Origin: Escherichia phage ZCEC14
Reading direction: 5' to 3' (one strand)
Sequence record: OP168898.1
DNA length: 64,000 nt
Within the stretch, counting starts at the first letter, position 1. Every line of letters begins with the position of its first letter. A program made the translations under genes and the position numbers. Below are positions 1-64,000 of the stretch, one piece after another. The notes beneath the pieces are model-generated. The model did not search any database, had not been told where the DNA came from, and saw only the letters and a list, made by a program, of their open reading frames with translations.

Positions 1-1255
1 CAGGAATTCCAACCACAGTTTCACGCGGAGGAGAGCACAATACTAAGCAATCTTGACGAGCATCTCCGATTGAAACGACGTGTTTTTGGACAGTAGATGC
101 TGTTTCTAAAGATTCACCGGCACAAGAACCCGCAATAAACAACTGAACATCAACAGATTCGCGGTCAGCAAAGAAGTCCCAAGCTTCCATCAAATCTCCT
201 GCTGTTACTTCAGCATTTGATGATAATCCACCAGACAGAGTTAAAATTCCAGAGAAGCCTTCTGGCCAGTTTTGTGCAGTTGCAAAAATATATTCTGAAC
301 CACCTTTTGCGAAAAAGTCATCGATATAGATGTTACTATCGTAAATATCTTTTTCACCACGCTTAGTTGAAAGAACAACGCTTTGAACAATAGCATCATT
401 ACGACGAACTATAATAGCGTACTGTGAATCAGTTTGCGGTCCATATCCAAACACTGCTTTGGCAGTAGATGCACGAGTACCACCACCTGGATAAATTGGG
501 AGTAATGCAGAAGCTCCTTTTGCATAGTCAGCTTTAGATACGATTTCAATTTCAATTTTATCGCCTAATTCGCCTGGATAAAGAGCTACTACTCCTGGAA
601 TTCCGTATTTTTCGAGATTTGCTTGAAAGTCAACCGCTGTCATAGCAGCTTCAGCATTTTCAATTTCAGCTAATAAAATACCAGAATCAGTAATAATTTT
701 TCCAAGAGTTATTACTGCAGCTAAACCAGAGGAAGACGAAGAAATTTCCGCAGTCCAGTTAGAACCTAATTCCGGATATTCACCGACTTCTTTAGCTTTA
801 GCGATAATTTTTGCAGTAGGAATATTAATTTTCTTAATTTTTCCATCTGCGTCTACTTCAGTAATTTTACCTTCAGTTTCAATATCATCTGAAACATATT
901 TGACCGTGATTTTATCTCCAACCTCGTAGTTACTACCTGGGGTAGAAATTGTGTATTCAATATTACCAGCGATTGGTGATGAGTTTTTAGCGGTATCTCT
1001 ATCAACAGCACGAACTACTCGTAAGTCATTTCCGTACTGCAAGAAATTCATCGCAGACATAAAATAGTCAGCAGTTTCAGCGGTTGGTTGACCAAAAGTA
1101 TTAACTAAATCTACTTCATTTGTAACCTGTTTAATCTGAAAAGCAGGACCCCACTGGAATTTACCGGCCAAAGCTGCTGTACCAGTAGAGTTATTAACCA
1201 CGGTGCTTTGAACCGTAGTTTCTTTGAGCTCAATGCCCGGAGATAATAAAGTCAT
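1..1255 (-). CDS. 18: Tail sheath protein gp18, N-terminal ~418 codons (C-terminus lies beyond window start)
   Basis: Minus-strand frame open to window edge; ATG at 1253-1255 (revcomp) giving MTLLSPGIELK...; late-promoter motif TATAAATA just upstream; directly downstream of gene 17 as in T4. Confidence 0.85.
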   Translation of the reverse strand, partial: MTLLSPGIELKETTVQSTVVNNSTGTAALAGKFQWGPAFQIKQVTNEVDLVNTFGQPTAETADYFMSAMNFLQYGNDLRVVRAVDRDTAKNSSPIAGNIEYTISTPGSNYEVGDKITVKYVSDDIETEGKITEVDADGKIKKINIPTAKIIAKAKEVGEYPELGSNWTAEISSSSSGLAAVITLGKIITDSGILLAEIENAEAAMTAVDFQANLEKYGIPGVVALYPGELGDKIEIEIVSKADYAKGASALLPIYPGGGTRASTAKAVFGYGPQTDSQYAIIVRRNDAIVQSVVLSTKRGEKDIYDSNIYIDDFFAKGGSEYIFATAQNWPEGFSGILTLSGGLSSNAEVTAGDLMEAWDFFADRESVDVQLFIAGSCAGESLETASTVQKHVVSIGDARQDCLVLCSPPRETVVGIP

Positions 1256-1283
1256 TTTTAATCCTCTTTAATATGCTTTAATA

Positions 1284-4424
<3,141 letters not shown>

Positions 4425-4465
4425 GATTTCTCCTAATCTGGGCTTTAATTAGTTTATAATATTTA

Positions 4466-6167
<1,702 letters not shown>

Positions 6168-6179
6168 TTAAAATCCTTT

Positions 6180-6195
6180 GGGGCCTTGCGGCCCC
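6180..6195 (-). other. GC-rich stem-loop between wac and gene 13
   Basis: GGGGCC-GCAA-GGCCCC on the minus-strand transcript (GNRA tetraloop), no strong U tract. Confidence 0.4.
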
Positions 6196-6198
6196 ATG

Positions 6199-7656
6199 TT
6201 ATGCTGGTGATAAAAAGGTAGAAAGTAGTACCCATTCGCCGTCTTTACGAACGTAAGCTTGACCATCCTTTGGAGCTTCAGGAATATAACCTGCTTCTTG
6301 TAGAGCTTGAACGCTGCTCTGTAAAGAGGATATATTGTCTTTAGCTGTATTTACTTCATGTGTGACTGCCGCAATGTTAGTTTCATTCGTTTTTACAGAA
6401 TTAGTTAATCCTCGTTCTTCAACAGTTGATCCGTCAGGATTATTTCCATTTATAAGTGAAGTAAGTTCAATAACTTGACCTTTAATTCCTGTTCTATTAT
6501 TTCCTATTTCAACTTGTATATTTTGAACATTATTGTTTAAAACTGAAACTTCTCCTTCAAGCACTGAAACTTTATTTAATAGAGATCCAGAAGGAGACGG
6601 TTGTCCTCCGCTGGAGTCAGTTCCAACAATTTGATTTAACCACGAAACATTCGCTCTTAAACCAGACGAAGTGTTTTCACCAACAATTCCGTTTAAAGAC
6701 TCGATAGAAGTTGTGTGATTTTTAATTTTTCCTTTAATACTAGAAGGAATATCATCTGAACCTATAGAAGTTTCAATAGACGTTAAGCGCTGTTTAACAC
6801 CTTCACTCTGATTTAATTCATTATTAATAGCTTCAATGCTACTTTTGTTATTATTAATTTCTGTTATTATAGAAACATTTTCTGGGTATCCAATAGAAGA
6901 TTTAATTTCTGCTATATCAGAATTTATTAAAGTTTGTTTATCATCTATAGTGTTTAATCTATTATAAATATTTGGTCCAAAATCTACCGGTTTATTACCA
7001 AGTTCATCACGTAATTTACCAACTTCAACAGTCAATGATCCTACGTCAGATTCAGTAAATTTAGTTTCTAATTCGCTTAAACGAATGCCTTGTGAAGATA
7101 ATAACGTACTATTTGTTATTATTCTGTGTTTCATTCCTGTGCTAGCATTACCAACAACAGGAAGACCGTTAATGTCTTGACCAGAATATTGTCCTAATTC
7201 CTGTTTAATCCACAATAAATCATTTCTAATTGTTCTATAAACAGAGTTTTCTTCATCATTAAATGGACCTATATCAGCAATAATTTTGTCAACTGTATTA
7301 TTAGTTCCAGTTAATATATCAGTGTGTTCACTAGTAAGTGTCTTTAAATTTGATATGTCATTTTTATTAACACTGATCTGCGATAGCGCTTCTATATCTC
7401 CTGATACGTCTAAAACTCCTTGAATTGTTTTAATATCTTTCTGTGATGTTTCAATGGCAGTTTTAAGAATTCCCACATTTTCATCAAGAACTTCGACGTT
7501 TTTAAACACGGAAACAATTGGTCTATTCATTGATCCATCATTTCCATACTTAGTACTAGCTCCTAATATTTCTTCACCATTTTTAATCCATGAAATACGT
7601 TCCTGACCTTCGTCAGGAATGCTATCAACAAAAGGTAACTCTTTTAATTCAATCAT
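6199..7656 (-). CDS. wac: Fibritin (whisker antigen control), trimeric coiled coil with C-terminal foldon
   Basis: 485 aa; C-terminus [27 protein letters not shown] is the foldon motif; heptad-rich body. Confidence 0.9.
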
Positions 7657-7665
7657 TTGTAATCC

Positions 7666-9216
7666 TTAGTAATGAACTTTAATAATATAGTTTAATGATA
7701 TATTCCATGGTCTAGTTTCATAACCAATTAATCCTTCACGATTAAGTGTACCATGAGCATCTCTCGGTCCACCTAATTCAAATCCATCATTAGTGAAGTA
7801 TGAAGCATTATCCCAGTCGGAATATTTTCTAGTTCCAAGATATCCTTGATAAACTGACGCGCCAAATGGGCCTTCACTTCTGTTATATTCTCCCCAACCA
7901 CCGGCGTGTTTATGGTATGACATTTGTTGTGCCTGGACACCACCAACATGCATTCCGTCACATCCTACGCCAAGTCTATCCTTTCCATAACCATCTTGTC
8001 CTCGTTGATTTAAAATATGACCGCCTGTGCCGGCTCCTCTGACGAAAAGACCTCGCATATCAGGAATACCAGGATTATTCCAATCACCACCAAATCTTGT
8101 TCCAACTACGTTTCTATAATCAGGAAATTGGTCACCTGACACGGTTCCACCGTGACACATAGACCAACCTGGAGGTGCTGAATCACCTGCAAACATCATA
8201 ATAGTCCCAACTGGAATTCTTTCGGACGCATATCTTTCAGTGGCAACAGGTTGATCGCCATTTTTCCACATTCCGCCGCGCGACCAAATTCCATTTGCTG
8301 TGAGATGATCTAAATTTAAAGAACCATTAATAGTTTGTCCACCACGAGTATTAATTACATCTGCGTTCCAGGCTAATGCTCCAGAGCTATCACCTTCAGG
8401 AGCAATACCGGCCTGCGTCGTTAATTTTACTACCCCACGCATAGAACCGGTAGCTCCTCGACCATTTAGTGTTTCACCTGTTACTGCAACATCCCCCAAA
8501 TTATTATTAATTTCTGCTTGTGTTCCTAGACGTATAATACCCTTATATTCTTGTGTTGCAACAGAATTCATAAAGGTATACGGGGAAATTGCATATCCTT
8601 CGCGGAGAGTTCCTTGACGAGTTTGTGCAACAGTAGATAATTGAACTACTCCTCTCACCGATTCTGTTGCAGTGTCTTCTGAAGGAGCTATTTGTGAAAT
8701 TAATTTTATTGCAAGTTTTTGGGTTTTCAACGGAGTCATCGCCGTAGTATCATCGACACCAGCCAAAGCTGCAGGCGTAGATGATATTTTAATAACCCCG
8801 TTTGATGACTCAGATGAATATCTATTTCGGAACACATCATCAGTATGGTATTTCAGTTTTTGCGGCGTTATTGATGAATTATTATCTGAGCCTTCTAATG
8901 TTTCTTCATTTGTTGAATAGCGCGTTAAACCGTATTTAGTTTCAGTAGCATTTGGATACAATAATCTTGTTGCTAATGTAGCTGGTGTAACGATTTTAGA
9001 ATTATTTGTTCCATCTAAAACCTCTTGCTCTGATGCAATCATTGCTATTCCTTTAACTTCCATAGTTGCATCAGGAATACCATTTACGCCGATATTACTT
9101 ATTCTTGATAATGCAGACTGCACTGTCGTAACAGTGTCAGGAAAATTCGATCCAGTAGGATCGAATTTAACATATTTTGATTCATTTGATACGTGCTGAT
9201 ATGTATTGTTACTCAT
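7666..9216 (-). CDS. 12: Short tail fiber protein gp12
   Basis: 516 aa; N-terminus [13 protein letters not shown] and C-terminus [15 protein letters not shown] recognised as T4 gp12-like; synteny. Confidence 0.9.
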
Positions 9217-9872
9217 GCTATTCTCTCAAAATAATAAAATACTGTAGGTTGTGTGTGACTATCTAGCGTAACAGTTTGCGCACCTAATAATTGCCAAGTT
9301 CCGTACCCAGGTTTAGAAGGAGAAATTATTTCCTGTTTGAAAGTAATTCCTTTATCAGAGTATTGTTCTAAGATATGTTCTTGGTTATCTAAATACTTAA
9401 CTTGTATTTTATTTCCTATGGTAGGATGGTCTTCAAATGAATCAATTGCAATAAATTTTACAACCATTTCCTGTAGAGCTATTCTAACGGCACTAGTGAA
9501 TTCGATTGAAGTCATTCCATTAGTAGCTTTAACTGGAATACCAAACATGTTAACAATAACTGGATCACCTGGTTTGGCTGAAGTATCAGTAACGGTTCCT
9601 TCAAATGACCAATAGTCTGTTTGTTGCACGCCAGTAGGAGATACACCGCTTATATTAACTAATACAGCTCCAACCGGTTGCTCTGCCATATTTCTAACGT
9701 CATTGATAGCAGATTCTACATTTGAATCATAAAAACCTTTTGCTATTTGTGAAATTGTTACAGCGCCTACCGGCTGATTATTCATAACCGAAATATCATT
9801 TTTCTTAGTTCTAAAACCAAGAAAATCTGCTAAGCGGGAAATAACTCCCGCTTTATTATTAAGTAAACTCAT
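9213..9872 (-). CDS. 11: Baseplate wedge protein gp11 (short tail fiber attachment)
   Basis: 219 aa from internal Met (MSLLNNKAG...), matching T4 gp11 N-terminus; start overlaps stop of gene 10. Confidence 0.85.
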
Positions 9873-11677
9873 TATGCAATCCTTATCCAACGGTATACAG
9901 TAATAGACGGTTGAATATTACTAATATTAGTAGGAGGAGTATGTGAAGAGTTTGTTGTTGCGTAGTCTTCACGATATTTTGTATATATAGGACCAGTTTC
10001 GTCTGGGTCATATTGGCAACCTCCAATAATAACTGATCCATTTTCGTCTTCAATTAAAACTCTTTCATCGGTTTTAGTCGCAGGAAGATTTGCGTTTTCA
10101 AGCGTTACTGTTGTTGTACCAACTGTTCCACCGGCGGTATGTGAAGGATTTCCGCTAGAATCTAAATCATTATTGTTTAATGCAAAGTTTGGATCTGTAA
10201 CATCATCATTCCATCCTACTAAAACCTGCCCTTTACCAAATAATTTCCATGAACCAAATCCCATATAAGTCACCGGATTATTTGGGTTTATAGCATTTTC
10301 ATAAATTGAACCAACAGGATAAATGCTGTCGAAAATAGATGATATTGAATTATACGTTCTAGTATAAGAATCAACTTTTTCAACATTTGGCCAACCGATT
10401 TTATCAAAATCTGTTAAGGCTACATCACCAGTAACTTCAGTAGATGTTCCTTTACTAACATAACGGTCATCGGTTAATTCAATAATGTCATCTTTTTCTA
10501 AAAGAGTTCCTAAATCATTATTGAACCATGTTATAACGATTATATCTCCTGATTCAAATTTTCTATCAAATAAAAGACTGACAGGTTTTCCATCTTCATA
10601 TTCTATAGAATAATCTGTGTTTGATTCTTTCCATTCGCCACCAAGAGATATACATCCTGCTTGCGTATCTGAATTAGCGCCTTCACACAAAAACAGAGGA
10701 TATCCGGCTGTTCCAGCTTGTTGTTGTAAAATTCCATTAAAACGAACTTCAAGAGAATTAGGATTAATAGGTTCTCCGGGAATTAATCCAAATGCAGAGA
10801 ATGGAATTGATTTCATTGTTGATAAATCAGTAACGTAAATACTTCCTTCTAAAGAAGTTTTTGACGTTAATTTTGAATCTAATACTTTTATTTGGCGTCT
10901 TGTATATGAACTTCTCCATTGTGATATACCATCCATAAATGTTTCAATTTGAACAGTGTCACCAATATTACAAGGCTGTCTTAACCTAATATTAAATCCA
11001 TCAAGAGGAATCAATTCTCCTTCATTTTCCCCAGGAGAGCCAAAGTCACTGTTTTCACTAAATACATCGCCGTAATATAATTCATTACCACGGTGTTTTA
11101 CTCGGATGTTATTAACATTATAGCTAGTTCCACGGAAAACATCTAAAAAGTCTGTTTGTCCTTGAACTTCGACTAAAAATTCTTTACGTGCTACATTACT
11201 AATATCTGAACTAATAATTTTGTCAATTTGCTTGTTTTTGACATATTCCCAACGTCCTGGAGCACAATAAACGAGCTCTAAATCACTAAATTGAATATTA
11301 ATTTCAACTGACGATGACGACCCTTTAATTGTATCCCCAGAAGCAGCTACTAAAGTAACTGGATTAATGTTCCATGTTGCAAATACATCCCTAGCTCTAA
11401 TTACTTTATTATAATCATTAACAGTTCCTTTAGGAAGTTGTAAAGTTACTCTTCCAGAAGAGGTATTAATAGCGTATGATTTTCCCCACTTAGCTTTTAA
11501 TGTTTGACCGGATGAAGCATTATAAGTTTTCCAGGCACCGGCTGAATATGGAACATCTCCATCGCCAAGTTCATAATAAAGTTCATCAAAGTTTTCATTT
11601 ATTTTTATACCACCTTTACGCAGGTAGTCACCGGTACCATCATCAACAACATTACCGATATTAATATTTTGTTTCAT
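9872..11677 (-). CDS. 10: Baseplate wedge protein gp10
   Basis: 601 aa (T4 gp10 is about 602); synteny between 9 and 11. Confidence 0.85.
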
Positions 11678-12543
11678 TATTGAGCCACCCCGATTTTCTG
11701 CGTAGCGATAACTTTAACTGCTGCTCTCATACCGACAGTTGAAGAACTTATAGTCGCCGTTACATAATTTTCTTTAATACTAAATGCAATATTAGCGATT
11801 TCGTCTTCTTCGGTTTCATTCCCAACTCGCATGACAGCATATTCAGAAGAAATGACCTCTGAATTAACAATATCCACAAGAATATTTATTTCTGCTGTTT
11901 TAATTTTTCTTCCATCTACCGATTGGCACGTAACTAACAATTTAGCCATATTGTATTCAGTGCGATGAAATAGTGGAATGTCAACTGATCCAGATGTAGA
12001 AATATTCCATGTGCCTTCAGCTGGTGATTCCCTTTGACCAAACATGCTTTCAATAGAATAATTCCAAACCGACGTAGAATTATCAGATGAAATACAGCGT
12101 AAAGTAACTTTACTATATGGAGTAGTTACTACCAAATTACCTGAAACACCTTTAATTGAATCAATAGCCTGAATCGTTAAAGGATTAGTAACTGATATTG
12201 ATCCATTAGAGTTAATGAATTCAACACAATCGCCAAGTTCTCCTCTTTCAATGATAACTTTAACACCTACAGTAGAGGTATCAATATCATGTCTAGTGCC
12301 AACTTTTACTGGAGTTGCATACTCAGCAATAGAGTGTTTTTGATAATATCCAGTAGCATGGATAATTTGACCATCTGCTCCGGTGCCATTTGCTACTGCC
12401 ATTTTACGTTGATCGCCAAACGCATTATAAATTGCGTTAAAATCACTATTAATTTTATTACCACCGTCGAATAAGATATCACCAGTAGAAGCGTTACCAA
12501 TTTCGCCGGTATCAATCAATTTCTTTGGTTCTTGAATGAACAT
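11677..12543 (-). CDS. 9: Baseplate wedge protein gp9 (long tail fiber socket)
   Basis: 288 aa as T4 gp9; synteny. Confidence 0.85.
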   Translation of the reverse strand: MFIQEPKKLIDTGEIGNASTGDILFDGGNKINSDFNAIYNAFGDQRKMAVANGTGADGQIIHATGYYQKHSIAEYATPVKVGTRHDIDTSTVGVKVIIERGELGDCVEFINSNGSISVTNPLTIQAIDSIKGVSGNLVVTTPYSKVTLRCISSDNSTSVWNYSIESMFGQRESPAEGTWNISTSGSVDIPLFHRTEYNMAKLLVTCQSVDGRKIKTAEINILVDIVNSEVISSEYAVMRVGNETEEDEIANIAFSIKENYVTATISSSTVGMRAAVKVIATQKIGVAQ

Positions 12544-12567
12544 AGCGGTTTCCTTATGAGTTTATAG

Positions 12568-12575
12568 TATTTATA
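12568..12575 (-). promoter_or_regulatory. T4 late promoter (TATAAATA) for gene 9
   Basis: Reverse complement of TATTTATA at 12568-12575, about 25 bp upstream of gene 9 start. Confidence 0.6.
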
Positions 12576-12603
12576 AAGAAAAAAAGGGAGCCCATGGGCT
12601 CCC
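12576..12603 (-). terminator. Rho-independent terminator between genes 8 and 9
   Basis: Perfect palindrome GGGAGCCCATGGGCTCCC followed on the minus strand by TTTTTTTCTTT. Confidence 0.75.
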
Positions 12604-12608
12604 TTAAT

Positions 12609-13613
12609 TTAAAATGTAAACAGAATATTGATTTCTTCTGTTTGATCCATTGCCATGATAATAGGTGGCCTATTTTCCATATAAATCATTTCGCCCGAAT
12701 GCCTCATTAAATCTTCTGGATCATAATAATCCTTTTCAGCTTTAACGTTTGGGTCATTTGGATGAGCTTTAGCTTCAAGAGGATTCGTGATTATTGATAT
12801 TTGTCTAAATCCTTTATTTCCTGGCAATGCAGCATCAGGAAAATAAACTGAATCTAAATATGCTTTAAAACGGATAGTATTTGCCTTAACCCGGTAAATT
12901 AATCCAAAATCATCTTGTTGCCAAGTGAGATTATCTTCATACCCCCATCTAGTCGGGTCTTCTTTTAATTCCTCAGGCCAAGGAACTACGATATATTCAT
13001 TCGTACATCTATTTATAGATACATCGGGTGGAATCTCAAATAGATATTCCCATACATACCCGTCCCCAGGTTCAATTGTTCCTTCAGCATCTCCTCGACC
13101 TTCAGGAGGAGTCATTGACCTAACAGAAGGTGTCCATTTTCCGCCTAATTTAAGGCATTCATCCTTATCAGTTAAAGATGAGATTGAACACATTCCGGTA
13201 TCAGGAACATCTAAACAACGATATACTAACCAGCCTGCACCTGATTCAGTAGCGTTGTAAGGAGCTGAGTTACACACTACAATATCGTTAATTCTAAATG
13301 TATACGGATCCGGATATCTAGTATCTCCCCAATCTCGACGAGGAATAACTGCATCAAGCATTGATGGAAGAACCTTTACGGTTCCCATCATATGCGTCCA
13401 CATGTCAGTTACGCCTAATACAGAATCGGTTGGATAAGGTGGGGCAAAGCCCACCTCATTTTCATTTGATGACCACGGTTCTGATCTTCCAAATGTGATA
13501 AAGATAGTGTTTTTATCCGGACCACTTCCAATTGAATTATAAAAATTCAACATTTTTTCTGTTCTAAATTTTGAAGTAACTATCGCACGATAGATAACAC
13601 TTGAATCATTCAT
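12609..13613 (-). CDS. 8: Baseplate wedge protein gp8
   Basis: 334 aa as T4 gp8; synteny. Confidence 0.85.
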   Translation of the reverse strand: MNDSSVIYRAIVTSKFRTEKMLNFYNSIGSGPDKNTIFITFGRSEPWSSNENEVGFAPPYPTDSVLGVTDMWTHMMGTVKVLPSMLDAVIPRRDWGDTRYPDPYTFRINDIVVCNSAPYNATESGAGWLVYRCLDVPDTGMCSISSLTDKDECLKLGGKWTPSVRSMTPPEGRGDAEGTIEPGDGYVWEYLFEIPPDVSINRCTNEYIVVPWPEELKEDPTRWGYEDNLTWQQDDFGLIYRVKANTIRFKAYLDSVYFPDAALPGNKGFRQISIITNPLEAKAHPNDPNVKAEKDYYDPEDLMRHSGEMIYMENRPPIIMAMDQTEEINILFTF

Positions 13614-16600
13614 CTATTTTAACCTGTGTTGGATTTTCAGGGTCTCTTGGATTTCCTATATTATCTTTTAGACGTTTATTAACTAAATCCCTAAATTGCG
13701 CAAATGTTGTTCCAGATGCATCAAATAGGGGACTCATTAATTTACGTCGTTCAGACGGCAATTGACCTTGAAATATTGAATTATTATTTTCAGCATTATA
13801 GTCATCAGGAAGAGGATATTCTACACCAGCCATTGGGCCAGGCTCATAAATTGCTTCGCCTGTTACTGAATCATACTCAATTTCACCAGTTGGAGTTAAT
13901 TTAGCTACTCTATCAGCATATTCAGTAGGTAATCCAGAATCCCATTTATAGTTTTTGTATTTATTAATTATAGTCTCTGTATGTTTAAGAGTTAAACCAA
14001 CATTAATAAACATTGTTAAAAGAGTAATTGCTATAAATCCAAATCCTACTGGATGAACAAAACGAATAACGTCAGATTTCCAGCGGGAAGAAGGTAAATT
14101 GGATTTAATTTTCATTACATAGTATGATCTACTTCTATTAATATAGTCTATATTGTTTTGAAGCAAATCCTTTCCTTTAACTCCACGAATAATTTCGCCT
14201 TCAAAACTAGGGAGTCTTTCTGCTTTAACTTCTTGACCAGCAATCAATCTTCCCAAAAGATTATGAATAGTTACGGTCCATTGCAATTTACCATTAGAAT
14301 AGCTTCTTTCTATATAAGTAACATTACATCTTCCTGTTGCCGTATAAATCGTTTGTCCTACTAAATCTTCAGTCAAAGAATCAGATTGAACGATTATATC
14401 ATATTCAGTACCAGCTCCAGATTCAATTTCAATTTCAACTTCTTCATTATAAAGAACTTTAAAAAGAAATTTGTATGATGCTTCAATTCCTTTAGTAGAA
14501 TAAAAATCATAACTACGTGATTCAAAAAATCTTGCTACAGCATCACGTTTATCAGCATTTAAATAAATGTTTCTTTTATATATCTCTGACCACAAATATT
14601 CCCATGCATGCTCTTCTCGTGGATACTGATTACGAATTAAATTTCGTAAATTATTATACTGAGTTCCATATCCGTCAGAAAGATACTGAATATATGCTTC
14701 GCAAAATGCCTCAAAATTAGAATCCTGTAACAAATAAGAATCAGGCATCATTGTGCCAATTAATGGTCTTAAATCAGGGTCAGCTAATCCATGCTCTTCT
14801 TCTGGTGACCAAGGAGTCTCATGCTCTTGGTTTTGTAAAAATGCTTTTAAAAATACTCCAGTCGGCTTCCAAATAATTTCTACTGTATCTCTCACACGAT
14901 AGTTAAAATCATAGTAAGAAATTATTTCACCGGAGGCTTTATAGAAAAGCATTCCTGATGCGTATTTTTTAAATCCAGTGAATTTAACATTTGGCATTAC
15001 TATAGTGCAATCACCATCATCCCAGTATTCATGAACTAATCTATCTGGCGATGTTTCTGGAAAATTTTCAATAACTTTAGTATATTTTAAATCTGCATAA
15101 ACTACTACAGCTCTATTAGAGTTGTTTATCCAACAGCGTGTGTTAGATTTTTTAGACCAGTTAAAGAACGGTTCTGCGTAGTATTTCATTGGTTGAGGAG
15201 TAAAAGTCTCCCAATCAGATTTTTCATCCGCTATAAATGCCATCATATGATAATGCTTATCAGCTAACCATTCACGAGGAAATTCATATTTAACAGCACC
15301 GATTAACTGATATTTTGCTGCAGTTTCAGGGTCATTAACAACATTATCACTTAAAAATTTAAAATTACTCGAAGACAGAGAAACTAATTTACCGTCAGTT
15401 GACATGTTTGCGTATCCAGGTTGAATACGTCTTCTTTCTTCTTCTGTATTACCGAAAACTCTTTTCCATGTTTTTTCGTCATGATTTAAAACATATATTC
15501 CTTTATCAGTAGAATCAATTATTTTTGACGTTCTAGGATTAGCATTTAATGTTTCAACTTCACCGATAATAAGAGCAAAAACTTTATCACCAATAGAATC
15601 CATTTTATAGCATACTGCTTTAGGATTTCCAGTTATAGTCATTGTATCAGGTTCAAATAGCCTTTCCGAATATGTTGGAGATAATGGATCAGAATCTATA
15701 GGTGCATTACTCGTTTTTATGTATCTAACTTTGTCTCTGGCGACAACGTAAATGTAATCATCGGTGCAAGTAATAGCTTCAGCTATACGATACACGTTTG
15801 CAGGTAATGTAGCATAAGTACCAAAGATTTCAACATCAAATCCCAAATGAAGTTGATCACCAAGTTTAGCGAATGTTATGTCCTGCGAACTAAATCTGAC
15901 ATCATCAGCTGACCATCTAACATCAGTAGATTTGCGGCCATAGAAAATCTTGTCGTATCCTAGAACATATGTTGTGCTCGCAGATTGATAATATACAGTC
16001 TTAGATAAAGGATATCCTACACGGTCATTGAAGAGCTTTACAGCTTTCCAGGTTTGACCTTTATCATTGGATACTTTAACTACAGGTTGATAACGCTCAA
16101 AAAGATATAGAATCCCTTCTGATTCCATCAAATAAACTCGATTAATATCCTTACATACTTGCTGAATAGAACCTTGTATTTCATGATACTCATTTTCACC
16201 AATAATAAAATTACTTATTGATGAAACATCAGCATACGATGGGCTGAATTGGAATGATTCATTCATCAATGCAGCCATTATAGTGTCATTATTAAAATTG
16301 ACATAATTAGAATTGTTAAGAGTAAATTTTTCCTGAATGAATTTATTGGCTAATTGCATTTCAATCATGTTTTGAAATGTGTAAGCATTCGTAGCAAAAG
16401 TTTCAAACTCTTCTGTATAAACCCAATCAGACTGCTCAAAATCTTGCGCCGCCGTAGCTACTCTAATGATGTATGATGTTAGTGGATCAGCATCATCAAA
16501 AAAGAAACTATTATTTGCTGTATATCCTAAATTAATCCAACGATATTGATCGCTCGGGAGATTTTCCCCCGAGTCTGTTTTTGTCTCAGCGATTTCTACA

Positions 16601-16704
16601 AAATAGTAGAAATTAGCACCAACGTCATCCCAGCGTACTTGCACCTGATTTGCGGATAACTTGGAAATTCTGAGACTAGTGACTGAAGGTGCTTTTACTG
16701 TCAT
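13606..16704 (-). CDS. 7: Baseplate wedge protein gp7
   Basis: 1032 aa as T4 gp7; synteny. Confidence 0.85.
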   Translation of the reverse strand: MTVKAPSVTSLRISKLSANQVQVRWDDVGANFYYFVEIAETKTDSGENLPSDQYRWINLGYTANNSFFFDDADPLTSYIIRVATAAQDFEQSDWVYTEEFETFATNAYTFQNMIEMQLANKFIQEKFTLNNSNYVNFNNDTIMAALMNESFQFSPSYADVSSISNFIIGENEYHEIQGSIQQVCKDINRVYLMESEGILYLFERYQPVVKVSNDKGQTWKAVKLFNDRVGYPLSKTVYYQSASTTYVLGYDKIFYGRKSTDVRWSADDVRFSSQDITFAKLGDQLHLGFDVEIFGTYATLPANVYRIAEAITCTDDYIYVVARDKVRYIKTSNAPIDSDPLSPTYSERLFEPDTMTITGNPKAVCYKMDSIGDKVFALIIGEVETLNANPRTSKIIDSTDKGIYVLNHDEKTWKRVFGNTEEERRRIQPGYANMSTDGKLVSLSSSNFKFLSDNVVNDPETAAKYQLIGAVKYEFPREWLADKHYHMMAFIADEKSDWETFTPQPMKYYAEPFFNWSKKSNTRCWINNSNRAVVVYADLKYTKVIENFPETSPDRLVHEYWDDGDCTIVMPNVKFTGFKKYASGMLFYKASGEIISYYDFNYRVRDTVEIIWKPTGVFLKAFLQNQEHETPWSPEEEHGLADPDLRPLIGTMMPDSYLLQDSNFEAFCEAYIQYLSDGYGTQYNNLRNLIRNQYPREEHAWEYLWSEIYKRNIYLNADKRDAVARFFESRSYDFYSTKGIEASYKFLFKVLYNEEVEIEIESGAGTEYDIIVQSDSLTEDLVGQTIYTATGRCNVTYIERSYSNGKLQWTVTIHNLLGRLIAGQEVKAERLPSFEGEIIRGVKGKDLLQNNIDYINRSRSYYVMKIKSNLPSSRWKSDVIRFVHPVGFGFIAITLLTMFINVGLTLKHTETIINKYKNYKWDSGLPTEYADRVAKLTPTGEIEYDSVTGEAIYEPGPMAGVEYPLPDDYNAENNNSIFQGQLPSERRKLMSPLFDASGTTFAQFRDLVNKRLKDNIGNPRDPENPTQVKIDE

Positions 16705-18683
16705 TGTGATATAGGCTCCAAATCGATAGTTAAGTATTGCGGACGTAAATCATTTTCAAATACAATCAGTGAACCATCACGGGTAAAGATAACATCATCG
16801 GTTGGATCAGAATATAATTCAATAGTCTGAACCTCAAATTTTTCAGATGTTAAATTAATTTTAGCGATATTCCAATAAATCATGTCAGCCGGATAATTTA
16901 TTTCACCGATAACATAGTATTTGTCGCGTCCATCAGAATTTGCTAATTTATTAAAATCATTGCCTGTATATGGCTGAATGTTTTCATTTTCTGTAACATC
17001 GCCAGAAGCAAATGGACCAATAATAACTTTACCAATTCCTTTAGAATCTCGGTCTGTTGATACTATACGAACGTCATATAATACATCTTCTTCTAAACCA
17101 GTATCAGGATTTACAACCTTTCGTCCAGAATTAAATGAAAACGTATTAGATTCCATAGAACGATCTTTTATTTGATTATTGTATTTAATACCTGCTTCAG
17201 GTGTTTTATAGAAGTTTTGTACTTCACGAACCATTTGAATAGTCGCTGATGAACCAATGACAGAATGATCTGCATCATCTACATAAGTTAACATCTTAGA
17301 TTTAGCGAAAGACGAGTTAAAAATTTCTACATCTTCGGTATAATAGCGATCAATTTTATCAATTATTTGACCTTCAAGCCACTGCTCGGATTCTTGCAGT
17401 TTATTTAAAGCATATGTGACTTTTAAATTAGTCTTAATAAAAAGATAATTAGGAGAAATAATTGATGGTGTAATAGGAGCCAAATTATAATCTTTGAGAT
17501 AATTTTTAATATCTTCACGCTGTACGGTAGTTAAATACAGACCTGATTTAGGTTTAGCAGCAATAAATGCATACCCAGGTTTAGTAGAATCAGTGAAAGT
17601 CTGAACTGCCTGAATAATAGAACCGAATCTCTCTGAAACGAATGTATCATAGTCAGTCGCAGTTACGCATCGTTGCTGGGTTTCGCGTTTAATAGTACCC
17701 AATTCGCGAATACGCTCAATATCTTCTGGATCACCGCCTCCATCTGCCCCAACAAAATCTGGGTCACCGTTTGGATTTTCATTAATATTGATGACAGTTA
17801 TATTTGTTAATGTATCTGCGTATGAAAATCCGACTGCTCCGTTCGCGTCAGCACCATTAGTACTAATGTACTCAATAACAATCGTAGAGTTCTGAGTAGG
17901 TTTAAGACCTCCAATATAATTAGCAGTCAAAGCTCCTTCAGAAGCATTAACAGAAATTTCACCTTCGCCAAAATAGAATTCAGTGTTTCCATCAATAGTT
18001 TCACGCATATAATAAATTGTTGATGTAGAACCAGCATGAACCATTGACTTTCTCGTCCAGTTAATCCATTCCGCTCCATCAACATATAATTTAACCTGGT
18101 TTCTATCAATATTTTTATCATAAATGATAATAGGCGTTAATTTATCATAAATGATTTCAGTTCTTACTATACGTCCCTGGGCCAATTTTAAACGCGGAAA
18201 ATATTGGTTATTTTTATCACGAATAGCAATAACGTCTTCAGTAGAAACGAAGTTATATGGATTAACAGAAGTATCTTTTGCATATGCTAAAAAGCGAGTT
18301 CCGCGAGGAATTGTAATGTAATTTCTATTCAATGCGTCTGTACAAGTTAGCATAATTTCAGTTTGAGCAGCTGATTTTGAAGTAGGTAAATATCCGTTAT
18401 CTTGTGCAGCTTGAACAACTGAACTTCGTAAGTTAGCAGTACGCATAAAGCTTTCATATACAGCAGCATTACCAAACTGCTGAATGTACAGCGTATTATA
18501 AGCCAAAAGGTCACACAGAACGTTTAATCTTGAGCCTTCAAAATCATAATCCAAAAATTCATTTTGGCCATTAAGCCATTCAATGAGGTTTTGTTTTATT
18601 TCAGCAAACGTACCCCCGACGAATATCTCGGGAATAGCATTTGCTGTTCTTGTTAATTGATAATTTACAGGGGTATTTGCCAT
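16701..18683 (-). CDS. 6: Baseplate wedge protein gp6
   Basis: 660 aa as T4 gp6; synteny. Confidence 0.85.
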   Translation of the reverse strand: MANTPVNYQLTRTANAIPEIFVGGTFAEIKQNLIEWLNGQNEFLDYDFEGSRLNVLCDLLAYNTLYIQQFGNAAVYESFMRTANLRSSVVQAAQDNGYLPTSKSAAQTEIMLTCTDALNRNYITIPRGTRFLAYAKDTSVNPYNFVSTEDVIAIRDKNNQYFPRLKLAQGRIVRTEIIYDKLTPIIIYDKNIDRNQVKLYVDGAEWINWTRKSMVHAGSTSTIYYMRETIDGNTEFYFGEGEISVNASEGALTANYIGGLKPTQNSTIVIEYISTNGADANGAVGFSYADTLTNITVININENPNGDPDFVGADGGGDPEDIERIRELGTIKRETQQRCVTATDYDTFVSERFGSIIQAVQTFTDSTKPGYAFIAAKPKSGLYLTTVQREDIKNYLKDYNLAPITPSIISPNYLFIKTNLKVTYALNKLQESEQWLEGQIIDKIDRYYTEDVEIFNSSFAKSKMLTYVDDADHSVIGSSATIQMVREVQNFYKTPEAGIKYNNQIKDRSMESNTFSFNSGRKVVNPDTGLEEDVLYDVRIVSTDRDSKGIGKVIIGPFASGDVTENENIQPYTGNDFNKLANSDGRDKYYVIGEINYPADMIYWNIAKINLTSEKFEVQTIELYSDPTDDVIFTRDGSLIVFENDLRPQYLTIDLEPISQ

Positions 18684-18691
18684 TTTAAATC

Positions 18692-18985
18692 CTATTTAAT
18701 GAATACTTTAGATGATGCCTGAGCCACAGTATCACCACATGATATTGGATCAGCCATTTGAACAGCTTTCTTTCCAGTGACATATACCTTAGAAGTTCTG
18801 GGTTGTGTCACTCCGCCATGTGTTTCATATGGCTTTTTAATTTCTGTATGTTCTGTAATTGGATCGCCTGCTACTAGAACAGCAATTCCTCCAGTGAATA
18901 CTTTACTTTGCGTAGCATTCACAACTGTTGGAGGCCATGCTTCATGGCCAGCAGTAACACACTTATCATAGCTTAATCCTGACAT
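18692..18985 (-). CDS. 5.4: Baseplate spike tip protein gp5.4 (PAAR-repeat-like)
   Basis: 97 aa as T4 gp5.4; located between 5 and 6. Confidence 0.8.
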
Positions 18986-19543
18986 TTATTGCCTCTCATA
19001 TACGTAGCTTCTCAATTTATTAGCCCAACGGCTCCAATTTCCAACTATAGTTTTTGTGTAATTTTTAACGAGAGTTTTTCTTATTGGAGCAGGAGGATCC
19101 GTTGGTTCAGTAGTATCAGAAGATGACCTAGAATTACTGCCAGAACCTCCAGATTCACTTTGTTCTTGGTAGTCATATATTAATGTTACTTCATAAGTGA
19201 ATGTCTTCTGGAGGTTTTGAGGAGCTTTCCATAGATATAACTGAGTATTAGAATCAGTTGGAAGGTCTTCCCATGAAGCAGCAGTTTTAAATTCATTATC
19301 TAAACGATATTTCAATGCGTCATTTCCAAATCCAAATACAGATTCATATGTTCCATATAAGCGATTTTCTTCTACTAAAACCCCAGGAGTTTCTTCGTAA
19401 CTAGTTATATTTATAGATACTAACGTTTCACCTGTTTCTAATTGAGCGGTAAAGGTGACGTCGATAGAAGAACCTTCCATGGATTCTCCTAAATCAGCGC
19501 TCATTGGAAGTATATTAGCCAATGTCAATCCTCGATCCATCAA
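18986..19543 (-). CDS. Hypothetical protein, gp5.1-like
   Basis: 185-aa ORF between gene 5 and 5.4; start overlaps 3' end of gene 5 so true start may be an internal Met. Confidence 0.55.
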
Positions 19544-21242
19544 TTGTGTATTGACCAGATGAAATAGAACTCATAGATGCCATTTTTTCTGTCCAATCAC
19601 CACCAACGTCCCAATCAACTGTTCCAGCAACTTTCCAAGAAAGATTTCCATTTACTGTATTAGTCTGATTTCCTTCAACTAAAGTGGTAGCATCTCCTTT
19701 AACTGTAATGTCAGCATTACCTTCAACTACAATAGTAACATTACCTTTAACTAGGATAGTTCCATTACCTTCAACCGTCTTAGTTTCATCGCCACGTACA
19801 AATATTGTATTGCTTCCATCTATTTGGTGAAGACGATTATCCATGTTGTAATAAATTTCTGATCCACCGACGTTAGTCTTTTTATCACCGGCTACCAAAA
19901 AATTACCATCAGCGTTGGTTATATCATACAAATTATCAACAGTTTTTCTTGTTCTTCTTCCTGACGGTGATACTTCTTCATAAGTTCCAGTTGGATGAAC
20001 TAATCTATATCGTTCTTGCCCAGGGGTATCATCAAATTCTTGGATATGTCCGCTTTCAGTTTCCATTGTATGCACATAAGGATATTCACCCTTATATGAA
20101 GAAACTGGCTCTTTAAATAAAATTCTCGAGTCATTTGGAATAGGAGGGTCAGCAGGGTCAGAAGATTTAGCTACAGTAGCAGCCATTGCTGATAAAGACC
20201 TAGCTGGGGTTTTCACTTCAACACCATATGATTCCAAATTTCCCGTAAGAATAATCATGGTAACACGGGATGCACGGCCTTTTGTTTGTTGATACCACAA
20301 TGAATCACGACCAGCTTTATATGCTTTTTCCCAATCTCCTGTTAACATAGCAGTTAACATTGTGTTAAATTTAGCTACACCACCAACACCCATCTGAAAT
20401 GCCATATTTTCTAATGCCATTTGACGAGAACGGTTGACAGCTTGCCAGACTGGTCCTACTTTAGAATGTGATTTAATGTCACGTTGCATATCAGCCAAAT
20501 CACGCTCAAATAAAGTCGTCGCCTCTTCCATTGTAATAGAACCTGGATTTCCTGTAATTTCACGACCAACTTGTTTTGATAAAACTTTATTAATTTGAGC
20601 CATATCACGAACTGGCTGCTTCATAATAAGATGACCAATACCAATTGTCGGATATCCTTCTGTATCCCAATAAACTTTTAGTCTTAATCCTTCATCACGG
20701 CGAAGCATTTCAGCCATTGACATATTTGGATTATCATCAGTTGGAATTTCTGATAGTGGTCTATCATCTGGATTTATTGCAGTGTCTAGATTGCTATCTT
20801 GGATAATGTTAGAAGACGAATCATATCCTACTTCTCCGCCTTGGTTTAATACGTTAGTATCATTTCCTAGACGTCTAGGATACTGTCCAGTTGGGTCAGA
20901 AAATCCTTCAAGTCTATTAGGTTTTTCGCGAACTATCCCGCCATACGTGCCAAGGACAATTCCGTTAGTTTTCCATTTGTCTAAAAAATGACCATAAACT
21001 CTAGTTCCTTCTACCGGACCAGTAACGGAGCCTCCAATTCCAGACATTGCTGCAGAAGTTATAGGTTGAATAACTGACATCCATGGTAATTTATCAGTTG
21101 GAATACCCATTACATCACCTTGTGCTCTTTGAGGCGGATGCAGACCAACCACACGAACACGAACACGACCTAATTTTAATGGGTCCATTCTATCTTCAAC
21201 AACACCAACAAACCAATTGAGGTTATTACTTATCATTTCCAT
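19515..21242 (-). CDS. 5: Baseplate hub / cell-puncturing device with tail lysozyme domain gp5
   Basis: 575 aa as T4 gp5; internal lysozyme motif EMLRRDEGLRLKVYWDTEGYPTIGIGHLI; C-terminal VxGxxxxxV beta-helix repeats. Confidence 0.95.
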   Translation of the reverse strand: MEMISNNLNWFVGVVEDRMDPLKLGRVRVRVVGLHPPQRAQGDVMGIPTDKLPWMSVIQPITSAAMSGIGGSVTGPVEGTRVYGHFLDKWKTNGIVLGTYGGIVREKPNRLEGFSDPTGQYPRRLGNDTNVLNQGGEVGYDSSSNIIQDSNLDTAINPDDRPLSEIPTDDNPNMSMAEMLRRDEGLRLKVYWDTEGYPTIGIGHLIMKQPVRDMAQINKVLSKQVGREITGNPGSITMEEATTLFERDLADMQRDIKSHSKVGPVWQAVNRSRQMALENMAFQMGVGGVAKFNTMLTAMLTGDWEKAYKAGRDSLWYQQTKGRASRVTMIILTGNLESYGVEVKTPARSLSAMAATVAKSSDPADPPIPNDSRILFKEPVSSYKGEYPYVHTMETESGHIQEFDDTPGQERYRLVHPTGTYEEVSPSGRRTRKTVDNLYDITNADGNFLVAGDKKTNVGGSEIYYNMDNRLHQIDGSNTIFVRGDETKTVEGNGTILVKGNVTIVVEGNADITVKGDATTLVEGNQTNTVNGNLSWKVAGTVDWDVGGDWTEKMASMSSISSGQYTIDGSRIDIG

Positions 21243-21816
21243 AAGATTTCTCCATTATACGTATAAGGTCGTTCATAAATGAATTGATGTCTGATTTTGC
21301 TATTATTTTTATTTGACGAAGTTTTTCATTTTCAAGAACAGCCGCTTCATACGTATCGACCGCAGCAAGTGCTCCTTCATATTGAGGATATTTTCTAGCT
21401 TTATCGCCTTTGTCATACCAAACATGTGGATTATCATCGTATGATACTAAATTATAAAATTTTTCACCATTCTCATTCACGTGATATACTATTTGGTCTC
21501 CACCTACATTTTTGTATTTTTGTATAGATGCTTGATAAGCTGCTTCTTGTGAAGTAATCCATCCATAATATGGATCATAATTATCATTACACATCAATAA
21601 AACCCAATACAACTGCGGATTTCCATATATAGCATTTGCTAATTCTTCCGGGCGTGGTGAACCTTTGATATAATAAGTACGTAAGCGGTATCCCGCAAGA
21701 GCACGTTTAAAATAGTCTTTATAGTTTCTAAAAATATCTGTCATAGGAATAGTCGGCGCGTTTTTATTCACCGTTTTGGCCGCATATTCAATCGGATCAA
21801 AAAATGTAAAGAGCAT
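21226..21816 (-). CDS. 53: Baseplate wedge protein gp53
   Basis: 196 aa as T4 gp53; RBS AGGAGG and late promoter upstream. Confidence 0.85.
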   Translation of the reverse strand: MLFTFFDPIEYAAKTVNKNAPTIPMTDIFRNYKDYFKRALAGYRLRTYYIKGSPRPEELANAIYGNPQLYWVLLMCNDNYDPYYGWITSQEAAYQASIQKYKNVGGDQIVYHVNENGEKFYNLVSYDDNPHVWYDKGDKARKYPQYEGALAAVDTYEAAVLENEKLRQIKIIAKSDINSFMNDLIRIMEKSYGNDK

Positions 21817-21829
21817 GGGCCCTCCTGTT

Positions 21830-21837
21830 TATAAATA
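21830..21837 (+). promoter_or_regulatory. T4 late promoter (TATAAATA) for gene 4
   Basis: TATAAATA at 21830-21837, 27 bp before ATG 21864. Confidence 0.65.
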
Positions 21838-21844
21838 TATTATC

Positions 21845-21852
21845 TATTTATA
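21845..21852 (-). promoter_or_regulatory. T4 late promoter (TATAAATA) for gene 53
   Basis: Reverse complement of TATTTATA at 21845-21852, about 29 bp upstream of gene 53 start. Confidence 0.6.
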
Positions 21853-21863
21853 AGGAGAATCCA

Positions 21864-22316
21864 ATGGCATATTCTGGAAAATGGGTTCCTAAAAATATAT
21901 CAAAATATAGAGGTGACCCTAAAAAAATTACGTATAGATCAAATTGGGAAAAATTCTTTTTTGAATGGTTAGATAAAAATCCAGAAATTATTGCATGGGG
22001 TAGTGAAACAGCAGTAATTCCTTATTTTTGTAATGCAGAAGGGAAAAAACGTAGATACTTCATGGATATTTGGATGAAAGATTCTTCTGGACAAGAATTT
22101 TTTATTGAAATAAAACCTAAAAAAGAAACACAACCACCAGTTAAACCGGCACATCTAACAACTGCAGCGAAGAAAAGATTTATGAATGAAATTTATACAT
22201 ATTCTGTTAATACTGACAAATGGAAAGCAGCACAATCTTTAGCTGAAAAGCGTGGAATAAAATTTAGAATTCTAACAGAAGATGGATTACGAGCTCTTGG
22301 CTTTAAGGGGGCATAA
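21864..22316 (+). CDS. 4: Head completion protein gp4
   Basis: 150 aa as T4 gp4; late promoter TATAAATA 27 bp upstream; RBS AAGGAG. Confidence 0.85.
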
Positions 22317-23140
22317 TGGCTATTTTTCAAATAATTAATGAAAGCACTCCCCAAGTTCCAAAGGTTAAGCAATCATTAAACGAGAAGAAATGGATTCAGA
22401 TAGGTCTTGAATATAAAAAGGCCAAAGCAAAAGGAATGACAGGAAAGCAATTTGCTGAAGAAAGAGGAATCAAATACTCTACGTTTACTTCAGCAATGTC
22501 AAAATATGCTTCAGGAATTAAAACGGCTGAAAAGATTCAAAAGCTTGAATCAAAACCAATGAATAAACTCAATAAGCAAGAAAGACAACTGCTTATGATA
22601 AATTCATTCAGACAAACATTGCGTGATAAAATTCGTAATGAAGGTGCAGCAATTAATAATAAAACCAGAAAGTGGTTTGCTGAAACTATTAAGCAAGTAA
22701 AAGGACATAAAGTTGTTCGCCCGCAGCCGGGACGAATATATGCTTTTGCTTATGATGCTAAACACAAGGAAACTCTTCCTTACTGGGATAAATTTCCTTT
22801 GATAATTTACCTTGGTTTAGGTAAGCATAATTTAATGTACGGATTAAACTTGCACTATATTCCACCTAAAGCTCGTCAGCAATTCCTAGAAGAGCTTTTA
22901 AAGCAATATGCAAATACACCTACTATTACTAATAAAACGAAATTAAAAATTGATTGGAGTCAAGTGAAAGGATTTAGGGGTGCAGACCAAATGATTAAGG
23001 CATATATACCTGGTAATATTATGGGTAGCCTTGTTGAAATCGCCCCGAAAGACTGGGCGAACGTTGTGTTGATGCCACTTCAGCAGTTCGTTTCAAAAGG
23101 AAAACGTTTCTCTGCAAACAAAGTCTGGTCAAATATCTAA
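22316..23140 (+). CDS. 2: DNA end protector protein gp2
   Basis: 274 aa as T4 gp2; synteny. Confidence 0.85.
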
Positions 23141-23246
23141 TTCTATTATCTTCCATTCTTTTCTGTTGTTTGTTCTAAATGAAATTGAATGGAAGGGACT
23201 TAGACCCATTATACCACCAACAGTTATAAAGCATTATGAGGAATAT

Positions 23247-23777
23247 ATGTCGCAAGCTCTGCAACAAATTTTTAACCAAGCAAATACAACTAACTTTGTA
23301 GTATCAATACCACATAGTAATACTACATCTGCTTTTACTTTAAATGCTCAGTCAGTTCCTATTCCAGGAATTAGAATACCTGTTACTGATACCGTGACTG
23401 GGCCGTTTGGACTGGGCCGAGCACAACGTCCAGGTGTTACATTCGAGTATGATCCACTCATTGTGAGATTTATAGTTGATGAAGAACTTAAGTCGTGGAT
23501 AGGAATGTATGAATGGATGCTAGGAACTAGCAACTATCTTACAGGTGAAAATACTGCTCAAAAAACAGGTCCTGAATACATTACGCTTTACATCTTAGAT
23601 AATAGCAAAACTGAAATCGTGATGTCAATAAATTTTTATAAGCCTTGGGTTTCTGACCTGTCTGAAGTAGAATTTAGCTACACAGAAGATTCAGACCCGG
23701 CTTTAGTATGTACAGCAACGATTCCTTATACGTATTTTCAAGTAGAAAAAGATGGCAAAATTATAGCAGAAGTTTAA
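23247..23777 (+). CDS. 3: Tail completion and sheath stabilizer protein gp3
   Basis: 176 aa from ATG 23247 (T4 gp3 length); the longer ORF-track start at 23166 is probably not used. Confidence 0.75.
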   Translation: MSQALQQIFNQANTTNFVVSIPHSNTTSAFTLNAQSVPIPGIRIPVTDTVTGPFGLGRAQRPGVTFEYDPLIVRFIVDEELKSWIGMYEWMLGTSNYLTGENTAQKTGPEYITLYILDNSKTEIVMSINFYKPWVSDLSEVEFSYTEDSDPALVCTATIPYTYFQVEKDGKIIAEV

Positions 23778-23801
23778 TGCTTCAGTTTCATGTGTTATAA
23801 T
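23778..23801 (+). promoter_or_regulatory. Candidate MotA-dependent middle promoter for gene 1
   Basis: MotA-box-like TGCTTCA at 23778-23784 and TATAAT at 23796-23801. Confidence 0.4.
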
Positions 23802-23826
23802 CTTAACTAAATTTGAGGAGAAACAT

Positions 23827-24551
23827 ATGAAACTAATCTTTTTAAGTGGTGTAAAGCGTAGTGGAAAAGATACTACTGCAGATTTTATCATGAATAATTA
23901 TTCTGCAGCTAAATATCAACTTGCTGGTCCTATTAAAGATGCATTGGCTTATGCATGGGGCGTGTTTGCTGCAAACACTGACTATCCTTGCTTAACTCGT
24001 AAAGAGTTTGAAGGAATTGACTATGATCGTGAGACTAATTTAAATCTGACTAAATTAGAAGTAATCACGATTATGGAACAAGCATTTTGCTATCTTAATG
24101 GTAAAAGCCCAATTAAGGGTGTGTTTGTTTTTGATGACGAAGGACAAGAATCAGTTAATTCCGTAGCATTTAACAAGATTATTGACGTTATAAATAATAT
24201 TGAAGATCAATGGTCAGTCCGTCGTCTGATGCAAGCCCTAGGTACGGATTTGATTGTTAATAACTTCGACCGCATGTATTGGGTAAAATTATTTGCTTTA
24301 GATTATCTTGATAAATTTAACTCAGGTTATGATTATTATATCGTTCCTGATACCCGTCAAGATCATGAAATGGATGCGGCTAGGGCGATGGGTGCTACAG
24401 TAATTCATGTAGTTCGTCCTGGTCAAAAATCCAATGATACACATATTACAGAAGCTGGATTGCCAATTCGTGATGGCGATTTAGTAATTACAAACGATGG
24501 TTCTCTTGAAGAACTTTTTTCTAAAATTAAAAATACACTAAAGGTACTATA

Positions 24552-24552
<1 letters not shown>
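23827..24552 (+). CDS. 1: Deoxynucleoside monophosphate kinase
   Basis: 241 aa as T4 gp1; P-loop GVKRSGKDT; middle-promoter-like motif upstream. Confidence 0.9.
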
Positions 24553-25237
<685 letters not shown>

Positions 25238-25249
25238 TTTCACAAAGTT

Positions 25250-25282
25250 GTTTACATACTGATGAGGTAGTGATACTATTAT
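25250..25282 (+). promoter_or_regulatory. T4-type early promoter (GTTTACA -35, TGATACTAT -10-like)
   Basis: GTTTACA at 25250-25256, -10-like at 25271-25279, followed by RBS and ATG 25310. Confidence 0.6.
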
Positions 25283-25309
25283 CTCATCAAAATTAATTAG
25301 GAAAATAAA

Positions 25310-25618
25310 ATGAAAACATTTAAAGAATTTATCAATGAAGCGGCTGCGCCAAAGACATTCGTTATTAATACTCAGACGAGTCTTGACGATGAGTATGCAG
25401 AGGCAATTCTGAAGTCACTTGCTAAGAACGGCGTTGAAGTAATCGCTTCGGACTTTAAGAAAGGGGCTTCCGAGATGTTTATTTCTATAACTAAAGGATC
25501 TAAAGCTAAGATCAAATCATCATTCGGAGTTGCTCGTACCGATCAAATCGACAATCATGACTTTAAACAAACTGGCGTTAAACGGCAGAACACAATTGCA
25601 TCACGCGGAATAAAATAG
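25310..25618 (+). CDS. Internal-protein-like ORF with capsid targeting leader (MKTFKEFINEA)
   Basis: N-terminal leader resembles T4 ip CTS MKTYQEFIAEA; basic 102-aa protein; cassette promoter upstream. Confidence 0.7.
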   Translation: MKTFKEFINEAAAPKTFVINTQTSLDDEYAEAILKSLAKNGVEVIASDFKKGASEMFISITKGSKAKIKSSFGVARTDQIDNHDFKQTGVKRQNTIASRGIK

Positions 25619-25627
25619 TTTATAAAC

Positions 25628-25658
25628 CGTTTACTTTTAGATGGGGTAGTGATACTAT
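25628..25658 (+). promoter_or_regulatory. T4-type early promoter (cassette copy 2)
   Basis: GTTTAC 25628-25633 and GTGATACTATTACCCTATCAACTACTGAGGAGAATAAAATG module. Confidence 0.6.
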
Positions 25659-25686
25659 TACCCTATCAACTACTGAGGAGAATAAA

Positions 25687-25910
25687 ATGAAAACATCTAA
25701 AGAATTTATTGTAGAAGCTAAAAGACGCGAAGACGAACTGCCTTTTGTTTCAAAAACCTTTGATGGAACATTGTCTGATTTTAAAAAATTCCTAATGATA
25801 AACTTGCTAAATTGGTTGGTTCTATCAGTGAAAAAGGTGGCAAGGTCACATTTTCTGCTCAAGGTGTTGCCAATCTTAAAAAACTTTTGAAAGCCGCTGG
25901 TGTTGAATAA
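25687..25910 (+). pseudogene. CTS-leader gene (MKTSKEFIVEA) interrupted by a -1 frameshift at an A6 run
   Basis: Frame 1 ORF 25687-25890 ends in low-complexity tail; frame 0 from 25785 to stop 25908-25910 encodes KIPNDKLAKLVGSISEKGGKVTFSAQGVANLKKLLKAAGVE; A7 instead of A6 at 25783-25788 would fuse them. Confidence 0.55.
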
Positions 25911-25916
25911 ATCGTT

Positions 25917-25947
25917 TACATAGGGTTTTAGTTGTGATACTATTACC
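25917..25947 (+). promoter_or_regulatory. T4-type early promoter (cassette copy 3)
   Basis: GTTTACA 25917-25923, TGATACTAT -10-like, same RBS module before ATG 25972. Confidence 0.6.
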
Positions 25948-25971
25948 CTATCAACTACTGAGGAGAATAAA

Positions 25972-26157
25972 ATGAAACGTTGTGAATTAATTCGAAATGT
26001 TGCTATTGCAATTTCTGCTTCCGCTTTTAGTTTTTCAATGTTTGTTGGATTTATATGTGGATTATTAACTACAGCAGAAAATGTGTTTTCACTTGTAGTA
26101 GCATTTTTAATTGGTTTAATTGCTATCGTTATGGATAAAATTTCTAAAGGTGAATAG
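25972..26157 (+). CDS. Small hydrophobic membrane protein (61 aa)
   Basis: Two predicted TM segments; driven by the cassette promoter/RBS but lacks the CTS leader. Confidence 0.55.
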   Translation: MKRCELIRNVAIAISASAFSFSMFVGFICGLLTTAENVFSLVVAFLIGLIAIVMDKISKGE

Positions 26158-26158
26158 A

Positions 26159-26539
26159 ATGTATAAAGTGTACGCGGATTATCAGGCTAATCCATCTGAA
26201 AAGCCAGGTTGTCAAATTGGATGGGCTCATGATACTTTACTTGAAGCAGTAGATGCTGCTCAAAAATTGGGATATAAATATGTAGAGATTGTTCAACCGT
26301 CAGGAAAAGTTATTACTCTTGAAGAGTTCAATAACATTAAACCGAACTTTTTACTTTTTGCAGGTGATAATTATTATCCTCGTGGTGGATATGCTGATTT
26401 AATCGCGAAAGCCGCCACTGAAGATGAACTCCGTGACATTATCAAAGAAAATGAAAACAAACCAGATTATGGTTCCAATCGCTTTGATTGGTGGCAAATT
26501 GTAAATGCCAATACGCATACTATTGTTGATGAAGGTTGA
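26159..26539 (+). CDS. Hypothetical protein (126 aa)
   Basis: ATG 26159 immediately after stop of preceding ORF; ORF-track start at 26120 overlaps upstream gene. Confidence 0.55.
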   Translation: MYKVYADYQANPSEKPGCQIGWAHDTLLEAVDAAQKLGYKYVEIVQPSGKVITLEEFNNIKPNFLLFAGDNYYPRGGYADLIAKAATEDELRDIIKENENKPDYGSNRFDWWQIVNANTHTIVDEG

Positions 26540-26829
26540 TAATGATTCTTTATGCTAAAGTATCGTCTATTGAAAATGGATATAAATATGATCAAGACGC
26601 GGCTAAAGCCTTGATTGATGATTATGGCATTTTAACATGTTTTGAAGTTGAAAAAGTTTATATTGACCGTTCATCTTCTCAAGTTAAATTAGTGAAAGAA
26701 GACCGTAAATTTAACACAGTTAACTTTGATTTCTTTATTGAAACGGAAAAAGGTCCTCTTGAATATGATATTTTCAAGAATCCTTTGGGTCTTGAATGTA
26801 TCGTAAATACGTATCATCATAAATGGTAA
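26536..26829 (+). CDS. Hypothetical protein (97 aa)
   Basis: ATGA start/stop overlap with preceding ORF; phage-like codon usage. Confidence 0.55.
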   Translation: MIMILYAKVSSIENGYKYDQDAAKALIDDYGILTCFEVEKVYIDRSSSQVKLVKEDRKFNTVNFDFFIETEKGPLEYDIFKNPLGLECIVNTYHHKW

Positions 26830-26926
26830 ATATGCTTTAAGAATTATTTGTTATTATTAACTCATACCGCACTGATTAATACCCTCTATCATCAAGGGTT
26901 CTTGTTTGAGAGCCTTTGTTAATAAT

Positions 26927-26999
26927 TGGGAATTAGCCAAGTTGGTAAGGCACTGGATTTTGATTCCAGGATGCAAAGGTTCGAGTCCTTTATTCCCAG
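26927..26999 (+). tRNA. tRNA-Gln (anticodon UUG)
   Basis: Acceptor TGGGAAT/ATTCCCA, anticodon loop TTTTGAT, T-arm GGTTCGAGTCC. Confidence 0.85.
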
Positions 27000-27000
27000 C

Positions 27001-27087
27001 GCGAGAATGGTCAAATTGGTAAAGGCACAGCACTTAAAATGCTGCGGAATGATTTCCTTGTGGGTTCGAGTCCCACTTCTCGCACCA
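27001..27087 (+). tRNA. tRNA-Leu (anticodon UAA), class II with long variable arm, CCA encoded
   Basis: Acceptor GCGAGAA/TTCTCGC, anticodon loop CTTAAAA, T-arm GGTTCGAGTCC, 3' ACCA. Confidence 0.85.
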
Positions 27088-27092
27088 AATTT

Positions 27093-27166
<74 letters not shown>

Positions 27167-27176
27167 ATTTAATTTA

Positions 27177-27250
27177 CTCCGTGTAGCTCAGTTTGGTAGA
27201 GCGCCTGATTTGGGATCAGGAGGTCCAAGGTTCAAATCCTTGTATGGAGA
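27177..27250 (+). tRNA. tRNA-Pro (anticodon UGG)
   Basis: D-arm TAGCTCAGTTTGGTAGAGC, anticodon loop TTTGGGA, T-arm GGTTCAAATCC; no encoded CCA. Confidence 0.8.
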
Positions 27251-27252
27251 CT

Positions 27253-27342
27253 GGAGGCGTGGCAGAGTGGTTTAATGCACCGGTCTTGAAAACCGGCAGT
27301 CGCTCCGGCGACTCATAGGTTCAAATCCTATCGCCTCCGCCA
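27253..27342 (+). tRNA. tRNA-Ser (anticodon UGA), class II, CCA encoded
   Basis: Acceptor GGAGGCG/CGCCTCC, anticodon loop CTTGAAA, long variable arm, T-arm GGTTCAAATCC. Confidence 0.85.
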
Positions 27343-27347
27343 GTTTT

Positions 27348-27423
27348 GCTGATTTAGCTCAGTAGGTAGAGCAACTCACTTGTAATGAGAAGGTCGGCGG
27401 TTCGATTCCGTCAATCAGCACCA
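27348..27423 (+). tRNA. tRNA-Thr (anticodon UGU)
   Basis: Acceptor GCTGATT/AATCAGC, anticodon loop CTTGTAA, T-arm GGTTCGATTCC, 3' ACCA. Confidence 0.85.
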
Positions 27424-27424
27424 A

Positions 27425-27499
27425 GGCCCTGTAGCTGGAAGGTTCAAGCAAGCGACTCATAATCGCCAGATGGTGGTTCAATTCCACCCAGGGCCACCA
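27425..27499 (+). tRNA. tRNA-Ile (anticodon CAU, presumably lysidine-modified; tRNA-Met not excluded)
   Basis: Acceptor GGCCCTG/CAGGGCC, anticodon loop CTCATAA, T-arm GGTGGTTCAATTCCACC, 3' ACCA; position matches T4 tRNA-Ile. Confidence 0.7.
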
Positions 27500-27511
27500 A
27501 ATTATGAATTA

Positions 27512-27598
27512 GGGGAGTTATCCCGTAGAGGTAGCGGTGTGGACTGTAAATCCATTGTCATTGCGACTCGGGTGGTTCGACTCCATCACTCCCCACCA
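27512..27598 (+). tRNA. tRNA-Tyr (anticodon GUA), class II with long variable arm
   Basis: Acceptor GGGGAGT/ACTCCCC perfect 7 bp, anticodon loop CTGTAAA, variable stem GTC-ATTGC-GAC, T-arm GGTGGTTCGACTCCATC, 3' ACCA. Confidence 0.7.
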
Positions 27599-27602
27599 AT
27601 TT

Positions 27603-27677
27603 GGATGTGTAGCTCAATGGCAGAGCGATCGCCTGTTAAGCGATTGGTTATAGGTTCGAATCCTATCACGTCCGCCA
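27603..27677 (+). tRNA. tRNA-Asn (anticodon GUU)
   Basis: Acceptor GGATGTG/CACGTCC, D-arm GCTCAATGGCAGAGC, anticodon loop CTGTTAA, T-arm AGGTTCGAATCCT, 3' GCCA. Confidence 0.75.
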
Positions 27678-27681
27678 AATC

Positions 27682-27757
27682 CGAGGCATAGCTCAGAAGG
27701 AAGAGCAAGGACCTTCTAAGTCCTGGGTCGTAGGTTCGATCCCTACTGCCTCGACCA
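27682..27757 (+). tRNA. tRNA-Arg (anticodon UCU)
   Basis: Acceptor CGAGGCA/TGCCTCG, D-arm TAGCTCAGAAGGAAGAGC, anticodon loop CTTCTAA, T-arm GGTTCGATCCC, 3' ACCA. Confidence 0.85.
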
Positions 27758-27775
27758 ATTATAAGTGAGGAAAAT

Positions 27776-28126
27776 ATGAAAGGTAATGTTTATTTAGTAG
27801 TTCATGATTTAACATTCTATTTTAATCATAATGATACTGTTATTTCTGAACGTGTAATTAATTTACTTTATCAGCATGCAGATTATGTTTATGTTGAAAA
27901 CGAATTTGGACATTGGCAATTTATTAAAAATCGTTCATTTGGTTTAGATGGTTACGAATATTTTGAACGTAAAGACCTTTTAGATAAAATTCCGTTATCT
28001 ACACAATATCAAAATCATAAGTCTTTATATAAATGTCGGCTAATTCGAAATGCTGAATCTGCGTATGAAGCAATTGATTTATGGCGTAAACGCCGTGAAC
28101 AGATTGATGCTTTAAAAGAATATTAA
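27776..28126 (+). CDS. Hypothetical protein (116 aa)
   Basis: ORF with RBS GAGGAAAAT immediately after tRNA-Arg; analogous to T4 tRNA.x ORFs by position. Confidence 0.55.
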   Translation: MKGNVYLVVHDLTFYFNHNDTVISERVINLLYQHADYVYVENEFGHWQFIKNRSFGLDGYEYFERKDLLDKIPLSTQYQNHKSLYKCRLIRNAESAYEAIDLWRKRREQIDALKEY

Positions 28127-28485
28127 GAAACCGGGTCGCTACCGGTAAGTCGTCGGACTGATGTTCCCTGAGTAAGGACTAGCATTAACAAATCTTTGCG
28201 ATTGGTTAATGCCCCCTTACATCACAGCAGAAACGGCGCACCGAATTATCGATTCGAGGAAATATCTTTGCCGTAAGCCGAGTAGCGTTTTTGACGGAAC
28301 GTTCGGATATGGTCGAGATATGGCCTTTTAAAAATATTGAGTAGCGTCAACTGCTTAATAACCGGGTTCGAATCCCGGCGTTTCGTACAAACACTTGCCT
28401 TAGCAGGTGGAACCCCGACAAGGTTGCCGCAAGGCTTAGCCCCGACCGAAAGGTTGGGGCTTTTTAGTTTGAATCATATAGAGAA
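28127..28485 (+). ncRNA. Candidate structured non-coding RNA(s) with tRNA-like T-arm motif and strong terminal hairpin
   Basis: About 350 nt without a credible ORF; GC-rich helices (ACCGGGTCGCTACCGGT; CCGGGTTCGAATCCCGG at 28362-28378); ends in terminator 28438-28465. Confidence 0.35.
28438..28465 (+). terminator. Rho-independent terminator
   Basis: AGCCCC-GACCGAAAGGTT-GGGGCT hairpin followed by TTTTT. Confidence 0.75.
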
Positions 28486-28555
28486 TGCTGTTACGGATAA
28501 TAACAAAGTAATAAATAATTAATAACCAACCGATAAATTATTTCAAGGATTTTAA

Positions 28556-29119
28556 ATGAAAACCTATGCCGAATTTTTAACCGAAGCAGCAAAATTACCA
28601 TCTGAAGCAGATCTTACTAAAGTATTCTTCCAATTGGACCCCAAAGACCGTGGTGATTTTCTTAAGTGGAAAGCTAAAGCTATTGAAATGTATAACATTG
28701 ATAATAGTTCTTTTACGATGAGTCAAGAAAATAAATTCAATAAAGCATTTTTCAAAATTTCTAAGAAATTGGCATCTGGCACTCAGGTTCCTAAATCTGC
28801 CTTAGCTACTCCTGAACGTGCACCTGTTAAAATTTCTAAGAATATGTTTGACACTAAAAAATATGTCAATGCTTTGAATAAAGCTCTTGATGCATTGGAT
28901 GATGCAAAGAAGGCAGCTCGTGATCTTCAAGACGTGTACACCGATTTTGATCGTAAAACTAAAGGTTCTATTTCAAATAGCGAACGCAATAGTGTAAGTG
29001 TTTATTCCGATAGCCTTGATGTTCTTGGCGATGCGTATACTGAAATTAAAAATCGTATTAACACTGCATCTAAGCTAAAAGCTGCTGCCGAAGCTATAAT
29101 AACTAAACTAGGTAAATAA
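28556..29119 (+). CDS. Internal-protein-like ORF with CTS leader (MKTYAEFLTEA), 187 aa
   Basis: N-terminal leader matches T4 ip CTS pattern; lysine/alanine-rich helical protein; terminator downstream. Confidence 0.65.
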   Translation: MKTYAEFLTEAAKLPSEADLTKVFFQLDPKDRGDFLKWKAKAIEMYNIDNSSFTMSQENKFNKAFFKISKKLASGTQVPKSALATPERAPVKISKNMFDTKKYVNALNKALDALDDAKKAARDLQDVYTDFDRKTKGSISNSERNSVSVYSDSLDVLGDAYTEIKNRINTASKLKAAAEAIITKLGK

Positions 29120-29127
29120 TTTTAAAT

Positions 29128-29152
29128 CCCTATCTAAATGATAGGGCTTTTT
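29128..29152 (+). terminator. Rho-independent terminator
   Basis: CCCTATC-TAAAT-GATAGGG hairpin followed by CTTTTT. Confidence 0.75.
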
Positions 29153-29274
29153 GGTATCTAGGCCTTTCTGGACCTCTCTAGGCATCATTTAGTTTCTACC
29201 CTTTATAATATATTATCCTATCTTTTAATTGCCCCTCCCTGCTCTAGAATTCCCTAAAATTTTTTTCACAAAAC

Positions 29275-29305
29275 GGTTTACATCCCTGTTCTTCCATGGT
29301 ACTAT
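29275..29305 (+). promoter_or_regulatory. T4-type early promoter
   Basis: GTTTAC 29275-29280 and GGTACTATA -10-like; upstream TTCCCTAAAATTTTTTTCACAAA element shared with promoter at 57941-57978. Confidence 0.55.
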
Positions 29306-29348
29306 ACAACTATCAACTACTGATACAGAAAACAACTTGGAGAATAAA

Positions 29349-29612
29349 ATGGATAATTACGGCGAACTGTTCAACTTCTTTATGAAATGCGTTTCAGAAG
29401 ATTTCGGTCGTACAGTGAATGATATTAAAGTTATCGGTCCTGACCATCCGATGTTTGAAACTTACGCAGTAATGGGTAATGAAGACGGTCAGTGGTATAC
29501 TGTAAAGGTTGTGATTAACATGTTCACTGCTGAAGGTTATGTTAAACTGTCTTCTAAAGTTTACCATGATAACGATGAAATCGCAGAAGAATATTTCAAT
29601 AATATGAAATAA
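29349..29612 (+). CDS. Hypothetical protein (87 aa)
   Basis: ATG 29349 preceded by GGAGAATAAAATG cassette RBS; ORF-track start at 29229 lies upstream of the promoter. Confidence 0.6.
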   Translation: MDNYGELFNFFMKCVSEDFGRTVNDIKVIGPDHPMFETYAVMGNEDGQWYTVKVVINMFTAEGYVKLSSKVYHDNDEIAEEYFNNMK

Positions 29613-29680
29613 TTGTGTACAAACACCAAGGATGGTGTTATTATAGACTTATCAAAACAAATACAGAAACGGAGAAATAA

Positions 29681-29857
29681 ATGACTACTTTAATTATTTG
29701 GTTTGACGAAAATGAAGAAACATACTGCGTGAACATTGGCGAAAGTCCAATGCCAGAATTTGAATCTTCAGATAAAAACTCGGTTGTATCTTGGGCTGAA
29801 GGTTATAAAGCAGCAAAAGGCGATGTTGAAATAGTTTACAAACTATCCGGAGTATAA
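29681..29857 (+). CDS. Hypothetical small protein (58 aa)
   Basis: ATG 29681 with RBS GGAGAAATAA; below the ORF-track length cutoff. Confidence 0.45.
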   Translation: MTTLIIWFDENEETYCVNIGESPMPEFESSDKNSVVSWAEGYKAAKGDVEIVYKLSGV

Positions 29858-29900
29858 TACTCTCATGGATTTTAAATTTTAATTAACCTAAGGAAATACT

Positions 29901-30494
29901 ATGAACACACTGAAGAAAATTGTTGAGTTTATTCGCACTAAACTTGGTTCTGCTATGGCTAAAAATCTGTCTGTTGAAGAACAGTATACTGCCGCAGCAG
30001 CAAAACTGCTTGATAAAATTAAAGACCTAAAAACTGCTTCTGTTAAATCTATTAATGAAGAAAAGCGTATTCGTGAACTTATCGTTGAAAAGAATAAGCA
30101 GGCCGAATCAAAAGAGCGTGAAATTCGCAAGCTTCTTTCCGAAGGTCAAGATGTAACAATGCATGCTAAACTCGGTTTGCTATATCGTCGAACAGCTGAA
30201 CAGTTGACTACTAAAGCTGATGGTTATGCTGAAATGCGAATTGAAATCGCCAAGAAAGTAGTTGAGTTAGATGATGCTCGTCAAGAACTTGCAGTTAAAT
30301 TGGAATATATCCGTGAAACTCGTGCAGCAAATGCCCTTGGAATTAGTACTGCCGATGATGTAGTTGAAATTGCAGCACTGACTAAGGTTGATATTGAAGA
30401 TACCCTTGCTCGAGTTGAAACCTTTAACGGTAATATTTCTGGGGTTGAAACTACCTCTGCCGATGTTCAGGAATACATTAATTCTCTGAAATAA
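29901..30494 (+). CDS. Coiled-coil protein, possibly PspA/IM30-like (197 aa)
   Basis: Entirely helical, charged heptad-rich sequence; loose resemblance to PspA family; terminator downstream. Confidence 0.5.
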
Positions 30495-30498
30495 TGAT

Positions 30499-30516
30499 AA
30501 GGGGCTTCGGCCCCTT
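30499..30516 (+). terminator. Stem-loop / probable terminator
   Basis: AAGGGGC-TTCG-GCCCCTT hairpin; weak U tract. Confidence 0.55.
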
Positions 30517-30535
30517 ATACTTGGAGTAAATAGGA

Positions 30536-31150
30536 ATGAAAATGAAAATGCAAAGTGATTTCAATTCAATGTTTGAAGAATTCCAACGACAAGTTGATGT
30601 TCCAGACCAATTGCTAAATGCTCTTAAACGTATGGCAGAAGGGCGTAATTATTATTGGGGTTCTTCATATGAAACTGATGAAAGTCTTTCTGGAAGATTT
30701 TCCAGAGGTAAAAAGTCTTTAATACGTCCTGGAATACTTATTAACAGTATTGAATCAATTTATTCATTGACATGTGATTTTGATGTTGAATTTACTGATT
30801 TCATTTCTCCTGAATGGACAGTTTGTTATTTAAACGACGATTTTGATTATCTCGGTGTTTATAGTTTAAGTGACGCATGGTTTAAACGTAATTTACAAAA
30901 GTCAAATTTATTTTATATTGATACTACAGTAAAATTTCAGGGAAAGAAATATTTCTTTACTCTTATAGTTGATTCTGAAACGAAACATGAAAATAAACGT
31001 ATTCTTAGTAAAAGAAATATCTTGAATATTGTTGATGATCTTTTTGATAAATTAGTGGAAAATCCTAATTTTGAAAGTGATTTATTACTAGAAAAATTTG
31101 TTAAGGAATGTAGAGAATATGTCAAAACCATCACTATACCTTCCAAGTAA
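30536..31150 (+). CDS. Hypothetical protein (204 aa)
   Basis: ORF with RBS GGAGTAAATAGGAATG; no recognised motif. Confidence 0.55.
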   Translation: MKMKMQSDFNSMFEEFQRQVDVPDQLLNALKRMAEGRNYYWGSSYETDESLSGRFSRGKKSLIRPGILINSIESIYSLTCDFDVEFTDFISPEWTVCYLNDDFDYLGVYSLSDAWFKRNLQKSNLFYIDTTVKFQGKKYFFTLIVDSETKHENKRILSKRNILNIVDDLFDKLVENPNFESDLLLEKFVKECREYVKTITIPSK

Positions 31151-31511
31151 ACCTGTGAAGTATGAACCAAAGCGTCAGCTAATTCCTACTGATGTATTAA
31201 TAGGTCCTGTGGTAGCTGTATCATTTGTGATTCTGCTGATTGCTGGAATGGTTATAGACGTTATGACTGATATTGAATCTGGTGTAATATTTGGAGCAAC
31301 ACTAATTCTTCCATTAGTAGTTCCATTTTTATTGGTACCTGTAAATTGGGTAGGATATTGGTATCAAGGAAGGCATTATCGTAAACGTGTACGTGAATGG
31401 AAAGCTCAGTGTAAAAAGATTAAAAAGGAACACCAGCTTAAGCTAGATATGTATGAATTTGATGAAATTATGAAATTTGTTAAGGAATCACGATGCAAAA
31501 GCCAAAACTAA
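31119..31511 (+). CDS. Membrane protein (about 130 aa)
   Basis: ATG 31119; hydrophobic TM segments; ORF-track start 31098 is a TTG. Confidence 0.5.
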   Translation: MSKPSLYLPSKPVKYEPKRQLIPTDVLIGPVVAVSFVILLIAGMVIDVMTDIESGVIFGATLILPLVVPFLLVPVNWVGYWYQGRHYRKRVREWKAQCKKIKKEHQLKLDMYEFDEIMKFVKESRCKSQN

Positions 31512-31851
31512 ATAAAGTCAAATATTCGTTTCCTGAGTCATTTTTAATTTTTGTTGTGGCGTTGACTGCAGCTCTTGCGGGTAGTCTTTTTGGATTGTTA
31601 ATTGACTGTATTATTTTAAACATCGATAGTTCAGCAATTATAACAGATGTTTGGAGTGAACTTCGTTTTACTATAGCGATTTCATTATTTTCATTCTTTG
31701 GTACCATACTATATTTTCATTATGATAATTTTAAAATAAATTGGCAAAGAAAAAAGGATTACAAAATACAATTAAAAGAATATAATAGCTACATGTCTTA
31801 TATTGAAAATGAATCAATGAAAGAGTTTGCGAGTGATTGCAGGAAATTAAA

Positions 31852-31855
<4 letters not shown>
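31493..31855 (+). CDS. Membrane protein (120 aa)
   Basis: Two hydrophobic helices; overlaps neighbours at both ends. Confidence 0.5.
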
Positions 31856-33096
<1,241 letters not shown>

Positions 33097-33107
33097 TTGT
33101 TTACTTC

Positions 33108-33130
33108 CTCCAAGGGTTTTGATATTATAC
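33108..33130 (+). promoter_or_regulatory. T4-type early promoter
   Basis: GTTTAC 33108-33113, GATATTATA -10; drives truncated denV-like ORF. Confidence 0.5.
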
Positions 33131-33155
33131 ATTCATCAACTACTTGGAGGAAATT

Positions 33156-33296
33156 ATGACCCGTATCAATTTAACACTTGTTTCTGAATTGACCGACCAA
33201 CATCTTATGGCTGAGTATCGTGAATTACCACGCGTATTTGGTGCAGTCCGTGAACATGTTCAAAACGGTTTACGCTTAAGTATTAATATGGTATAA
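33156..33296 (+). pseudogene. Truncated duplicate of denV 5' end (46 codons)
   Basis: Encodes [46 protein letters not shown], matching the first ~35 residues of denV at 34306 before diverging to a stop; same upstream TACTTGGAGG RBS. Confidence 0.7.
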
Positions 33297-33325
33297 TTAC
33301 TCTATCAAAACAAACAAGGAAACAC

Positions 33326-33904
33326 ATGAAAACATATCAAGAATTTATTGCCGAAGCTTCTGTAGTAAAGGCCAAAGGTATTAATAAAGATGAGTGGACC
33401 TACCGATCGGGAAACGGCTTTGACCCTAAAACAGCTCCTATTGAACGGTACTTAGCTACAAAGGCTTCCGACTTTAAAGCTTTCGCTTGGGAAGGACTTC
33501 GCTGGCGTACCGATCTAAATATTGAAGTTGATGGGCTTAAATTTGGCCATATTCAGGATGTTGTTGCTAGTAACTTAGACGCAGCTTTTGTTAAAGCCGA
33601 CGGTGACCTTCGTCGCTGGAATTTAAAACTGTTCTCTAAACAGAAAGGCCCGGTGTTTGTGCCTAAAGCTGGTAAATGGGTTATTGATAACAAATTAGCT
33701 AAGGCTGTCAACTACGCTGGTCTTGAATTTGCCAAGCATAAATCATCATGGAAAGGTCTTGATGCAATGGCTTTCCGTAAAGAATTTGCTGATGTTATGG
33801 CTAAAGGCGGCTTTAAGGCAGAACTAGATACCTCTAAAGGTACGTTTAAAGACGCTAATGTTCAGTACGCTTACGCCGTTGCTAATGCAGCCCGTAATTC
33901 CTAA
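33326..33904 (+). CDS. ipIII: Internal protein III
   Basis: 192 aa with MKTYQEFIAEA CTS leader; sequence recognised as T4 IPIII-like; position next to ipII/denV. Confidence 0.85.
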   Translation: MKTYQEFIAEASVVKAKGINKDEWTYRSGNGFDPKTAPIERYLATKASDFKAFAWEGLRWRTDLNIEVDGLKFGHIQDVVASNLDAAFVKADGDLRRWNLKLFSKQKGPVFVPKAGKWVIDNKLAKAVNYAGLEFAKHKSSWKGLDAMAFRKEFADVMAKGGFKAELDTSKGTFKDANVQYAYAVANAARNS

Positions 33905-33945
33905 TAAAGCTAATACTCAGACCTATTTACATTTAAAGGAAACAT

Positions 33946-34248
33946 ATGAAAACATATCAAGAATTTATTACTGAAGCGCGAGTGAGTGCAGGTAAATTAG
34001 AAGCCGCTATAAATAAAAAGGCCCATTCATTTCATGATTTGTCCGATAAAGACCGTAAGAAACTTGTAAGCCTTTATATTGACAAAGAGCGTATTCTCGC
34101 TCTTCCTGGCGCTAATGAAGGTAAACAGGCCAAGCCTTTGAATGCTGTCGAAAAGAAAATTGATAACTTTGCTTCTAAATTCGGTATGTCTATGGATGAC
34201 CTTCAGCAAGCGGCTATCGAAGCAGCTAAAGTAATTAAAGGTAAATAA
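33946..34248 (+). CDS. ipII: Internal protein II
   Basis: 100 aa with MKTYQEFITEA leader; size and position as T4 IPII. Confidence 0.85.
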   Translation: MKTYQEFITEARVSAGKLEAAINKKAHSFHDLSDKDRKKLVSLYIDKERILALPGANEGKQAKPLNAVEKKIDNFASKFGMSMDDLQQAAIEAAKVIKGK

Positions 34249-34250
34249 CA

Positions 34251-34282
34251 GTTTACTTTCTCCTAGAATTGTGATAGTATAA
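34251..34282 (+). promoter_or_regulatory. T4-type early promoter for denV
   Basis: GTTTAC 34251-34256, TGATAGTATAAT extended -10, RBS TGGAGGGGTAAAATG. Confidence 0.6.
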
Positions 34283-34305
34283 TCATAATTACTTGGAGGG
34301 GTAAA

Positions 34306-34722
34306 ATGACTCGTATTAATTTGACTTTAGTATCTGAACTTGCTGATCAACATTTAATCGCGGAATACCGTGAATTGCCACGTGTTTTTGGTATAATTCG
34401 TAAACACGTGGCAAATGGTAAACGGGTTAAAGATTTTAAAATATCTTCCGAGTTTATTTTAGGTTCTGGTCATGTTACGTTCTTTTACGATAAGTTAGAA
34501 TTTTTGCGAAAGCGTCAATCAGACATTATAACGGAATGCTTAAAACGCGGGTTTAGTATAAAAGATACTGAAGTTCCTGATATCAGTGATATTCCAGTAG
34601 AATGGAAAAATGATTATAATCCATGCAAATCAGCTATTAAGTTGAGTCAACAACGACTCGATGAAAAAATTTTAATGAAGCCGCACTGGTATAAGTATTA
34701 CGGCAAAAATATTTACATTTAA
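34306..34722 (+). CDS. denV: Endonuclease V (pyrimidine dimer DNA glycosylase / AP lyase)
   Basis: 138 aa as T4 DenV; N-terminus [17 protein letters not shown]...[10 protein letters not shown] recognised. Confidence 0.9.
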
Positions 34723-34866
34723 ATAACATGGGAACAAGCTGGACCTCATGATTCTGTGAGGGATTCCCGCCAACCTGTAATAAGGTCGAGCCCAAGCGCG
34801 GTAATGGGTAAATACAGAAATGGACAATTCATGCGCCACGGAATGGCCCAAACTTAGAGAGAAGAA

Positions 34867-35406
34867 ATGAGAACATTTTTAACTGGTCCTTATCTATCCC
34901 TGATGAATGCTTTTACACACCATTCTGATGCTAGAGTAGAAGAAATTTGTAAAAACGAATATATCCCGCCATTTGAAGACTTACTTAAACAGTATTGCAC
35001 ACTTCGACTAGACGGTGGACGTCAATCCGGTAAATCAATTGCTGTGACTAACTTTGCTGCTAATTGGCTGTATGATGGCGGAACAGTTATTGTTCTTTCT
35101 AATACTTCAGCTTACGCTAAAATTTCTGCAAATAACATTAAAAAGGAATTTTCGCGTTATTCTAATGATGATATACGTTTTCGTTTATTTACTGATTCTG
35201 TACGCAGTTTTATTGGTAATAAAGGAAGCAAGTTCAGAGGTTTATCGCTTTCGCGAATTTTGTATATAATTGATGAGCCTGTCAAATCTCCTGATATGGA
35301 TAAGATTTATAGTGTCCATATTGACACTGTGCAACACTGCTGCAATAGTAAATGCTGCATTGGTGGTATTACTCGTCCGCAGTTTTTCGTAATCGGAATG
35401 CAATGA
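34867..35406 (+). CDS. Small P-loop NTPase-like protein (179 aa)
   Basis: Walker A-like GGRQSGKS and Walker B-like ILYIIDE; position corresponds to T4 vs.x ORFs. Confidence 0.5.
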   Translation: MRTFLTGPYLSLMNAFTHHSDARVEEICKNEYIPPFEDLLKQYCTLRLDGGRQSGKSIAVTNFAANWLYDGGTVIVLSNTSAYAKISANNIKKEFSRYSNDDIRFRLFTDSVRSFIGNKGSKFRGLSLSRILYIIDEPVKSPDMDKIYSVHIDTVQHCCNSKCCIGGITRPQFFVIGMQ

Positions 35407-35732
35407 TGACAGACACACAGCTTTTCGAATATCTTTATTTTTCGCCAAAAACTATTAAAAATAAATTGGTGAATCATTTTGAAATTTTGGCAAAAAATAA
35501 CATTTTAAGTGAATTTTATCCTAAGCAATACAAATTACAAAAAGGAGTATTCAAAGGATGCAGAGTTTTGTGTACTGCTCCTAATGCAAGATTAATGAAT
35601 AAAATTCCATATTTTACCATGGAATTTATTGATGGACCTTTTAAAGGATTAATTACCCAAAGTTTAATGGCATATGATTCTGAGCCATTTTTAATTAAAG
35701 AACAATCTTGGATAAATTTATTTTCTAATTGA
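35406..35732 (+). CDS. Hypothetical protein (108 aa)
   Basis: ATG 35406 overlapping stop of preceding ORF (TGATG); ORF-track start 35352 is further upstream. Confidence 0.5.
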
Positions 35733-35739
35733 GGTTTAT

Positions 35740-36102
35740 ATGAAAGCATATCAAATTCTTGAAGGCACACATAAAGGTACTATTTATTTTGAAGATGGTA
35801 TTCAAGCACGAATTATTGTCTCTAAAACCTTCAAAGAGGACTCTTTTGTAGATCCAGAAATTTTCTACGGTTTGCATGCCCGTGAAATTGAAATTGAGCC
35901 ACAACCTACAGTTAAAATTGAAGGTGGTCAACACTTGAACGTTAACGTTCTGCGTCGCGAAACTCTGGAAGATGCAGTTAAGCATCCGGAAAAATATCCG
36001 CAGCTGACCATCCGTGTATCCGGTTATGCAGTTCGCTTTAACTCTCTGACTCCGGAACAGCAGCGCGACGTTATCGCTCGTACCTTTACCGAGAGTTTGT
36101 AA
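35740..36102 (+). CDS. Autonomous glycyl radical cofactor, GrcA/YfiD-like (T4 Y06I-type)
   Basis: C-terminus [63 protein letters not shown] is the GrcA/PFL glycyl-radical motif (RVSGY); 3' half has host-like codons. Confidence 0.85.
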
Positions 36103-36323
36103 TGGCAAAGATAATTATTGAAGGTTCTGAAGATGTGCTAAATGCTTTCGCCGAGTGGTTTAGTAATTCAGGCGAACAGCAATTTAATGAAGCGTGGAAT
36201 ATGGGTGATATTGATGGAATTTATCCTACGACAGAAATTTCTGTTCAGGGATATGGCATTCATGAACCTATTCGTTTAGTTGAATATGATTTGGGAACGG
36301 GTGAGGAAGTAGAATATGATTGA
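36102..36323 (+). CDS. Hypothetical small acidic protein (73 aa)
   Basis: ATGG overlap with upstream stop; phage-like composition. Confidence 0.5.
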   Translation: MAKIIIEGSEDVLNAFAEWFSNSGEQQFNEAWNMGDIDGIYPTTEISVQGYGIHEPIRLVEYDLGTGEEVEYD

Positions 36324-36582
36324 AGATATTAAAGGTTATAAGCCGCACACTGAAGAGAAAATCGATAAAGTGAATGCTATCAAAGACGCTGAAGTTCGTT
36401 TAGGACTTATCTTTGACGCTTTATACGATGAATTCTGGGAAGCACTAGATAATTGTGAAGACTGCGAATTCGCGAAGAATTATGCTGAAAGCCTCGATCA
36501 GTTAACTATTGCTAAAACGAAACTCAAAGAAGCCAGTATGTGGGCTTGTCGTGCCGTGTTCCAACCAGAGGAAAAATACTAA
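36316..36582 (+). CDS. Hypothetical protein (88 aa)
   Basis: Overlapping start/stop chain typical of T4 early operons. Confidence 0.5.
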
Positions 36583-36860
36583 TGGCTCAATTAAGCGCCG
36601 GGTTTGGTTATGAGTATTATACTGCCCCTCGTCGTGTGTCTGTTGCTCCTAAGAAAATTCAAAGTCTTGATGACTTCCAGGAAGTAGTCCGTAAAGCTTT
36701 CCAGGACTATGCACGTTATCTTAAAGAAGATTCGCAGGACTGTCTCGAAGAAGATGAAATTGCTTACTATGAGCAACGTCTTGAGCAGCTTAAAAACCTA
36801 CATGAGGTCCGTGCAGAAGTTTCAAAGTCTATGAATAAATTGATTAGATTTAAAGAATAA
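36582..36860 (+). CDS. Hypothetical protein (92 aa)
   Basis: ATG 36582 overlapping upstream stop TAATG; ORF-track start 36540 less likely. Confidence 0.5.
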
Positions 36861-36863
36861 CTG

Positions 36864-36893
36864 TTTACTTTTCCTCTTGACTGTGGTATAATT
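36864..36893 (+). promoter_or_regulatory. T4-type early promoter for regB
   Basis: GTTTAC 36864-36869, TGGTATAAT extended -10 at 36885-36893, RBS AAGAGGAGAACAACATG. Confidence 0.65.
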
Positions 36894-36919
36894 TTTCTAT
36901 CAGTTAAGAGGAGAACAAC

Positions 36920-37381
36920 ATGACTATCAACACAGAAGTTTTTATCCGTCGAAATAAGCTCCGTCGTCACTTTGAGTCGGAGTTTCGTCAAATTAACAAT
37001 GAGATTCGTGAGGCATCAAAAGCAGCAGGAGTCTCATCGTTTCATCTAAAATATTCTCAGCATCTTCTTGACCGCGCAATTCAACGGGAGATTGATGAGA
37101 CATACGTTTTTGAATTATTCCATAAAATAAAAGACCATGTTTTAGAAGTTAATGAATTCCTAAGTATGCCTCCGCGTCCTGACATTGACGAGGATTTTAT
37201 TGATGGGGTTGAATATCGTCCTGGACGTTTAGAAATCACAGATGGAAATCTTTGGCTTGGATTTACAGTTTGTAAACCTAACGAGAAGTTCAAAGACCCG
37301 TCACTTCAATGTAGGATGGCAATTATCAACAGTCGTCGTTTACCAGGAAAGGCTTCTAAAGCAGTAATTAAAACTCAATGA
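36920..37381 (+). CDS. regB: Site-specific endoribonuclease RegB
   Basis: 153 aa as T4 RegB; basic N-terminus; position between vs block and denV side. Confidence 0.8.
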   Translation: MTINTEVFIRRNKLRRHFESEFRQINNEIREASKAAGVSSFHLKYSQHLLDRAIQREIDETYVFELFHKIKDHVLEVNEFLSMPPRPDIDEDFIDGVEYRPGRLEITDGNLWLGFTVCKPNEKFKDPSLQCRMAIINSRRLPGKASKAVIKTQ

Positions 37382-37388
37382 GGTAAGC

Positions 37389-37934
37389 ATGAGAAAAGCA
37401 CTACTCGCTGGTCTATTGGCCATTTCAATGATGGCACATAGCTCCGAGCATACTTTCAGTAATGTCCAACTCGATAACATGCGTTACGCGTATCAATTCG
37501 GGGAACAATTTTCTAAGGATGGAAAATATAAAACACATAAAAATATCCACAAGAGCGGATTAGGTCATATAATGGCTGCTATTTTATGGCAAGAAAGCTC
37601 TGGCGGAGTTAATTTAAAATCTAAACCAAAGCATCACGCCTACGGAATGTTCCAAAATTATTTGCCTACTATGCGAGCAAGAGTTAAGGAACTTGGTTAT
37701 AATATGACCGATGCTGAAATAAAAAGAATGTTGAATAAACGATCCAATTCAGCTTCCTGGGCGTACATTGAACTTTCTTATTGGTTAAATATACATAAGG
37801 GCGATATAAGAAAAGCAATATCCTCTTATAATTCGGGATGGAATGTTAAAGCAGGTTCTAAATATGCTTCTGAAGTCCTAGAAAAGGCTAATTACCTTAA
37901 AAATAATAAACTTTTGGAAATAGTAAATGACTAA
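37389..37934 (+). CDS. Secreted lytic-transglycosylase-like protein (vs.1-like)
   Basis: 181 aa with N-terminal signal peptide MRKALLAGLLAISMMAHS; position of T4 vs.1. Confidence 0.55.
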   Translation: MRKALLAGLLAISMMAHSSEHTFSNVQLDNMRYAYQFGEQFSKDGKYKTHKNIHKSGLGHIMAAILWQESSGGVNLKSKPKHHAYGMFQNYLPTMRARVKELGYNMTDAEIKRMLNKRSNSASWAYIELSYWLNIHKGDIRKAISSYNSGWNVKAGSKYASEVLEKANYLKNNKLLEIVND

Positions 37935-38274
37935 AATTTTGGTTTTATGTATAGGATTAATTTCATTTTCTGCTTCTGCGTCAGCAGATACATCATATAC
38001 TGAAATTAGAGAATATGTAAACCGCACTGCGGCAGATTATTGTGGGAAAAATAAAGCATGCCAAGCTGAATTTGCACAGAAATTAATATATGCATATAAA
38101 GACGGAGAAAGAGATAAATCAAGCAGATACAAAAACGATACATTATTAAAACGATATGCTAAAAAGTGGAATACTTTAGAATGTTCAGTTGCGGAGGAGA
38201 AAGATAAAGCCGCTTGTCATTCAATGGTTGACCGTTTGGTAGATTCTTATAATCGAGGATTGAGTACTAGATGA
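37927..38274 (+). CDS. vs: Valyl-tRNA synthetase modifier-like protein (vs-like) with signal peptide
   Basis: 115 aa, matching T4 Vs length and position; N-terminal hydrophobic signal. Confidence 0.5.
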   Translation: MTKILVLCIGLISFSASASADTSYTEIREYVNRTAADYCGKNKACQAEFAQKLIYAYKDGERDKSSRYKNDTLLKRYAKKWNTLECSVAEEKDKAACHSMVDRLVDSYNRGLSTR

Positions 38275-38738
38275 TTGTAAAATATATCAAGGGCGATATT
38301 GTCGCCCTTTTCGCTGAAGGTAAAAATATTGCGCATGGATGCAATTGTTTTCATACTATGGGTTCAGGCGTAGCGGGTCAATTAACCAAAGCTTTCCCTA
38401 AAATTTTGGAAGCTGATAAATTACAGACTGAATGGGGTGATGTAACTAAACTCGGTTCTTACTCAGTCTATGAAAAATACTTTAGGACTCATAAAGCGTA
38501 TTGCTTCAACCTTTATACTCAATTTCAACCAGGGCCAAATTTTGAGTATTCCGCTTTAATGAATTGTATGTTAGAATTAAATGAGTTTGGTGAAAATAAA
38601 CTGATTAAACCTACAATCTATATGCCTAGGATTGGTGCAGGCATAGGTAAAGGGAACTGGGATATTATTGAGGGGATTTTAGATACGTATTCCTCTAAAT
38701 TAGAAATTGTGATTGTTGATTGGGAACCGTTATTATGA
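38271..38738 (+). CDS. Macro domain (ADP-ribose-binding/processing) protein
   Basis: N-terminal IKGDIVALFAEGKNIAHGCNCFHTMGSGVAGQL resembles the macro-domain signature; 155 aa. Confidence 0.6.
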   Translation: MIVKYIKGDIVALFAEGKNIAHGCNCFHTMGSGVAGQLTKAFPKILEADKLQTEWGDVTKLGSYSVYEKYFRTHKAYCFNLYTQFQPGPNFEYSALMNCMLELNEFGENKLIKPTIYMPRIGAGIGKGNWDIIEGILDTYSSKLEIVIVDWEPLL

Positions 38739-38947
38739 ATATACATTATCCACATCCATATGACCCAAAGAATAAGGCAGTAATTATTCGTCAATGGGAA
38801 CGCATTTGTCGTACTAAATGTCCAATTAATAGTCCACATGATGTAGATAAAGATTACATTGGAACATTCGTTGAATATACCTTTATTGATAAGAAAGGTC
38901 GTAAACAGCACGTAGAAGAATACTGCTTAAAGGTGACATGGTTATGA
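38720..38947 (+). CDS. Hypothetical protein (75 aa)
   Basis: Overlapping ORF chain; no motif. Confidence 0.45.
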   Translation: MGTVIMNIHYPHPYDPKNKAVIIRQWERICRTKCPINSPHDVDKDYIGTFVEYTFIDKKGRKQHVEEYCLKVTWL

Positions 38948-39150
38948 GTCAAACTAGTATTCTTAAAAATGCCCACTGTGAAAAGTGTAAATGGCCGGTT
39001 GTTTTTGCTTTATGCAACGATGAAATGGCTTGTGATTTCGATTATTGGTGCTATTGTTCTAATAAAGGATGCATCAATCATAAAGGTGAAGGATTTTATT
39101 CGGGATTTTATCCTTATCCAGAATTCGTTAAAGAAGGTAAACCGAAATGA
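38938..39150 (+). CDS. Hypothetical Cys-rich small protein (70 aa)
   Basis: Cys pattern CEKCKW...CNDEMACDFDYWCYCSNKGC suggests a metal-binding fold. Confidence 0.45.
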   Translation: MVMSQTSILKNAHCEKCKWPVVFALCNDEMACDFDYWCYCSNKGCINHKGEGFYSGFYPYPEFVKEGKPK

Positions 39151-39320
39151 ATAGTTCTGAGCTACAATATGAAGTGTCACGTGAACTTGATAATTTAATT
39201 GAACTCGCTGCTAATAAAGGTTTTGCCATTGGAATTGGTCAAAAAGATACTGATCATTTAACTATGGAAATATTTAAGCAAAAGCGAATTATTTTAAAAC
39301 TTCTGGAAATTAATATATGA
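39147..39320 (+). CDS. Hypothetical small protein (57 aa)
   Basis: ATGA overlap with upstream stop; below ORF-track cutoff. Confidence 0.4.
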   Translation: MNSSELQYEVSRELDNLIELAANKGFAIGIGQKDTDHLTMEIFKQKRIILKLLEINI

Positions 39321-39502
39321 GCCTAAGCAAAGAACAAAAAGACAAACTCTTTTCTCTTATCCACGAAGTTATGGATAAAAATAGTGAATTGGAAAAAGTT
39401 TGTAATGAATGCGGTCCTTTTAGCGCAAATGAATACGAAGAACTTTCCAAAGAATTTGATAATAAAGAACAAGAACTCATTAATTATATAAATTCCTTAT
39501 GA
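39317..39502 (+). CDS. Small helical protein, member of tandem ~60-aa paralog family
   Basis: 61 aa; shares xEQxxKh...helix...YLExL pattern with 39499, 41498, 41704, 41888, 42226. Confidence 0.5.
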   Translation: MSLSKEQKDKLFSLIHEVMDKNSELEKVCNECGPFSANEYEELSKEFDNKEQELINYINSL

Positions 39503-39687
39503 TTACTCGCGAACAAAAGAACGAAATATTATTTTTAGTTGGTGAAATTATTAGTTTAGAAAAGGATTTGTCTTTTGAATTATCTTCTGATTATGGAGAT
39601 GCCGAAACATATTACGAATTAGTAAAATCTATCGATAAAGCTGAAAATGATTTAGAAACATATTTAGAAAATTTAACTAAGGACTAA
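39499..39687 (+). CDS. Small helical protein, member of tandem ~60-aa paralog family
   Basis: 62 aa; MITREQKNEILFLVGEII...DLETYLENL. Confidence 0.5.
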   Translation: MITREQKNEILFLVGEIISLEKDLSFELSSDYGDAETYYELVKSIDKAENDLETYLENLTKD

Positions 39688-39688
39688 A

Positions 39689-40270
39689 ATGGCGAGTTTA
39701 ATTTTTACTTATGCAGCAATGAATGCTGGAAAATCTGCTTCTCTTTTGACTGCTGCACATAATTATAAAGAACGCGGAATGAGTGTATTAGTTCTTAAGC
39801 CTGCTATTGATACTCGCGACTCTGTCTGTGAAGTCGTTTCTCGCATTGGAATTAAGCAGGAAGCGAATATTATCACAGATGATATGGATATTTTCGAGTT
39901 CTATAAATGGGCTGAAGCACAAAAAGATATTCATTGTGTATTTGTAGATGAAGCTCAGTTTTTAAAAACTGAACAGGTGCATCAATTAAGCCGAATTGTT
40001 GATACATATAATGTTCCTGTTATGGCTTATGGATTAAGGACTGATTTCGCTGGAAAATTATTTGAAGGTTCTAAAGAACTTTTAGCGATTGCAGATAAAC
40101 TTATTGAACTAAAAGCAGTTTGTCATTGCGGTAAAAAAGCGATTATGACAGCTCGATTAATGGAAGATGGAACACCAGTTAAAGAAGGTAATCAAATCTG
40201 TATTGGTGATGAAATTTATGTTTCTTTGTGTAGAAAACATTGGAATGAATTAACTAAAAAGCTCGGTTAG
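39689..40270 (+). CDS. tk: Thymidine kinase
   Basis: 193 aa as T4 Tk; P-loop MNAGKSASLL, C-terminal Zn-binding CHCGKKA...C motif. Confidence 0.9.
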   Translation: MASLIFTYAAMNAGKSASLLTAAHNYKERGMSVLVLKPAIDTRDSVCEVVSRIGIKQEANIITDDMDIFEFYKWAEAQKDIHCVFVDEAQFLKTEQVHQLSRIVDTYNVPVMAYGLRTDFAGKLFEGSKELLAIADKLIELKAVCHCGKKAIMTARLMEDGTPVKEGNQICIGDEIYVSLCRKHWNELTKKLG

Positions 40271-40312
40271 TGCAAAAGTTATAAATAGGTTTATCTAACT
40301 AAAGGGGTATAT

Positions 40313-40525
40313 ATGTTACAATTAACTGAAAAGCAACTTCGCAATCTTACTGTGCTTCAATTAGATGAAATTCGTAGGGAAGTTGGAAATATCATTTCAG
40401 CTTTGCGTCGAGAAGTATCACTCAACCAATCTCCGGCAGACTATACTAGATTGCGAAATTTTGAAAAATACCTTGATAAAGTTAAGGCCGTGCATCGGCA
40501 CAAAGTAAATACAGGACAAAAATGA
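40313..40525 (+). CDS. Hypothetical protein (rI.1 position), 70 aa
   Basis: Small ORF between tk and rI. Confidence 0.5.
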
Positions 40526-40537
40526 TAGGAGGCCTTT

Positions 40538-40831
40538 ATGGCCTTAAAAGCAACGGCACTATTTGCCATGCTAGGATTGTCATTTGTTTTATCTCCATCG
40601 ATTGAAGCGAATGTCGATCCTCATTTTGATAAATTTATGGAATCTGGTATTAGGCACGTTTATACACTTTTTGAAAATAAAAGCGTAGAATCGTCTGAAC
40701 AATTCTATAGTTTTATGAGAACGACCTATAAAAATGACCCGTGCTCTTCTGATTTTGAATGTATAGAGCGAGGCGCGGAGATGGCACAATCATACGCTAG
40801 AATTATGAACATTAAATTGGAGACTGAATGA
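40538..40831 (+). CDS. rI: Lysis inhibition regulator RI (signal-anchor periplasmic protein)
   Basis: 97 aa; MALKATALFAMLGLSFVLSPSIEANVDPHFDKF recognised as T4 RI. Confidence 0.85.
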   Translation: MALKATALFAMLGLSFVLSPSIEANVDPHFDKFMESGIRHVYTLFENKSVESSEQFYSFMRTTYKNDPCSSDFECIERGAEMAQSYARIMNIKLETE

Positions 40832-41214
40832 AATTCAGCGACTTTTCACAAAGTGGAAAACCTTCGAAGGCAGATGAATACTTAGGTTTATTAATGGCTG
40901 CACAAGCTTATTTTCATTCTGCGCATTTTGAAACTAAAAATTATGCTAGACACAAAGCATACGATTTTATTTTCTCCGAGTTGCCAGATTTGATTGATAA
41001 ATTTGGTGAACAATATTTGGGGTATTCTGGTAGAAAATACACACCTTCAATTCCAGATGCCAGTAAACTTCCTACCGACACAATTAAAATGATTGATCGC
41101 ATATTAGACCAATCTAACAGCATTTATAAAGAAATGCCTCCAGCCATCCAAAGCACGATAGATGATATTACTGGAATGTTTTACCAGAGTAAGTATCTTC
41201 TTTCCCTCGAATAA
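40828..41214 (+). CDS. Hypothetical protein (rI.-1 position), 128 aa
   Basis: ORF immediately after rI followed by strong terminator. Confidence 0.5.
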
Positions 41215-41218
41215 CATT

Positions 41219-41242
41219 AGTCTCCTTCGGGAGACTTTTTTC
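41219..41242 (+). terminator. Rho-independent terminator
   Basis: AGTCTCC-TTCG-GGAGACT hairpin followed by TTTTTTC. Confidence 0.8.
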
Positions 41243-41251
41243 ATTTTACCG

Positions 41252-41281
41252 GTTTACTTTCCGTTTGAGCTGTGGTATTAT
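41252..41281 (+). promoter_or_regulatory. T4-type early promoter
   Basis: GTTTAC 41252-41257, TGGTATTAT extended -10, RBS AAGAGGAGAACATCATG. Confidence 0.6.
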
Positions 41282-41309
41282 ACAACTATCGGATAAAGAG
41301 GAGAACATC

Positions 41310-41498
41310 ATGAAAATTGAAGCACTCAATCAAGAAGGAAATATCTACGTCATCATTAATGGTGATTTTTTCGTCGACATGGATGAAGTTACTAGTGAAG
41401 AACTTGTAGAAGTTCTTAAGAAACGCTATAGTATGTGTGATGAAGCTGCAACTCATATGGCGTGTGCAATATTCTCTCTTTCATATGTGGTGGAATAA
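41310..41498 (+). CDS. Hypothetical small protein (62 aa)
   Basis: First ORF after early promoter. Confidence 0.5.
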
Positions 41499-41701
41499 TG
41501 ATTAGTATTGAACAAGCAGATAAAATTAAAGAATTGGTAGCTTTAATTCGCAAAGCAGATGAGGAACTTAGTGACTTTGCTTGGTTTTCGGCAGGCATTG
41601 CAAATAAAGGTATTGAAGAATTTGAAGCTAAAGTTGATAATGCTGTAGAAGCTTTAGATATGTTTCTTGATGAAATTATCGATCACAATACGAGAGTTTA
41701 A
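41498..41701 (+). CDS. Small helical protein, paralog family member (67 aa)
   Basis: [24 protein letters not shown]...; ATG 41498 overlapping upstream stop. Confidence 0.45.
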   Translation: MISIEQADKIKELVALIRKADEELSDFAWFSAGIANKGIEEFEAKVDNAVEALDMFLDEIIDHNTRV

Positions 41702-41703
41702 GT

Positions 41704-41898
41704 ATGCTGACACACGAACAGTTTGAAAAAATCATTAAATTAGCACGTGATGTTGAAATAGATTCATATCAATTAGCAGTTGAGCATTGTGAAGGATATT
41801 CATACGAAGGTATAGCAGCAGCTAAAAGAGATTTGGATAAATCTAAAGCTAAGTTAGTTCAATATCTTGAAATGATTAGGTGGAATAATGAAAACTGA
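41704..41898 (+). CDS. Small helical protein, paralog family member (64 aa)
   Basis: MLTHEQFEKIIKLARDVEID...LVQYLEMI. Confidence 0.5.
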   Translation: MLTHEQFEKIIKLARDVEIDSYQLAVEHCEGYSYEGIAAAKRDLDKSKAKLVQYLEMIRWNNEN

Positions 41899-42061
41899 AA
41901 AGCAGATGTTTTTAATGAAGCTAATTGAAGAATATGCTAATGCAGTTTCTGACTATGAGTGTTCTTCTAGGGAAAGAGGCATAGCTTTTGCAAAGGAAGA
42001 AATGAAAATCATGGTTGATGCTCACACAAAACTCCAGAATTTTATTGAAAACGTCATTTAA
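41888..42061 (+). CDS. Small helical protein, paralog family member (57 aa)
   Basis: MKTEKQMFLMKLIEEYANAV...; below ORF-track cutoff. Confidence 0.4.
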   Translation: MKTEKQMFLMKLIEEYANAVSDYECSSRERGIAFAKEEMKIMVDAHTKLQNFIENVI

Positions 42062-42063
42062 TG

Positions 42064-42094
42064 GTTTACAAGTTGGCAAGGTTATGGTATAGTA
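42064..42094 (+). promoter_or_regulatory. T4-type early promoter
   Basis: GTTTACA 42064-42070, TGGTATAGT -10, RBS AAGGAGAAGAGAATG. Confidence 0.5.
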
Positions 42095-42225
42095 ATCTTG
42101 CCAACTGCCAAGGAGAAGAGAATGAAAGTTTTGTTTGTTGTGTATGTGATGATTCAATATAATTACCCAATGTTTACTTATAATCTGGTGAACAACATTA
42201 TTGATATTATTCAAAGGAGCATGTA

Positions 42226-42411
42226 ATGACAAGTGAGCAGGCTTTTAAATTAAGAGAATTAATTGAGATGTATAGTAAAGCTGTTCATGCATCAACAGTT
42301 ATTGATGAATCAGCTTTCTCCGGACATGCTAATAAGATTAAATACAAAACTCTTATGGAAGAAGCTAAAGTAAATCTTGATTCTTATATTGAAACTTTAA
42401 TTGGTGAATAA
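42226..42411 (+). CDS. Small helical protein, paralog family member (61 aa)
   Basis: MTSEQAFKLRELIEMYSKAV...LDSYIETLIGE. Confidence 0.5.
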   Translation: MTSEQAFKLRELIEMYSKAVHASTVIDESAFSGHANKIKYKTLMEEAKVNLDSYIETLIGE

Positions 42412-42412
42412 C

Positions 42413-42679
42413 ATGAGCTTTCCTAAATTAGAAGTAGGCGATTTAGTCTTAACAAAATTGTGGAATGATGCTCAATCAGTAGAAATCTGTCAATATCGTG
42501 GAGCAACAGGTAATTTGATGTACACGATTTATAACCCAGAAATTTTGTTAGAGTGTCATTTGGAACGCTTTATAAAAGACACCGATAGTATGCCTTATAG
42601 TGTATCGATTGTACGTAAATCTGATACAAAGGAATACTCTAAAATTTTAGAACAAATTCATGCCAATAAAAAGGATTAA
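42413..42679 (+). CDS. Hypothetical protein (88 aa)
   Basis: ATG 42413; ORF-track start 42401 is GTG. Confidence 0.5.
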   Translation: MSFPKLEVGDLVLTKLWNDAQSVEICQYRGATGNLMYTIYNPEILLECHLERFIKDTDSMPYSVSIVRKSDTKEYSKILEQIHANKKD

Positions 42680-42680
42680 T

Positions 42681-43211
42681 ATGAAACGATTAGTACTAGA
42701 AGTTAGTTCACTTTTTGGTGAATTGGCTATAGAAAAAGTAAATAATATGTATCGTTTGACGCAAGAAGACGATATGCTATATTTTACGCCTAGCGAAATT
42801 ATTCATTTAACCCAAATTGAAAAACCATACACTGATAAAATTGTAAGCATTAATGATGAGCATAAAATTCATTTTTATTCTTTATGCCCAGGATTTAATA
42901 TTGAAAGCGAGTCAATATGCTTATCAATTAATAATTGGGATAATTTTATAGCTAAGATTAAATATTTCTATTATTCTAATGAAAGAAAACATGGTTTAAA
43001 ATGGTTTAAAAATTGCAATGCTATTATTACTAACGCTTGTAATCAAAATTATGAAACTGTTTTAAATGTATCAAAATGCTATGAAGAGGGAGATGTCTTA
43101 ACTATTCGTCAATCGGTAAATGATGTTAATGTTGTTGTATTAAACAAAGAAGAAGCTGTTTTATTAAAGACTTATCTTGATTCTGTCATTCCAACTATGA
43201 TTTCAAAGTGA
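42681..43211 (+). CDS. Hypothetical protein, paralog A (176 aa)
   Basis: C-terminus ...EEAVLLKTYLDSVIPTMISK parallels the next ORF. Confidence 0.5.
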   Translation: MKRLVLEVSSLFGELAIEKVNNMYRLTQEDDMLYFTPSEIIHLTQIEKPYTDKIVSINDEHKIHFYSLCPGFNIESESICLSINNWDNFIAKIKYFYYSNERKHGLKWFKNCNAIITNACNQNYETVLNVSKCYEEGDVLTIRQSVNDVNVVVLNKEEAVLLKTYLDSVIPTMISK

Positions 43212-43217
43212 GGAAAT

Positions 43218-43739
43218 ATGTTTATTTCAAGTGAAAGTGGTTTAATTCGTGTTGAATTTAAAAATGACATCTTCCTTATTCAAGGAGATGATAATATTAA
43301 AATGAGTTATGACGAAATTAAGAAAATTTGTCATGCTCTTGAAAGTCATGGAAAAGTAAATGCTACTATCGATATAGGCGATTTATGGGTGACACTTTAT
43401 GAAGTATCCGAAGGATTTAACATTGAAGATGAAAACAACATCTTAGCTATTGATAAAAGAAGTGATTTGTTTGATGTGTTAAAAGTTTATGAACAGTCAA
43501 ACGGTGGAAGAAAAGCCGTATTAATTTATCAAAAACCGCATTCATGTGGAACTGCTTCAATCATTTCAAATATTGAAGATGAAACTGATACTTATATGTG
43601 TGTTTTGAAAGCTGGCCGTGACCGTCATCCGGATTTTATTTCTATTCGTCAAAACAATGAAGAAATTTCATTATCAAAATCAGAAGCTGAAGCTATGATT
43701 AAGTATTTAACAACTGTTACACCTTCAATGAAAGGATAA
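43218..43739 (+). CDS. Hypothetical protein, paralog B (173 aa)
   Basis: C-terminus ...SEAEAMIKYLTTVTPSMKG parallels the preceding ORF. Confidence 0.5.
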   Translation: MFISSESGLIRVEFKNDIFLIQGDDNIKMSYDEIKKICHALESHGKVNATIDIGDLWVTLYEVSEGFNIEDENNILAIDKRSDLFDVLKVYEQSNGGRKAVLIYQKPHSCGTASIISNIEDETDTYMCVLKAGRDRHPDFISIRQNNEEISLSKSEAEAMIKYLTTVTPSMKG

Positions 43740-43741
43740 TT

Positions 43742-44203
43742 ATGATTATTAATGAAAGCTCTTGGCACTATAAATTATTCAAAATGTTTAATGATGAATG
43801 GAAACGGCCTAAGACACTATGCGCGTATTTTTGGTCTATTGTTATTCCTACATTTTTCGTTTCTTTTTTCGGATGTACTATACTCGCAGGTCTAACTATC
43901 ATCTGTGCAGAAATCATACAGAAATGGTTTATTTTTGGTAGTTTATGGACTCTTATTCCATCAGCATTTGTACTTGCCATTTTGCTTGTTTTACTTATTA
44001 TTGGTTCATTTGTTATTCCTGCACAACTGCATGAAAAATATAAAGATTATAAATGGAAAAAGGATTATGCTTTACATGTAGAAAATATTGATAGGGCGTA
44101 TAAAGGTTTACCTCCTATTCAACCCAAGAAATCTATTATCGTCGAATTTTTAAAAGCTCGTAAAGCTAAAGTATGTCCTGTTATTGAATATAAGGCTGAA
44201 TGA
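43742..44203 (+). CDS. Integral membrane protein (153 aa)
   Basis: Three to four hydrophobic TM helices. Confidence 0.5.
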   Translation: MIINESSWHYKLFKMFNDEWKRPKTLCAYFWSIVIPTFFVSFFGCTILAGLTIICAEIIQKWFIFGSLWTLIPSAFVLAILLVLLIIGSFVIPAQLHEKYKDYKWKKDYALHVENIDRAYKGLPPIQPKKSIIVEFLKARKAKVCPVIEYKAE

Positions 44204-45213
44204 TGAAAACAGTAATGAAAAGCTATTTTGGTAGTCATCTTTATGGAACTTCTACTCCAGAATCTGATGTAGATTTTAAAGAAATCTTTGTTCCTCCTGC
44301 TCGCGATATTCTTATCGGAAATGTTAAAGAGCATATGAGTAAAAACACTAACAACACATCATCTAAAAACACTAAAGATGATATTGACCATGAACTATAC
44401 AGTCTTAAGTATTTCTTTAAATTAGCAGCAGACGGTGAAACTGTAGCATTGGATATGCTTCACACTCCGCCTGAACTAGTAGTTAAATCTGATTTGCCTG
44501 ATGTATGGAAATTTATCCAAGACAATCGTTCACGGTTTTATACAACTAACATGAAAGCCTATTTAGGATATGTGCGCAAGCAAGCTTCTAAATATGGTGT
44601 TAAGGGTTCTCGTTTGGCTGCATTGCGTAATGTATTGAAAGTAGTTAATCAAATCCCCGATCAGTGGGTTGATTACCGAGAAGATGGAACACAAGGACAA
44701 CGTCGTACTAAAATTGTAGATATTAAACATCGGCTTCCTGAAAACGAGTTCTGTGAATGGGTATTCCATAACCACGAGAAAACAGGTCCTCAAACGTTCT
44801 ATACTGTTCTTGGACGTAAGTACCAAACCACCTTGTCTTTAATCGAGCTCAAGCAATCTCTGAATAAGCTCGATGCGGAATATGGTGAACGTGCTCGTAA
44901 GGCTGAAGCTAATGAAGGTATTGACTGGAAAGCTCTGAGTCATGCTTATCGCGCAGGGTATCAATTGATGGAAATCTACCAAACAGGTGATTTGGTGTTC
45001 CCATTGCGCGAAGCCTCTATCATTAAGCTGATTAAAGCCGGTGAATTACCATTTAAAGAAGTTCAAGAACTTCTTGAAGATACTGTTGATTTGGTTGAAG
45101 TCCTAGCCATCCAGGCAGCTAAGAACGGTATGCCTGATAAGGTAGACATGAAGTTCTGGGACAAGTTCGTTGAAGAGGTATATCTTGAAAACCACCGAAG
45201 TTATTATAAATGA
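44200..45213 (+). CDS. Nucleotidyltransferase-fold protein (Pol beta-like), 337 aa
   Basis: Motif GSHLYGTSTPESDVDF (hG[GS]...DxD) plus downstream acidic ALDMLH. Confidence 0.55.
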   Translation: MMKTVMKSYFGSHLYGTSTPESDVDFKEIFVPPARDILIGNVKEHMSKNTNNTSSKNTKDDIDHELYSLKYFFKLAADGETVALDMLHTPPELVVKSDLPDVWKFIQDNRSRFYTTNMKAYLGYVRKQASKYGVKGSRLAALRNVLKVVNQIPDQWVDYREDGTQGQRRTKIVDIKHRLPENEFCEWVFHNHEKTGPQTFYTVLGRKYQTTLSLIELKQSLNKLDAEYGERARKAEANEGIDWKALSHAYRAGYQLMEIYQTGDLVFPLREASIIKLIKAGELPFKEVQELLEDTVDLVEVLAIQAAKNGMPDKVDMKFWDKFVEEVYLENHRSYYK

Positions 45214-45214
45214 T

Positions 45215-45238
45215 AGGGAGCCTTCGGTCTCCCTTTTT
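45215..45238 (+). terminator. Rho-independent terminator
   Basis: GGGAGCC-TTCG-GTCTCCC hairpin followed by TTTTT. Confidence 0.75.
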
Positions 45239-45261
45239 GTTTAAAATGACGTCACAAAGTT

Positions 45262-45292
45262 GTTTACAAGCATAAAGCTTTATGGTACTATA
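45262..45292 (+). promoter_or_regulatory. T4-type early promoter
   Basis: GTTTACA 45262-45268, TGGTACTATA -10-like, RBS GGGGGAATAAAATG. Confidence 0.6.
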
Positions 45293-45326
45293 CAACTATC
45301 AACTGATGTGGATTTGGGGGAATAAA

Positions 45327-45476
45327 ATGAAAACTACGTTAATTGAAGTAAAAAAGTTGATTGACACAGAAGAGATTTCAGCTTGTTTTGAAAATTTCTT
45401 AGAAGATGCAACTGAAGATAACGCAGTTTATCTCGCTCAGAAAATTATAGAAACATATTTGGAGCAGAATCAATGA
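45327..45476 (+). CDS. Hypothetical small acidic protein (49 aa)
   Basis: ATG 45327 after cassette RBS; ORF-track start 45282 lies upstream of the promoter -10. Confidence 0.45.
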   Translation: MKTTLIEVKKLIDTEEISACFENFLEDATEDNAVYLAQKIIETYLEQNQ

Positions 45477-45736
45477 CAGTTTACGTAGATGTTTTAATGA
45501 ATCATGGATGGAAACTTCGCGGTCATCCAACTAAAAATTGTCATATGTTCACTGATGGAGATATTGAAGAGCTTCATGAAATGGCAGAAGCAATAGGAAT
45601 GAAACGCTCTTGGTTTCAAGATAAACGCATTAAACATTATGACTTACACGCGCGCCGCCGCCAAAAAGCCGTAGAACTTGGAGCTGTAGAAGTATCTCGT
45701 CGCGAAGCAGTAAAAATTTGGCGAACATTAAAATAA
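45473..45736 (+). CDS. Hypothetical protein (87 aa)
   Basis: ATGA overlap; basic C-terminus. Confidence 0.5.
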   Translation: MTVYVDVLMNHGWKLRGHPTKNCHMFTDGDIEELHEMAEAIGMKRSWFQDKRIKHYDLHARRRQKAVELGAVEVSRREAVKIWRTLK

Positions 45737-45739
45737 ATT

Positions 45740-45769
45740 GTTTACAGTAGGGTAGTAGTGTGATACTAT
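45740..45769 (+). promoter_or_regulatory. T4-type early promoter
   Basis: GTTTACA 45740-45746, GTGATACTATTACCCTATCAA module as in CTS cassette. Confidence 0.6.
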
Positions 45770-45805
45770 TACCCTATCAAAACAAATGTGAAATTGGAGA
45801 ATAAA

Positions 45806-46774
45806 ATGAAAACTGTAACTATCAATAAGGGTATCTACTTCGGTAAAGAAATCTCTGGAACTTTTGAGCTCTTAGGCGAATGGTTCCCAGATAATGCTCC
45901 GGTAGATGCACAAGGAGATGGTAAAGTTTTTGTTGAAATTGACGGTAAACGTCGCGGTGTTTGGGTTTACAAATCAGATATTTCATATGATGGTGTAAAA
46001 GTTGAAGAAGTTAAAGAATCATATGAAGATATGAAAACCCGCATTAATAAAAGATTTAATGTTATGGGAATGATGACGAATGGTATTATTAATGGAAATA
46101 TTCGTTCATTGATTATCTCTGGCGCAGCAGGTATTGGTAAAACGTATTCTTTAGATAAAGCTTTAAATAAAGCAAATGATAATGGATACATTGAATATAA
46201 AAGCATTAACGGTAAAATCTCTGGTATTGGTCTTTATGAACAGCTTTGGAATAATCGTGAAGAGAATTCTGTCCTTTTGATTGATGATGTGGATGTTTTC
46301 TCTGATATGGACATTCTTAATCTTCTAAAAGCTGCTCTGGACACTGGAGAGACCCGTAAAGTCTGCTGGAGCACTGCATCTTCTTACTTAGAAGAAAAAG
46401 GCATTGACCGTGAGTTTGAATTTAAAGGAACGATTGTTTTTATCACAAACGTTGACATTGACCGCGAATTAGACCGTGGTACTAAACTTGCTCCACATTT
46501 ACAAGCATTAGTGTCCCGCTCAGTTTATTTAGATTTGGGTGTTCACACTAATGAAGAAATTATGGTCAGGGTTGAAGATGTTATTCTTTCAACTGACATG
46601 ATGCAAAAGCGCGGTCTTTCTGATGAAGAAACTTATAAAGCATTATCATGGATGAAAGTTAATGTTAATCGTTTACGCAATGTTTCACTGCGTACTGCTC
46701 TTTATCTTGCTGACTTTATTATGACCGACAAAAACGGTTGGGAAGAAATTGCTGAGGTTACTCTTCTGAAATAA
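45806..46774 (+). CDS. P-loop ATPase (AAA-like), about 322 aa
   Basis: Walker A GAAGIGKTYS and Walker B VLLIDDVDVF; ATG 45806 after cassette RBS. Confidence 0.6.
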   Translation: MKTVTINKGIYFGKEISGTFELLGEWFPDNAPVDAQGDGKVFVEIDGKRRGVWVYKSDISYDGVKVEEVKESYEDMKTRINKRFNVMGMMTNGIINGNIRSLIISGAAGIGKTYSLDKALNKANDNGYIEYKSINGKISGIGLYEQLWNNREENSVLLIDDVDVFSDMDILNLLKAALDTGETRKVCWSTASSYLEEKGIDREFEFKGTIVFITNVDIDRELDRGTKLAPHLQALVSRSVYLDLGVHTNEEIMVRVEDVILSTDMMQKRGLSDEETYKALSWMKVNVNRLRNVSLRTALYLADFIMTDKNGWEEIAEVTLLK

Positions 46775-46875
46775 TTCATAAGAGGACTTCTATGACAAAA
46801 AGGCAGTTCAGAAATAGATTATATGGACTGCCATTAAAAAGATGACTAGAATTAAACTGGTGAATGGAGGTAGTG

Positions 46876-47178
46876 ATGTTATACTCAAAGGCTCGTGAAA
46901 TTTACGAAACTAAAATTAAAGAAGCAGTATTTCAGTTCGCAACGACAATGCGATGGACAAATGACTGGGAGTATTCAAAAAATCATAAGAAGCCCATGGT
47001 GACAAGAAAGGCTCATATGTTGGTGTTAATAGACCGTGAGCAGATTAAAGCCCGAGAAGCCCTCCAGAATCATAAAAAGGCTGCCTTTGAATGGTTTATG
47101 GATAACACTGCTCCTGAGACTAAGAAAGCAGTAAGCGCATGGTTCAGTGGAAAAAATTGTGAAAGAAGTTTCTTTTAG
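46876..47178 (+). CDS. Hypothetical protein (about 100 aa)
   Basis: ATG 46876 five nt after GGAGG; alternative ATG 46864. Confidence 0.5.
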   Translation: MLYSKAREIYETKIKEAVFQFATTMRWTNDWEYSKNHKKPMVTRKAHMLVLIDREQIKAREALQNHKKAAFEWFMDNTAPETKKAVSAWFSGKNCERSFF

Positions 47179-47180
47179 TG

Positions 47181-47211
47181 GTTTACAAGACTGTTCCTCT
47201 GTGGTACTATA
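47181..47211 (+). promoter_or_regulatory. T4-type early promoter
   Basis: GTTTACA 47181-47187, GGTACTATACAACTATCAACTAC module, RBS GGAGGAACAGAAAATG. Confidence 0.6.
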
Positions 47212-47238
47212 CAACTATCAACTACGGAGGAACAGAAA

Positions 47239-47766
47239 ATGAACGCTAAAGATATTTTCAACTTGGTAAATTACAACGATGGCAAATTTAAATCTGAAGC
47301 GCAAAGCAAGTTCTTTAACGACATCTCAATCGGAGGTGAAATCACTGTTGATGGAGGACAAATTTACAAATCCCGTTGGAATTGGATCGTTATTATTGAT
47401 GAGATCGGTATTGTAGAAATTTACAAGAATACGAATAAAAATCGTACATTACACTGGTCTCGTGATACTAACGAACAGTACAAAAAGGATAAAGCATCTA
47501 AAATGTCTCGTGTAACTCAAGAAGATATTGAGTTCATCAAGAAAGATATTTTAATGTATGATAACTTAATTGCTGAAGAGCAAGCTGTTATTGATAAATT
47601 TGACGAGATTAAAGCTTCTCGTGAAATTCCTGATTTTATGAAAGAATCAGTAAATGAACGATACTCTCTCATTTCAGAGCGTATTGAAACTTACAAAAAG
47701 CAAAGAGCTGAACGCCAAAATACTCTTCGGAAGTTTGAAGAACGGTTAAAGACGGTACTCGCATAA
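47239..47766 (+). CDS. Hypothetical protein with C-terminal coiled coil (175 aa)
   Basis: ORF directly after early promoter. Confidence 0.55.
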   Translation: MNAKDIFNLVNYNDGKFKSEAQSKFFNDISIGGEITVDGGQIYKSRWNWIVIIDEIGIVEIYKNTNKNRTLHWSRDTNEQYKKDKASKMSRVTQEDIEFIKKDILMYDNLIAEEQAVIDKFDEIKASREIPDFMKESVNERYSLISERIETYKKQRAERQNTLRKFEERLKTVLA

Positions 47767-47821
47767 CCGCTTTATACCAAGGATGGTATAATGGTTCTAA
47801 GCCCTTTTAATTGAGATTATT

Positions 47822-48229
47822 ATGAAACGGTTGATAATTAAAAGATTGAATTTATTGATATGTTGTTTATGTATAGTAGTTGCATATGGTTATTACGCAA
47901 TTAATGATTATATGCATTATAAAGATTATGATGTTACTGTAGTTAATACTATTACAGGAACTCAAGGAAAAGGGTCTAGTTTATCGTTTATTGCCGTATA
48001 TGAACTCAAAGACGGTTATAGATTTAGTGAATATATTTCCCCAGAGATGTATTCTTCAATAGAAAAAGGTGATAATATTACTGTAAGTTTACGTCCTTTC
48101 GACGTAAAACAGACACTGTTTGATAATATTGTTTGGTTCTTTGGGATGGTATTAGTTCAATCCGTGTGTGGCGCTTATGTAGTTTGTTCAATCATATTCT
48201 GTGTATTTAGTAAAATTGAAATTGAGTGA
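47822..48229 (+). CDS. Membrane protein (135 aa)
   Basis: N- and C-terminal hydrophobic helices. Confidence 0.5.
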   Translation: MKRLIIKRLNLLICCLCIVVAYGYYAINDYMHYKDYDVTVVNTITGTQGKGSSLSFIAVYELKDGYRFSEYISPEMYSSIEKGDNITVSLRPFDVKQTLFDNIVWFFGMVLVQSVCGAYVVCSIIFCVFSKIEIE

Positions 48230-48236
48230 GGAAAAT

Positions 48237-49127
48237 ATGTCAGTAGTAATTAATAATGTCAATGCAGTAATTAAATCTTTAGTTAATAAAAAAATGATGA
48301 ATGAATGGACTGTACTTCGTCGTGGAGAGCCAGATAAATTTTTTCATAGATTTAACCCAACTTTGGATTTGAATGTTATTGATAAAGATGTTCATGCCGA
48401 AATTTTAGATAAGTTTAAAGTTGATATTGGATTTGGATTAGAAAAACATTTACAGCGAACAAATGGATCTGGAATGAGTTTATCTAATCGCATTATGAAA
48501 GCCCTTAATAAAATTGGAGCATTGTCTCGTATTAACGCGAGTGAAATCCTTCGTAATTATAATAAAGGATACGACCTTTATGGTCGACTAATGCCGAAAT
48601 TATCATTTGACCAAATGATCGCAGATTTGTGGGAAAATCAACGACGATTATTAGCATTAGGCGCTCGATTAGCTAAAGGTCTAGATAAACAAATGATTTT
48701 TAAGACCAATAATACAGAAGACCTTAAATGCTTTAAATTTAGTACTCGTGGAGATGATTATTACGTCAGAGCTCACTCTACAGATTATGTTAATATGGGG
48801 CATCATCTCTGTTTAGCTTTTGAAGTTTTAAAAGAAGCTGGAACATTAGAATATTCATCTGGTGCTAAATGTCCGATTGGTTCAAATTGCATTTTAATTT
48901 ATCGCCCAGATGAATCCAGTTCATCTAAATTACCTACAAAACCTGTACCAGTTCGTAGTAACGAAAAACATTCTGAACAAATTGCTTATTTTAATAAGCA
49001 GATTGAAGAGCTAAATATTTCTATTCAGCAATATGATGATGAAATTTTCAGACTATCTGGATTGAGTAGTAAAGCTAAATCTGAGCGTGAAAAGTTAATT
49101 AAAATTGTCGATTTACTTAAATCTTAA
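48237..49127 (+). CDS. Paralog family protein 1 with C-terminal coiled coil (296 aa)
   Basis: ATG 48237 with RBS GAGGAAAAT; C-terminal heptad region; similarity to next three ORFs. Confidence 0.55.
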   Translation: MSVVINNVNAVIKSLVNKKMMNEWTVLRRGEPDKFFHRFNPTLDLNVIDKDVHAEILDKFKVDIGFGLEKHLQRTNGSGMSLSNRIMKALNKIGALSRINASEILRNYNKGYDLYGRLMPKLSFDQMIADLWENQRRLLALGARLAKGLDKQMIFKTNNTEDLKCFKFSTRGDDYYVRAHSTDYVNMGHHLCLAFEVLKEAGTLEYSSGAKCPIGSNCILIYRPDESSSSKLPTKPVPVRSNEKHSEQIAYFNKQIEELNISIQQYDDEIFRLSGLSSKAKSEREKLIKIVDLLKS

Positions 49128-49135
49128 GGAACACC

Positions 49136-50158
49136 ATGAAAACTCGTTCTCAAATTGAAGATATGGTTCGTAATGCCAGCTATACCCGTGATGTTATGAC
49201 ATTTTTGTGTGAAAATAATTTAGACCCTGATAAAGTTAATCGTGTTATTCATCACTTTAAGTATACGAATAGCAGTGAATGGGTGCGTAATTTTAGTAAA
49301 GCAGGGTATATTACACAAATGACTGCTCGTGAACAGCTCACCGATTTCTGTAAAACTATTGATTATAAAAATCCTTTGATTGTTCAAGGCGTTGGTCAAA
49401 GTAAGGTCGATTTATCATCTGGATTTTTCAATCCAAATCATTATCGTATTGAATGGAGATTTATTGCTCTGTTCCGTAGACAATTAAAGCAAATTTTGTC
49501 TACTGCTAGTCGATTAAAAGGCTCTGATATTAACTTAAAGAATCTGAAATTTGATGGTTATACTCTTCAGATGGAAGTAAGACCGTTAAAAGAAAATAAT
49601 AGAACTGCGCGAATTAGCTTTAAACCTAATACAAAAAATTCTCTTTCAATTTGTGAATGCCTTAAATCGCAGTTGACAGAAGCATTTAAGTATATGGATG
49701 TTGTTGCTGCTGTTCAATCTAAGATTTTACCTCGTTTTGAGCGAAATTGGGAACATACAACAACATATGAACTTGATATGATCGTTTCATTTAAATACGA
49801 TTTTTTGAGAAAGGACGAAGTCACACAAGAGAAAAAGCAGGAAGTGCAAGATAACTTAAATTTATCCAATTACTCATCAAACGATCCTAAATTTTGGATG
49901 TATAGTTCAGGTAATAAAGATGCATGGAAATTCAATAAAGTGAATTTTCTTCCTATTGAAAATCCGAGTCTTAAACCTGTTGAAAAATGGCATGCAGATG
50001 CGATTGAGAAGTCTATCAAGGCAGTAGATGATGAACTCGTTGAAGCAACTAATGAAGTGTTAGAAGCTGAAAAGGTGTTAGAAAAAGCTCAAGAAAAAGT
50101 CAAAAATCTCACGAAGCAACGTTCTAAACTGAACAATGCACTAAATGCACTGAACTAG
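49136..50158 (+). CDS. Paralog family protein 2 with C-terminal coiled coil (340 aa)
   Basis: Shares IEWRFIALFRRQLKQILSTASRL-type block with 50216 ORF; C-terminal coiled coil. Confidence 0.55.
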   Translation: MKTRSQIEDMVRNASYTRDVMTFLCENNLDPDKVNRVIHHFKYTNSSEWVRNFSKAGYITQMTAREQLTDFCKTIDYKNPLIVQGVGQSKVDLSSGFFNPNHYRIEWRFIALFRRQLKQILSTASRLKGSDINLKNLKFDGYTLQMEVRPLKENNRTARISFKPNTKNSLSICECLKSQLTEAFKYMDVVAAVQSKILPRFERNWEHTTTYELDMIVSFKYDFLRKDEVTQEKKQEVQDNLNLSNYSSNDPKFWMYSSGNKDAWKFNKVNFLPIENPSLKPVEKWHADAIEKSIKAVDDELVEATNEVLEAEKVLEKAQEKVKNLTKQRSKLNNALNALN

Positions 50159-50187
50159 TTTACTTTACCACAAGGATGTGGTATAAT
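50159..50187 (+). promoter_or_regulatory. T4-type early promoter
   Basis: GTTTAC 50159-50164, TGGTATAAT extended -10 at 50179-50187, RBS GAGGAGATTAATATG. Confidence 0.6.
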
Positions 50188-50215
50188 GTTCTTACTTTCT
50201 ACTGAGGAGATTAAT

Positions 50216-51217
50216 ATGACTCGTAACGAATATATCAAATCATTTAATAGCGTTATTGATGATAAAGTTAAACCTATGTCTAGTCAGAATAACGTTATTT
50301 CCATTATCAATCAATGGCTCAATAATATTGATGTAAGCATTGTTTCTTCCAGCAAATTTATTCATGAAGTTCATAAAATTTCTAGTCGCGAAGATAAAGG
50401 TGATATTAAGGAAACCTTTAAAGGTTCTCGTCTTCTTTCATATTTAGTTAATCAGGATATTCTTGGTAATTTTGGGAAAGAAATTAAACGAACCAAAGAT
50501 GTAGTAGGATATAATTGGTTTGGTGATGTTAATTCTTATCATCTTAATAATAAAGAAGACCCTGAGAATATTTTTACTCGTCGTTGGATTAGTAATTTCA
50601 GACTTTTCAAAAAGCAAATTCTAAAATCAGCTTCTAAATTATGCTATGGTGATTATCGTCAAATTCATCCTTGGGCTTCTGACATGATTATCATAAAAGA
50701 ATATGAACTTGATAAAAATAAAGCAGCTATTTTTGTGAATTATGGATTTTTTACACCAGAAGCTAATCAAAAGAACATTAATAAATTTTTCTCAATTGCT
50801 AGTGATATAACTCGTCAATTAGAGACTGCATTATTTTGTATGGAAACGGTAGAAAATATTCATACTTATCCTTTTAAGAATATGTGCGGCTGGGAAGGAT
50901 ATAAAATTGTAGTTAGTCTCCGTGAAGTAAAGTGCGCGTACTCACCGACTGATAAAGAAATTTACCAACAAAAATGTGATGAAATTGTGAATACTCCTAA
51001 AGAAGAAACTACCCTTGAGGAACTAATGGAATGTCTTGATGATTCACTTGAACCGGTAGAAATTCGTCCAGAAGTTATTGCACTAGAAAAAGCTTATAAA
51101 GAAGTTCTAGAAATTTCTAATAAAGCACAGAAAGAATATGAGCAGGCTAAAAGGATTTGGGAAGAATCTGTTAATCGCCTGGATCGTCTTGAACAAGCTT
51201 TACAGTTAATTAAGTAA
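50216..51217 (+). CDS. Paralog family protein 3 with C-terminal coiled coil (333 aa)
   Basis: RRWISNFRLFKKQILKSASKL block parallels 49136 ORF; ATG 50216. Confidence 0.55.
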   Translation: MTRNEYIKSFNSVIDDKVKPMSSQNNVISIINQWLNNIDVSIVSSSKFIHEVHKISSREDKGDIKETFKGSRLLSYLVNQDILGNFGKEIKRTKDVVGYNWFGDVNSYHLNNKEDPENIFTRRWISNFRLFKKQILKSASKLCYGDYRQIHPWASDMIIIKEYELDKNKAAIFVNYGFFTPEANQKNINKFFSIASDITRQLETALFCMETVENIHTYPFKNMCGWEGYKIVVSLREVKCAYSPTDKEIYQQKCDEIVNTPKEETTLEELMECLDDSLEPVEIRPEVIALEKAYKEVLEISNKAQKEYEQAKRIWEESVNRLDRLEQALQLIK

Positions 51218-51269
51218 TTTAAAGCCAAGGATGGCTCGGAGTATAAATCATTAACCAAGTGAGAAGAAC

Positions 51270-52199
51270 ATGAAAACTCGTAAACATTATATTGATTATT
51301 TTGATAGTCTTATTACTAAACACCGTAATTATCAGATTGGGCACAGAGCAGTAATCAATAATATTCTTCGTGATTTCTTTCAATATGTTGGCCAGGAAAA
51401 TCATATCTGTAAAGATACTCAAAACGCTTATTCTCATTCGTTAGGCAATTTGCTTGAATGGTTTAAACGTTCTCGTCTGTTATCTTCTACTGTAGCTAGT
51501 GATAACATTAAAAACTTTATGAAGCCGAGCTTCATTAAATCTGAGACATCTATAACCGATTTGGTTGAATTTACTATTGTTAACGATGTTAAAAAGACCC
51601 ATTTGGCTGATTGGTTATCTACCATTCCCGAAACTAAATTTGCTGATAAATTCGCTTGTCAATTCAATGACCAAGTGAATATGCTTTTTAAGCATGCTCG
51701 TAAACTATTTACCGCGGGCGATGACCGTACAAATACAGTTCATGTTAAGGATTGGGTTATTGCTGATGAAGTAACACACAAGCCAGGTGGTTCATCAGTA
51801 TTAATTAATATCCAGGTTCCTTATTATTACTCACGTAATCTCGGCACCATGACAGCTAGAGAAATTAATAAGCACAACAAAATTATTCGTTCGTTGTCTT
51901 ATAAACTCTGCACGATGGTGGAGATGATGGACGTAGTGGAAATGTATGACGAAACCGAAGATAATGGTTCAATGCTGTACAGTTCACGCATTCTAATTAA
52001 ACTGAAGAACCCTAATACATATAAGCAAGTTGTAAAAGAACCTAAAGTAGAAAAGGTTGATAACTTGAGCGAAGAACGTGAATATCTCAAATCTCGACTG
52101 GTTGAAGTTGAAGCCCAAATTGCAGAACACACCAAATTGTTAAAAGCTCTTAATGCAAAAGCAAATGGTTTACGTAATGCTATTGAGGTATTGAAATGA
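51270..52199 (+). CDS. Paralog family protein 4 with C-terminal coiled coil (309 aa)
   Basis: Similar N-terminal MKTRxxYIDxF and C-terminal coiled coil to 49136 ORF. Confidence 0.55.
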   Translation: MKTRKHYIDYFDSLITKHRNYQIGHRAVINNILRDFFQYVGQENHICKDTQNAYSHSLGNLLEWFKRSRLLSSTVASDNIKNFMKPSFIKSETSITDLVEFTIVNDVKKTHLADWLSTIPETKFADKFACQFNDQVNMLFKHARKLFTAGDDRTNTVHVKDWVIADEVTHKPGGSSVLINIQVPYYYSRNLGTMTAREINKHNKIIRSLSYKLCTMVEMMDVVEMYDETEDNGSMLYSSRILIKLKNPNTYKQVVKEPKVEKVDNLSEEREYLKSRLVEVEAQIAEHTKLLKALNAKANGLRNAIEVLK

Positions 52200-52510
52200 A
52201 AAAGCGTCTATTAGAAGACATTGCAGCTTCAAGTAATTCTAGTCTAATTAAAATTATTATGGCTGGTGAAGAAGACGATTTGGAAATGCGTGGAAAGATT
52301 CATGGTTGTGATGATTATAGCAGCCCTATTAATTGGGATTCTGTAATGGTCATGGTTGAACGCCGCGAACGTGCTTCTAAAAACGTTCCTAATTGCCCTG
52401 AATGTGGAACTGAACAGGTCCAATTGATCCATTGGCAGACTAATAATCTTCGTTATAAATGTCGCCATTGTAAACACCGATTTGACCGAGAAGAAAATGA
52501 CAAAGCGTAA
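52196..52510 (+). CDS. Zinc-ribbon protein (104 aa)
   Basis: CPECG...CRHCKHRF four-Cys motif. Confidence 0.5.
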
Positions 52511-52739
52511 AGAATATATGGAAACTGCTGAAAAGGCAGTCCGTGAATTAGCAATAGCTTATTATAATGAACATGGTAAATTTCCTGATAGATACAGCGT
52601 GCTTAAATCTGCTTTAACTCGTTCATATAAAAATATGCTATCAGAAGTAAGTGATATTATATACAAACATAAAGAACAAACGGGCCAAAGTCTTGATTAC
52701 GACGAGACTTTTAAACGAGTACTAGGAATTAAGGAATAA
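52497..52739 (+). CDS. Hypothetical protein (about 80 aa)
   Basis: ATG 52497 (ORF-track start 52482 is TTG); overlaps upstream ORF end. Confidence 0.45.
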
Positions 52740-52740
52740 T

Positions 52741-53004
52741 ATGTTTAAAGTATATGGTTATGATAGCAACATTCATAAATGCGTGTATTGTGATAATGCA
52801 AAACGTCTTTTGACCGTGAAGAAACAGCCGTTTGAATTTATCAACATTATGCCGGAAAAAGGTGTTTTTGATGATGAGAAAATTGCTGAGCTTCTGACGA
52901 AACTAGGTCGTGATACTCAAATCGGTTTGACAATGCCACAAGTATTTGCTCCTGATGGAAGTCATATTGGTGGATTTGACCAATTACGGGAATACTTTAA
53001 ATGA
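52741..53004 (+). CDS. nrdC: Glutaredoxin/thioredoxin NrdC
   Basis: 87 aa as T4 NrdC; active-site VYCDNAKRL (CxxC-type) and thioredoxin fold. Confidence 0.85.
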   Translation: MFKVYGYDSNIHKCVYCDNAKRLLTVKKQPFEFINIMPEKGVFDDEKIAELLTKLGRDTQIGLTMPQVFAPDGSHIGGFDQLREYFK

Positions 53005-53216
53005 TGCTCGAAGGAACTGATTATATTCATGATTACCGCGGAAGCGCGGTATATGTAGGTGATGAGGTTGCAGTTTACTACGGGTATGGAACTTTGATGA
53101 CAGCCAAGGTTATTCAAATTAAAAATAACCGTGCTAAACTTGAAGTTTATTATTCTAATGGTGAAAAGTCTATTTCTAAATGGAAATATGGCGATTGTAT
53201 GGTCAAACTGGGGTAA
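53001..53216 (+). CDS. Hypothetical protein (71 aa)
   Basis: ATGA overlap with nrdC stop. Confidence 0.5.
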   Translation: MMLEGTDYIHDYRGSAVYVGDEVAVYYGYGTLMTAKVIQIKNNRAKLEVYYSNGEKSISKWKYGDCMVKLG

Positions 53217-53218
53217 AT

Positions 53219-53389
53219 ATGATTTACGATATTAGTGTATCAAGAACTCCATCAATGGTTACTATTCCAGCTGAAGAACTAGATCGTCTTCAGAAAATTG
53301 AAGAGCTTCTTTGGGAAATTGAATCTGATTTGCCATCAGGATTAGAATCCTGGATTGATTATGAAGAACTTAATAAGCTTCGGGGTTAA
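53219..53389 (+). CDS. Hypothetical small protein (56 aa)
   Basis: ATG 53219 after GGGGTAAAT RBS-like; ORF-track start 53180 is internal to the previous gene. Confidence 0.4.
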   Translation: MIYDISVSRTPSMVTIPAEELDRLQKIEELLWEIESDLPSGLESWIDYEELNKLRG

Positions 53390-53511
53390 ACCCTGGTGGG
53401 CGGCTAGATGGGAAACTGTAGAGCCAGAGCCGGAAGAACCGGTTTACACTGATGAAGAAACAGTATATAATGAACCAACGATAAATGACTTAATTGATAT
53501 GGAGATGGGAC

Positions 53512-53958
53512 ATGATTACAGTAGATAAGTGGTTTAGAATTAATCGTGCTGATACAGGACTGTGTAATTACTGGCCGGAACTTAGTGCAGGTGCTGTCTT
53601 TAAAGTTCGTGAACTTGCAAAAGAATGTGAAGATGATATAGAGCCTGATACTGGAATTATTGAAATTGAACTTTCTGATGGAAAGATTATTAATATCTAC
53701 GATAAGCCAATTACATATTGGTGTTTGTGGAATACTGAATCAGTCGAAAATGGCGAAATTGAAGAAGTTGTAGAGCGAACTAATCAAGTTGTTCAGAAGC
53801 CTAAAGCCGATTTTCAAGGTGAACGTATTTCATACGCATTAGCTAAATTAGCTGCACAAGAAAATAACGATGGCTATGAAGGAAATTTAATGCAAGCTGC
53901 CGCAGAGTACATTGAATGGCTTGAAACTCAAAATTCTTTTTCTGACAGGGCATTTTAA
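53512..53958 (+). CDS. Hypothetical acidic protein (148 aa)
   Basis: ATG 53512; ORF-track start 53494 is TTG. Confidence 0.5.
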   Translation: MITVDKWFRINRADTGLCNYWPELSAGAVFKVRELAKECEDDIEPDTGIIEIELSDGKIINIYDKPITYWCLWNTESVENGEIEEVVERTNQVVQKPKADFQGERISYALAKLAAQENNDGYEGNLMQAAAEYIEWLETQNSFSDRAF

Positions 53959-54134
53959 TGAAAACCGAATTGGTTTATACTGAAAAGTTAAATGGCGGTA
54001 AGGTTTGGAAACTTTTTATTAAAGGACATTCTACGGACCCTCATATGACTACTTGCGTAGGAATCTATTCTCGTCCTACTAAAAAGATGATTCGACAGTA
54101 TAAACGATTGCATCGAATGTTTTACAATACTTGA
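53958..54134 (+). CDS. Hypothetical small basic protein (58 aa)
   Basis: ATG 53958 overlapping upstream stop. Confidence 0.4.
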   Translation: MKTELVYTEKLNGGKVWKLFIKGHSTDPHMTTCVGIYSRPTKKMIRQYKRLHRMFYNT

Positions 54135-54175
54135 AAATAATAAATACCCTTATCTATTTAAGGTAAGGGTTTATT

Positions 54176-54649
54176 ATGTTATTGACTGGCAAATTATATA
54201 AAGAAGAAAAACAGAAATTTTATGATGCACAAAACGGTAAATGCTTAATTTGCCAACGAGAACTAAATCCTGATGTTCAAGCTAATCACCTCGACCATGA
54301 CCATGAATTAAATGGACCAAAAGCAGGAAAGGTGCGTGGATTGCTTTGTAATCTCTGCAATGCCGCAGAAGGTCAAATGAAACATAAATTTAATCGTTCT
54401 GGCTTAAAGGGACAAGGGGTTGATTATCTTGAATGGTTAGAAAATTTACTTACTTATTTAAAATCCGATTACACCCAAAATAATATTCACCCTAACTTTG
54501 TTGGAGATAAATCAAAGGAATTTTCTCGTTTAGGAAAAGAGGAAATGATGGCTGAGATGCTTCAAAGAGGATTTGAATATAATGAATCTGACACCAAAAC
54601 ACAGTTAATAGCTTCATTTAAGAAGCAGCTTAGAAAGAGTTTAAAATGA
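54176..54649 (+). CDS. 49: Endonuclease VII (Holliday junction resolvase)
   Basis: 157 aa as T4 gp49; Zn-binding CLICQ...CNLC and HLDHDHE catalytic motif. Confidence 0.9.
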   Translation: MLLTGKLYKEEKQKFYDAQNGKCLICQRELNPDVQANHLDHDHELNGPKAGKVRGLLCNLCNAAEGQMKHKFNRSGLKGQGVDYLEWLENLLTYLKSDYTQNNIHPNFVGDKSKEFSRLGKEEMMAEMLQRGFEYNESDTKTQLIASFKKQLRKSLK

Positions 54650-56463
54650 CAATTGAAAAAGAAATTGAAGGATTGATTCATAAAACTAATAAAGACCTTT
54701 TAAACGAGAATGCTAATAAAGATTCTCGTGTTTTTCCAACTCAACGGGACCTTATGGCTGGTATTGTGTCTAAACACATTGCCAAAAATATGGTCCCGTC
54801 TTTTATTATGAAAGCGCATGAAAGCGGAATTATTCATTTCCACGATATTGATTATTCCCCTGCTCTTCCATTTACTAATTGCTGTTTAGTAGATTTAAAA
54901 GGAATGCTTGAGAACGGATTTAAGCTAGGTAATGCACAGATTGAAACTCCTAAATCAATTGGCGTTGCTACTGCAATTATGGCACAAATTACTGCACAGG
55001 TTGCTTCTCACCAATATGGCGGAACGACTTTTGCGAATGTAGATAAAGTACTTTCTCCTTATGTTAAACGCACCTATGCAAAACATATTGAGGATGCAGA
55101 AAAATGGCAAATCACTGATGCGTTGAATTATGCTCAATCTAAAACAGAAAAAGACGTATACGATGCATTCCAAGCTTATGAATATGAAGTAAATACTCTC
55201 TTTAGTTCAAACGGACAAACGCCTTTTGTAACAATTACATTTGGTACGGGAACTGACTGGACTGAACGAATGATTCAGAAAGCAATTCTGAAAAATCGTA
55301 TTAAAGGTCTTGGTCGTGATGGGATAACTCCTATTTTCCCTAAGCTTGTTATGTTCGTTGAAGAAGGTGTTAATCTTTATAAAGACGATCCGAACTATGA
55401 TATTAAGCAGCTTGCTCTAGAGTGTGCAAGCAAAAGGATGTATCCTGATATTATTTCAGCTAAGAACAATAAAGCTATCACTGGTTCATCTGTTCCTGTT
55501 TCTCCAATGGGTTGCCGTAGTTTCTTGAGCGTATGGAAAGATTCGACTGGCAATGAAATTCTTGATGGACGTAATAATCTTGGTGTTGTAACATTGAATC
55601 TTCCTCGCATCGCGTTAGATTCTTATATTGGAACACAGTTCAATGAACAGAAATTTGTTGAATTGTTCAATGAACGAATGGATTTATGTTTTGAAGCTTT
55701 GATGTGTAGAATTAGTTCCTTAAAAGGAGTTAAAGCTACTGTTGCTCCTATTCTTTACCAAGAAGGTGCATTCGGGGTTCGTCTTAAACCTGATGACGAT
55801 ATAATTGAGTTATTTAAAAACGGTAGAAGTTCAGTGTCTTTAGGATACATTGGTATTCACGAATTGAATATTCTTGTCGGTCGTGATATTGGACAGGAAA
55901 TTTTAACTAAAATGAATGCTCATCTTAAACAGTGGACTGAAAGAACCGGATTTGCTTTTAGTTTATATTCGACTCCTGCTGAAAACCTTTGTTATCGCTT
56001 CTGTAAACTTGATACAGAAAAATATGGAAGCGTAAAAGATGTTACCGATAAAGGCTGGTACACTAACAGTTTCCATGTTTCAGTAGAAGAAAATATTACT
56101 CCGTTTGAAAAAATTTCTCGTGAAGCGCCATATCATTTCATTGCGACAGGTGGTCACATTTCTTATGTTGAACTTCCTGATATGAAAAACAATTTAAAAG
56201 GTCTTGAGGCTGTATGGGATTATGCTGCACAACATTTAGATTATTTTGGTGTTAATATGCCAGTAGATAAATGTTTTACATGTGGAAGTACCCATGAAAT
56301 GACTCCTACTGAAAACGGATTTGTTTGTTCTATTTGTGAAGAAACTGATCCTAAAAAGATGAATACTATAAGAAGAACATGTGGTTATTTGGGAAATCCG
56401 AACGAACGCGGATTTAATCTCGGTAAAAATAAAGAAATCATGCATAGGGTTAAGCACCAATGA
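54646..56463 (+). CDS. nrdD: Anaerobic ribonucleoside-triphosphate reductase NrdD (glycyl radical enzyme), uninterrupted
   Basis: 605 aa as T4 NrdD; C-terminal Zn-ribbon CFTCGSTHE...CSICE and RTCGYLG glycyl-radical motif; no intron-like insertion. Confidence 0.9.
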   Translation: MTIEKEIEGLIHKTNKDLLNENANKDSRVFPTQRDLMAGIVSKHIAKNMVPSFIMKAHESGIIHFHDIDYSPALPFTNCCLVDLKGMLENGFKLGNAQIETPKSIGVATAIMAQITAQVASHQYGGTTFANVDKVLSPYVKRTYAKHIEDAEKWQITDALNYAQSKTEKDVYDAFQAYEYEVNTLFSSNGQTPFVTITFGTGTDWTERMIQKAILKNRIKGLGRDGITPIFPKLVMFVEEGVNLYKDDPNYDIKQLALECASKRMYPDIISAKNNKAITGSSVPVSPMGCRSFLSVWKDSTGNEILDGRNNLGVVTLNLPRIALDSYIGTQFNEQKFVELFNERMDLCFEALMCRISSLKGVKATVAPILYQEGAFGVRLKPDDDIIELFKNGRSSVSLGYIGIHELNILVGRDIGQEILTKMNAHLKQWTERTGFAFSLYSTPAENLCYRFCKLDTEKYGSVKDVTDKGWYTNSFHVSVEENITPFEKISREAPYHFIATGGHISYVELPDMKNNLKGLEAVWDYAAQHLDYFGVNMPVDKCFTCGSTHEMTPTENGFVCSICEETDPKKMNTIRRTCGYLGNPNERGFNLGKNKEIMHRVKHQ

Positions 56464-56930
56464 ATTATGATAGATTTTATCCTTGCGATTTTGTGAATGG
56501 CCCTGGTTGCAGGGTCGTTCTTTTCGTTACAGGTTGTTTGCATAAATGTGAAGGGTGTTATAATAAATCAACATGGAATGCTAGAAATGGTATTCCATTC
56601 ACTGGTGAAACACTAGAACAATTGATTGAATGTTTGAATAATGATTATATAGAAGGATTAACTATAACTGGAGGAGACCCTCTCTATCCTGACAATCGAG
56701 ATGTTATTCATTGCATTGTTCAAACAGTAAAAAATCTTTATCCCAATAAAAGCATTTGGTTGTGGACAGGATATAAGTTTGAAGATATTAAACAACTAGA
56801 AATGCTTAAATATGTTGATGTTATTATTGATGGGAAGTATGAGAAAAATCTTCCGACTAAAAAGCTGTGGCGAGGATCAGATAATCAGCGACTTTGGTCA
56901 AATACCGATGGGGTGTGGAAACATGATTAA
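56460..56930 (+). CDS. nrdG: Anaerobic RNR activating enzyme NrdG (radical SAM)
   Basis: 156 aa as T4 NrdG; radical-SAM Cys cluster CLHKCEGCYN. Confidence 0.85.
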   Translation: MNYDRFYPCDFVNGPGCRVVLFVTGCLHKCEGCYNKSTWNARNGIPFTGETLEQLIECLNNDYIEGLTITGGDPLYPDNRDVIHCIVQTVKNLYPNKSIWLWTGYKFEDIKQLEMLKYVDVIIDGKYEKNLPTKKLWRGSDNQRLWSNTDGVWKHD

Positions 56931-57048
56931 ATTGAATTATATTATGGATACTATAAATGATATGATTTTTCATTTTGGTCCAGAATTTTATTCGCAGTAT
57001 AGTTTAGTGCTTATCAATGCTTGGTTAATTAATTAAAGGTAAAGGTAA

Positions 57049-57264
57049 ATGTATAAATTTCGTAAAGGTTTAGCTGATTTTCTTACAACTGTAACATTCT
57101 TTCTGTTTATGGCAGTTGGAGCTATTTTCCTTATTCCTTTTATTGCTATATTTTTCGTGATTAGTTTGATTTCTCCAGAAAAGGGCTTATCTTCTAGTGA
57201 ATTCAATGAGCGTCTGGATAAAATTACTAACAAGCTGAATGCTGTTCTTGATAAAAAGGCTTAA
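57049..57264 (+). CDS. Small membrane protein (71 aa)
   Basis: Central hydrophobic helix. Confidence 0.5.
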   Translation: MYKFRKGLADFLTTVTFFLFMAVGAIFLIPFIAIFFVISLISPEKGLSSSEFNERLDKITNKLNAVLDKKA

Positions 57265-57266
57265 TT

Positions 57267-57578
57267 ATGATTAGTTTTGAGCGGTATGTGGTAGAGAGTT
57301 GGAATGGTTTTGATATGTTCGGTAATGACTATTATTTCTATGAATGTAGTCTAAATCCTAGTTTTTGGGCCGGACGTGAACGAGAACTCGAAGAAATTAA
57401 TAATCGTGCTGAATTGTTAGGTGAATTACCTACGGTTTATTTTACCTTTGATGCATCTGGATTTGTTATCCAGGTTTATTTTCCTGAAGAAAATTCTGGC
57501 GATGATTCTGTTAACCCGCCATATTGGGCTTATCAAGGAATTATTTCTCGTGGAACAAAACTCGAACTTAAAGAATAA
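57267..57578 (+). CDS. Hypothetical protein (103 aa)
   Basis: ATGA overlap with upstream stop. Confidence 0.5.
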   Translation: MISFERYVVESWNGFDMFGNDYYFYECSLNPSFWAGRERELEEINNRAELLGELPTVYFTFDASGFVIQVYFPEENSGDDSVNPPYWAYQGIISRGTKLELKE

Positions 57579-57873
57579 GATTGAAGTCTATGGAATTCCA
57601 GATGAAGTAGGTCGTTGTCCTGGATGTCAATCAGTTACAAAACTTCTAAAGGAGCTCAATGCTCCTTTTACTTTCTATAAAGTTCTTACAAATAATGGTA
57701 AGATTGAGTATGATCGTCCACTGATTGTATCTCTTGCTAAACGCGCTGGATTCACATCTCTTAGTATTCGTTATCCAGTCATTTTCATCAATGATTCTAG
57801 ACAAAAGAACATTAAACACTTCAAAGAAACTCTCATTTCACTTGGATATGATAGAGATATCATAGAAGATTAA
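57550..57873 (+). CDS. Glutaredoxin-like thioredoxin-fold protein (NrdH-like); start codon uncertain
   Basis: KIEVYGIPDEVGRCPGCQ (CxxC) thioredoxin-fold N-terminus; no in-frame ATG near the fold start, GTG 57550 is the nearest candidate. Confidence 0.5.
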   Translation: MEQNSNLKNKIEVYGIPDEVGRCPGCQSVTKLLKELNAPFTFYKVLTNNGKIEYDRPLIVSLAKRAGFTSLSIRYPVIFINDSRQKNIKHFKETLISLGYDRDIIED

Positions 57874-57876
57874 GAC

Positions 57877-57897
57877 GGGCCCTCTGGGCCTTTCTTT
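57877..57897 (+). terminator. Rho-independent terminator
   Basis: GGCCC-TCT-GGGCC hairpin followed by TTTCTTTC. Confidence 0.6.
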
Positions 57898-57971
57898 CTC
57901 ACATTCTGTATATTACCATTCTAAGCTATCGTTCCTTTCTTATCATTCCCTAAAATATTTTTCACAAAGTT

Positions 57972-58001
57972 GTTTACAACAAGTTCAAACCGTGGTATTA
58001 T
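57972..58001 (+). promoter_or_regulatory. T4-type early promoter
   Basis: GTTTACA 57972-57978, TGGTATTAT -10, upstream TTCCCTAAAATATTTTTCACAAA element. Confidence 0.6.
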
Positions 58002-58031
58002 TAACATATGAATTACCTTTGAGGAATTGAT

Positions 58032-58208
58032 ATGGTTGATAAAGAGATTAAAATTGACCAGTATTATCGTGTTAACGGACATATCGTTATTGTTACAGCA
58101 GTCGATGATTTAGATGTTCATTATACTGCGATTAAATGGAACAAACGTATGATTTGTGATCGTGCTGTATTTAGTTCAGTTGCTAAGGAAATTAAACTCC
58201 ATGGGTAA
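58032..58208 (+). CDS. Hypothetical small protein (58 aa)
   Basis: ATG 58032 after RBS GAGGAATTGATATG. Confidence 0.45.
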   Translation: MVDKEIKIDQYYRVNGHIVIVTAVDDLDVHYTAIKWNKRMICDRAVFSSVAKEIKLHG

Positions 58209-58494
58209 AACGTATCGTCGTAAAGACTTAAAAGTGCGTGATTATGACTATTTCGGAAAGCGTAAAGCTCCTGATGGTGTAAGTCATAAAGATATGGTTG
58301 AAAACATTTTTCGCTCAGATAAATGGCGTAGAATGAAAGGCATTGATTCAGAAGTTAAAGATGAGTTAAATCGTCAATTACGCGGTGAAGTAAGAAAGTT
58401 GAAAAAATCAGTTTACATTGACGATGATTTTGATTATAATACTTCTCAACGAGTTGCTAAACGTAAATCAAACGAGTGTTATCGTTACAGCTGA
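58201..58494 (+). CDS. Highly basic small protein (97 aa)
   Basis: MGKTYRRKDLKVRDYDYFGKRK...; ATG 58201 overlaps upstream ORF. Confidence 0.5.
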   Translation: MGKTYRRKDLKVRDYDYFGKRKAPDGVSHKDMVENIFRSDKWRRMKGIDSEVKDELNRQLRGEVRKLKKSVYIDDDFDYNTSQRVAKRKSNECYRYS

Positions 58495-58501
58495 GGAAAA
58501 T

Positions 58502-58636
58502 ATGAATATCAAACGAATGCTTTTTAAGCAAGGGCTATACACTTTAAATGTTACTCCAAAAGGCGATACAACTAAGTGGTCAGTAAATGACTGGATTAAA
58601 TTTATTGATGAAAATGGCAATTGGTGGGAAATTTAA
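58502..58636 (+). CDS. Hypothetical small protein (44 aa)
   Basis: ATG 58502 with RBS GAGGAAAATATG. Confidence 0.4.
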   Translation: MNIKRMLFKQGLYTLNVTPKGDTTKWSVNDWIKFIDENGNWWEI

Positions 58637-58837
58637 ATGAATCCTGAATCTAAATTATCGCAGCGAATTGCCGAAGCTCGTCGTCAGTTCTTTGAAAATA
58701 TGATAGCCCAAGGTATTGATGATGAAGTTTTTCTGAACTGGTTTTGGAATCACAAATATTCAAGTTGCTCAGGAGCAATATTAATATCAGCCGCAATGAT
58801 GTATGAAGGCTGGAAGGGTGCCAAAAAGTTTAGCTAA
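58637..58837 (+). CDS. Hypothetical protein (66 aa)
   Basis: ORF followed by terminator. Confidence 0.5.
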   Translation: MNPESKLSQRIAEARRQFFENMIAQGIDDEVFLNWFWNHKYSSCSGAILISAAMMYEGWKGAKKFS

Positions 58838-58855
58838 GGGCTTCGGCCCTTTTTG
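58837..58855 (+). terminator. Rho-independent terminator
   Basis: AGGGC-TTCG-GCCCT hairpin followed by TTTTT. Confidence 0.8.
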
Positions 58856-58889
58856 GATAATAAAATTTTAACGTAATTGAGGATAATGT

Positions 58890-59216
58890 ATGACTATTCA
58901 AATTAAAAACGCCATCAATTCTTACGCATATGATAAAGTAGTTTCTTTGCTAGAAAAAGGCGATATTGTAACTCCTCAAATTTTGGATAAATGGGAAAAA
59001 GAGCTTCATCAGACGATGAAACAGAATGATCAGAAGATTGGACGTAATACTGTCCGTGAATTGCTGGTTCAGTATATCTTGTCAGAATTTGATGTTAAAG
59101 CTTTTGGTGTAGAATCTAAAGCTTATCAAAAGCATGAAATTTCCGATAAGACTATTCGTCGCATGAAAAATCAACGCAAGAAAAAATTTGCAGACCTGAA
59201 AATTACTAAGGTATAA
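58890..59216 (+). CDS. Hypothetical protein (108 aa)
   Basis: RBS TGAGGATAATGTATG. Confidence 0.5.
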   Translation: MTIQIKNAINSYAYDKVVSLLEKGDIVTPQILDKWEKELHQTMKQNDQKIGRNTVRELLVQYILSEFDVKAFGVESKAYQKHEISDKTIRRMKNQRKKKFADLKITKV

Positions 59217-59218
59217 TT

Positions 59219-59434
59219 ATGAACGAAGCTCTTATTAACGATTTGCGTCTTGCTGGATATGAAGTAAATACAAATGGCATTGGTTTAACTCAAATTGAAG
59301 GAAATGGATTCATCCTTGAGTATGAATTTAGCCAATGGTGGTTATATGCTAATTACGGCGAATTGATTGAATATGTTGACCAATTTGATTCACTAGATGC
59401 AGCTCTCGAAGCGGCTAAGTTGATGAATGTATGA
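59219..59434 (+). CDS. Hypothetical acidic protein (71 aa)
   Basis: ORF chain with overlapping stops. Confidence 0.5.
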   Translation: MNEALINDLRLAGYEVNTNGIGLTQIEGNGFILEYEFSQWWLYANYGELIEYVDQFDSLDAALEAAKLMNV

Positions 59435-59700
59435 AATTTATTAATATTTCTATTACTATTGAAAATTATGGCATTTTCTATGTTGACCAATACATGAAAA
59501 TTTCATTTTTCCCAAATAAGACTGGTGTTGGATATTGGGAAAGTCATGTTTCTGAATTAAATGAAAGTGAATATGTTAGCACACATGAAAAGTTTTTAGA
59601 CTTTTTATATCATGCTGATTTAACTAGTCATTATATAGATATTCATGAATTTAAAAAGATGATGGAGAAAGTGTTCCAAGCATACTGCTTACTTAGATAA
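59431..59700 (+). CDS. Hypothetical protein (89 aa)
   Basis: ATGA overlap. Confidence 0.5.
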   Translation: MKFINISITIENYGIFYVDQYMKISFFPNKTGVGYWESHVSELNESEYVSTHEKFLDFLYHADLTSHYIDIHEFKKMMEKVFQAYCLLR

Positions 59701-59780
59701 CTGATTCATCCTCTATGCTTTAAGATAGATCTTCAAATATTATGATATAATAGATCTATGAATTGAGCTAAGAGGTGAAA

Positions 59781-60338
59781 ATGTCAGAAACTAAGCCTAA
59801 ATATAATTACGTAAACAATAAAGAGCTTTTACAAGCTATTATTGATTGGAAAACAGAATTAGCAAATAATAAAGACCCAAATAAAGTAGTTCGTCAGAAT
59901 GATACTATCGGATTAGCCATTATGCTTATTGCAGAAGGCTTATCTAAACGTTTCAACTTTTCAGGATACACCCAATCCTGGAAACAAGAAATGATTGCAG
60001 ATGGTATAGAAGCTTCTATTAAGGGGCTTCACAATTTTGATGAAACGAAATATAAAAACCCACATGCGTATATAACTCAAGCTTGTTTTAATGCATTCGT
60101 CCAACGTATTAAAAAAGAACGTAAGGAAGTTGCAAAGAAATATAGTTACTTCGTTCACAATGTCTATGACAGTCGTGACGACGATATGGTTGCGTTAGTA
60201 GATGAAACTTTTATTCAAGACATCTATGATAAAATGACGCATTACGAAGAATCAACCTATAGAACACCGGGGGCTGAAAAGAAAAGTGTTGTAGACGATT
60301 CTCCTAGTTTGGATTTTTTATATGAGGCTAACGATTAA
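59781..60338 (+). CDS. 55: Late transcription sigma factor gp55
   Basis: 185 aa; [24 protein letters not shown] recognised as T4 gp55. Confidence 0.9.
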
Positions 60339-60540
60339 CCTCTCCGGATTCTTGGAAGAAATACCTGAAGTTGAAGCTATTCCCTATTTACTTAAAATGT
60401 ATCTCAGGGAAGTTTTAGCTCTTGACATTGATATTGATCCAGAAAATCCGTATGATACCGCTTTTAAATCTAATGGTGTAGAATTAAACTATCGGTATCA
60501 TTTAACAGATGATGATTTTTATTTTATATTAGAGAAATAA
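60322..60540 (+). CDS. Hypothetical protein (72 aa)
   Basis: ORF overlapping 3' end of gene 55. Confidence 0.45.
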
Positions 60541-60541
60541 T

Positions 60542-60859
60542 ATGACTGATAAACCCGAAATTAATGATGAAGTGGAAAAGCTTATTTCTTCTATTGAAGA
60601 AAAGAACCGTCTTGAAGCAGAAAGAAAAGCAAATAAGTTATTGTCTAAAAACAAACGCGAACTGAACCGTCTTTATAAGCACGCTCAGATTGCAGCTGAA
60701 AACAATAATTTCGCTCAATACGAATATGCTATCAAGAAAAGTCGGGATATTCTAAAACAGCCATATAACGATGAACTCATTAGTATTCTTTGGAAGACTA
60801 CTAGATCGCAGATTGAGGATATGATTGATGCTTACACGCGTAAAATTCAAGCGTCTTAA
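60542..60859 (+). CDS. Hypothetical helical protein (105 aa)
   Basis: Charged helical sequence. Confidence 0.5.
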   Translation: MTDKPEINDEVEKLISSIEEKNRLEAERKANKLLSKNKRELNRLYKHAQIAAENNNFAQYEYAIKKSRDILKQPYNDELISILWKTTRSQIEDMIDAYTRKIQAS

Positions 60860-61031
60860 AATTAATGCAGGATTTACTGAATCTTTGAATGGTCATCTTT
60901 GCGTGAAAATTTCTGAAAAAGAATACCATGATAGTTCAATTAAAGAAGTTAATCCTCCTATTGTAAGAGCAGACCCTAATATGAAAGTGTGGGTTGATTC
61001 TTATCAAGTCAAAAAATGGTGGCAACTGTGA
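60825..61031 (+). CDS. Hypothetical protein (68 aa)
   Basis: ORF in chain. Confidence 0.45.
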   Translation: MMLTRVKFKRLKINAGFTESLNGHLCVKISEKEYHDSSIKEVNPPIVRADPNMKVWVDSYQVKKWWQL

Positions 61032-61034
61032 AAG

Positions 61035-61208
61035 ATGAACACCCAGACTTCTGAAATAGATTATAATAAAATTCGTTCCTCTAAAGTAGAAATGATGAGA
61101 CGCTTTAAAGAGTCTCATGATAAAGCTAAAGCAGAAGGAACTATAACATATAAGCGTATAAAATTTAGAAGCTCTAATGAGCCTCTGTATGGCGTATTAT
61201 GCGGATAG
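61035..61208 (+). CDS. Hypothetical small protein (57 aa)
   Basis: ATG 61035; below ORF-track cutoff. Confidence 0.4.
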   Translation: MNTQTSEIDYNKIRSSKVEMMRRFKESHDKAKAEGTITYKRIKFRSSNEPLYGVLCG

Positions 61209-61274
61209 GAGCTTCGGCTCCTATATTGCTTTATAAATTTTTGGTAAAATAAACCAAAACAATGAGGATATTAA

Positions 61275-62477
61275 ATGAAAGTATGTATTTTTATGGCTCG
61301 AGGTCTTGAAGGTTGCGGTGTAACTAAATTTTCTCTTGAGCAACGTGATTGGTTTATTAAAAATGGTCATGAAGTAACTTTGGTTTATGCTAAAGATAAA
61401 TCATTTACTCGTAATTGCGCACATGATTATAAGTCATTTTCAATTCCGGTTTTATTGGCAAAAGAATACGATAAAACACTTAAACTGGTAAATGATTGCG
61501 ATATTTTAATTATCAATTCAGTTCCTGCTACTTCAGTAGAAGAAGACACCATTAATAACTATAAAAAAATTATTGATAACATTAAACCTTCGGTTCGTGT
61601 TGTAGTTTATCAGCATGACCATTCTTCTCTTTCTTTGCGTCGAAATTTGGGATTAGAAGAAACTGTTCGTCGAGCTGATGTTATTTTTAGCCATTCTGAT
61701 AATGGTGACTTTAATAAAGTTTTGATGAAAGAATGGTATCCGGAAACTGTTTCTCTGTTTGATGATATTGAAGAAGCACCGACCGTATATAACTTTCAGC
61801 CTCCTATGGATATTGCGAAGGTTCGATCAACCTACTGGAAAGATGTTTCTGAAATTAACATGAATATCAACCGTTGGATTGGTCGTACTACTACATGGAA
61901 AGGCTTTTATCAGATGTTTGATTTTCATGAAAAACATCTTAAACCTGCAGGACTAAGTACTATTATGGAAGGTCTGGAACGTTCTCCAGCATTCATTCCT
62001 ATTAAAGAAAAAGGAATTCCATACGAGTATTATCGTCTTCATCAAGTAGACCAAATTAAAATTGCTCCTAATTTGCCAACGCAAATTCTCGACCGTTATG
62101 TAAATAGCGAAATGCTTGAACGCATGAGTAAATCCGGATTTGGTTATCAGCTGAGTAAGTTGGACAAAAAATATCTACAGCGTTCTTTAGAATACACTCA
62201 TCTCGAGCTTGGTGCATGTGGAACAATTCCAGTATTTTGGAAATCTACTGGCGAAAATTTAAAATTCCGTGTTGATAATACTCCATTAATTTCACATGAT
62301 AGCGGTATCGTTTGGTTTGATGAAAATGACATGGAATCAACATTTGAACGTATTAAAGAACTGTCATCTGACCGAGCTCTTTATGATCGCGAACGCGAAA
62401 AAGCTTATGAATTTTTGTATCAGCATCAAGATTCAAGCTTCTGCTTTAAAGAACAGTTTGACATTATTACAAAATAA
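61275..62477 (+). CDS. a-gt: DNA alpha-glucosyltransferase (glucosylates hydroxymethylcytosine)
   Basis: 400 aa as T4 AGT; MKVCIFMARGLEGCGVTKFSLEQRDWFIKNGHEVTLVYAKDKSF recognised. Confidence 0.9.
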   Translation: MKVCIFMARGLEGCGVTKFSLEQRDWFIKNGHEVTLVYAKDKSFTRNCAHDYKSFSIPVLLAKEYDKTLKLVNDCDILIINSVPATSVEEDTINNYKKIIDNIKPSVRVVVYQHDHSSLSLRRNLGLEETVRRADVIFSHSDNGDFNKVLMKEWYPETVSLFDDIEEAPTVYNFQPPMDIAKVRSTYWKDVSEINMNINRWIGRTTTWKGFYQMFDFHEKHLKPAGLSTIMEGLERSPAFIPIKEKGIPYEYYRLHQVDQIKIAPNLPTQILDRYVNSEMLERMSKSGFGYQLSKLDKKYLQRSLEYTHLELGACGTIPVFWKSTGENLKFRVDNTPLISHDSGIVWFDENDMESTFERIKELSSDRALYDREREKAYEFLYQHQDSSFCFKEQFDIITK

Positions 62478-62494
62478 AGGGCTTCGGCCCTTTA
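62476..62494 (+). terminator. Stem-loop / probable terminator
   Basis: AAAGGGC-TTCG-GCCCTTT hairpin; short U tract. Confidence 0.55.
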
Positions 62495-62516
62495 GCTTTA
62501 TACGGAGTTTGATATA

Positions 62517-62657
62517 ATGATATTTCTTGGATATGTGATACTTTTTCTAGCGTTTTATCTATTCACTAGAGCATGTTGGATTGGATTCTTTAGTACTCCA
62601 GATGGATTTATTTCAATAATTTTATTTTGCATTTCAATGACGGTTCTTGATATATGA
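62517..62657 (+). CDS. Small hydrophobic membrane peptide (46 aa)
   Basis: MIFLGYVILFLAFYLF... two TM stretches; ATGA overlap with gene 47 start. Confidence 0.4.
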   Translation: MIFLGYVILFLAFYLFTRACWIGFFSTPDGFISIILFCISMTVLDI

Positions 62658-63673
62658 AAATTTTAAATTTAGGTGATTGGCATTTAGGTGTTAAAGCCGA
62701 TGATGAGTGGGTTCAATCCATTCAGTTGGATGGAATTAAACAAGCAATAGAATATTCTAAGAAAAATGGAATTACTACATGGATTCAATATGGCGATATT
62801 TTTGATGTGCGAAAAGCAATCACACATAAAACTATGGAGTTCGCTCGTGAAATAGTTCAAATGCTTGATGATGCTGGTATTACCCTACATACTGTTGTAG
62901 GAAACCATGATATGCACTTTAAAAATACTTTAACTCCAAATGCTTCTACTGAACTTTTGGCTAAATATCCTAATGTTAAAGTATATGATAAGCCTACTAC
63001 AGTAGATTTTGACGGATGTTTGATTGATTTAATTCCTTGGATGTGTGAAGAAAATACTGGTGAAATTCTTGAACACATCAAAACTTCATCTGCTTCTTTT
63101 TGTGTTGGCCACTGGGAGCTGAATGGATTTTATTTTTATAAAGGAATGAAATCTCACGGTCTTGAACCCGATTTCCTTAAGACTTATAAAGAGGTGTGGT
63201 CTGGTCACTTCCATACTATCTCTGAGGCTGCTAACGTCAGATATATTGGGACACCATGGACACTAACTGCAGGTGACGAGAATGACCCTCGTGGGTTCTG
63301 GATGTTTGATACAGAAACAGAACGAATGGAATTTATTCCAAACAATACTACCTGGCATCGTAGAATTCATTATCCATTTAAAGGAAAAATTGACTATAAA
63401 GATTTTACAAATCTATCAGTACGTGTTATAGTAACTGAAGTAGACAAAAATCTGACGAAGTTCGAATCTGAACTAGAAAAAGTTGTGCATTCATTACGAG
63501 TTGTGTCAAAGATTGATAACTCTGTCGAGTCAGATGACAGTGAAGAAGTTGAAGTTCAATCGCTTCAGACGTTGATGGAAGAATACATTAATGCAATTCC
63601 AGACATCACTGATTCTGATCGTGAAGCACTTATTCAATATGCAAATCAGCTATATGTAGAGGCAACACAATGA
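62654..63673 (+). CDS. 47: Recombination endonuclease subunit gp47 (Mre11-like phosphoesterase)
   Basis: 339 aa as T4 gp47; phosphoesterase motifs LGDWHLG, GDIFD, GNHD. Confidence 0.9.
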   Translation: MKILNLGDWHLGVKADDEWVQSIQLDGIKQAIEYSKKNGITTWIQYGDIFDVRKAITHKTMEFAREIVQMLDDAGITLHTVVGNHDMHFKNTLTPNASTELLAKYPNVKVYDKPTTVDFDGCLIDLIPWMCEENTGEILEHIKTSSASFCVGHWELNGFYFYKGMKSHGLEPDFLKTYKEVWSGHFHTISEAANVRYIGTPWTLTAGDENDPRGFWMFDTETERMEFIPNNTTWHRRIHYPFKGKIDYKDFTNLSVRVIVTEVDKNLTKFESELEKVVHSLRVVSKIDNSVESDDSEEVEVQSLQTLMEEYINAIPDITDSDREALIQYANQLYVEATQ

Positions 63674-63933
63674 CTTTTGATGAATTTAAAAATGTTATGA
63701 TGAGTCAGCATTTTGAATGCGAAGTGAAAGATGATATTGGGCATAAAGAAATTATTGAATATTGGTTTGAACCGCTAGAGGTTGAAGATAATCGTATTAA
63801 AAAGGTTACGGTCTGCACTGATTGGGCCGTATCTTTTAACTTCAACATTTTAGATAATGACACACCTAAATCATTACAAGATATGGCTGTATCTTGTATT
63901 AAGGATGCATACTGTGAAGTTTTCGACATTTGA
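63670..63933 (+). CDS. Hypothetical acidic protein (87 aa)
   Basis: ATGA overlap with gene 47 stop. Confidence 0.5.
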   Translation: MTFDEFKNVMMSQHFECEVKDDIGHKEIIEYWFEPLEVEDNRIKKVTVCTDWAVSFNFNILDNDTPKSLQDMAVSCIKDAYCEVFDI

Positions 63934-64000
63934 CATTAACGATGAATTCATAGCAAATATTGATTACACCGAAGAAGATTCTAGATATGTTGGAATAATT
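63905..64000 (+). CDS. Hypothetical ORF, 5' part only (runs off window end)
   Basis: ATG 63905 opens a frame (MHTVKFSTFDINDEF...) still open at 64000; identity not established. Confidence 0.3.
   Translation, partial: MHTVKFSTFDINDEFIANIDYTEEDSRYVGII

Follow-up and report, generated by a model that had tools for sequence, protein, structure and literature searches.

Bacteriophage T4 is the textbook case of a phage with essentially no DNA in common with its host, whose chromosome it destroys. How does a T4-type phage come to carry a gene whose 3' half resembles host DNA? The gene in question lies at 35740-36102 in a 64,000-nucleotide stretch of Escherichia phage ZCEC14 (OP168898.1), referred to here as the window. 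A first-pass annotation had read it as a GrcA-like glycyl-radical gene, homologous to T4 Y06I, in which host-derived sequence was fused to a phage N-terminus. Our analysis leads to a different history for the same gene: very probably, an internal stretch of a pre-existing phage grcA was replaced by E. coli grcA, in a process of gene conversion that has recurred in related phages.

The window is a segment of a Tequatrovirus (T4-type) genome. Hundreds of Tequatrovirus genomes match positions 35340-36400 at 95-97% identity, and 482 phage records, predominantly from Escherichia and Shigella T4-type phages, match at 95-99% nucleotide identity. The open reading frames follow the gene order annotated in T4 and BW-1 (ipIII-ipII-denV-vs.8-vs.7-vs.6-vs.5-vs.4-vs.3-regB-vs.1-vs-tk.4), and the gene occupies the vs.6 position in the conserved block denV-vs.8-vs.7-vs.6-vs.5-vs.4-vs.3-regB, lying as in T4 between the stop codon of vs.7 and the start codon of vs.5. 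The following features are referred to below.

35740..36102, plus strand: ortholog of vs.6 (Y06I), a phage grcA encoding an autonomous glycyl-radical cofactor of 120 aa; from the open reading frame list, PF01228, 6OWR, PHROG 1209 and synteny.
35731..35734, plus strand: GAGG, a putative Shine-Dalgarno-like motif read from the sequence, 5 nt before the ATG and overlapping the vs.7 stop codon TGA (35730-35732).
35740..35917, plus strand: phage-type 5' half (head), aa 1-59 and the first base of codon 60, an AT-rich, diverged GrcA N-terminal region; from its GC3 of 0.20, blastn and hhalign.
35918..36089, plus strand: probable host-derived conversion patch, 172 nt, encoding the structured glycyl-radical domain, aa 60-117 (YfiD 67-124); from alignment to E. 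coli grcA nt 200-371.
36022..36024, plus strand: GGT codon for Gly95 in RVSGYAV, the counterpart of the radical-bearing glycine of GrcA and of Gly734 of pyruvate formate-lyase (PFL); from alignment to PFL 697-759 and YfiD.
36090..36102, plus strand: last base of the ACC codon, then GAG AGT TTG and the stop codon, with phage-type states; from the codon alignment.
36091-36095, plus strand: GAGAG, a candidate Shine-Dalgarno sequence of vs.5 (ATG at 36102-36104, overlapping the TAA).

The protein scores 66.8 bits against Pfam Gly_radical PF01228 (cut-off 22.2), matches PHROG 1209 over the full length of the frame, and aligns by phmmer through residues 22-120 to residues 28-127 of the YfiD NMR structure 6OWR (E 8.6e-42), and its tail aligns to PFL residues 697-759 (E 5e-26). 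It shows the following features of GrcA/YfiD (TIGR04365, IPR011140): a C-terminal PFL-type glycyl-radical domain with the RVSGYAV loop, a small stand-alone protein (approximately 14 kDa) with no PFL catalytic barrel, and a counterpart of the GrcA-specific N-terminal region (YfiD residues 1-60), recognizable in the phage head by hhalign and phmmer. The last 60 residues (EGGQHLNV...TESL), first described as almost the same as those of E. coli GrcA, are in fact exactly the same. The proposed homology to T4 Y06I is orthology by synteny, with a single difference in 120 residues (R73 in the window, H73 in T4). The protein does not reach the NCBIfam GrcA equivalog cut-off (153.3 bits versus 170) because its head has diverged; compared with bacterial GrcA it is 7 aa shorter, and the head is only about 28% identical in a profile alignment.

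The biochemistry of this protein is already known, and what is new here is evolutionary rather than functional. PMC8683613, citing Wagner et al. 2001, describes T4 Y06I as acting like YfiD, in that it receives a glycyl radical from the PFL activase and restores PFL that has been cleaved by oxygen; the radical role of the residue equivalent to Gly95 is taken from the same text. The glycyl-radical domain of PFL (residues 693-759) is duplicated in YfiD as residues 61-127; YfiD residues 1-60, which are disordered, aid binding to cleaved PFL and activation. Judged from the one-residue difference, the window protein probably shares the radical and rescue activity of T4 Y06I. The host activase PflA would place a glycyl radical on this 14-kDa phage "spare part", the C-terminal domain of the vs.6 protein would replace the piece of PFL lost to oxygen cleavage, and the conversion of pyruvate to acetyl-CoA and formate would thereby continue in the infected cell. 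The patch (aa 60-117, including Gly95) corresponds almost exactly to the structured domain, the part required to fit PFL and activase of the host, and the unconverted head to the disordered part. Elsewhere, a homolog adjoins nrdD and nrdG in an Aeromonas phage and in a jumbo coliphage. Class III ribonucleotide reductase uses formate, which PFL produces, as its reductant, and for these two reasons a role of phage grcA in anaerobic dNTP supply is plausible.

The two parts of the gene differ sharply in composition. GC content is 0.494 in the patch and 0.345 in the head, and GC3 is 0.448 and 0.203, respectively. Among 1,335 stretches of 58 codons drawn from the other open reading frames of the window, mean GC3 is 0.231 (sd 0.068), and only 0.45% reach the value of the patch. 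CTG accounts for four of the five leucine codons in the patch, against 6% phage-wide, and CCG for all three proline codons, against 14% phage-wide. The GC-rich, host-like 3' half that had been described thus exists, with raised GC, GC3 and use of CTG and CCG; its limits, given as 35935-36102, had to be moved to 35918 (17 nt further left) and 36089. High-GC3 spots in the open reading frames at 46864-47178 and 51270-52199 were considered as further host DNA and rejected, as they have no E. coli match. A GC-rich stretch at 34723-34866, considered as an RNA gene, is the 5' part of T4 vs.8.

The compositional shift coincides with a segment of nearly perfect identity to the host gene. By blastn, gene nt 179-363 (35918-36102) match the 3' 185 nt of grcA at 96.2-97.3% in 5,426 of 5,426 complete E. 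coli genomes, and the 5' half of the gene has no match in the same genomes; in a global alignment the head is 45% identical to E. coli grcA. A maximum chi-square test finds the break at 35918: identity is 45% on its left side and 97% on its right. Between 35918 and 36089 there is one mismatch to E. coli grcA, a T at 35935 (TTG versus CTG), and the longest exact run in the codon alignment extends for 154 nt from 35936 to 36089. Four of the six mismatches in the tail fall in 36090-36102, all of them synonymous and located in the last four codons, ACC GAG AGT TTG (36090, 36093, 36096 and 36097). The end codons GAG and AGT are common to Mosigvirus, Slopekvirus and Pseudotevenvirus, and the mosaic of end codons varies among Tequatroviruses. 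The host-identical segment thus gives way, at either end, to phage-type sequence of one and the same homologous gene. In megablast searches of approximately 50 kb outside the patch (11000-35910 and 36095-61000), no other match to the E. coli chromosome was found; the sole matches were between phage tRNA genes and E. coli phage-plasmids.

This level of identity far exceeds what protein conservation requires, and the 3' half is for this reason taken to be host-derived, as the first-pass annotation had proposed. Of 57 synonymously variable codons in the patch, 55 are identical to those of E. coli. In Slopekvirus and Pseudotevenvirus, where the 58-aa peptide is identical, the codon agrees with that of E. 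coli at only 30 of 58 positions (binomial P = 7e-14). A scan for the longest exact run, in register, to the best of 82 host grcA genes gave 17-38 nt in 45 other phage homologs, and 107-154 nt in most Tequatroviruses and Mosigviruses; in JK45 and L100, which are more diverged, it gave 56 and 71 nt.

The source of the patch can be read from the ranking of its identities to host genes: E. coli 98.8%, cryptic Escherichia sp. 97.1%, Citrobacter 90.6%, K. pneumoniae 88.3% and Salmonella 81.3%. Hence E. coli itself or a very near relative was the donor, and in Tequatroviruses BW-1, L099 and L102 gene nt 179-353 are 100% identical to the allele of E. coli SK1144. Identity by itself does not give the direction of transfer, and bacteria might instead have taken the 3' end of their grcA from the phage copy. 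The codon usage of the tail, however, is of host type rather than phage type, and grcA is present in all 5,426 E. coli genomes at a conserved ung-grcA-eamB locus. The heads and tails of bacterial grcA are also equally diverged between species (84.8% and 88.7% identity, respectively, for E. coli versus K. pneumoniae; 84.3% and 83.9% for E. coli versus Salmonella), with tail identities that follow enterobacterial relationships. From this equal divergence and the host codon usage of the tail, it follows that the bacterial gene was inherited vertically and that the transfer ran from host to phage; the opposite direction is scarcely credible.

How the host sequence came to stand behind a phage-type head is a separate matter. 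The fusion proposed at first, in which a grcA fragment captured by illegitimate recombination was joined in frame to an unrelated phage open reading frame, agrees with the sharp break in composition and identity at 35918 and with a head that has no nucleotide similarity to E. coli. It is contradicted by the head itself. A profile of N-terminal halves from 43 distinct phage homologs aligned end to end by hhalign with one from 68 distinct bacterial GrcA sequences (probability 98.4%, E 1.1e-14, 60 columns); together with the phmmer alignment of residues 22-120 to 28-127, this makes the entire open reading frame a grcA homolog, and the head, by sequence comparison, is a diverged GrcA head rather than a domain of foreign phage origin. 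This two-part architecture recurs, with a tail written in phage codons, in Slopekvirus, Pseudotevenvirus, the L103-L107 group, Krischvirus, T5-like, jumbo and Aeromonas phages, and these tails appear to represent the state of the gene before conversion. Host identity, moreover, stops before the last four codons and never reaches host flanking DNA: when E. coli grcA was compared with 50,697 phage records, no alignment extended upstream of nt 199/200 and none beyond the gene. The phage-type states in the last four codons therefore place the patch inside an older phage grcA, the signature of gene conversion, and a fusion is very unlikely. Less probable still is that a whole E. coli grcA was taken up once, its head drifting fast and its tail being kept by purifying selection. 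The tail peptide is indeed nearly invariant in all phages and bacteria, and the head is disordered in YfiD and evolves fast, but purifying selection on the protein does not preserve synonymous sites, at which the codon sharing with E. coli differs so widely between the window phage and phages with the same peptide. Unequal decay would also not produce GC3 values of 0.45 and 0.20 in one gene, or tails that match K. pneumoniae instead of E. coli in Jiaodavirus, where the heads are orthologous to that of T4. Contamination of a phage assembly by host reads, or a chimeric assembly, has a negligible probability, given that the same in-frame junction recurs in 632 phage genomes sequenced independently, the T4 reference and RB69 among them, and that the patch has phage-specific variants such as the TTG at 35935.

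Replacement of an internal stretch of an existing phage gene, the reading preferred here, suggests the following course of events. The phage copy of grcA would be old, and its N-terminal half would have drifted to phage composition, down to approximately 28% protein identity with bacterial GrcA. The 3' part, approximately 172 nt, would have been replaced recently through recombination with chromosomal grcA, by gene conversion or a double crossover. The ends of the tract probably coincide with the points at which DNA homology runs out: the peptide diverges on the left (KI versus RV before EGGQH), and the right end lies approximately 10 nt before the stop codon. As estimated from the unconverted genera, the tract appears to fill the whole interval of sufficient phage-host DNA similarity (about 75-83% before conversion), and a tract that ends where homology ends is what homologous recombination, at first homeologous, is expected to leave. 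In the infected cell, chromosomal fragments of the host or the invading 3' end of a phage strand would pair at the conserved tail, and T4 recombination and repair synthesis would copy host sequence into vs.6. The step is likely to be strand invasion or repair synthesis with host DNA fragments as template, probably dependent on T4 UvsX, and an earlier conversion may ease later ones by raising identity. Selection for a match to the host PFL and activase may contribute, although the data are explicable without such selection. Because T4 breaks down the DNA of the host and has hydroxymethylcytosine in its own, chromosomal exchange would be expected to be rare, which counts against conversion.

Relatives that infect other hosts carry sequence of other donors. 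In Jiaodavirus, a genus of T4-like phages of Klebsiella and Raoultella, the heads are orthologous to the T4 head at 71-72% nucleotide identity, and GC3 breaks from 0.20-0.26 to 0.59-0.62. The tails are 97.1% identical to K. pneumoniae grcA (a 173-nt blastn match), compared with 92% for K. aerogenes and 88.6% for E. coli, and carry the Klebsiella-type residues LLDAVE. Over a patch of 158 nt (gene nt 181-338; about 98-99% identity), there is one mismatch to K. pneumoniae in phage L122 and there are three in PSE-D1. The K. pneumoniae gene was taken from a chromosome mislabelled as a plasmid in PLSDB, and a genome scan with E. coli GrcA supplied 80 other host species; with this 80-species set, which lacks K. 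pneumoniae, the best host match for Jiaodavirus was only 162-167 of 186. The window and Jiaodavirus patches are 86.5-88.3% identical, equal to the 88.3% between E. coli and K. pneumoniae. Two sister phage lineages thus each carry the allele of their own host, so that host sequence must have entered these phages at least twice. The Klebsiella patch is also present in a 'Salmonella' Jiaodavirus, and the E. coli patch in phages labelled Yersinia, Proteus or Pseudomonas.

Shorter patches were found in two further groups. The Slopekvirus L114 differs from phage 150040 at 12 sites, 9 of which lie in nt 228-249, where the changes recreate Raoultella/Klebsiella sequence and include a GAA-to-CTG codon change; this clustering was reached in 0 of 200,000 random placements. 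Of the 15 informative sites in tail nt 101-182 of an oral-metagenome phage (L117), 14 show the Haemophilus state, against 2 of 26 before that stretch. The mosaic thus has different donors in different phages: E. coli in Tequatrovirus and Mosigvirus, K. pneumoniae in Jiaodavirus, and short patches of Klebsiella/Raoultella and Haemophilus type elsewhere. Through independent conversion in relatives on other hosts, each lineage has the glycyl-radical domain of its own host. An IMG/VR contig (L125) that was considered as a Yersinia-type patch (170 of 186) proved to be a genuine bacterial grcA with a MITGIQITK N-terminus and was rejected.

The E. coli patch is carried at 95-99% identity by 632 phage records, all with the same 5' boundary (grcA nt 199/200). 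To judge from the sequences, this shared boundary fits one ancestral event followed by phage-to-phage spread as well as it fits repeated events. At grcA nt 240, E. coli and the phages alike are polymorphic for a synonymous C/T difference; as a single transition, it could be shared by coincidence. Synonymous codon differences between Tequatroviruses and Mosigviruses number 5 of 58 in the patch and 12 of 51 in the head, a marginal difference (Fisher P = 0.04). The shared polymorphism and the lower divergence of the patch are compatible with repeated refreshing from the host and are no proof of it, the alternative being the spread of one event by recombination between phages. Exposure to a host is not sufficient for conversion: no phage record has a Salmonella-type patch (maximum identity 83.8%), and the E. 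coli phages of the Krischvirus, T5-like and jumbo groups have no patch.

GrcA homologs are present in 1,591 phage records. As a rule (PHROG 1209; T5-like, Asteriusvirus, Aeromonas and other T4-like phages), they consist of a short, variable head and a PFL-type glycyl-radical tail, and in most the tail is written in phage codons with host-identical runs of no more than 38 nt. Host-type patches are confined to Tequatrovirus and Mosigvirus, Jiaodavirus, some Slopekviruses and one oral-metagenome clade. The closest analogue is the intragenic host-phage recombination of psbA and psbD in cyanophages (Sullivan et al. 2006, PMC1484495). As far as the available text of that report describes it, there too a phage copy of a host metabolic gene has host-like segments beside phage-like ones, and exchange is recurrent and tracks the host group. 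Set against that same text, the present case differs in that the phages are enterobacterial T4-like phages that destroy the host chromosome, the gene is a 363-nt spare part, and the tract corresponds almost exactly to one structural domain, with up to 100% identity to a present-day host allele over 175 nt. In the searchable literature we found no description of a nucleotide-level host patch in vs.6 or of its host-specific recurrence, although the identity between T4 and E. coli may have been mentioned before. The new element appears to be a recurrent, host-specific mosaic in the best-studied lytic phage.

In contrast to the textbook picture of T4, this phage, the window phage and 632 records in all hold approximately 172 nt that cannot be told apart from an E. 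coli allele. These strictly lytic phages do recombine homologously with the host chromosome, repeatedly at one short gene and bounded by homology, and the patch may record the host history of cultured and uncultured T4-like phages. A further step would be that phage grcA is in concerted evolution with host grcA through ongoing, self-reinforcing gene conversion, a proposal to which we give slightly less than even chances. If it were true, each infection by a lineage that already has a host-identical tract would offer approximately 170 bp of perfect homology, through which the tract would be refreshed, and rewritten after a host shift. The spare part would in this way stay matched to the host PFL and activase, lytic T4-type phages would bear a host-species "barcode" of use in host assignment, and the locus would serve as a natural, quantifiable reporter of DNA flow from chromosome to lytic phage. 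A practical consequence concerns detection, as grcA was chosen as a Straboviridae qPCR marker in a 2026 study (PMC12845203): primers placed inside the patch would amplify E. coli DNA as well.

The internal segment of grcA (vs.6) that derives from E. coli in the window phage has a counterpart in the Jiaodavirus phages, Klebsiella and Raoultella T4-like phages in which the same gene carries a patch of K. pneumoniae type:

Gene nucleotides 181-338: K. pneumoniae-type patch, in L005, L006, L122, L179 and L180 (Jiaodavirus records)

The type of patch does not always follow the host named in a record. The Klebsiella patch is also present in PSE-D1, a phage labelled Salmonella, and proteins 98-100% identical to that of the window are encoded by phages whose records name Yersinia, Hafnia, Proteus or Pseudomonas as the host, with the E. 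coli-type DNA patch seen directly in Yersinia fPS-90/PST and Proteus Isf-Pm2. The patch may therefore be more informative about host history than the host label of the record.

At the 3' end of the gene, the stop codon of vs.6 overlaps the start codon of vs.5 (TAATG; window 36091-36104), and the phage-type codons GAG AGT generate a GAGAG motif 6 nt 5' of the vs.5 ATG. This motif is a possible vs.5 ribosome-binding site, a role that could account for the resistance of the last vs.6 codons to conversion by host grcA. T4 has GAAAGT at the equivalent site, and any such constraint is therefore not absolute.

Homologs of grcA were also found in other phages, the first two of them distant:

L015 601-984: grcA homolog of Aeromonas phage AsFcp_4, directly adjoining nrdD and nrdG
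L012 598-957: grcA homolog of Escherichia jumbo phage UE-S1, directly adjoining nrdD and nrdG
L010 337-990: grcA homolog of Morganella phage vB_Mm5, annotated as a 217-aa ORF with an N-terminal extension of ~90 aa

The nrdD and nrdG genes next to the homolog in AsFcp_4 and UE-S1 encode anaerobic ribonucleotide reductase. Formate is the product of pyruvate formate-lyase and the reductant of class III ribonucleotide reductase, and this arrangement thus suggests a functional link between grcA and nrdD/nrdG. The extension in vB_Mm5 was not seen in other phages; it may reflect a genuine fusion or merely an error of annotation.

Four other regions of the window were considered:

26927-27757: cluster of 10 tRNA genes, especially the Tyr-Asn part at 27509-27663
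46864-47178: ORF with DUF7203, high GC3
51270-52199: ORF without a Pfam match, high GC3
34723-34866: GC-rich, apparently non-coding stretch that separates denV from the ATG at 34867

The Tyr-Asn part of the tRNA cluster is 84-91% identical to plasmid tRNA-Tyr/Thr genes in ~255 E. coli genomes, and these plasmids are probably phage-plasmids. Apart from the patch, nothing else in the 50 kb searched matched E. coli records at the DNA level. Both ORFs reach the GC3 of the grcA patch (0.45-0.50 in 58-codon windows); megablast against E. coli genomes returned zero matches for either, and the cause of their high GC3 therefore differs from that of the patch. The stretch at 34723-34866 (GC up to 50%) yielded no tRNA or Rfam match and folds in no unusual way, and shares 96% identity with the 5' part of T4 vs.8 (ORF 64.0). 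The vs.8 frame starts later in the window phage (179 aa, versus 219 aa in T4), and the part upstream of that start may be frameshifted or rely on a different start codon.

Several complete chromosomes are catalogued as plasmids in PLSDB, among them L177 (CP125156.1); the misfiled chromosomes include K. pneumoniae (5.37 Mb), E. coli (4.8-4.9 Mb) and Proteus (4.1 Mb). They were useful in the present analysis but are a pitfall for plasmid statistics. A 2026 study chose grcA as a core-gene qPCR marker for Straboviridae coliphages (PMC12845203); on the E. coli chromosome, too, grcA would be matched at 97-100% by any primers sited within these 3' 172 nt.

Follow-up and report, generated by a model that had tools for sequence, protein, structure and literature searches.

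A short open reading frame (ORF) in the genome of Escherichia phage ZCEC14 raises the question of what a stand-alone macrodomain does for a T4-like phage, and with which active-site chemistry it would do it. A first-pass annotation of a 64,000-nucleotide stretch of this genome (sequence record OP168898.1; hereafter the window) had placed the frame in the tk-vs block, read its product as a macrodomain protein and suggested that it could reverse ADP-ribosylation-based host defence. Based on the comparisons described below, we identify the frame as the anti-DarTG2 gene of the window, and the reading made from the raw sequence is confirmed. The observation itself is correct, the interpretation placed on it is supported, and both were already known: gene, domain and role have been described before, with an A1pp/macro match in tk.4 orthologues reported as early as 2006 (PMC1524935). 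New in our analysis are the assignment of the protein to a class of macrodomains with glutamine, rather than lysine, in the active site and the recognition that its published name, AdfM, is shared with another protein.

The tk.4 gene and its surroundings

A six-frame ORF scan of the window returned exactly one frame at 38271..38738 on the plus strand, and the RB14 and T4 annotations agree with the location given by the first-pass annotation, in that they put tk.4 between vs and tk. The synteny is the same in both, with vs on one side of the gene and tk.3 on the other. The relevant features of the region are as follows:

36864..36892: sigma-70-like promoter match, TTTACT-17-TATAAT with TG, just upstream of regB (consensus scan)
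36920..40270, plus strand: co-directional tight block regB, vs.1, vs, tk.4, tk.3, two extra small ORFs, tk.2, tk.1 and tk (ORF scan, RB14 and T4 annotation)
38271..38738, plus strand: tk.4/adfM coding sequence, ATG start, 155 aa, 17.5 kDa, a single macrodomain

The tk.4 ATG shares an ATGA with the stop codon of vs, which lies upstream, and the same kind of ATGA overlap joins the tk.4 stop to the tk.3 ATG at 38735, a tight packing that is typical for T4 early-gene clusters. The encoded protein is identical to T4 Tk.4 (NP_049723) at 155 of 155 residues, while the genes differ at seven nucleotides, of which seven are synonymous and none non-synonymous. Based on this identity, the exclusively synonymous differences, the Pfam Macro match described below and a match to PHROG 335 (E 1.3e-65), the orthologue group of T4 Tk.4/AdfM, the frame is confirmed to be more than a chance ORF; it is tk.4, a well-conserved gene of the T-even phages. 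The 3-kb segment around tk.4 shares 98.4–98.7% identity with RB18, RB14 and T2, and over a 24-kb segment of the window the identity to several Tequatrovirus genomes is about 95%, without a perfect match to any. From these identities we take the window to be a T4-like Tequatrovirus, in reverse orientation relative to the standard T4 map. It represents a Tequatrovirus different from T4 itself: its tk.3 and tk.2 are separated by two additional small ORFs.

Several features of the region stand apart from the function of tk.4. The two small ORFs (38938..39150 and 39147..39320, plus strand; 70 and 57 aa) are missing from T4 and appear in the RB14 annotation as RB32ORF111c and RB32ORF110c; the former encodes a potentially zinc-binding product rich in Cys (CEKCKWP...CYCSNKGC). 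The promoter match before regB is a lead only, since the promoter consensus scan found 22 sigma-70-like sites versus 19.3 expected from shuffles, a total that we do not regard as above the shuffles. Farther away in the window, a plus-strand tRNA cluster (26927..27757) comprises 10 genes: Gln, Leu, Gly, Pro, Ser, Thr, Met/Ile-CAT, Tyr, Asn and Arg. The Tyr and Asn genes seem additional to the eight tRNA genes that we take to be the T4 set.

The gene preceding tk.4, vs (37927..38274, plus strand), is annotated as 'valyl-tRNA synthetase modifier'. Its product starts MTKILVLCIGLISFSASASA/DTSY, and this N-terminus resembles a Sec signal peptide of the cleavable kind; such a signal is odd for a supposed modifier of a cytoplasmic aminoacyl-tRNA synthetase. 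The SLT-like product of vs.1 (37389..37934, plus strand) likewise has a signal-like N-terminus. According to the HIDEN-SEQ preprint, vs is the most depleted gene in minimal medium (bioRxiv 10.1101/2025.11.20.689424). Within tk.4 itself, codons 7–13 contain a perfect 8-bp inverted repeat, AAGGGCGA-TATTG-TCGCCCTT (38289..38309), which T4 and RB14 share unchanged and which the terminator scan flagged on the minus strand. The local fold at this hairpin is no better than that of shuffles (z -1.2); we reject it as a functional element and attribute it to the codons that specify K-G-D-I-V-A-L.

Assignment to the TARG1/ALC1-like macrodomains

Two checks from among those that the first-pass annotation had named for its macrodomain reading, an HMM search against the Macro family and structure prediction, came out in its favour. 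Tk.4 matches Pfam Macro (PF01661) with 27.7 bits, above the gathering cut-off of 22 (E 2.9e-6), over profile positions 2–113 of 118. An AlphaFold2 model, built on a 51-sequence family alignment (hereafter A1), reached a mean pLDDT of 94.9 and a pTM of 0.90 and has the three-layer alpha/beta/alpha macro fold. The conserved Asn of macrodomains and their two glycine-rich ADP-ribose loops are present as N25, G31-x-G33 and G122-x-G124, all invariant or nearly so across the 51 homologues. That Tk.4 is a macrodomain is, in our view, essentially certain.

When the PDB was searched with the Tk.4 sequence, matches to BT1257, Poa1p, SCO6735, DarG and TARG1 were obtained, and use of the 51-sequence family profile lifted the PDB matches to between 1e-17 and 1e-10. 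These same five proteins, and not macrodomains of the MacroD or PARG types, are the nearest relatives of Tk.4 in both sequence and structure. From the profile matches and the predicted structure, Tk.4 therefore belongs to the TARG1/ALC1-like class.

A glutamine at the catalytic lysine position

The motif on which the first-pass annotation had relied, IKGDIVALFAEGKNIAHGCNCFHTMGSGVAGQL (residues 6–38), had on the whole been read correctly: N25 and G31-S-G-V34 indeed form the first ADP-ribose-binding loop, but the second loop (I121–G128) and the diagnostic Gln84 had been missed. The conserved elements that we recognize, with their conservation in A1, are:

38334..38348, plus strand: H22-G-C-N25-C26 motif (G23, N25 and C26 invariant, H22 near-invariant)
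38361..38372, plus strand: G31-S-G33-V34, the first glycine loop, for ADP-ribose phosphate binding (G33 invariant, G31 near-invariant)
38508..38522, plus strand: N80-L-Y82-T83-Q84 motif (N80, Y82, T83 and Q84 invariant)
38631..38654, plus strand: I121-G-A-G124-I-G126-K-G128, second glycine loop (I121, G122 and G124 invariant, G128 near-invariant)

In full, the residues invariant in the 51 sequences are G23, N25, C26, G33, A35, D49, N80, Y82, T83, Q84, G88, P119, I121, G122 and G124. Equivalences to characterized proteins were taken from a 12-sequence MAFFT alignment (A2) and from pairwise profile alignments; the Mtb DarG query sequence was 151/151 identical to PDB 5M3I, and the SCO6735 sequence was obtained with BT1257 as the query of a PDB search. 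The Asn that is conserved in macrodomains is N25, with DarG N22 and SCO6735 N27 as its equivalents in A2, and G23 occupies the SCO6735 V25 position in the same alignment. In the alignments, the G31-S-G33-V34 segment falls on the GxG loop found in TARG1, DarG and SCO6735. In the second loop, G124 corresponds to TARG1 G123 and SCO6735 G128, and G126 is found at the position of the catalytic D125 of TARG1 and of F152 in Poa1p.

The diagnostic position is that of Q84, which sits where TARG1 (K84) and DarG (K80) have their catalytic Lys and SCO6735 has its essential Gln85. An HMM alignment to TARG1 places Q84 on catalytic K84 and G126 on catalytic D125, and hhalign lays the NLYTQ84 of Tk.4 over the NFPTK80 of Mtb DarG. 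In the corresponding column of A2, Q is found in Tk.4-type proteins, BT1257 and SCO6735, and K in TARG1, both DarGs and PhiKZ gp104. Tk.4 thus combines a Gln at the TARG1/DarG Lys position with the stabilising Asn, its Q84 and N25 falling on Q85 and N27 of SCO6735. Judged by these motifs, T4-type AdfM is a member of the Gln-type, SCO6735-like active-site class and not of the DarG Lys-type, and its chemistry is probably not DarG-like. The Gln-for-Lys site leads us to predict that mutant designs based on DarG (K to A), and DarG inhibitors, are not transferable to T4 AdfM.

Distribution and genomic context of the family

Relatives of Tk.4 were detected by tblastn in 2750 of 50,697 phage records, the carriers including Straboviridae, Felixounavirus, Pakpunavirus, Kuttervirus, and Campylobacter and Streptomyces phages. 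An HMM scan of 1.84 billion cluster representatives yielded 1156 matches at 1e-30, 8691 at 1e-10 and 17,658 at 1e-3. Among the best 150 of that scan, the Y[T/S]Q motif occurs in 127 of 138 additional representatives; the six listed among those of the 138 without a regex match still carry the Gln, which is also kept in five of five distant phage homologues and, overall, in essentially every family member examined. Gene 129 of Streptomyces phage Circinus (MK620896.1 77945..78421) has the exact SCO6735/BT1257 motifs, AHVCND ... CNMVAQH. These differ from the HGCNC/NLYTQ of the enterobacterial phages, which suggests a separate acquisition from a host-type orphan enzyme.

At least 520 bacterial or metagenome-assembled (MAG) loci encode a Tk.4 relative, of which 80 were used for motif and neighbourhood work. 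The HGCN-type motif is present in 73 of the 80, and these 73 divide into 67 with N-x-Y-T/I-Q, one with an atypical N-V-A-F-Q and five with no regex match. A recurrent partner was sought around the 80 homologues through all-versus-all clustering of flanking ORFs, which revealed only lineage-specific synteny and spurious antisense ORFs, and tblastn/phmmer searches at single-sequence sensitivity found no DarT2 homologue in the window or within +/-4 kb of the 80 bacterial loci. With neither a conserved neighbour family nor a DarT2 homologue in these +/-4-kb surroundings, a bacterial toxin–antitoxin context was rejected; going by its gene neighbourhoods, the Tk.4 family is an orphan one with no nearby DarT gene. 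The best 'bacterial' match ('MAG: Bacilli bacterium') was rejected as a chromosomal locus, being T4-like phage DNA. On the 44-kb contig JBOFGC010000414.1 (GCA_051648945.1), T4 Rnl1, a Dda-like helicase, PNKP, dCMP deaminase and T4 spanin surround the Tk.4 homologue.

Anti-DarTG2 role and the AdfM name

Work on AdfN showed that T4 without adfA and adfN was still resistant to DarTG2, and a further factor was predicted (PMC11825919); this resistance fits tk.4 as the DarTG2 factor. In a preprint of November 2025, HIDEN-SEQ of T4 transposon mutants grown on DarTG2-carrying cells singled out tk.4 as the one significant gene, the only one that T4 needs to resist DarTG2; clean deletion of tk.4 sensitised T4 to DarTG2, and the gene was named adfM (anti-DarT factor Macrodomain), with structural similarity to Mtb DarG noted (bioRxiv 10.1101/2025.11.20.689424). 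The evidence in the passages considered here is genetic, and neither enzymology nor point mutants nor catalytic-mutant complementation are reported in them. Keeping in mind that the T4 protein is identical to the one studied here, this knockout genetics supports the reversal of ADP-ribosylation-based defence proposed in the first-pass annotation, and we consider the anti-DarTG2 role, behind which stands this single preprint, to apply to ZCEC14 through that identity.

The name AdfM has also been given, independently, to PhiKZ gp104, a phage orphan macrodomain which counters DarTG2 and removes DarT2-made thymidine-linked ADP-ribose (T-ADPr) from an ssDNA oligonucleotide in vitro (Cell Rep 2026, PMC13309987). 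The names clash, the two proteins being only remotely related (BLASTP E 0.005 over 23 residues; hhalign probability 96%). PhiKZ gp104 is DarG-like and of the Lys-type (N23, K78, FPTK motif), whereas Tk.4 is of the Gln-type; in light of this difference and of their remote relation, the two AdfM proteins have the appearance of independent recruitments.

Proposed mechanism and alternative explanations

We consider it likely that Tk.4/AdfM is a stand-alone TARG1/ALC1-like ADP-ribosylglycohydrolase which removes DarT2-installed thymidine ADP-ribose from phage ssDNA in a lysine-independent manner. Made before or during DNA replication, Tk.4 would bind the ADP-ribose that host DarT2 puts on N3 of thymidines in single-stranded phage DNA and would cut the ribose–base bond, so that ADP-ribose is set free, the template can be replicated again and the DarTG2 abortive-infection defence is neutralised. 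Gln84, held by N25, would replace the catalytic lysine, as in SCO6735, and would position the distal ribose while a backbone-held water starts hydrolysis. We infer both the hydrolysis of T-ADPr DNA and the Gln/water mechanism from the behaviour of the TARG1/DarG/SCO6735 class, all three of which cleave T- or U-linked ADP-ribose, and from residue conservation.

The precedent for Gln-type activity is SCO6735 of Streptomyces, which is without the TARG1/DarG catalytic residues and removes DarT-made thymidine-linked ADP-ribose from DNA, protecting Streptomyces against DarT; the substitutions Q85A and Q85E abolish its activity and N27S nearly does so (PMC9411070). In the mechanism proposed for it from MD simulation and mutagenesis, water starts the hydrolysis and the Gln positions the distal ribose; V25 is suggested to hold the catalytic water through its backbone (PMC9411070). 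By analogy, this precedent argues for the proposed mechanism of Tk.4. Against it speak the low scores of Tk.4 with the DarG models, the missing Lys, needed by DarG and TARG1, and the absence from Tk.4 of the SCO6735 DNA loop, together with its mildly acidic character; yet PhiKZ gp104, active on ADP-ribosylated ssDNA in vitro, is still more acidic.

Three other explanations were weighed (a blocker, a Poa1p-like phosphatase and an eraser of the phage's own marks), and the evidence favours none of them. The lack of the catalytic Lys would also suit a stoichiometric inhibitor, as Tk.4 could bind DarT2 or cap ADP-ribosylated DNA without turnover, hydrolysis being dispensable or secondary, and the dead Q85A variant of SCO6735 retained inhibition of DarT in vitro, to a greater extent than DarG K80A or TARG1 K84A (PMC9411070). 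However, even very distant homologues show no variation at N25, at Q84 or in either glycine loop, a pattern typical of active sites that are constrained by catalysis. Tk.4 also has no equivalent of the DarT-binding domain of DarG, and for the bacterial orphans there is no DarT partner that they could bind, so that we regard inhibition by binding as unlikely.

Quite improbable, in our judgement, is an enzyme acting on small molecules, by dephosphorylation of ADP-ribose-1''-phosphate, deacetylation of O-acetyl-ADP-ribose or turnover of another soluble NAD-derived metabolite, with only an indirect effect on DarTG2. The RefSeq label 'phosphatase' with its A1pp motif (this motif also stands in the T4 RefSeq note for tk.4), the place of Poa1p among the best sequence and fold matches, the H-x-C-N-C motif common to Poa1p and Tk.4, and a homologue adjoining RNA ligase 1 and PNKP in one T4-like contig would all be compatible with such an activity. 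To our knowledge, however, T4 has no Tpt1/KptA to make Appr1p. Moreover, the sole phenotype found is specific to a DNA-ADP-ribosylating toxin (bioRxiv 10.1101/2025.11.20.689424). The active sites also differ, Poa1p having Ser at the position of the invariant Gln and Phe (F152) at that of G126.

T-even phages possess three ADP-ribosyltransferases, and, in line with the second suggestion of the first-pass annotation, for which our analysis gives no support, Tk.4 might remove the ADP-ribose, or the RNA linked via ADP-ribose, that T4 Alt, ModA and ModB put on host proteins, thereby tuning or recycling these marks, but the three enzymes target arginine, we know of no macrodomain that cleaves arginine-linked ADP-ribose, and the homologues occur in many phages and bacteria without sign of ART gene linkage, making this very improbable. 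SCO6735 and TARG1 do also act on protein-linked ADP-ribose (PMC9411070); against this, T4 can do without tk.4 on plain K-12, and the gene came up only in the presence of DarTG2 (bioRxiv 10.1101/2025.11.20.689424).

Returning to removal of ADP-ribose from DNA as the preferred function, we note that the tk.4 gene carries the database labels 'phosphatase', 'hypothetical', 'RNase III inhibitor' and 'Poa1p-like', and that the evidence points to a DNA de-ADP-ribosylase in counter-defence rather than to any of these. A broader view, possible but in our opinion somewhat doubtful, is that T4-type AdfM, instead of being a DarG antitoxin acquired by the phage, would belong to a separate, very large, lysine-less (Gln-type) lineage of orphan macrodomains, which many myovirus families and hundreds of bacterial genera would use, independently of a toxin, as a free-standing eraser of ADP-ribose on bases; in that case phages would have found at least two answers to DarT2 that differ in catalytic chemistry, with Gln in Tk.4 and with Lys in PhiKZ gp104. 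By analogy with SCO6735, Gln-type enzymes might have wider substrates, such as uracil-ADPr on RNA and protein Asp/Glu-ADPr, and if so would represent broad-spectrum anti-ADP-ribosylation factors.

Comparison with known macrodomains

Human TARG1/OARD1 (PDB 4J5R) is of the same class and fold as Tk.4, and its K84/D125 dyad is represented in Tk.4 by Q84/G126. Class and fold are likewise common to yeast Poa1p (6LFQ), as is the HxCNC motif; among the residues mutated in Poa1p structures, H23 corresponds to H22 of Tk.4 (conserved), S30 to T29 and F152 to G126 (not conserved), and Ser takes the place of Gln84.

Compared with DarG of DarTG2 (PDB 5M31, 5M3E, 5M3I, 7OMU), Tk.4 has Gln84 in place of the catalytic Lys80 of the FPTK motif and, as a single domain of 155 aa, is without the C-terminal DarT-binding domain and without an adjacent darT. 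DarG models give Tk.4 30.3 bits versus a cut-off of 250 (NCBIfam NF048014) and 36 bits (PADLOC DarG, macrodomain part only). Membership in the DarG family was rejected, as the scores are far under the curated cut-offs and the catalytic Lys, the second domain and darT are all absent.

With SCO6735 (PDB 5E3B) and BT1257 of Bacteroides (2FG1/2AFC), identity in A2 is only 20–28%, and Tk.4 is phage-encoded. SCO6735 uses a Lys-bearing mobile loop for DNA (PMC9411070); the longer loop of this kind in SCO6735 and BT1257 (K89 and K94 in SCO6735) has no counterpart in Tk.4, which shows a 5–6-residue gap there in A2. The pI of Tk.4 is 5.9, mildly acidic, versus 9.7 for SCO6735, with 8.7 also figuring in the comparison with the SCO6735/BT1257 subgroup, and Tk.4 thus has neither the extended Lys-bearing loop after the Gln nor the strongly basic surface. 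The motifs differ as well, HGCNC and NLYTQ in Tk.4, HVCND and NMIGQH in SCO6735, and HICND and NMIGQH in BT1257; N25, Q84 and G124 of Tk.4 nevertheless have their equivalents in SCO6735.

What the first reader, a model, noticed from the sequence alone, without database searches (positions are those of the whole stretch)
39317..42411. Tandemly amplified family of ~60-aa helical proteins
At least six small ORFs (39317, 39499, 41498, 41704, 41888, 42226) share a pattern: a short N-terminus with (S/T)xEQxxK, a hydrophobic helix, an acidic middle and a C-terminal (D/N)LxxY(L/I)E motif. They lie in two clusters flanking tk and rI. Such local amplification of a tiny helical domain suggests a diversifying binder or inhibitor family.
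Basis: seen in the sequence. Interest (0 to 1): 0.5.

Follow-up and report, generated by a model that had tools for sequence, protein, structure and literature searches.

The report
Small helical-hairpin protein family in T-even phage
Six tiny early genes around the thymidine kinase gene of this T6-like phage are true, anciently diverged copies of one two-helix protein family (already catalogued as DUF7438), dispensable in the laboratory and still without a known function.

Summary
The window is a T6-like Tequatrovirus (97% identical to T6). The six ORFs are the known genes tk.2, tk.1, mobD.4, mobD.3, mobD.2a and the RB14ncORF101c homologue. All six pass the gathering threshold of Pfam DUF7438. 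A leave-one-out HMM ranks each left-out member first among 686 window ORFs, and 7 of 15 pairs beat shuffles on their own. AlphaFold models of two members are confident 60-residue helical hairpins, and the proteins are acidic (pI 4.2-5.3).

The copies share 12-30% identity and no DNA repeats. Three of them (tk.2, tk.1, mobD.2a) have a named orthologue in Mosigvirus, and one copy sits upstream of tk in five phage lineages. The duplications are therefore ancient. Orthologues are under purifying selection (pN/pS 0.05-0.46), not diversifying selection. Copy number varies from 4 to 6 among Tequatrovirus genomes.

The genes lie in early transcription units. In T4 and Bas37 they are non-essential in CRISPRi and transposon screens. 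I found no study that assigns them a function.

My best guess is a family of scaffold-conserved, surface-diversified protein binders that act on the host early in infection. That mechanism is inferred, not shown. The finding is an already catalogued family of modest interest.

The parts
39317..39502 (+). tk.2 homologue, 61 aa, DUF7438 member. Its ATG overlaps the stop of the upstream ORF (ATGA).
   Evidence: Pfam DUF7438 E 3.9e-19. phrog_653. RB14 annotation tk.2. AF2 helical hairpin H5-30/H37-60, pLDDT 91.5. pI 4.5.
39499..39687 (+). tk.1 homologue, 62 aa, DUF7438 member. It overlaps the tk.2 stop (ATGA) and ends 1 nt before the tk start.
   Evidence: Pfam E 4.6e-15. phrog_653. RB14 annotation tk.1. 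pI 4.15. Junction sequences.
41498..41701 (+). mobD.4 homologue, 67 aa, DUF7438 member. Its ATG shares a base with the mobD.5 stop (TAATG).
   Evidence: Pfam E 8.9e-17. phrog_653. RB14 and T6 annotate this ATG start. SD-like GGTGGA upstream.
41704..41898 (+). mobD.3 homologue, 64 aa, DUF7438 member.
   Evidence: Pfam E 2.9e-15. phrog_653. RB14 annotation.
41888..42061 (+). mobD.2a homologue, 57 aa, DUF7438 member. It overlaps the end of mobD.3 by 11 nt.
   Evidence: Pfam E 6.7e-14. phrog_2758 with a cross-hit to phrog_4859. RB14 annotation.
42226..42411 (+). RB14ncORF101c homologue ('nc101'), 61 aa, DUF7438 member. It is absent from T4, AR1 and pSs-1.
   Evidence: Pfam E 5.4e-15. phrog_4859 with cross-hits to 653 and 2758. 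AF2 hairpin H3-28/H34-60, pLDDT 84.8. Presence/absence in other phages.
41219..41236 (+). Terminator-like hairpin after rI.-1. It separates the tk/rI unit from the mobD.5 unit.
   Evidence: Consensus scan. The same element is annotated as a terminator in phage OE5505.
41253..41281 (+). T4-type early promoter (GTTTAC ... TG-n-TATTAT) in front of mobD.5, mobD.4, mobD.3 and mobD.2a.
   Evidence: Scan and sequence. A mobD.5 promoter transcript is documented in T4 (PMC1702504).
42065..42093 (+). Second early-promoter-like site (TTTACA, 17 nt spacer, TG-n-TATAGT) in front of mobD.2 and nc101. A 14-nt inverted repeat (42071-42106) overlaps it.
   Evidence: Its position matches T4 early promoter Pe57.9/Pe57954, named in PMC6024815, using the T4 gene coordinates.

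Best explanation
The six ORFs are anciently diverged paralogues of one small protein family, Pfam DUF7438. In T-even nomenclature they are tk.2, tk.1, mobD.4, mobD.3, mobD.2a and RB14ncORF101c.

Shown here:
- They are real protein-coding genes under purifying selection.
- Two members give confident models of a cytoplasmic-type, acidic hairpin of about 60 residues with two helices. No profile hit suggests any added domain, and none of the sequences shows a hydrophobic stretch of membrane-segment length.
- The genes sit in early, translationally coupled transcription units.
- Among phages whose names I could recover, the family occurs only in Tevenvirinae of Enterobacterales.
- Copy number varies between phages.
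- The T4 and Bas37 homologues are individually dispensable on laboratory and several clinical E. coli hosts.

Inferred:
- The residues conserved across paralogues are the hydrophobic a/d core, two mid-helix alanines, an N-terminal T-x-E-Q helix cap and a few likely inter-helix salt-bridge positions. That set describes the scaffold.
- The exposed faces and the loop are specific to each paralogue but conserved among orthologues.
- I therefore think the proteins act as stoichiometric protein-binding modules early in infection. Each copy would have its own partner, most likely a host protein or defence component.
- They may work as Rop-like antiparallel dimers (four-helix bundles).
- Partial redundancy between copies could hide single-gene phenotypes.

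The identity and anatomy are near certain. The binding mechanism is a hypothesis.
For: Family membership: Pfam, PHROGs, leave-one-out HMM and shuffle test.

Fold: AF2 pLDDT of 91.5 and 84.8 for two divergent members, both helical hairpins.

Charge: pI 4.15-5.3, net charge -2 to -10.

Scaffold versus surface: column-by-column conservation over 29 sequences.

Coding status and selection: pN/pS 0.05-0.46. Orthologue groups extend into other genera.

Narrow, host-linked distribution: only 29 representatives at 50% identity among 1.84 billion proteins. All the named ones come from enterobacterial T-even-like phages.

Early expression: canonical T4 early promoters at 41253-41281 and 42065-42093, plus start/stop overlaps. 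The literature documents the mobD.5 promoter and Pe57.9.

Accessory status:
- Copy number of 4-6 among Tequatrovirus genomes.
- A T4 deletion spanning nrdC.11 to mobD.3 is viable.
- CRISPRi-ART scores all five T4 members as 'Not Fit'.
- HIDEN-SEQ scores them as 'Non-essential' in T4 and Bas37.

Neighbourhood: genes shown experimentally to be anti-defence lie close by. These are tk.4/AdfM against DarTG2, the nrdC.8 homologue bas37_0203 against Druantia III, and nrdC.1 against Septu.
Against: No experiment links any member to a partner or a phenotype.

In the HIDEN-SEQ comparisons I read, the Bas37 members have log2FC within +/-0.33 and adjusted p = 1. The one T4 comparison I saw gives -0.13 to -0.50, also with adjusted p = 1. 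None is named as a hit against any defence system tested.

The helical hairpin is a generic fold. Foldseek gives no significant PDB match (best E 0.4), so structure does not point to a mechanism.

I could not test dimerisation, because no multimer prediction was available.

Guilt by association is weak in T-even genomes, where gene order is broadly conserved.
Confidence: 0.45

Rival explanations
1. The copy next to tk is an accessory or regulatory partner of thymidine kinase or the dNTP-synthesis machinery. The other copies would be diverged spares.
For: A DUF7438 gene lies between the macrodomain gene (tk.4) and tk in Tequatrovirus, Mosigvirus ZQ3, Klebsiella phage Mexia, Kanagawavirus PEi20 and Moonvirus KM16. 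In four of these it directly abuts tk, overlapping it or separated from it by at most 10 nt. In KM16 one further small ORF intervenes.
Against: Gene order is conserved across T-even phages in general. Four of the six copies sit 1.2-2 kb beyond tk, behind their own promoters. tk.1 is missing in AR1, OE5505, Bas35 and Bas37, which keep tk. tk itself is non-essential.
Confidence: 0.1
2. The ORFs are nearly functionless. They would be kept mainly as spacers that preserve translational coupling or mRNA structure in early operons, and are slowly being lost.
For: No phenotype in three genome-wide screens. Frequent loss, truncation and fusion occur: T4 lacks nc101 and has a 7-aa loop deletion in mobD.4, pSs-1 lacks nc101, and UFV-AREG1 carries a tk.2/tk.1 chimera. 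pN/pS is relatively high for tk.1 (0.46) and nc101 (0.37).
Against: Every pN/pS is below 1, and four of the six are at or below 0.18. Protein-level conservation persists across genera after DNA similarity has faded. Two members give confident folded models.
Confidence: 0.12
3. The proteins are Rop-like four-helix-bundle nucleic-acid binders that regulate phage or host RNA.
For: Rop (1rop, 4do2) is among the structural look-alikes, with TM 0.84 over 59 residues. Alanines at mid-helix core positions resemble an Alacoil-type antiparallel packing (the Alacoil link is an inference from my own knowledge).
Against: All six proteins are acidic, with net charge -2 to -10. The Foldseek E-value is 1.5-3.6, which is not significant. 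No Pfam Rop hit appears at E <= 1.
Confidence: 0.05
4. This is a recently amplified arms-race family under positive, diversifying selection.
For: Several copies sit side by side, and copy number varies between phages.
Against: Paralogues share 12-30% identity and no DNA repeats. Orthologues are 85-92% identical between genera for tk.2 and tk.1. pN/pS is below 1 for every member.
Confidence: 0.04
5. The proteins are cytoplasmic accessories of lysis inhibition, like RIII, because they flank the antiholin gene rI.
For: Only adjacency to rI. T4 RIII is, from my own knowledge, a small helical cytoplasmic protein.
Against: No similarity to rIII or rI.1 in the HMM and hhalign scan of the whole T6 genome. 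Klebsiella phage Mexia keeps one copy next to tk, about 1.7 kb from rI.
Confidence: 0.03
6. The resemblance is chance or compositional, arising from AT-rich, Glu/Lys/Leu-rich small ORFs.
For: Some individual pairs are not significant on their own (z 0.7-2.2).
Against: An independent curated Pfam model hits all six far above threshold. Leave-one-out ranking succeeds for every member. Seven pairs have z >= 4.3, against a control mean of 0.35.
Confidence: 0.01

Closest known systems
Pfam PF24219 (DUF7438); PHROGs 653, 2758 and 4859; T4 genes tk.1, tk.2, mobD.2a, mobD.3, mobD.4 and RB14ncORF101c
   Same: The window proteins are members. They give full-length HMM matches above threshold, have the same length, sit at the same genomic positions, and the DNA is about 95-97% identical to T6, RB14 and T4.
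   Different: Nothing material. This genome carries the full set of six, whereas T4 has five and AR1, Bas35 and Bas37 have four or five. The family has no assigned function.
Rop (ColE1 repressor of primer), a helical-hairpin dimer
   Same: A two-helix antiparallel hairpin of about 60 residues. TM-score 0.84 over 59 aligned residues.
   Different: No sequence relationship: 12-14% identity, Foldseek E 1.5-3.6, and no Pfam Rop hit. The proteins here are acidic, which argues against RNA binding. The oligomeric state is unknown.
Small early T4 proteins that bind host proteins, such as AsiA, and the neighbouring anti-defence genes tk.4/AdfM, nrdC.8 homologue and nrdC.1
   Same: Early expression, small size, dispensability on laboratory hosts, and location in the same variable early region. 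The comparison with AsiA comes from my own knowledge.
   Different: No sequence or specific fold similarity. No defence system or host target has been matched to any DUF7438 gene.
T4 gp59 helicase loader (the label carried by phrog_4859 and several RefSeq records)
   Same: Only the annotation string.
   Different: A 61-aa hairpin against a protein of about 220 aa. BLASTP against T6 gp59 gives E 0.88 over 8 residues, and no gp59 Pfam domain matches. The label looks like an annotation artefact.

Membership tests
Pfam DUF7438 (PF24219) | Full-length match to the family HMM above the gathering score of 25 bits | tested here: met
   All six score 52.4-69.2 bits, E 7e-14 to 4e-19, covering profile positions 1-57.
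Pfam DUF7438 (PF24219) | Stand-alone protein of about 55-67 aa with no other domain | tested here: met
   Lengths are 57-67 aa. No other Pfam or NCBIfam hit reaches threshold. Library representatives are 57-67 aa, apart from fragments, read-through fusions and two very long proteins (2130 and 2761 aa). One of those is visibly repetitive and I treat both as spurious.
Pfam DUF7438 (PF24219) | Two-helix hairpin fold shared by divergent members | tested here: met
   tk.2 model: pLDDT 91.5, H5-30/H37-60. nc101 model: pLDDT 84.8, H3-28/H34-60. These are predictions, not solved structures.
PHROG 653 and its sister PHROGs 2758 and 4859 | Best hit to one of these profiles, with cross-hits linking the three | tested here: met
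   tk.2, tk.1, mobD.4 and mobD.3 hit phrog_653. mobD.2a hits phrog_2758. nc101 hits phrog_4859. Cross-hits range from 7.8e-6 to 1.6e-3.
T4 gp59-type helicase loader (label of phrog_4859) | Sequence similarity to gp59 or its Pfam domains | tested here: not met
   BLASTP of nc101 against T6 gp59 gives E 0.88. No gp59 family appears among Pfam hits at E <= 1.
Molybdopterin-guanine dinucleotide biosynthesis 'MobD' (label on mobD.4-like proteins in RefSeq) | Match to a Mob or molybdenum-cofactor family model | tested here: not met
   No such Pfam or NCBIfam hit. The name appears to be a collision with the T4 gene name mobD, a homing endonuclease.
Rop family | Sequence match to Rop, and a dimeric four-helix bundle that binds RNA | tested here: not met
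   No Pfam Rop hit. The Foldseek E-value is not significant. The acidic pI argues against RNA binding. The oligomeric state could not be tested with these tools.
Phage anti-defence proteins (a functional class) | Loss of the gene sensitises the phage to a specific defence system | tested here: inconclusive
   Published single-gene screens show no effect on K-12. The same holds in the comparisons I read against clinical isolates or cloned defence systems, and no member is named as a hit. Redundancy among 4-6 paralogues has not been addressed.
Recent tandem gene amplification | Copies similar at the DNA level, with lineage-specific expansion | tested here: not met
   No DNA repeats link the copies. 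Paralogue identity is 12-30%, while cross-genus orthologues reach 44-92%.

The most novel reading that the evidence does not exclude
The DUF7438 paralogues are a partly redundant battery of small acidic inhibitors. Each would block a different host defence or housekeeping protein, possibly as homo- or hetero-dimeric four-helix bundles. Their importance would be invisible in single-gene screens because the copies cover for one another, or because the relevant host factors are missing from the strains tested.
Probability: 0.25. Interest if true: 0.55.

Novelty: already known. Interest (0 to 1): 0.25.

Why it matters
T4 and its relatives are among the best-studied viruses, yet about half of their early genes have no function. 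This family accounts for five or six of those genes per genome. It lies in a region that recent transposon screens show to be dense in anti-defence genes.

If the family proves to be a set of host-directed binders, it would add several new phage-host interaction pairs at once. It would also show how a minimal two-helix scaffold can be re-surfaced for different targets.

As it stands, the finding mainly confirms an existing database family. It also corrects three misleading annotations: 'helicase loader', 'MobD molybdopterin biosynthesis' and 'kilA anti-repressor'.

Tried and rejected
1. Seventh member. HMM and hhalign scans of all ORFs of 30 aa or more in the window plus the rest of T6 found none. 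pseT.1 is a weak look-alike (E 0.0085) but has no Pfam hit. rI.1 gives an out-of-register Smith-Waterman z of 4.5 to tk.1, but hhalign probability is below 1%. I rejected both as members.

2. Distant homologues. The word-indexed search returned only close orthologues.

3. Function from structure. PDB sequence profile search found nothing below E 0.1. Foldseek against PDB and BFVD returned only generic hairpins and uncharacterised T4-like phage proteins. The afdb50 library was not available.

4. Literature. There are zero papers on DUF7438. Gene-name searches returned only lists, a deletion map, a primer and promoter note and a DksA paper. Miller et al. 2003 is not held.

5. The Druantia III inhibitor bas37_0203. 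I checked whether it was a family member, because bas47_0203 is one. It is not. It is the nrdC.8 homologue of 175 aa.

6. Natural tandem fusions, to test whether two hairpins pack together. The longer database hits are read-throughs or frameshifts, not two-hairpin fusions.

7. RNA elements. Rfam found nothing at E <= 0.1 in 37000-45000.


Full report
**What the window is**

The 3.6 kb around the finding is 97.4% identical to phage T6 and 96-97% identical to RB14 and many other Tequatrovirus genomes. T4 aligns at 96.5% over the part it shares. The + strand of the window is the direction of early transcription.

By the RB14 annotation the local gene order is:

- vs.1, vs, tk.4, tk.3, two RB32-type ORFs, tk.2, tk.1, tk
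- rI.1, rI, rI.-1
- mobD.5, mobD.4, mobD.3, mobD.2a, mobD.2
- RB14ncORF101c, RB14ncORF100c, mobD.1

The six ORFs of the finding, with the ORF coordinates, are:

| Gene | Coordinates | Length |
|---|---|---|
| tk.2 | 39317-39502 | 61 aa |
| tk.1 | 39499-39687 | 62 aa |
| mobD.4 | 41498-41701 | 67 aa |
| mobD.3 | 41704-41898 | 64 aa |
| mobD.2a | 41888-42061 | 57 aa |
| RB14ncORF101c homologue ('nc101') | 42226-42411 | 61 aa |

**Is the family real?**

Yes. The curated Pfam model DUF7438 (PF24219) matches all six from end to end at E 4e-19 to 7e-14, two to three times the gathering score.

PHROGs splits them into phrog_653 (tk.2, tk.1, mobD.4, mobD.3), phrog_2758 (mobD.2a) and phrog_4859 (nc101). 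Cross-hits tie the three groups together.

- An HMM built from any five members ranks the sixth first among the 681 remaining stop-to-stop ORFs of the window (E 5e-8 to 7e-3). The next ORF is always at E >= 0.03.
- In Smith-Waterman scores against 2000 shuffles, 7 of 15 pairs have z >= 4.3 (at most 7 of 2000 shuffles reach the score). These pairs connect all six proteins.
- The mean z is 3.5, against 0.35 for comparisons with five neighbouring small ORFs.

Pairwise identity is nevertheless low, at 12-30%. Over 29 diverse family members the conserved columns are as follows:

- M1, [IL]2, [TS]3, E5, Q6, K9, [LI]10, L13, [IV]14, a hydrophobic residue at 17, A20, [DE]23 and L24 in the first half.
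- E40, a hydrophobic residue at 45, D46, A48, L52, [YF]55, [LIV]56, E57 and [LI]59 in the second half.

There are exactly six members in this genome. HMM and hhalign scans of every ORF in the window plus the remaining 105 kb of T6 find no seventh. pseT.1 and rI.1 are weak look-alikes that fail profile tests.

**Anatomy**

AlphaFold2 gives confident helical hairpins for two of the most divergent members:

| Member | Mean pLDDT | Helices |
|---|---|---|
| tk.2 | 91.5 | 5-30 and 37-60 |
| nc101 | 84.8 | 3-28 and 34-60 |

The conserved hydrophobic positions follow a 3-4 heptad spacing, with an extra position near the open end of the hairpin (13/14 and 55/56). Alanines sit at mid-helix core positions 20 and 48.

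The conserved polar residues are mostly the N-terminal T-x-E-Q (a helix cap, by inference) and residues placed to bridge the two helices (K9 with E57, by inference). So what the paralogues share is the scaffold. The loop and the exposed faces differ between paralogues but are conserved within each orthologue group.

The proteins are acidic, with pI 4.15-5.3 and net charge -2 to -10. None has a second domain at threshold, and none of the sequences shows a hydrophobic stretch long enough for a membrane segment.

Fold searches return only generic hairpins. Examples are an NMR structural-genomics protein, designed helical bundles, FrmR/CsoR, DUF683 and Rop, with best E 0.4. The BFVD search returns uncharacterised small proteins, the top-ranked ones from phages of enterobacteria. 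A profile search of PDB sequences finds nothing. Structure therefore gives the fold but not the function.

**Expression**

A terminator-like hairpin (41219-41236) follows rI.-1. It is followed by a canonical T4 early promoter (GTTTAC, then TG-n-TATTAT, at 41253-41281) in front of mobD.5. A transcript from the mobD.5 promoter has been mapped in T4 (PMC1702504).

A second early-promoter-like site (42065-42093) lies between mobD.2a and mobD.2/nc101. It corresponds in position to T4 early promoter Pe57.9, whose downstream genes rise at least twofold without DksA (PMC6024815; T4 coordinates).

Starts and stops overlap or abut along both clusters:

- ATGA at the orf110c/tk.2 and tk.2/tk.1 junctions.
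- TAATG at the mobD.5/mobD.4 junction.
- An 11-nt overlap between mobD.3 and mobD.2a.
- One nucleotide between tk.1 and tk.

This is the usual signature of translational coupling in T4 early operons. No Rfam family matches the region.

**Evolution: old copies, not a recent amplification**

No DNA repeat links the six genes.

Each window paralogue is closer to a relative outside the window than to any sister copy in the window, where the maximum identity is 30%:

| Window paralogue | Closest outside relative | Identity |
|---|---|---|
| tk.2 | Mosigvirus ZQ3 gene | 85% |
| tk.1 | Mosigvirus ZQ3 gene | 92% |
| mobD.2a | Mosigvirus ZQ3 gene (a closer unnamed relative, P0099, is 70% identical) | 44% |
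| mobD.4 | P0122 (source phage not identified) | 56% |
| mobD.3 | P0125 (source phage not identified) | 62% |
| nc101 | P0118 (source phage not identified) | 43% |

A strong member lies between the macrodomain gene tk.4 and tk in five lineages: Tequatrovirus, Mosigvirus ZQ3, Klebsiella phage Mexia, Kanagawavirus PEi20 and Moonvirus KM16. PEi20 and KM16 also have weaker hairpin-like ORFs at the position after rI.-1 (E 3e-4 and 0.54). The two-cluster layout therefore predates at least the Tequatrovirus-Mosigvirus split.

The family is narrow. An exhaustive HMMER search of 1.84 billion cluster representatives finds only 29 with E <= 1e-3. All are about 60 aa apart from fragments and two very long proteins, one of them visibly repetitive, which I treat as spurious. 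Every representative that carries a name comes from a T-even-like phage of Enterobacterales.

Among nine Tequatrovirus genomes, pooled pairwise pN/pS values are as follows:

| Gene | pN/pS |
|---|---|
| tk.2 | 0.05 |
| mobD.2a | 0.06 |
| mobD.3 | 0.13 |
| mobD.4 | 0.18 |
| nc101 | 0.37 |
| tk.1 | 0.46 |
| tk (neighbour) | 0.015 |
| rI (neighbour) | 0.10 |
| mobD.5 (neighbour) | 0.22 |

The genes are therefore under purifying selection of ordinary to relaxed strength, not detectable diversifying selection.

Copy number does vary:

- Six copies in this window, T6 and RB14.
- Five in T4, which lacks nc101 and has a 7-residue deletion in the loop of mobD.4.
- Four or five in AR1, OE5505, Bas35 and Bas37, which have a single divergent tk.2 allele and no tk.1.
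- pSs-1 lacks nc101.

One database protein (phage UFV-AREG1) is an in-frame chimera of helix 1 of tk.2 and helix 2 of tk.1. This is what unequal recombination between adjacent paralogues would produce.

**What is known experimentally**

I found no study of the family. There is no paper on DUF7438, and the gene names occur only in lists. Genome-wide data exist, however:

- A CRISPR-based genome reduction of T4 recovered a viable deletion spanning nrdC.11 to mobD.3 (PMC9825161).
- CRISPRi-ART knock-down classifies T4 tk.1, tk.2, mobD.2a, mobD.3 and mobD.4 as 'Not Fit', meaning no fitness requirement (PMC11879866 supplement).
- HIDEN-SEQ transposon sequencing classifies the same five genes in T4, and bas37_0211, 0212, 0213 and 0219 in Bas37, as non-essential.
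- In the comparisons I read, the Bas37 genes have log2FC within +/-0.33 and adjusted p = 1. The one T4 comparison I saw gives -0.13 to -0.50, also with adjusted p = 1 (bioRxiv 10.1101/2025.11.20.689424 supplements).

That preprint also shows that nearby genes are anti-defence factors:

- tk.4 is AdfM, a macrodomain that neutralises DarTG2.
- nrdC.1 inhibits Septu.
- bas37_0203 inhibits Druantia III.

I checked that bas37_0203 is not a family member. It is the 175-aa nrdC.8 homologue, 98% identical to window ORF 47239-47766.

**Most likely mechanism**

The steps shown are:

- Real genes under purifying selection.
- Location in early transcription units.
- An acidic two-helix hairpin with no added domain and no membrane-length hydrophobic stretch.
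- A conserved scaffold with paralogue-specific surfaces.
- Accessory status and variable copy number.
- A distribution restricted to enterobacterial T-even phages.

The inferred step is that such a protein has no room for catalysis and is too acidic for nucleic-acid binding. The remaining way to act is by binding another protein stoichiometrically. An isolated 60-residue hairpin with a wide hydrophobic stripe would usually bury it by dimerising, as Rop does, or by docking on a partner.

I therefore favour a family of early, host-directed binding modules, one target per paralogue, with partial redundancy. My confidence in this mechanism is about 0.4. My confidence in the identity and anatomy is above 0.95.

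The rivals are listed with their tests in the Rival explanations section. They are a Tk-associated subunit, near-neutral filler ORFs, Rop-like RNA binders, RIII-like lysis-inhibition accessories, recent arms-race amplification, and chance. Chance and recent amplification are contradicted by the data here.

**Comparison with the known, and verdict**

The proteins are members of Pfam DUF7438 and PHROG 653 with its sister groups. They are homologues of named T4 and RB14 genes, and the paralogy is already encoded in those databases.

The labels attached to some members are not supported. These are 'helicase loader', 'molybdopterin-guanine dinucleotide biosynthesis protein MobD' and, in one T6 record, 'kilA anti-repressor'.

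Novelty is 'already known' and interest is modest. The open question is what the family does. It is testable with multi-copy deletions, interaction screens and multimer modelling.

Noticed in passing
window 38271-38738 (+): This is the tk.4 homologue, a macrodomain protein (Pfam Macro E 2.9e-6; weak NCBIfam DarG match). A 2025 preprint names T4 tk.4 as AdfM, an anti-DarTG2 factor. It sits three to four genes upstream of the first DUF7438 copy here. In Klebsiella phage Mexia and Salmonella phage KM16 it lies directly next to the DUF7438 copy.
   Followed up: partly
window 47239-47766 (+): This 175-aa ORF (nrdC.8 position) is 98% identical to Bas37 bas37_0203, which a 2025 preprint reports as a Druantia type III inhibitor. 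It is not related to DUF7438.
   Followed up: yes
window 42660-43211 and 43218-43739 (+): These two adjacent ORFs (mobD.1 and the RB32ORF097c-like gene) are paralogues of each other: 24% identity over 173 aa, E 1e-9. So a second tandem pair lies just downstream of the finding.
   Followed up: partly
window 42065-42106 (+): The early-promoter-like site between mobD.2a and mobD.2 is overlapped by a 14-nt inverted repeat (42071-42084 and 42093-42106, 93% complementary). The repeat brackets the -10 region. One related record (OE5505) annotates the same element as a terminator. Its role, whether promoter, terminator or regulatory hairpin, is unresolved.
   Followed up: no
window 42413-42679 (+); 38938-39150 (+); 40828-41214 (+): Other small neighbours belong to recently defined phage families: RB14ncORF100c is a Phage_tudor domain (E 3.5e-40), tk.3 is Phage_zn_bind (E 4e-29), and rI.-1 is DUF5856 (E 1e-32). 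The RefSeq label 'starvation-inducible transcriptional regulator' for rI.-1 was not checked.
   Followed up: no
L004 37379-37606 (-) (T6 pseT.1); window 40313-40525 (+) (rI.1): Two other small helical T-even proteins faintly resemble the family. pseT.1 has MISWHQFEHLKGLI at its N-terminus and LHDYIQSLVE at its C-terminus (HMM E 0.0085). rI.1 gives a Smith-Waterman z of 4.5 to tk.1. Neither passes Pfam or hhalign, so a very remote relationship is neither shown nor excluded.
   Followed up: partly
P0002 (Escherichia phage UFV-AREG1); L006 4684-4866 (T4 mobD.4); T4 RefSeq mobD.2a: Three structural variants of family members turned up. The first is a tk.2/tk.1 in-frame chimera. The second is a 7-residue loop deletion in T4 mobD.4. 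The third is a T4 RefSeq mobD.2a annotated at 117 bp (38 aa), although a recent T4 assembly and other T-evens carry the full 174-bp ORF.
   Followed up: partly
L002 (T6 record AP018814) and several RefSeq records: Homology-transfer annotations in this region are unreliable. In AP018814, nc101 is called 'kilA anti-repressor', its neighbours are 'XRE family regulator' and 'integrase', and small ORFs near tk are 'rI antiholin' or 'tail assembly protein'. Elsewhere mobD.4-like proteins are called 'molybdopterin-guanine dinucleotide biosynthesis protein MobD' and nc101-like proteins 'helicase loader'.
   Followed up: partly

Follow-up and report, generated by a model that had tools for sequence, protein, structure and literature searches.

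The nrdC.3-nrdC.6 array of Escherichia phage ZCEC14: three old protein lineages with a possible role in counter-defence

T4-like phages keep an array of genes in a constant place between nrdC.10 and nrdC. It raises two questions, namely whether its four neighbouring genes are copies of one gene and what their products might do for the phage. Roughly half of T4 genes are, to our knowledge, still without a function. Counter-defence factors repeatedly emerge among early accessory genes. The window analysed here is a 64,000-nucleotide stretch of Escherichia phage ZCEC14 (OP168898.1), identified from its sequence as a T4-like phage of the genus Tequatrovirus, and the array region has about 96% DNA identity to Tequatrovirus genomes. 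As predicted, four consecutive ORFs lie on the plus strand, each with a Shine-Dalgarno-like GAGG/GGA upstream of its ATG. They are called A, B, C and D below and are assigned as the orthologues of T4 nrdC.6, nrdC.5, nrdC.4 and nrdC.3, respectively, gene names that are supplied by the T4 annotation. Protein identity to the T4 counterparts is 97.7% for A (over residues 1-259; the tail of NrdC.6 is lost through a frameshift in the T4 reference record), 95% for B, 90.7% for C and 59.7% for D. The features of the array are as follows.

48237..49127, plus strand: A, nrdC.6 orthologue, 296 aa, pI 9.2; phrog_2257 / PF26899
48963..49124, plus strand: C-terminal heptad-rich helix of A, after KPVPVRSNEKH and ending IVDLLKS; from heptad score
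49136..50158, plus strand: B, nrdC.5 orthologue, 340 aa, pI 9.15; DUF7235 (PF23882), phrog_2351
49976..50155, plus strand: predicted C-terminal long helix of B, residues 281-339 (AlphaFold), after KPVEKWH and ending ALNALN
50159..50187, plus strand: T4 early-type sigma-70 promoter motif, GTTTACT-N17-TATAAT with TG-n before the -10, upstream of C
50216..51217, plus strand: C, nrdC.4 orthologue, 333 aa, pI 5.9; phrog_1435 / PF26897
51068..51214, plus strand: predicted C-terminal long helix of C, residues 285-332 (AlphaFold), ending ALQLIK; also from heptad score
51270..52199, plus strand: D, nrdC.3 allele, 309 aa, pI 9.1; phrog_1435 / PF26897
52044..52196, plus strand: C-terminal heptad-rich helix of D, residues about 259-309, ending AIEVLK; from heptad score

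All four genes are of long standing, and the array belongs to the ordinary conserved part of T4-like genomes. C is acidic and the other three proteins are basic (pI about 9.1-9.2, body net charge +5 to +11); against a role in counter-defence, the basic pI of A, B and D would also suit nucleic-acid binding. Searches of the PDB by fold and by sequence, of PADLOC and of Rfam gave no meaningful match for the array, and no solved structure or characterised family resembling any of the four proteins was found.

Family models divide the four proteins among three separate Pfam/PHROG families. A matches phrog_2257 (E 1.8e-151, A 1-296 on model 1-303) and is a full-length member of PF26899 (NrdC.6), the label carried by the A-like database match P0154; a joint A and B database search returned mostly B-type candidates and a single A-type protein. 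B scores 434 bits against PF23882 (gathering score 30; E 3.7e-130, B 1-340 on model 1-307), and only B can be called a DUF7235 member because the PF23882 model finds none of the other three at E up to 1. C and D match phrog_1435 (E 2.8e-166 and 1.1e-114) and are full-length members of PF26897 (NrdC.3/NrdC.4), an assignment made through this score and the precomputed PF26897 label borne by all C/D homologues found, not through direct Pfam scoring. PF26897 and PF26899 are functionally uncharacterised families that are treated as unrelated to one another and to DUF7235. In contrast to that family split, B can here be tied to C/D by calibrated profile comparison, and C to the A family by fold.

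The original prediction of four paralogous proteins holds for part of the array. C and D are clear paralogues (BLASTP, 27% identity over 226 aa, E 4e-8), whereas A and B yield nothing below E 0.8 in pairwise BLASTP among the four, and the 16-23% identity between the A, B and C/D lineages in a four-way MAFFT alignment is by itself no evidence of kinship. Care must be taken with profile comparison at this depth. An hhalign match at 95-97% probability paired B 146-254 with D 35-133, out of register and at odds with the secondary structure; this artefact led us to adopt a block-shuffle calibration, since alignment diversity is very low (Neff about 1.8). With the C-terminal helix removed, B scores 38.3 against C/D compared with 16.4 +/- 3.2 for block-shuffled controls (z 6.8), none of the 50 controls reaches the true score, and the alignment stays in register over 172 columns. 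The sequence block quoted as shared (B 105-127, IEWRFIALFRRQLKQILSTASRL; C, RRWISNFRLFKKQILKSASKL) is real and falls inside an in-register profile-profile alignment. An N-terminal KTR..Y motif is common to B, C and D, and a conserved helix motif, ..L...A[SR][RK]L..G.D, is likewise shared in the same order. The likeness between C and D, and between B and C/D, lies in the globular body and extends beyond low-complexity coiled coil; at a calibrated z of about 7, B is best regarded as a remote homologue of C/D.

The position of A is less firm. Calibrated hhalign comparison of its body gives z 0.6 against the C/D body and z 2.3 against B, neither of which is significant; full-length A, tail included, gives a colinear profile signal of z about 6. 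Models offer a second line of evidence. In the AlphaFold model of C (mean pLDDT 82.6), a helical N-terminal part is followed by a central alpha/beta domain, a flexible linker and a C-terminal helix of about 50 residues. Foldseek searches of BFVD align this model with NrdC.6 of the Dhakavirus JS10, a member of the A family (E 2.8e-5, TM 0.44 on the target), and with 300-370 aa proteins of many T4-like phages (1e-7 to 1e-4). The aligned regions span the whole proteins and TM reaches 0.49, beyond what one helix alone could yield. The B model shows the same order of secondary-structure elements as C and also matches BFVD entries, but its low confidence (pLDDT 54.9) makes these matches weak evidence; they include Serratia phage CBH8 A0A1Z1LY96 (6.8e-7 for B, 2.2e-4 for C) and Erwinia phage Cronus A0A2S1GM98, matched by both models. 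A tail terminator or tail completion (gpU-like) fold was considered for the central alpha/beta domain and rejected, PDB fold-search Z being below 7. One Foldseek match and the shared tail link A weakly to the others, and A and D match C and B in size and heptad-rich tail. We infer that all four may derive from one ancient gene. This superfamily link is a modest addition, a refinement and no new kind of system.

If the four share an ancestor, their separation appears to be old: A, B and C/D are recognised as three old lineages. When 1.84 billion representatives were searched with a HMMER profile of C/D, 10 proteins came back, all of C/D type or fragments thereof, with no A and no B among them, and on these sequences the C/D family is confined to T4-like phages. 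At the DNA level, the array holds no repeats except a start shared by B and D, ATGAAAACTCGT, and a 17-nt stretch encoding FK[GR]SRL in C and D, which rules out recent duplication. The idea of a recent four-fold tandem expansion is thus contradicted by the old lineages, by the lack of DNA repeats and by the three-gene cassettes found elsewhere. Mosigvirus, Dhakavirus and Gaprivervirus carry a cassette of A, B and either C or D at this locus; four Tevenvirinae genera share the gene order A-like, B-like, then C- or D-like, and the presence of both C and D, only in Tequatrovirus, is the sole change of copy number among the cassettes. That the three lineages are kept together may mean that they act jointly and not as separate inhibitors.

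The same position is filled in Bp7, VR26, PhAPEC2, Acj61, UTI-K4 and KMB19. Jiaodavirus and Karamvirus have one member each, the Karamvirus member falling into two allele classes, and in Acinetobacter phage Acj61 the locus is occupied by two genes related in fold. Of the remote members, a 324-aa protein of UTI-K4 groups with C/D (z 11) and a 332-aa protein of KMB19 with A (z 9.2; 5.7 without the tail). Losses and rearrangements also occur: phage G8 has its nrdC.4 divided between two ORFs, short pieces of nrdC.4 from both G8 and T2 appear in BFVD, and the natural protein P0056 is an nrdC.5-nrdC.3 fusion from which nrdC.4 has been lost. A scan of IMG/VR gave 13 loci and no genus beyond those already found. 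Genes of 257-262 aa beside the single member in Jiaodavirus and Karamvirus were rejected as relatives, as were Acj61p118 and two Aeromonas phage genes of about 350 aa, all of them having no coiled-coil tail and no profile similarity.

Whether the array is a diversifying family, as had been proposed, depends on where variation is measured. The nrdC.3 slot is strongly diversified between phages, with three allele classes, and D belongs to a class other than T4's. The alleles are mosaic, with a conserved N-terminus, a variable centre (30-53% identity, against 90-100% in the last windows) and a C-terminal helix, that of D, which is nearly invariant among otherwise divergent alleles. Judged from these alignments, diversification is allelic and mosaic and is strongest in nrdC.3. 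Gene-wide dN/dS is 0.07-0.29 across the array, however, and indicates purifying selection overall (B, C and D, 0.12-0.29, against 0.03-0.08 for nrdC.10; A, 0.07-0.14). Within Tequatrovirus, A varies least of the four (472 records match it at 95-99%), and such conservation within the genus is unlike a typical arms-race gene.

Two further features of the array are the protein tails and a promoter motif. By a simple heptad score, a heptad-rich end was found in all four proteins, as anticipated (A 243-283, B 282-340, C 287-318, D 259-309); the B helix has a local pLDDT of 75-89 inside an otherwise low-confidence model, and in C a disordered acidic linker (261-287) precedes the terminal helix. In every family the protein ends in ..A[LI]..L[KN], at most 2 residues from the stop and after a [KE]P[VI] motif, and these predicted helices may mediate oligomerisation. 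The promoter-like site proposed upstream of C was confirmed by direct reading of the sequence. It matches 10 of 12 consensus positions with an extended -10 TG, and both hexamers are kept in T4, Bp7 and VR26. The genes are on the early strand, and their proteins are probably made early, before the capsid protein appears.

What might such proteins do? Srikant et al. 2022 (PMC9391042) report that T4 NrdC.5 overcomes the Dsr1 sirtuin defence and that, with nrdC.5 supplied on a plasmid, a T4 deletion mutant could again plate on cells carrying dsr1. The phage major capsid protein is the trigger of the Dsr1 sensor (PMC13581612). Functional data for the array are limited to NrdC.5. B is its orthologue, C and D appear to be remote homologues and A is similar in build and locus; A, C and D lie outside the DUF7235 model, and the anti-Dsr1 effect is shown for the T4 protein only. 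Since nrdC.5 is a published anti-Dsr1 factor, the other three genes become candidates for immune evasion. We put at roughly one half the probability that the array as a whole encodes related, early, oligomeric counter-defence proteins in which the central domain is swapped for new targets. The proteins would be made ahead of the capsid protein and would oligomerise via the C-terminal helix, and each globular body would bind, and thereby silence, a host immune protein that differs from one array member to the next. NrdC.5 would in this way block Dsr1, direct binding being an assumption. New specificities could arise from central-domain swaps between the conserved ends, via recombination among co-infecting phages.

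The constant gene order in four genera, the ..A[LI]..L[KN] tail common to all families and the matches of phrog_26858, which fall in the body of C-type but in the tail of B-type proteins, would also fit a single hetero-oligomeric early complex, with A, B and C/D as subunits joined by their C-terminal helices and C and D as alternative third subunits. We consider such a complex unlikely, however, given that nrdC.5 alone on a plasmid restored the T4 deletion mutant on dsr1 cells (PMC9391042), that phages with a split or deleted nrdC.4 exist, that Jiaodavirus and Karamvirus carry a single member each and that the T4 reference record lacks the NrdC.6 tail.

It seems very doubtful that the array is merely a conserved operon of essentially unrelated proteins, with A, and perhaps B, resembling C/D by convergence on coiled-coil composition and a common small alpha/beta fold. 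The three separate Pfam/PHROG families, the absence of A- and B-like proteins among the 10 HMMER matches, the z of 0.6 for A body against C/D body and the out-of-register B-D match, which shows how unreliable hhalign statistics are at low alignment diversity, all speak for it. They are opposed by the colinear, tail-free B-C/D similarity that stayed significant after shuffle calibration, by the KTR and helix motifs shared in order, by the full-length Foldseek alignments and by the intermediate proteins at the same locus in other genera. Host takeover is a further option, in which early factors bind nucleic acid or the transcription or replication machinery and the anti-Dsr1 effect of NrdC.5 is indirect. 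The basic bodies of A, B and D, neighbours from nucleotide metabolism and DNA transactions (nrdC, gene 49, nrdC.10/11) and the fairly strong constraint on A are in line with it, but Pfam, PHROGs and the PDB revealed no DNA- or RNA-binding domain, the genes are non-essential and their presence varies, and C is acidic; we regard it as improbable.

The counter-defence reading can also be set beside known systems. DSAD1, an inhibitor of DSR2 from an SPbeta-like phage, binds a defence-associated sirtuin and prevents its activation by a phage structural protein (PMC10973363, PMC11087589). This is a functional analogy only, drawn from description, and the targets differ in that DSR2 senses the tail tube protein whereas Dsr1 senses the capsid protein. 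A wider version, in which the nrdC.10-nrdC locus across Straboviridae holds recombination-shuffled modular blockers of immune receptors, is speculative and unlikely to hold. The conserved ends would serve as handles for recombination and oligomerisation, the central domain would be retargeted to host sensors of phage structural proteins (e.g., Dsr1/Avs7-type capsid sensors), and NrdC.3, NrdC.4 and NrdC.6 would each act against a distinct defence system. If these three are kin to NrdC.5, they offer three concrete candidate inhibitors of other bacterial immune systems, and the nrdC.3 pattern can serve as a map for specificity swaps. For therapeutic T4-like phages, host range may depend on the alleles present at the nrdC.3-nrdC.6 locus. 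The dmd-tifA-adfA "anti-TA island" (PMC9391042) is similar: its genes are early, non-essential and grouped together, they vary in presence/absence and in allele, and at least one of them has a counter-defence function. Its members are small and unrelated, whereas the nrdC.3-nrdC.6 neighbours appear related and have a common coiled-coil tail.

The four consecutive ORFs designated A to D are the known T4 nrdC.3–nrdC.6 cluster, and the feature is real. The 4.4-kb region is matched by 653 phage records, the best being Tequatrovirus genomes with about 96–97% DNA identity. The ORFs are collinear with nrdC.6, nrdC.5, nrdC.4 and nrdC.3 of the T4 reference record; these genes lie on the early-transcribed strand and are flanked by nrdC.10/nrdC.7 and nrdC.2/nrdC.1/nrdC. 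All four ORFs were found where originally predicted, each with a Shine-Dalgarno-like sequence ahead of its start, and the opposite strand holds short ORFs only. A search of the region against Rfam gave no match. The features are as follows:

48237-49127, + strand: A, 97.7% identity with T4 NrdC.6
49136-50158, + strand: B, 95% identity with T4 NrdC.5
50216-51217, + strand: C, 90.7% identity with T4 NrdC.4
51270-52199, + strand: D, only 59.7% identity with T4 NrdC.3
50159-50187, + strand: promoter-like site GTTTACT-N17-TG-n-TATAAT (motif match), upstream of nrdC.4 (C)

Many GenBank records label homologues of nrdC.3–nrdC.11 'thioredoxin', apparently a spill-over from the gene-name prefix nrdC, and one carries the label 'Mur ligase domain-containing protein'. 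The ATPase-like neighbour nrdC.10 (45788-46774; P-loop GAAGIGKT) is conserved far more widely than the array, with 1311 phage records that include Vibrio, Aeromonas and Acinetobacter T4-like phages and several jumbo phages (PA5oct, Atu_ph07).

The proposal that all four proteins are paralogues holds in outline, to different degrees along the array. C and D are firmly paralogous, with 27% identity over 226 residues (BLASTP, E 4e-8), a shared PHROG and, judging from the labels precomputed for their homologues, one Pfam family. B belongs to another Pfam family, DUF7235. Raw hhalign statistics were distrusted, as they gave a high-probability B–D match that was out of register at low alignment diversity; scores were therefore calibrated (z) against control alignments whose columns had been block-shuffled, 10 at a time. 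Once the C-terminal helix was trimmed off, the comparison of B with C/D scored 38.3 versus 16.4 +/- 3.2, a value reached by 0/50 shuffles, in a colinear alignment of 172 columns; a full-length comparison was also run. The shared block quoted in the original prediction is real and falls within this alignment, and an N-terminal KTR..Y motif is common to B, C and D. A Serratia phage CBH8 protein is the best match of the B model in the BFVD database (E 6.8e-7; the model is poor, pLDDT 54.9), and the C model hits this protein as well (E 2.2e-4). B is thus probably a paralogue of C/D. In the case of A, shuffle-calibrated hhalign gave non-significant scores for the globular body (z 0.6 with C/D, z 2.3 with B) and a marginal one for the tail against the C/D tail (z 2.6); at full length, a colinear match to a non-redundant profile made up mostly of C/D-type sequences reached z about 6. 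The main support for its membership is structural: the C model matches Dhakavirus JS10 NrdC.6 (E 2.8e-5, TM 0.44 on a 280-residue target), which exceeds what a single 50-residue helix could give. A is thus a likely, though still tentative, member of the same superfamily and the weakest link of the four.

A heptad-rich stretch terminates each protein by heptad score, as predicted, and AlphaFold models place a single long terminal helix at 285-332 in C (pLDDT 82.6) and 281-339 in B. Both models run in the same order: N-terminal helices, a long helix with the conserved motif, two beta hairpins separated by a helix, and a disordered linker leading into the terminal helix. The C-terminal endings are alike (A IVDLLKS, B ALNALN, C ALQLIK, D AIEVLK), and the same is seen in other genera. 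In the T4 reference record NC_000866 (about 52007-52893; locus L002, 1090-1994), nrdC.6 has a 1-nt deletion relative to 48237-49127 of the window (GAGCTAAATATT vs GAGCT-GATATT), so that annotated T4 NrdC.6 (275 aa) lacks the last 37 residues, the coiled-coil tail. The tail is still intact in another frame, and the deletion reflects either mutation of the laboratory strain or an error in sequencing.

Reading the array as a recent and unusual four-fold expansion is wrong. The three lineages (A, B and C/D) are old, since A–D share no DNA-level repeats except two short motifs and the same locus is occupied in other genera. Dhakavirus and Gaprivervirus carry A-like, B-like and C-like genes there, while the Mosigvirus genes are A-like, B-like and D-like, at 33%, 26% and 76% identity respectively. 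Two further genera have a single member each: that of Jiaodavirus is remotely related to C/D (z 11), and that of Karamvirus, found in KMB19 at locus L021 12544-13542 and in 33 related records, is remotely related to A (z 9.2; 5.7 without the tail). In Acinetobacter phage Acj61, adjacent genes p120 and p121 lie between nrdC.10 and nrdC; on the strength of equal protein lengths, they are equated with the two proteins of this phage that the C model hits. The sole copy-number change is the presence of both C and D in Tequatrovirus. At 27% identity, these two have diverged further from each other than C has between genera (45-50%), implying that they duplicated long ago and were then lost differentially, or that recombination reunited them. 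A search of 1.84 billion representatives with the C/D profile found only 10 clusters, and the family is confined to T4-like phages.

The idea of a diversifying family survives at the level of alleles. Calculated over whole genes, dN/dS falls at 0.07-0.14 in A, 0.14-0.25 in B, 0.11-0.20 in C and 0.12-0.29 in D (neighbours: nrdC.10 0.03-0.08, nrdC about 0). Selection is thus relaxed yet purifying, and the real variation at the array is allelic. Three nrdC.3 classes can be told apart, at 93-98%, 75-77% (Mosigvirus) and 58-60% identity (T4 and RB32 among them). In comparison with one class, identity is 90-100% over the first 30 and the last 60 residues and only 30-53% over residues of about 90-270; against another, the difference is limited to the N-terminus. 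The classes are cassette-like mosaics. The single Karamvirus member echoes this, with one allele class at 90-94% and another at 62-65% identity. Directly downstream of D, some relatives carry a divergent allele of nrdC.2 (52196-52510; nucleotide identity 81% with dS about 0.9 in loci L006 and L007; 96.5% in T4), with mosaic boundaries that differ from those of nrdC.3. Loss and decay are also visible. Phage vB_EcoM_G8 has nrdC.4 split into two ORFs (L011 6971-7552, 7527-8003), and BFVD holds nrdC.4 fragments of 155-158 aa from G8 and T2 (A0A482N302, A0A2Z5WKJ2), which suggests natural pseudogenisation. Several records contain merely part of a gene. Database protein P0056 (299 aa) is a natural chimera in which NrdC.5 146-267 is fused to NrdC.3 136-309 and nrdC.4 is deleted; its junction shows KVN/QVN microhomology at non-homologous positions.

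The sole experimental anchor for array function is Srikant et al. 2022 (PMC9391042), which describes a T4 clone with compensatory deletions that did not plate on ECOR17 or MG1655 + ECOR17 dsr1, and regained plating upon nrdC.5 expression. The Dsr1 sensor, common to Avs7, is reported to be triggered by the phage major capsid protein (2026 study, PMC13581612). From these two results we infer a working model of sensor blocking, in which NrdC.5 would be produced early, oligomerise via its tail and occupy Dsr1 ahead of the capsid protein's appearance. Its related neighbours may act likewise on other host sensors, with specificity set by the central domain. Two observations chiefly speak against such a uniform anti-defence reading: A, B and D are basic, and A is tightly conserved. 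With these in view, nucleic-acid-binding takeover factors can be considered, a rather improbable reading. It is unlikely, less markedly so, that the three lineages, found together in some genera and as single members in others, are subunits of a hetero-oligomeric complex. Least probable are unrelated genes with convergent tails: the body of A would fit, but the similarity of B to C/D extends beyond the coiled coil. Relative to the original prediction, the analysis adds a link of three Pfam families without known function to the anti-Dsr1 protein NrdC.5, alongside conservation of the locus across Straboviridae and the mosaicism of nrdC.3. In Acj61 (L019 1229-3938), a nicotinamide phosphoribosyl transferase gene adjoins one for ribose-phosphate pyrophosphokinase; the pair resembles a pathway for NAD+ reconstitution, a type that reportedly counters defences which deplete NAD, DSR1 among them.

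The predicted early promoter-like site at 50159 is present, with both hexamers kept in T4, Dhakavirus Bp7 and Gaprivervirus VR26. Promoter-like sites are not enriched here as a class (33 found vs 31 expected in shuffled sequence), so the weight of this site lies in its conservation and not in the motif match. A 7-bp hairpin, TACCACAAGGATGTGGTA (50166-50183), lies within the early-promoter spacer upstream of nrdC.4, overlaps the extended -10 region and is flagged by a terminator scan. The 52 nt that separate C from D contain TATAAATC (51241-51248), which is one base off the T4 late-promoter consensus, TATAAATA.
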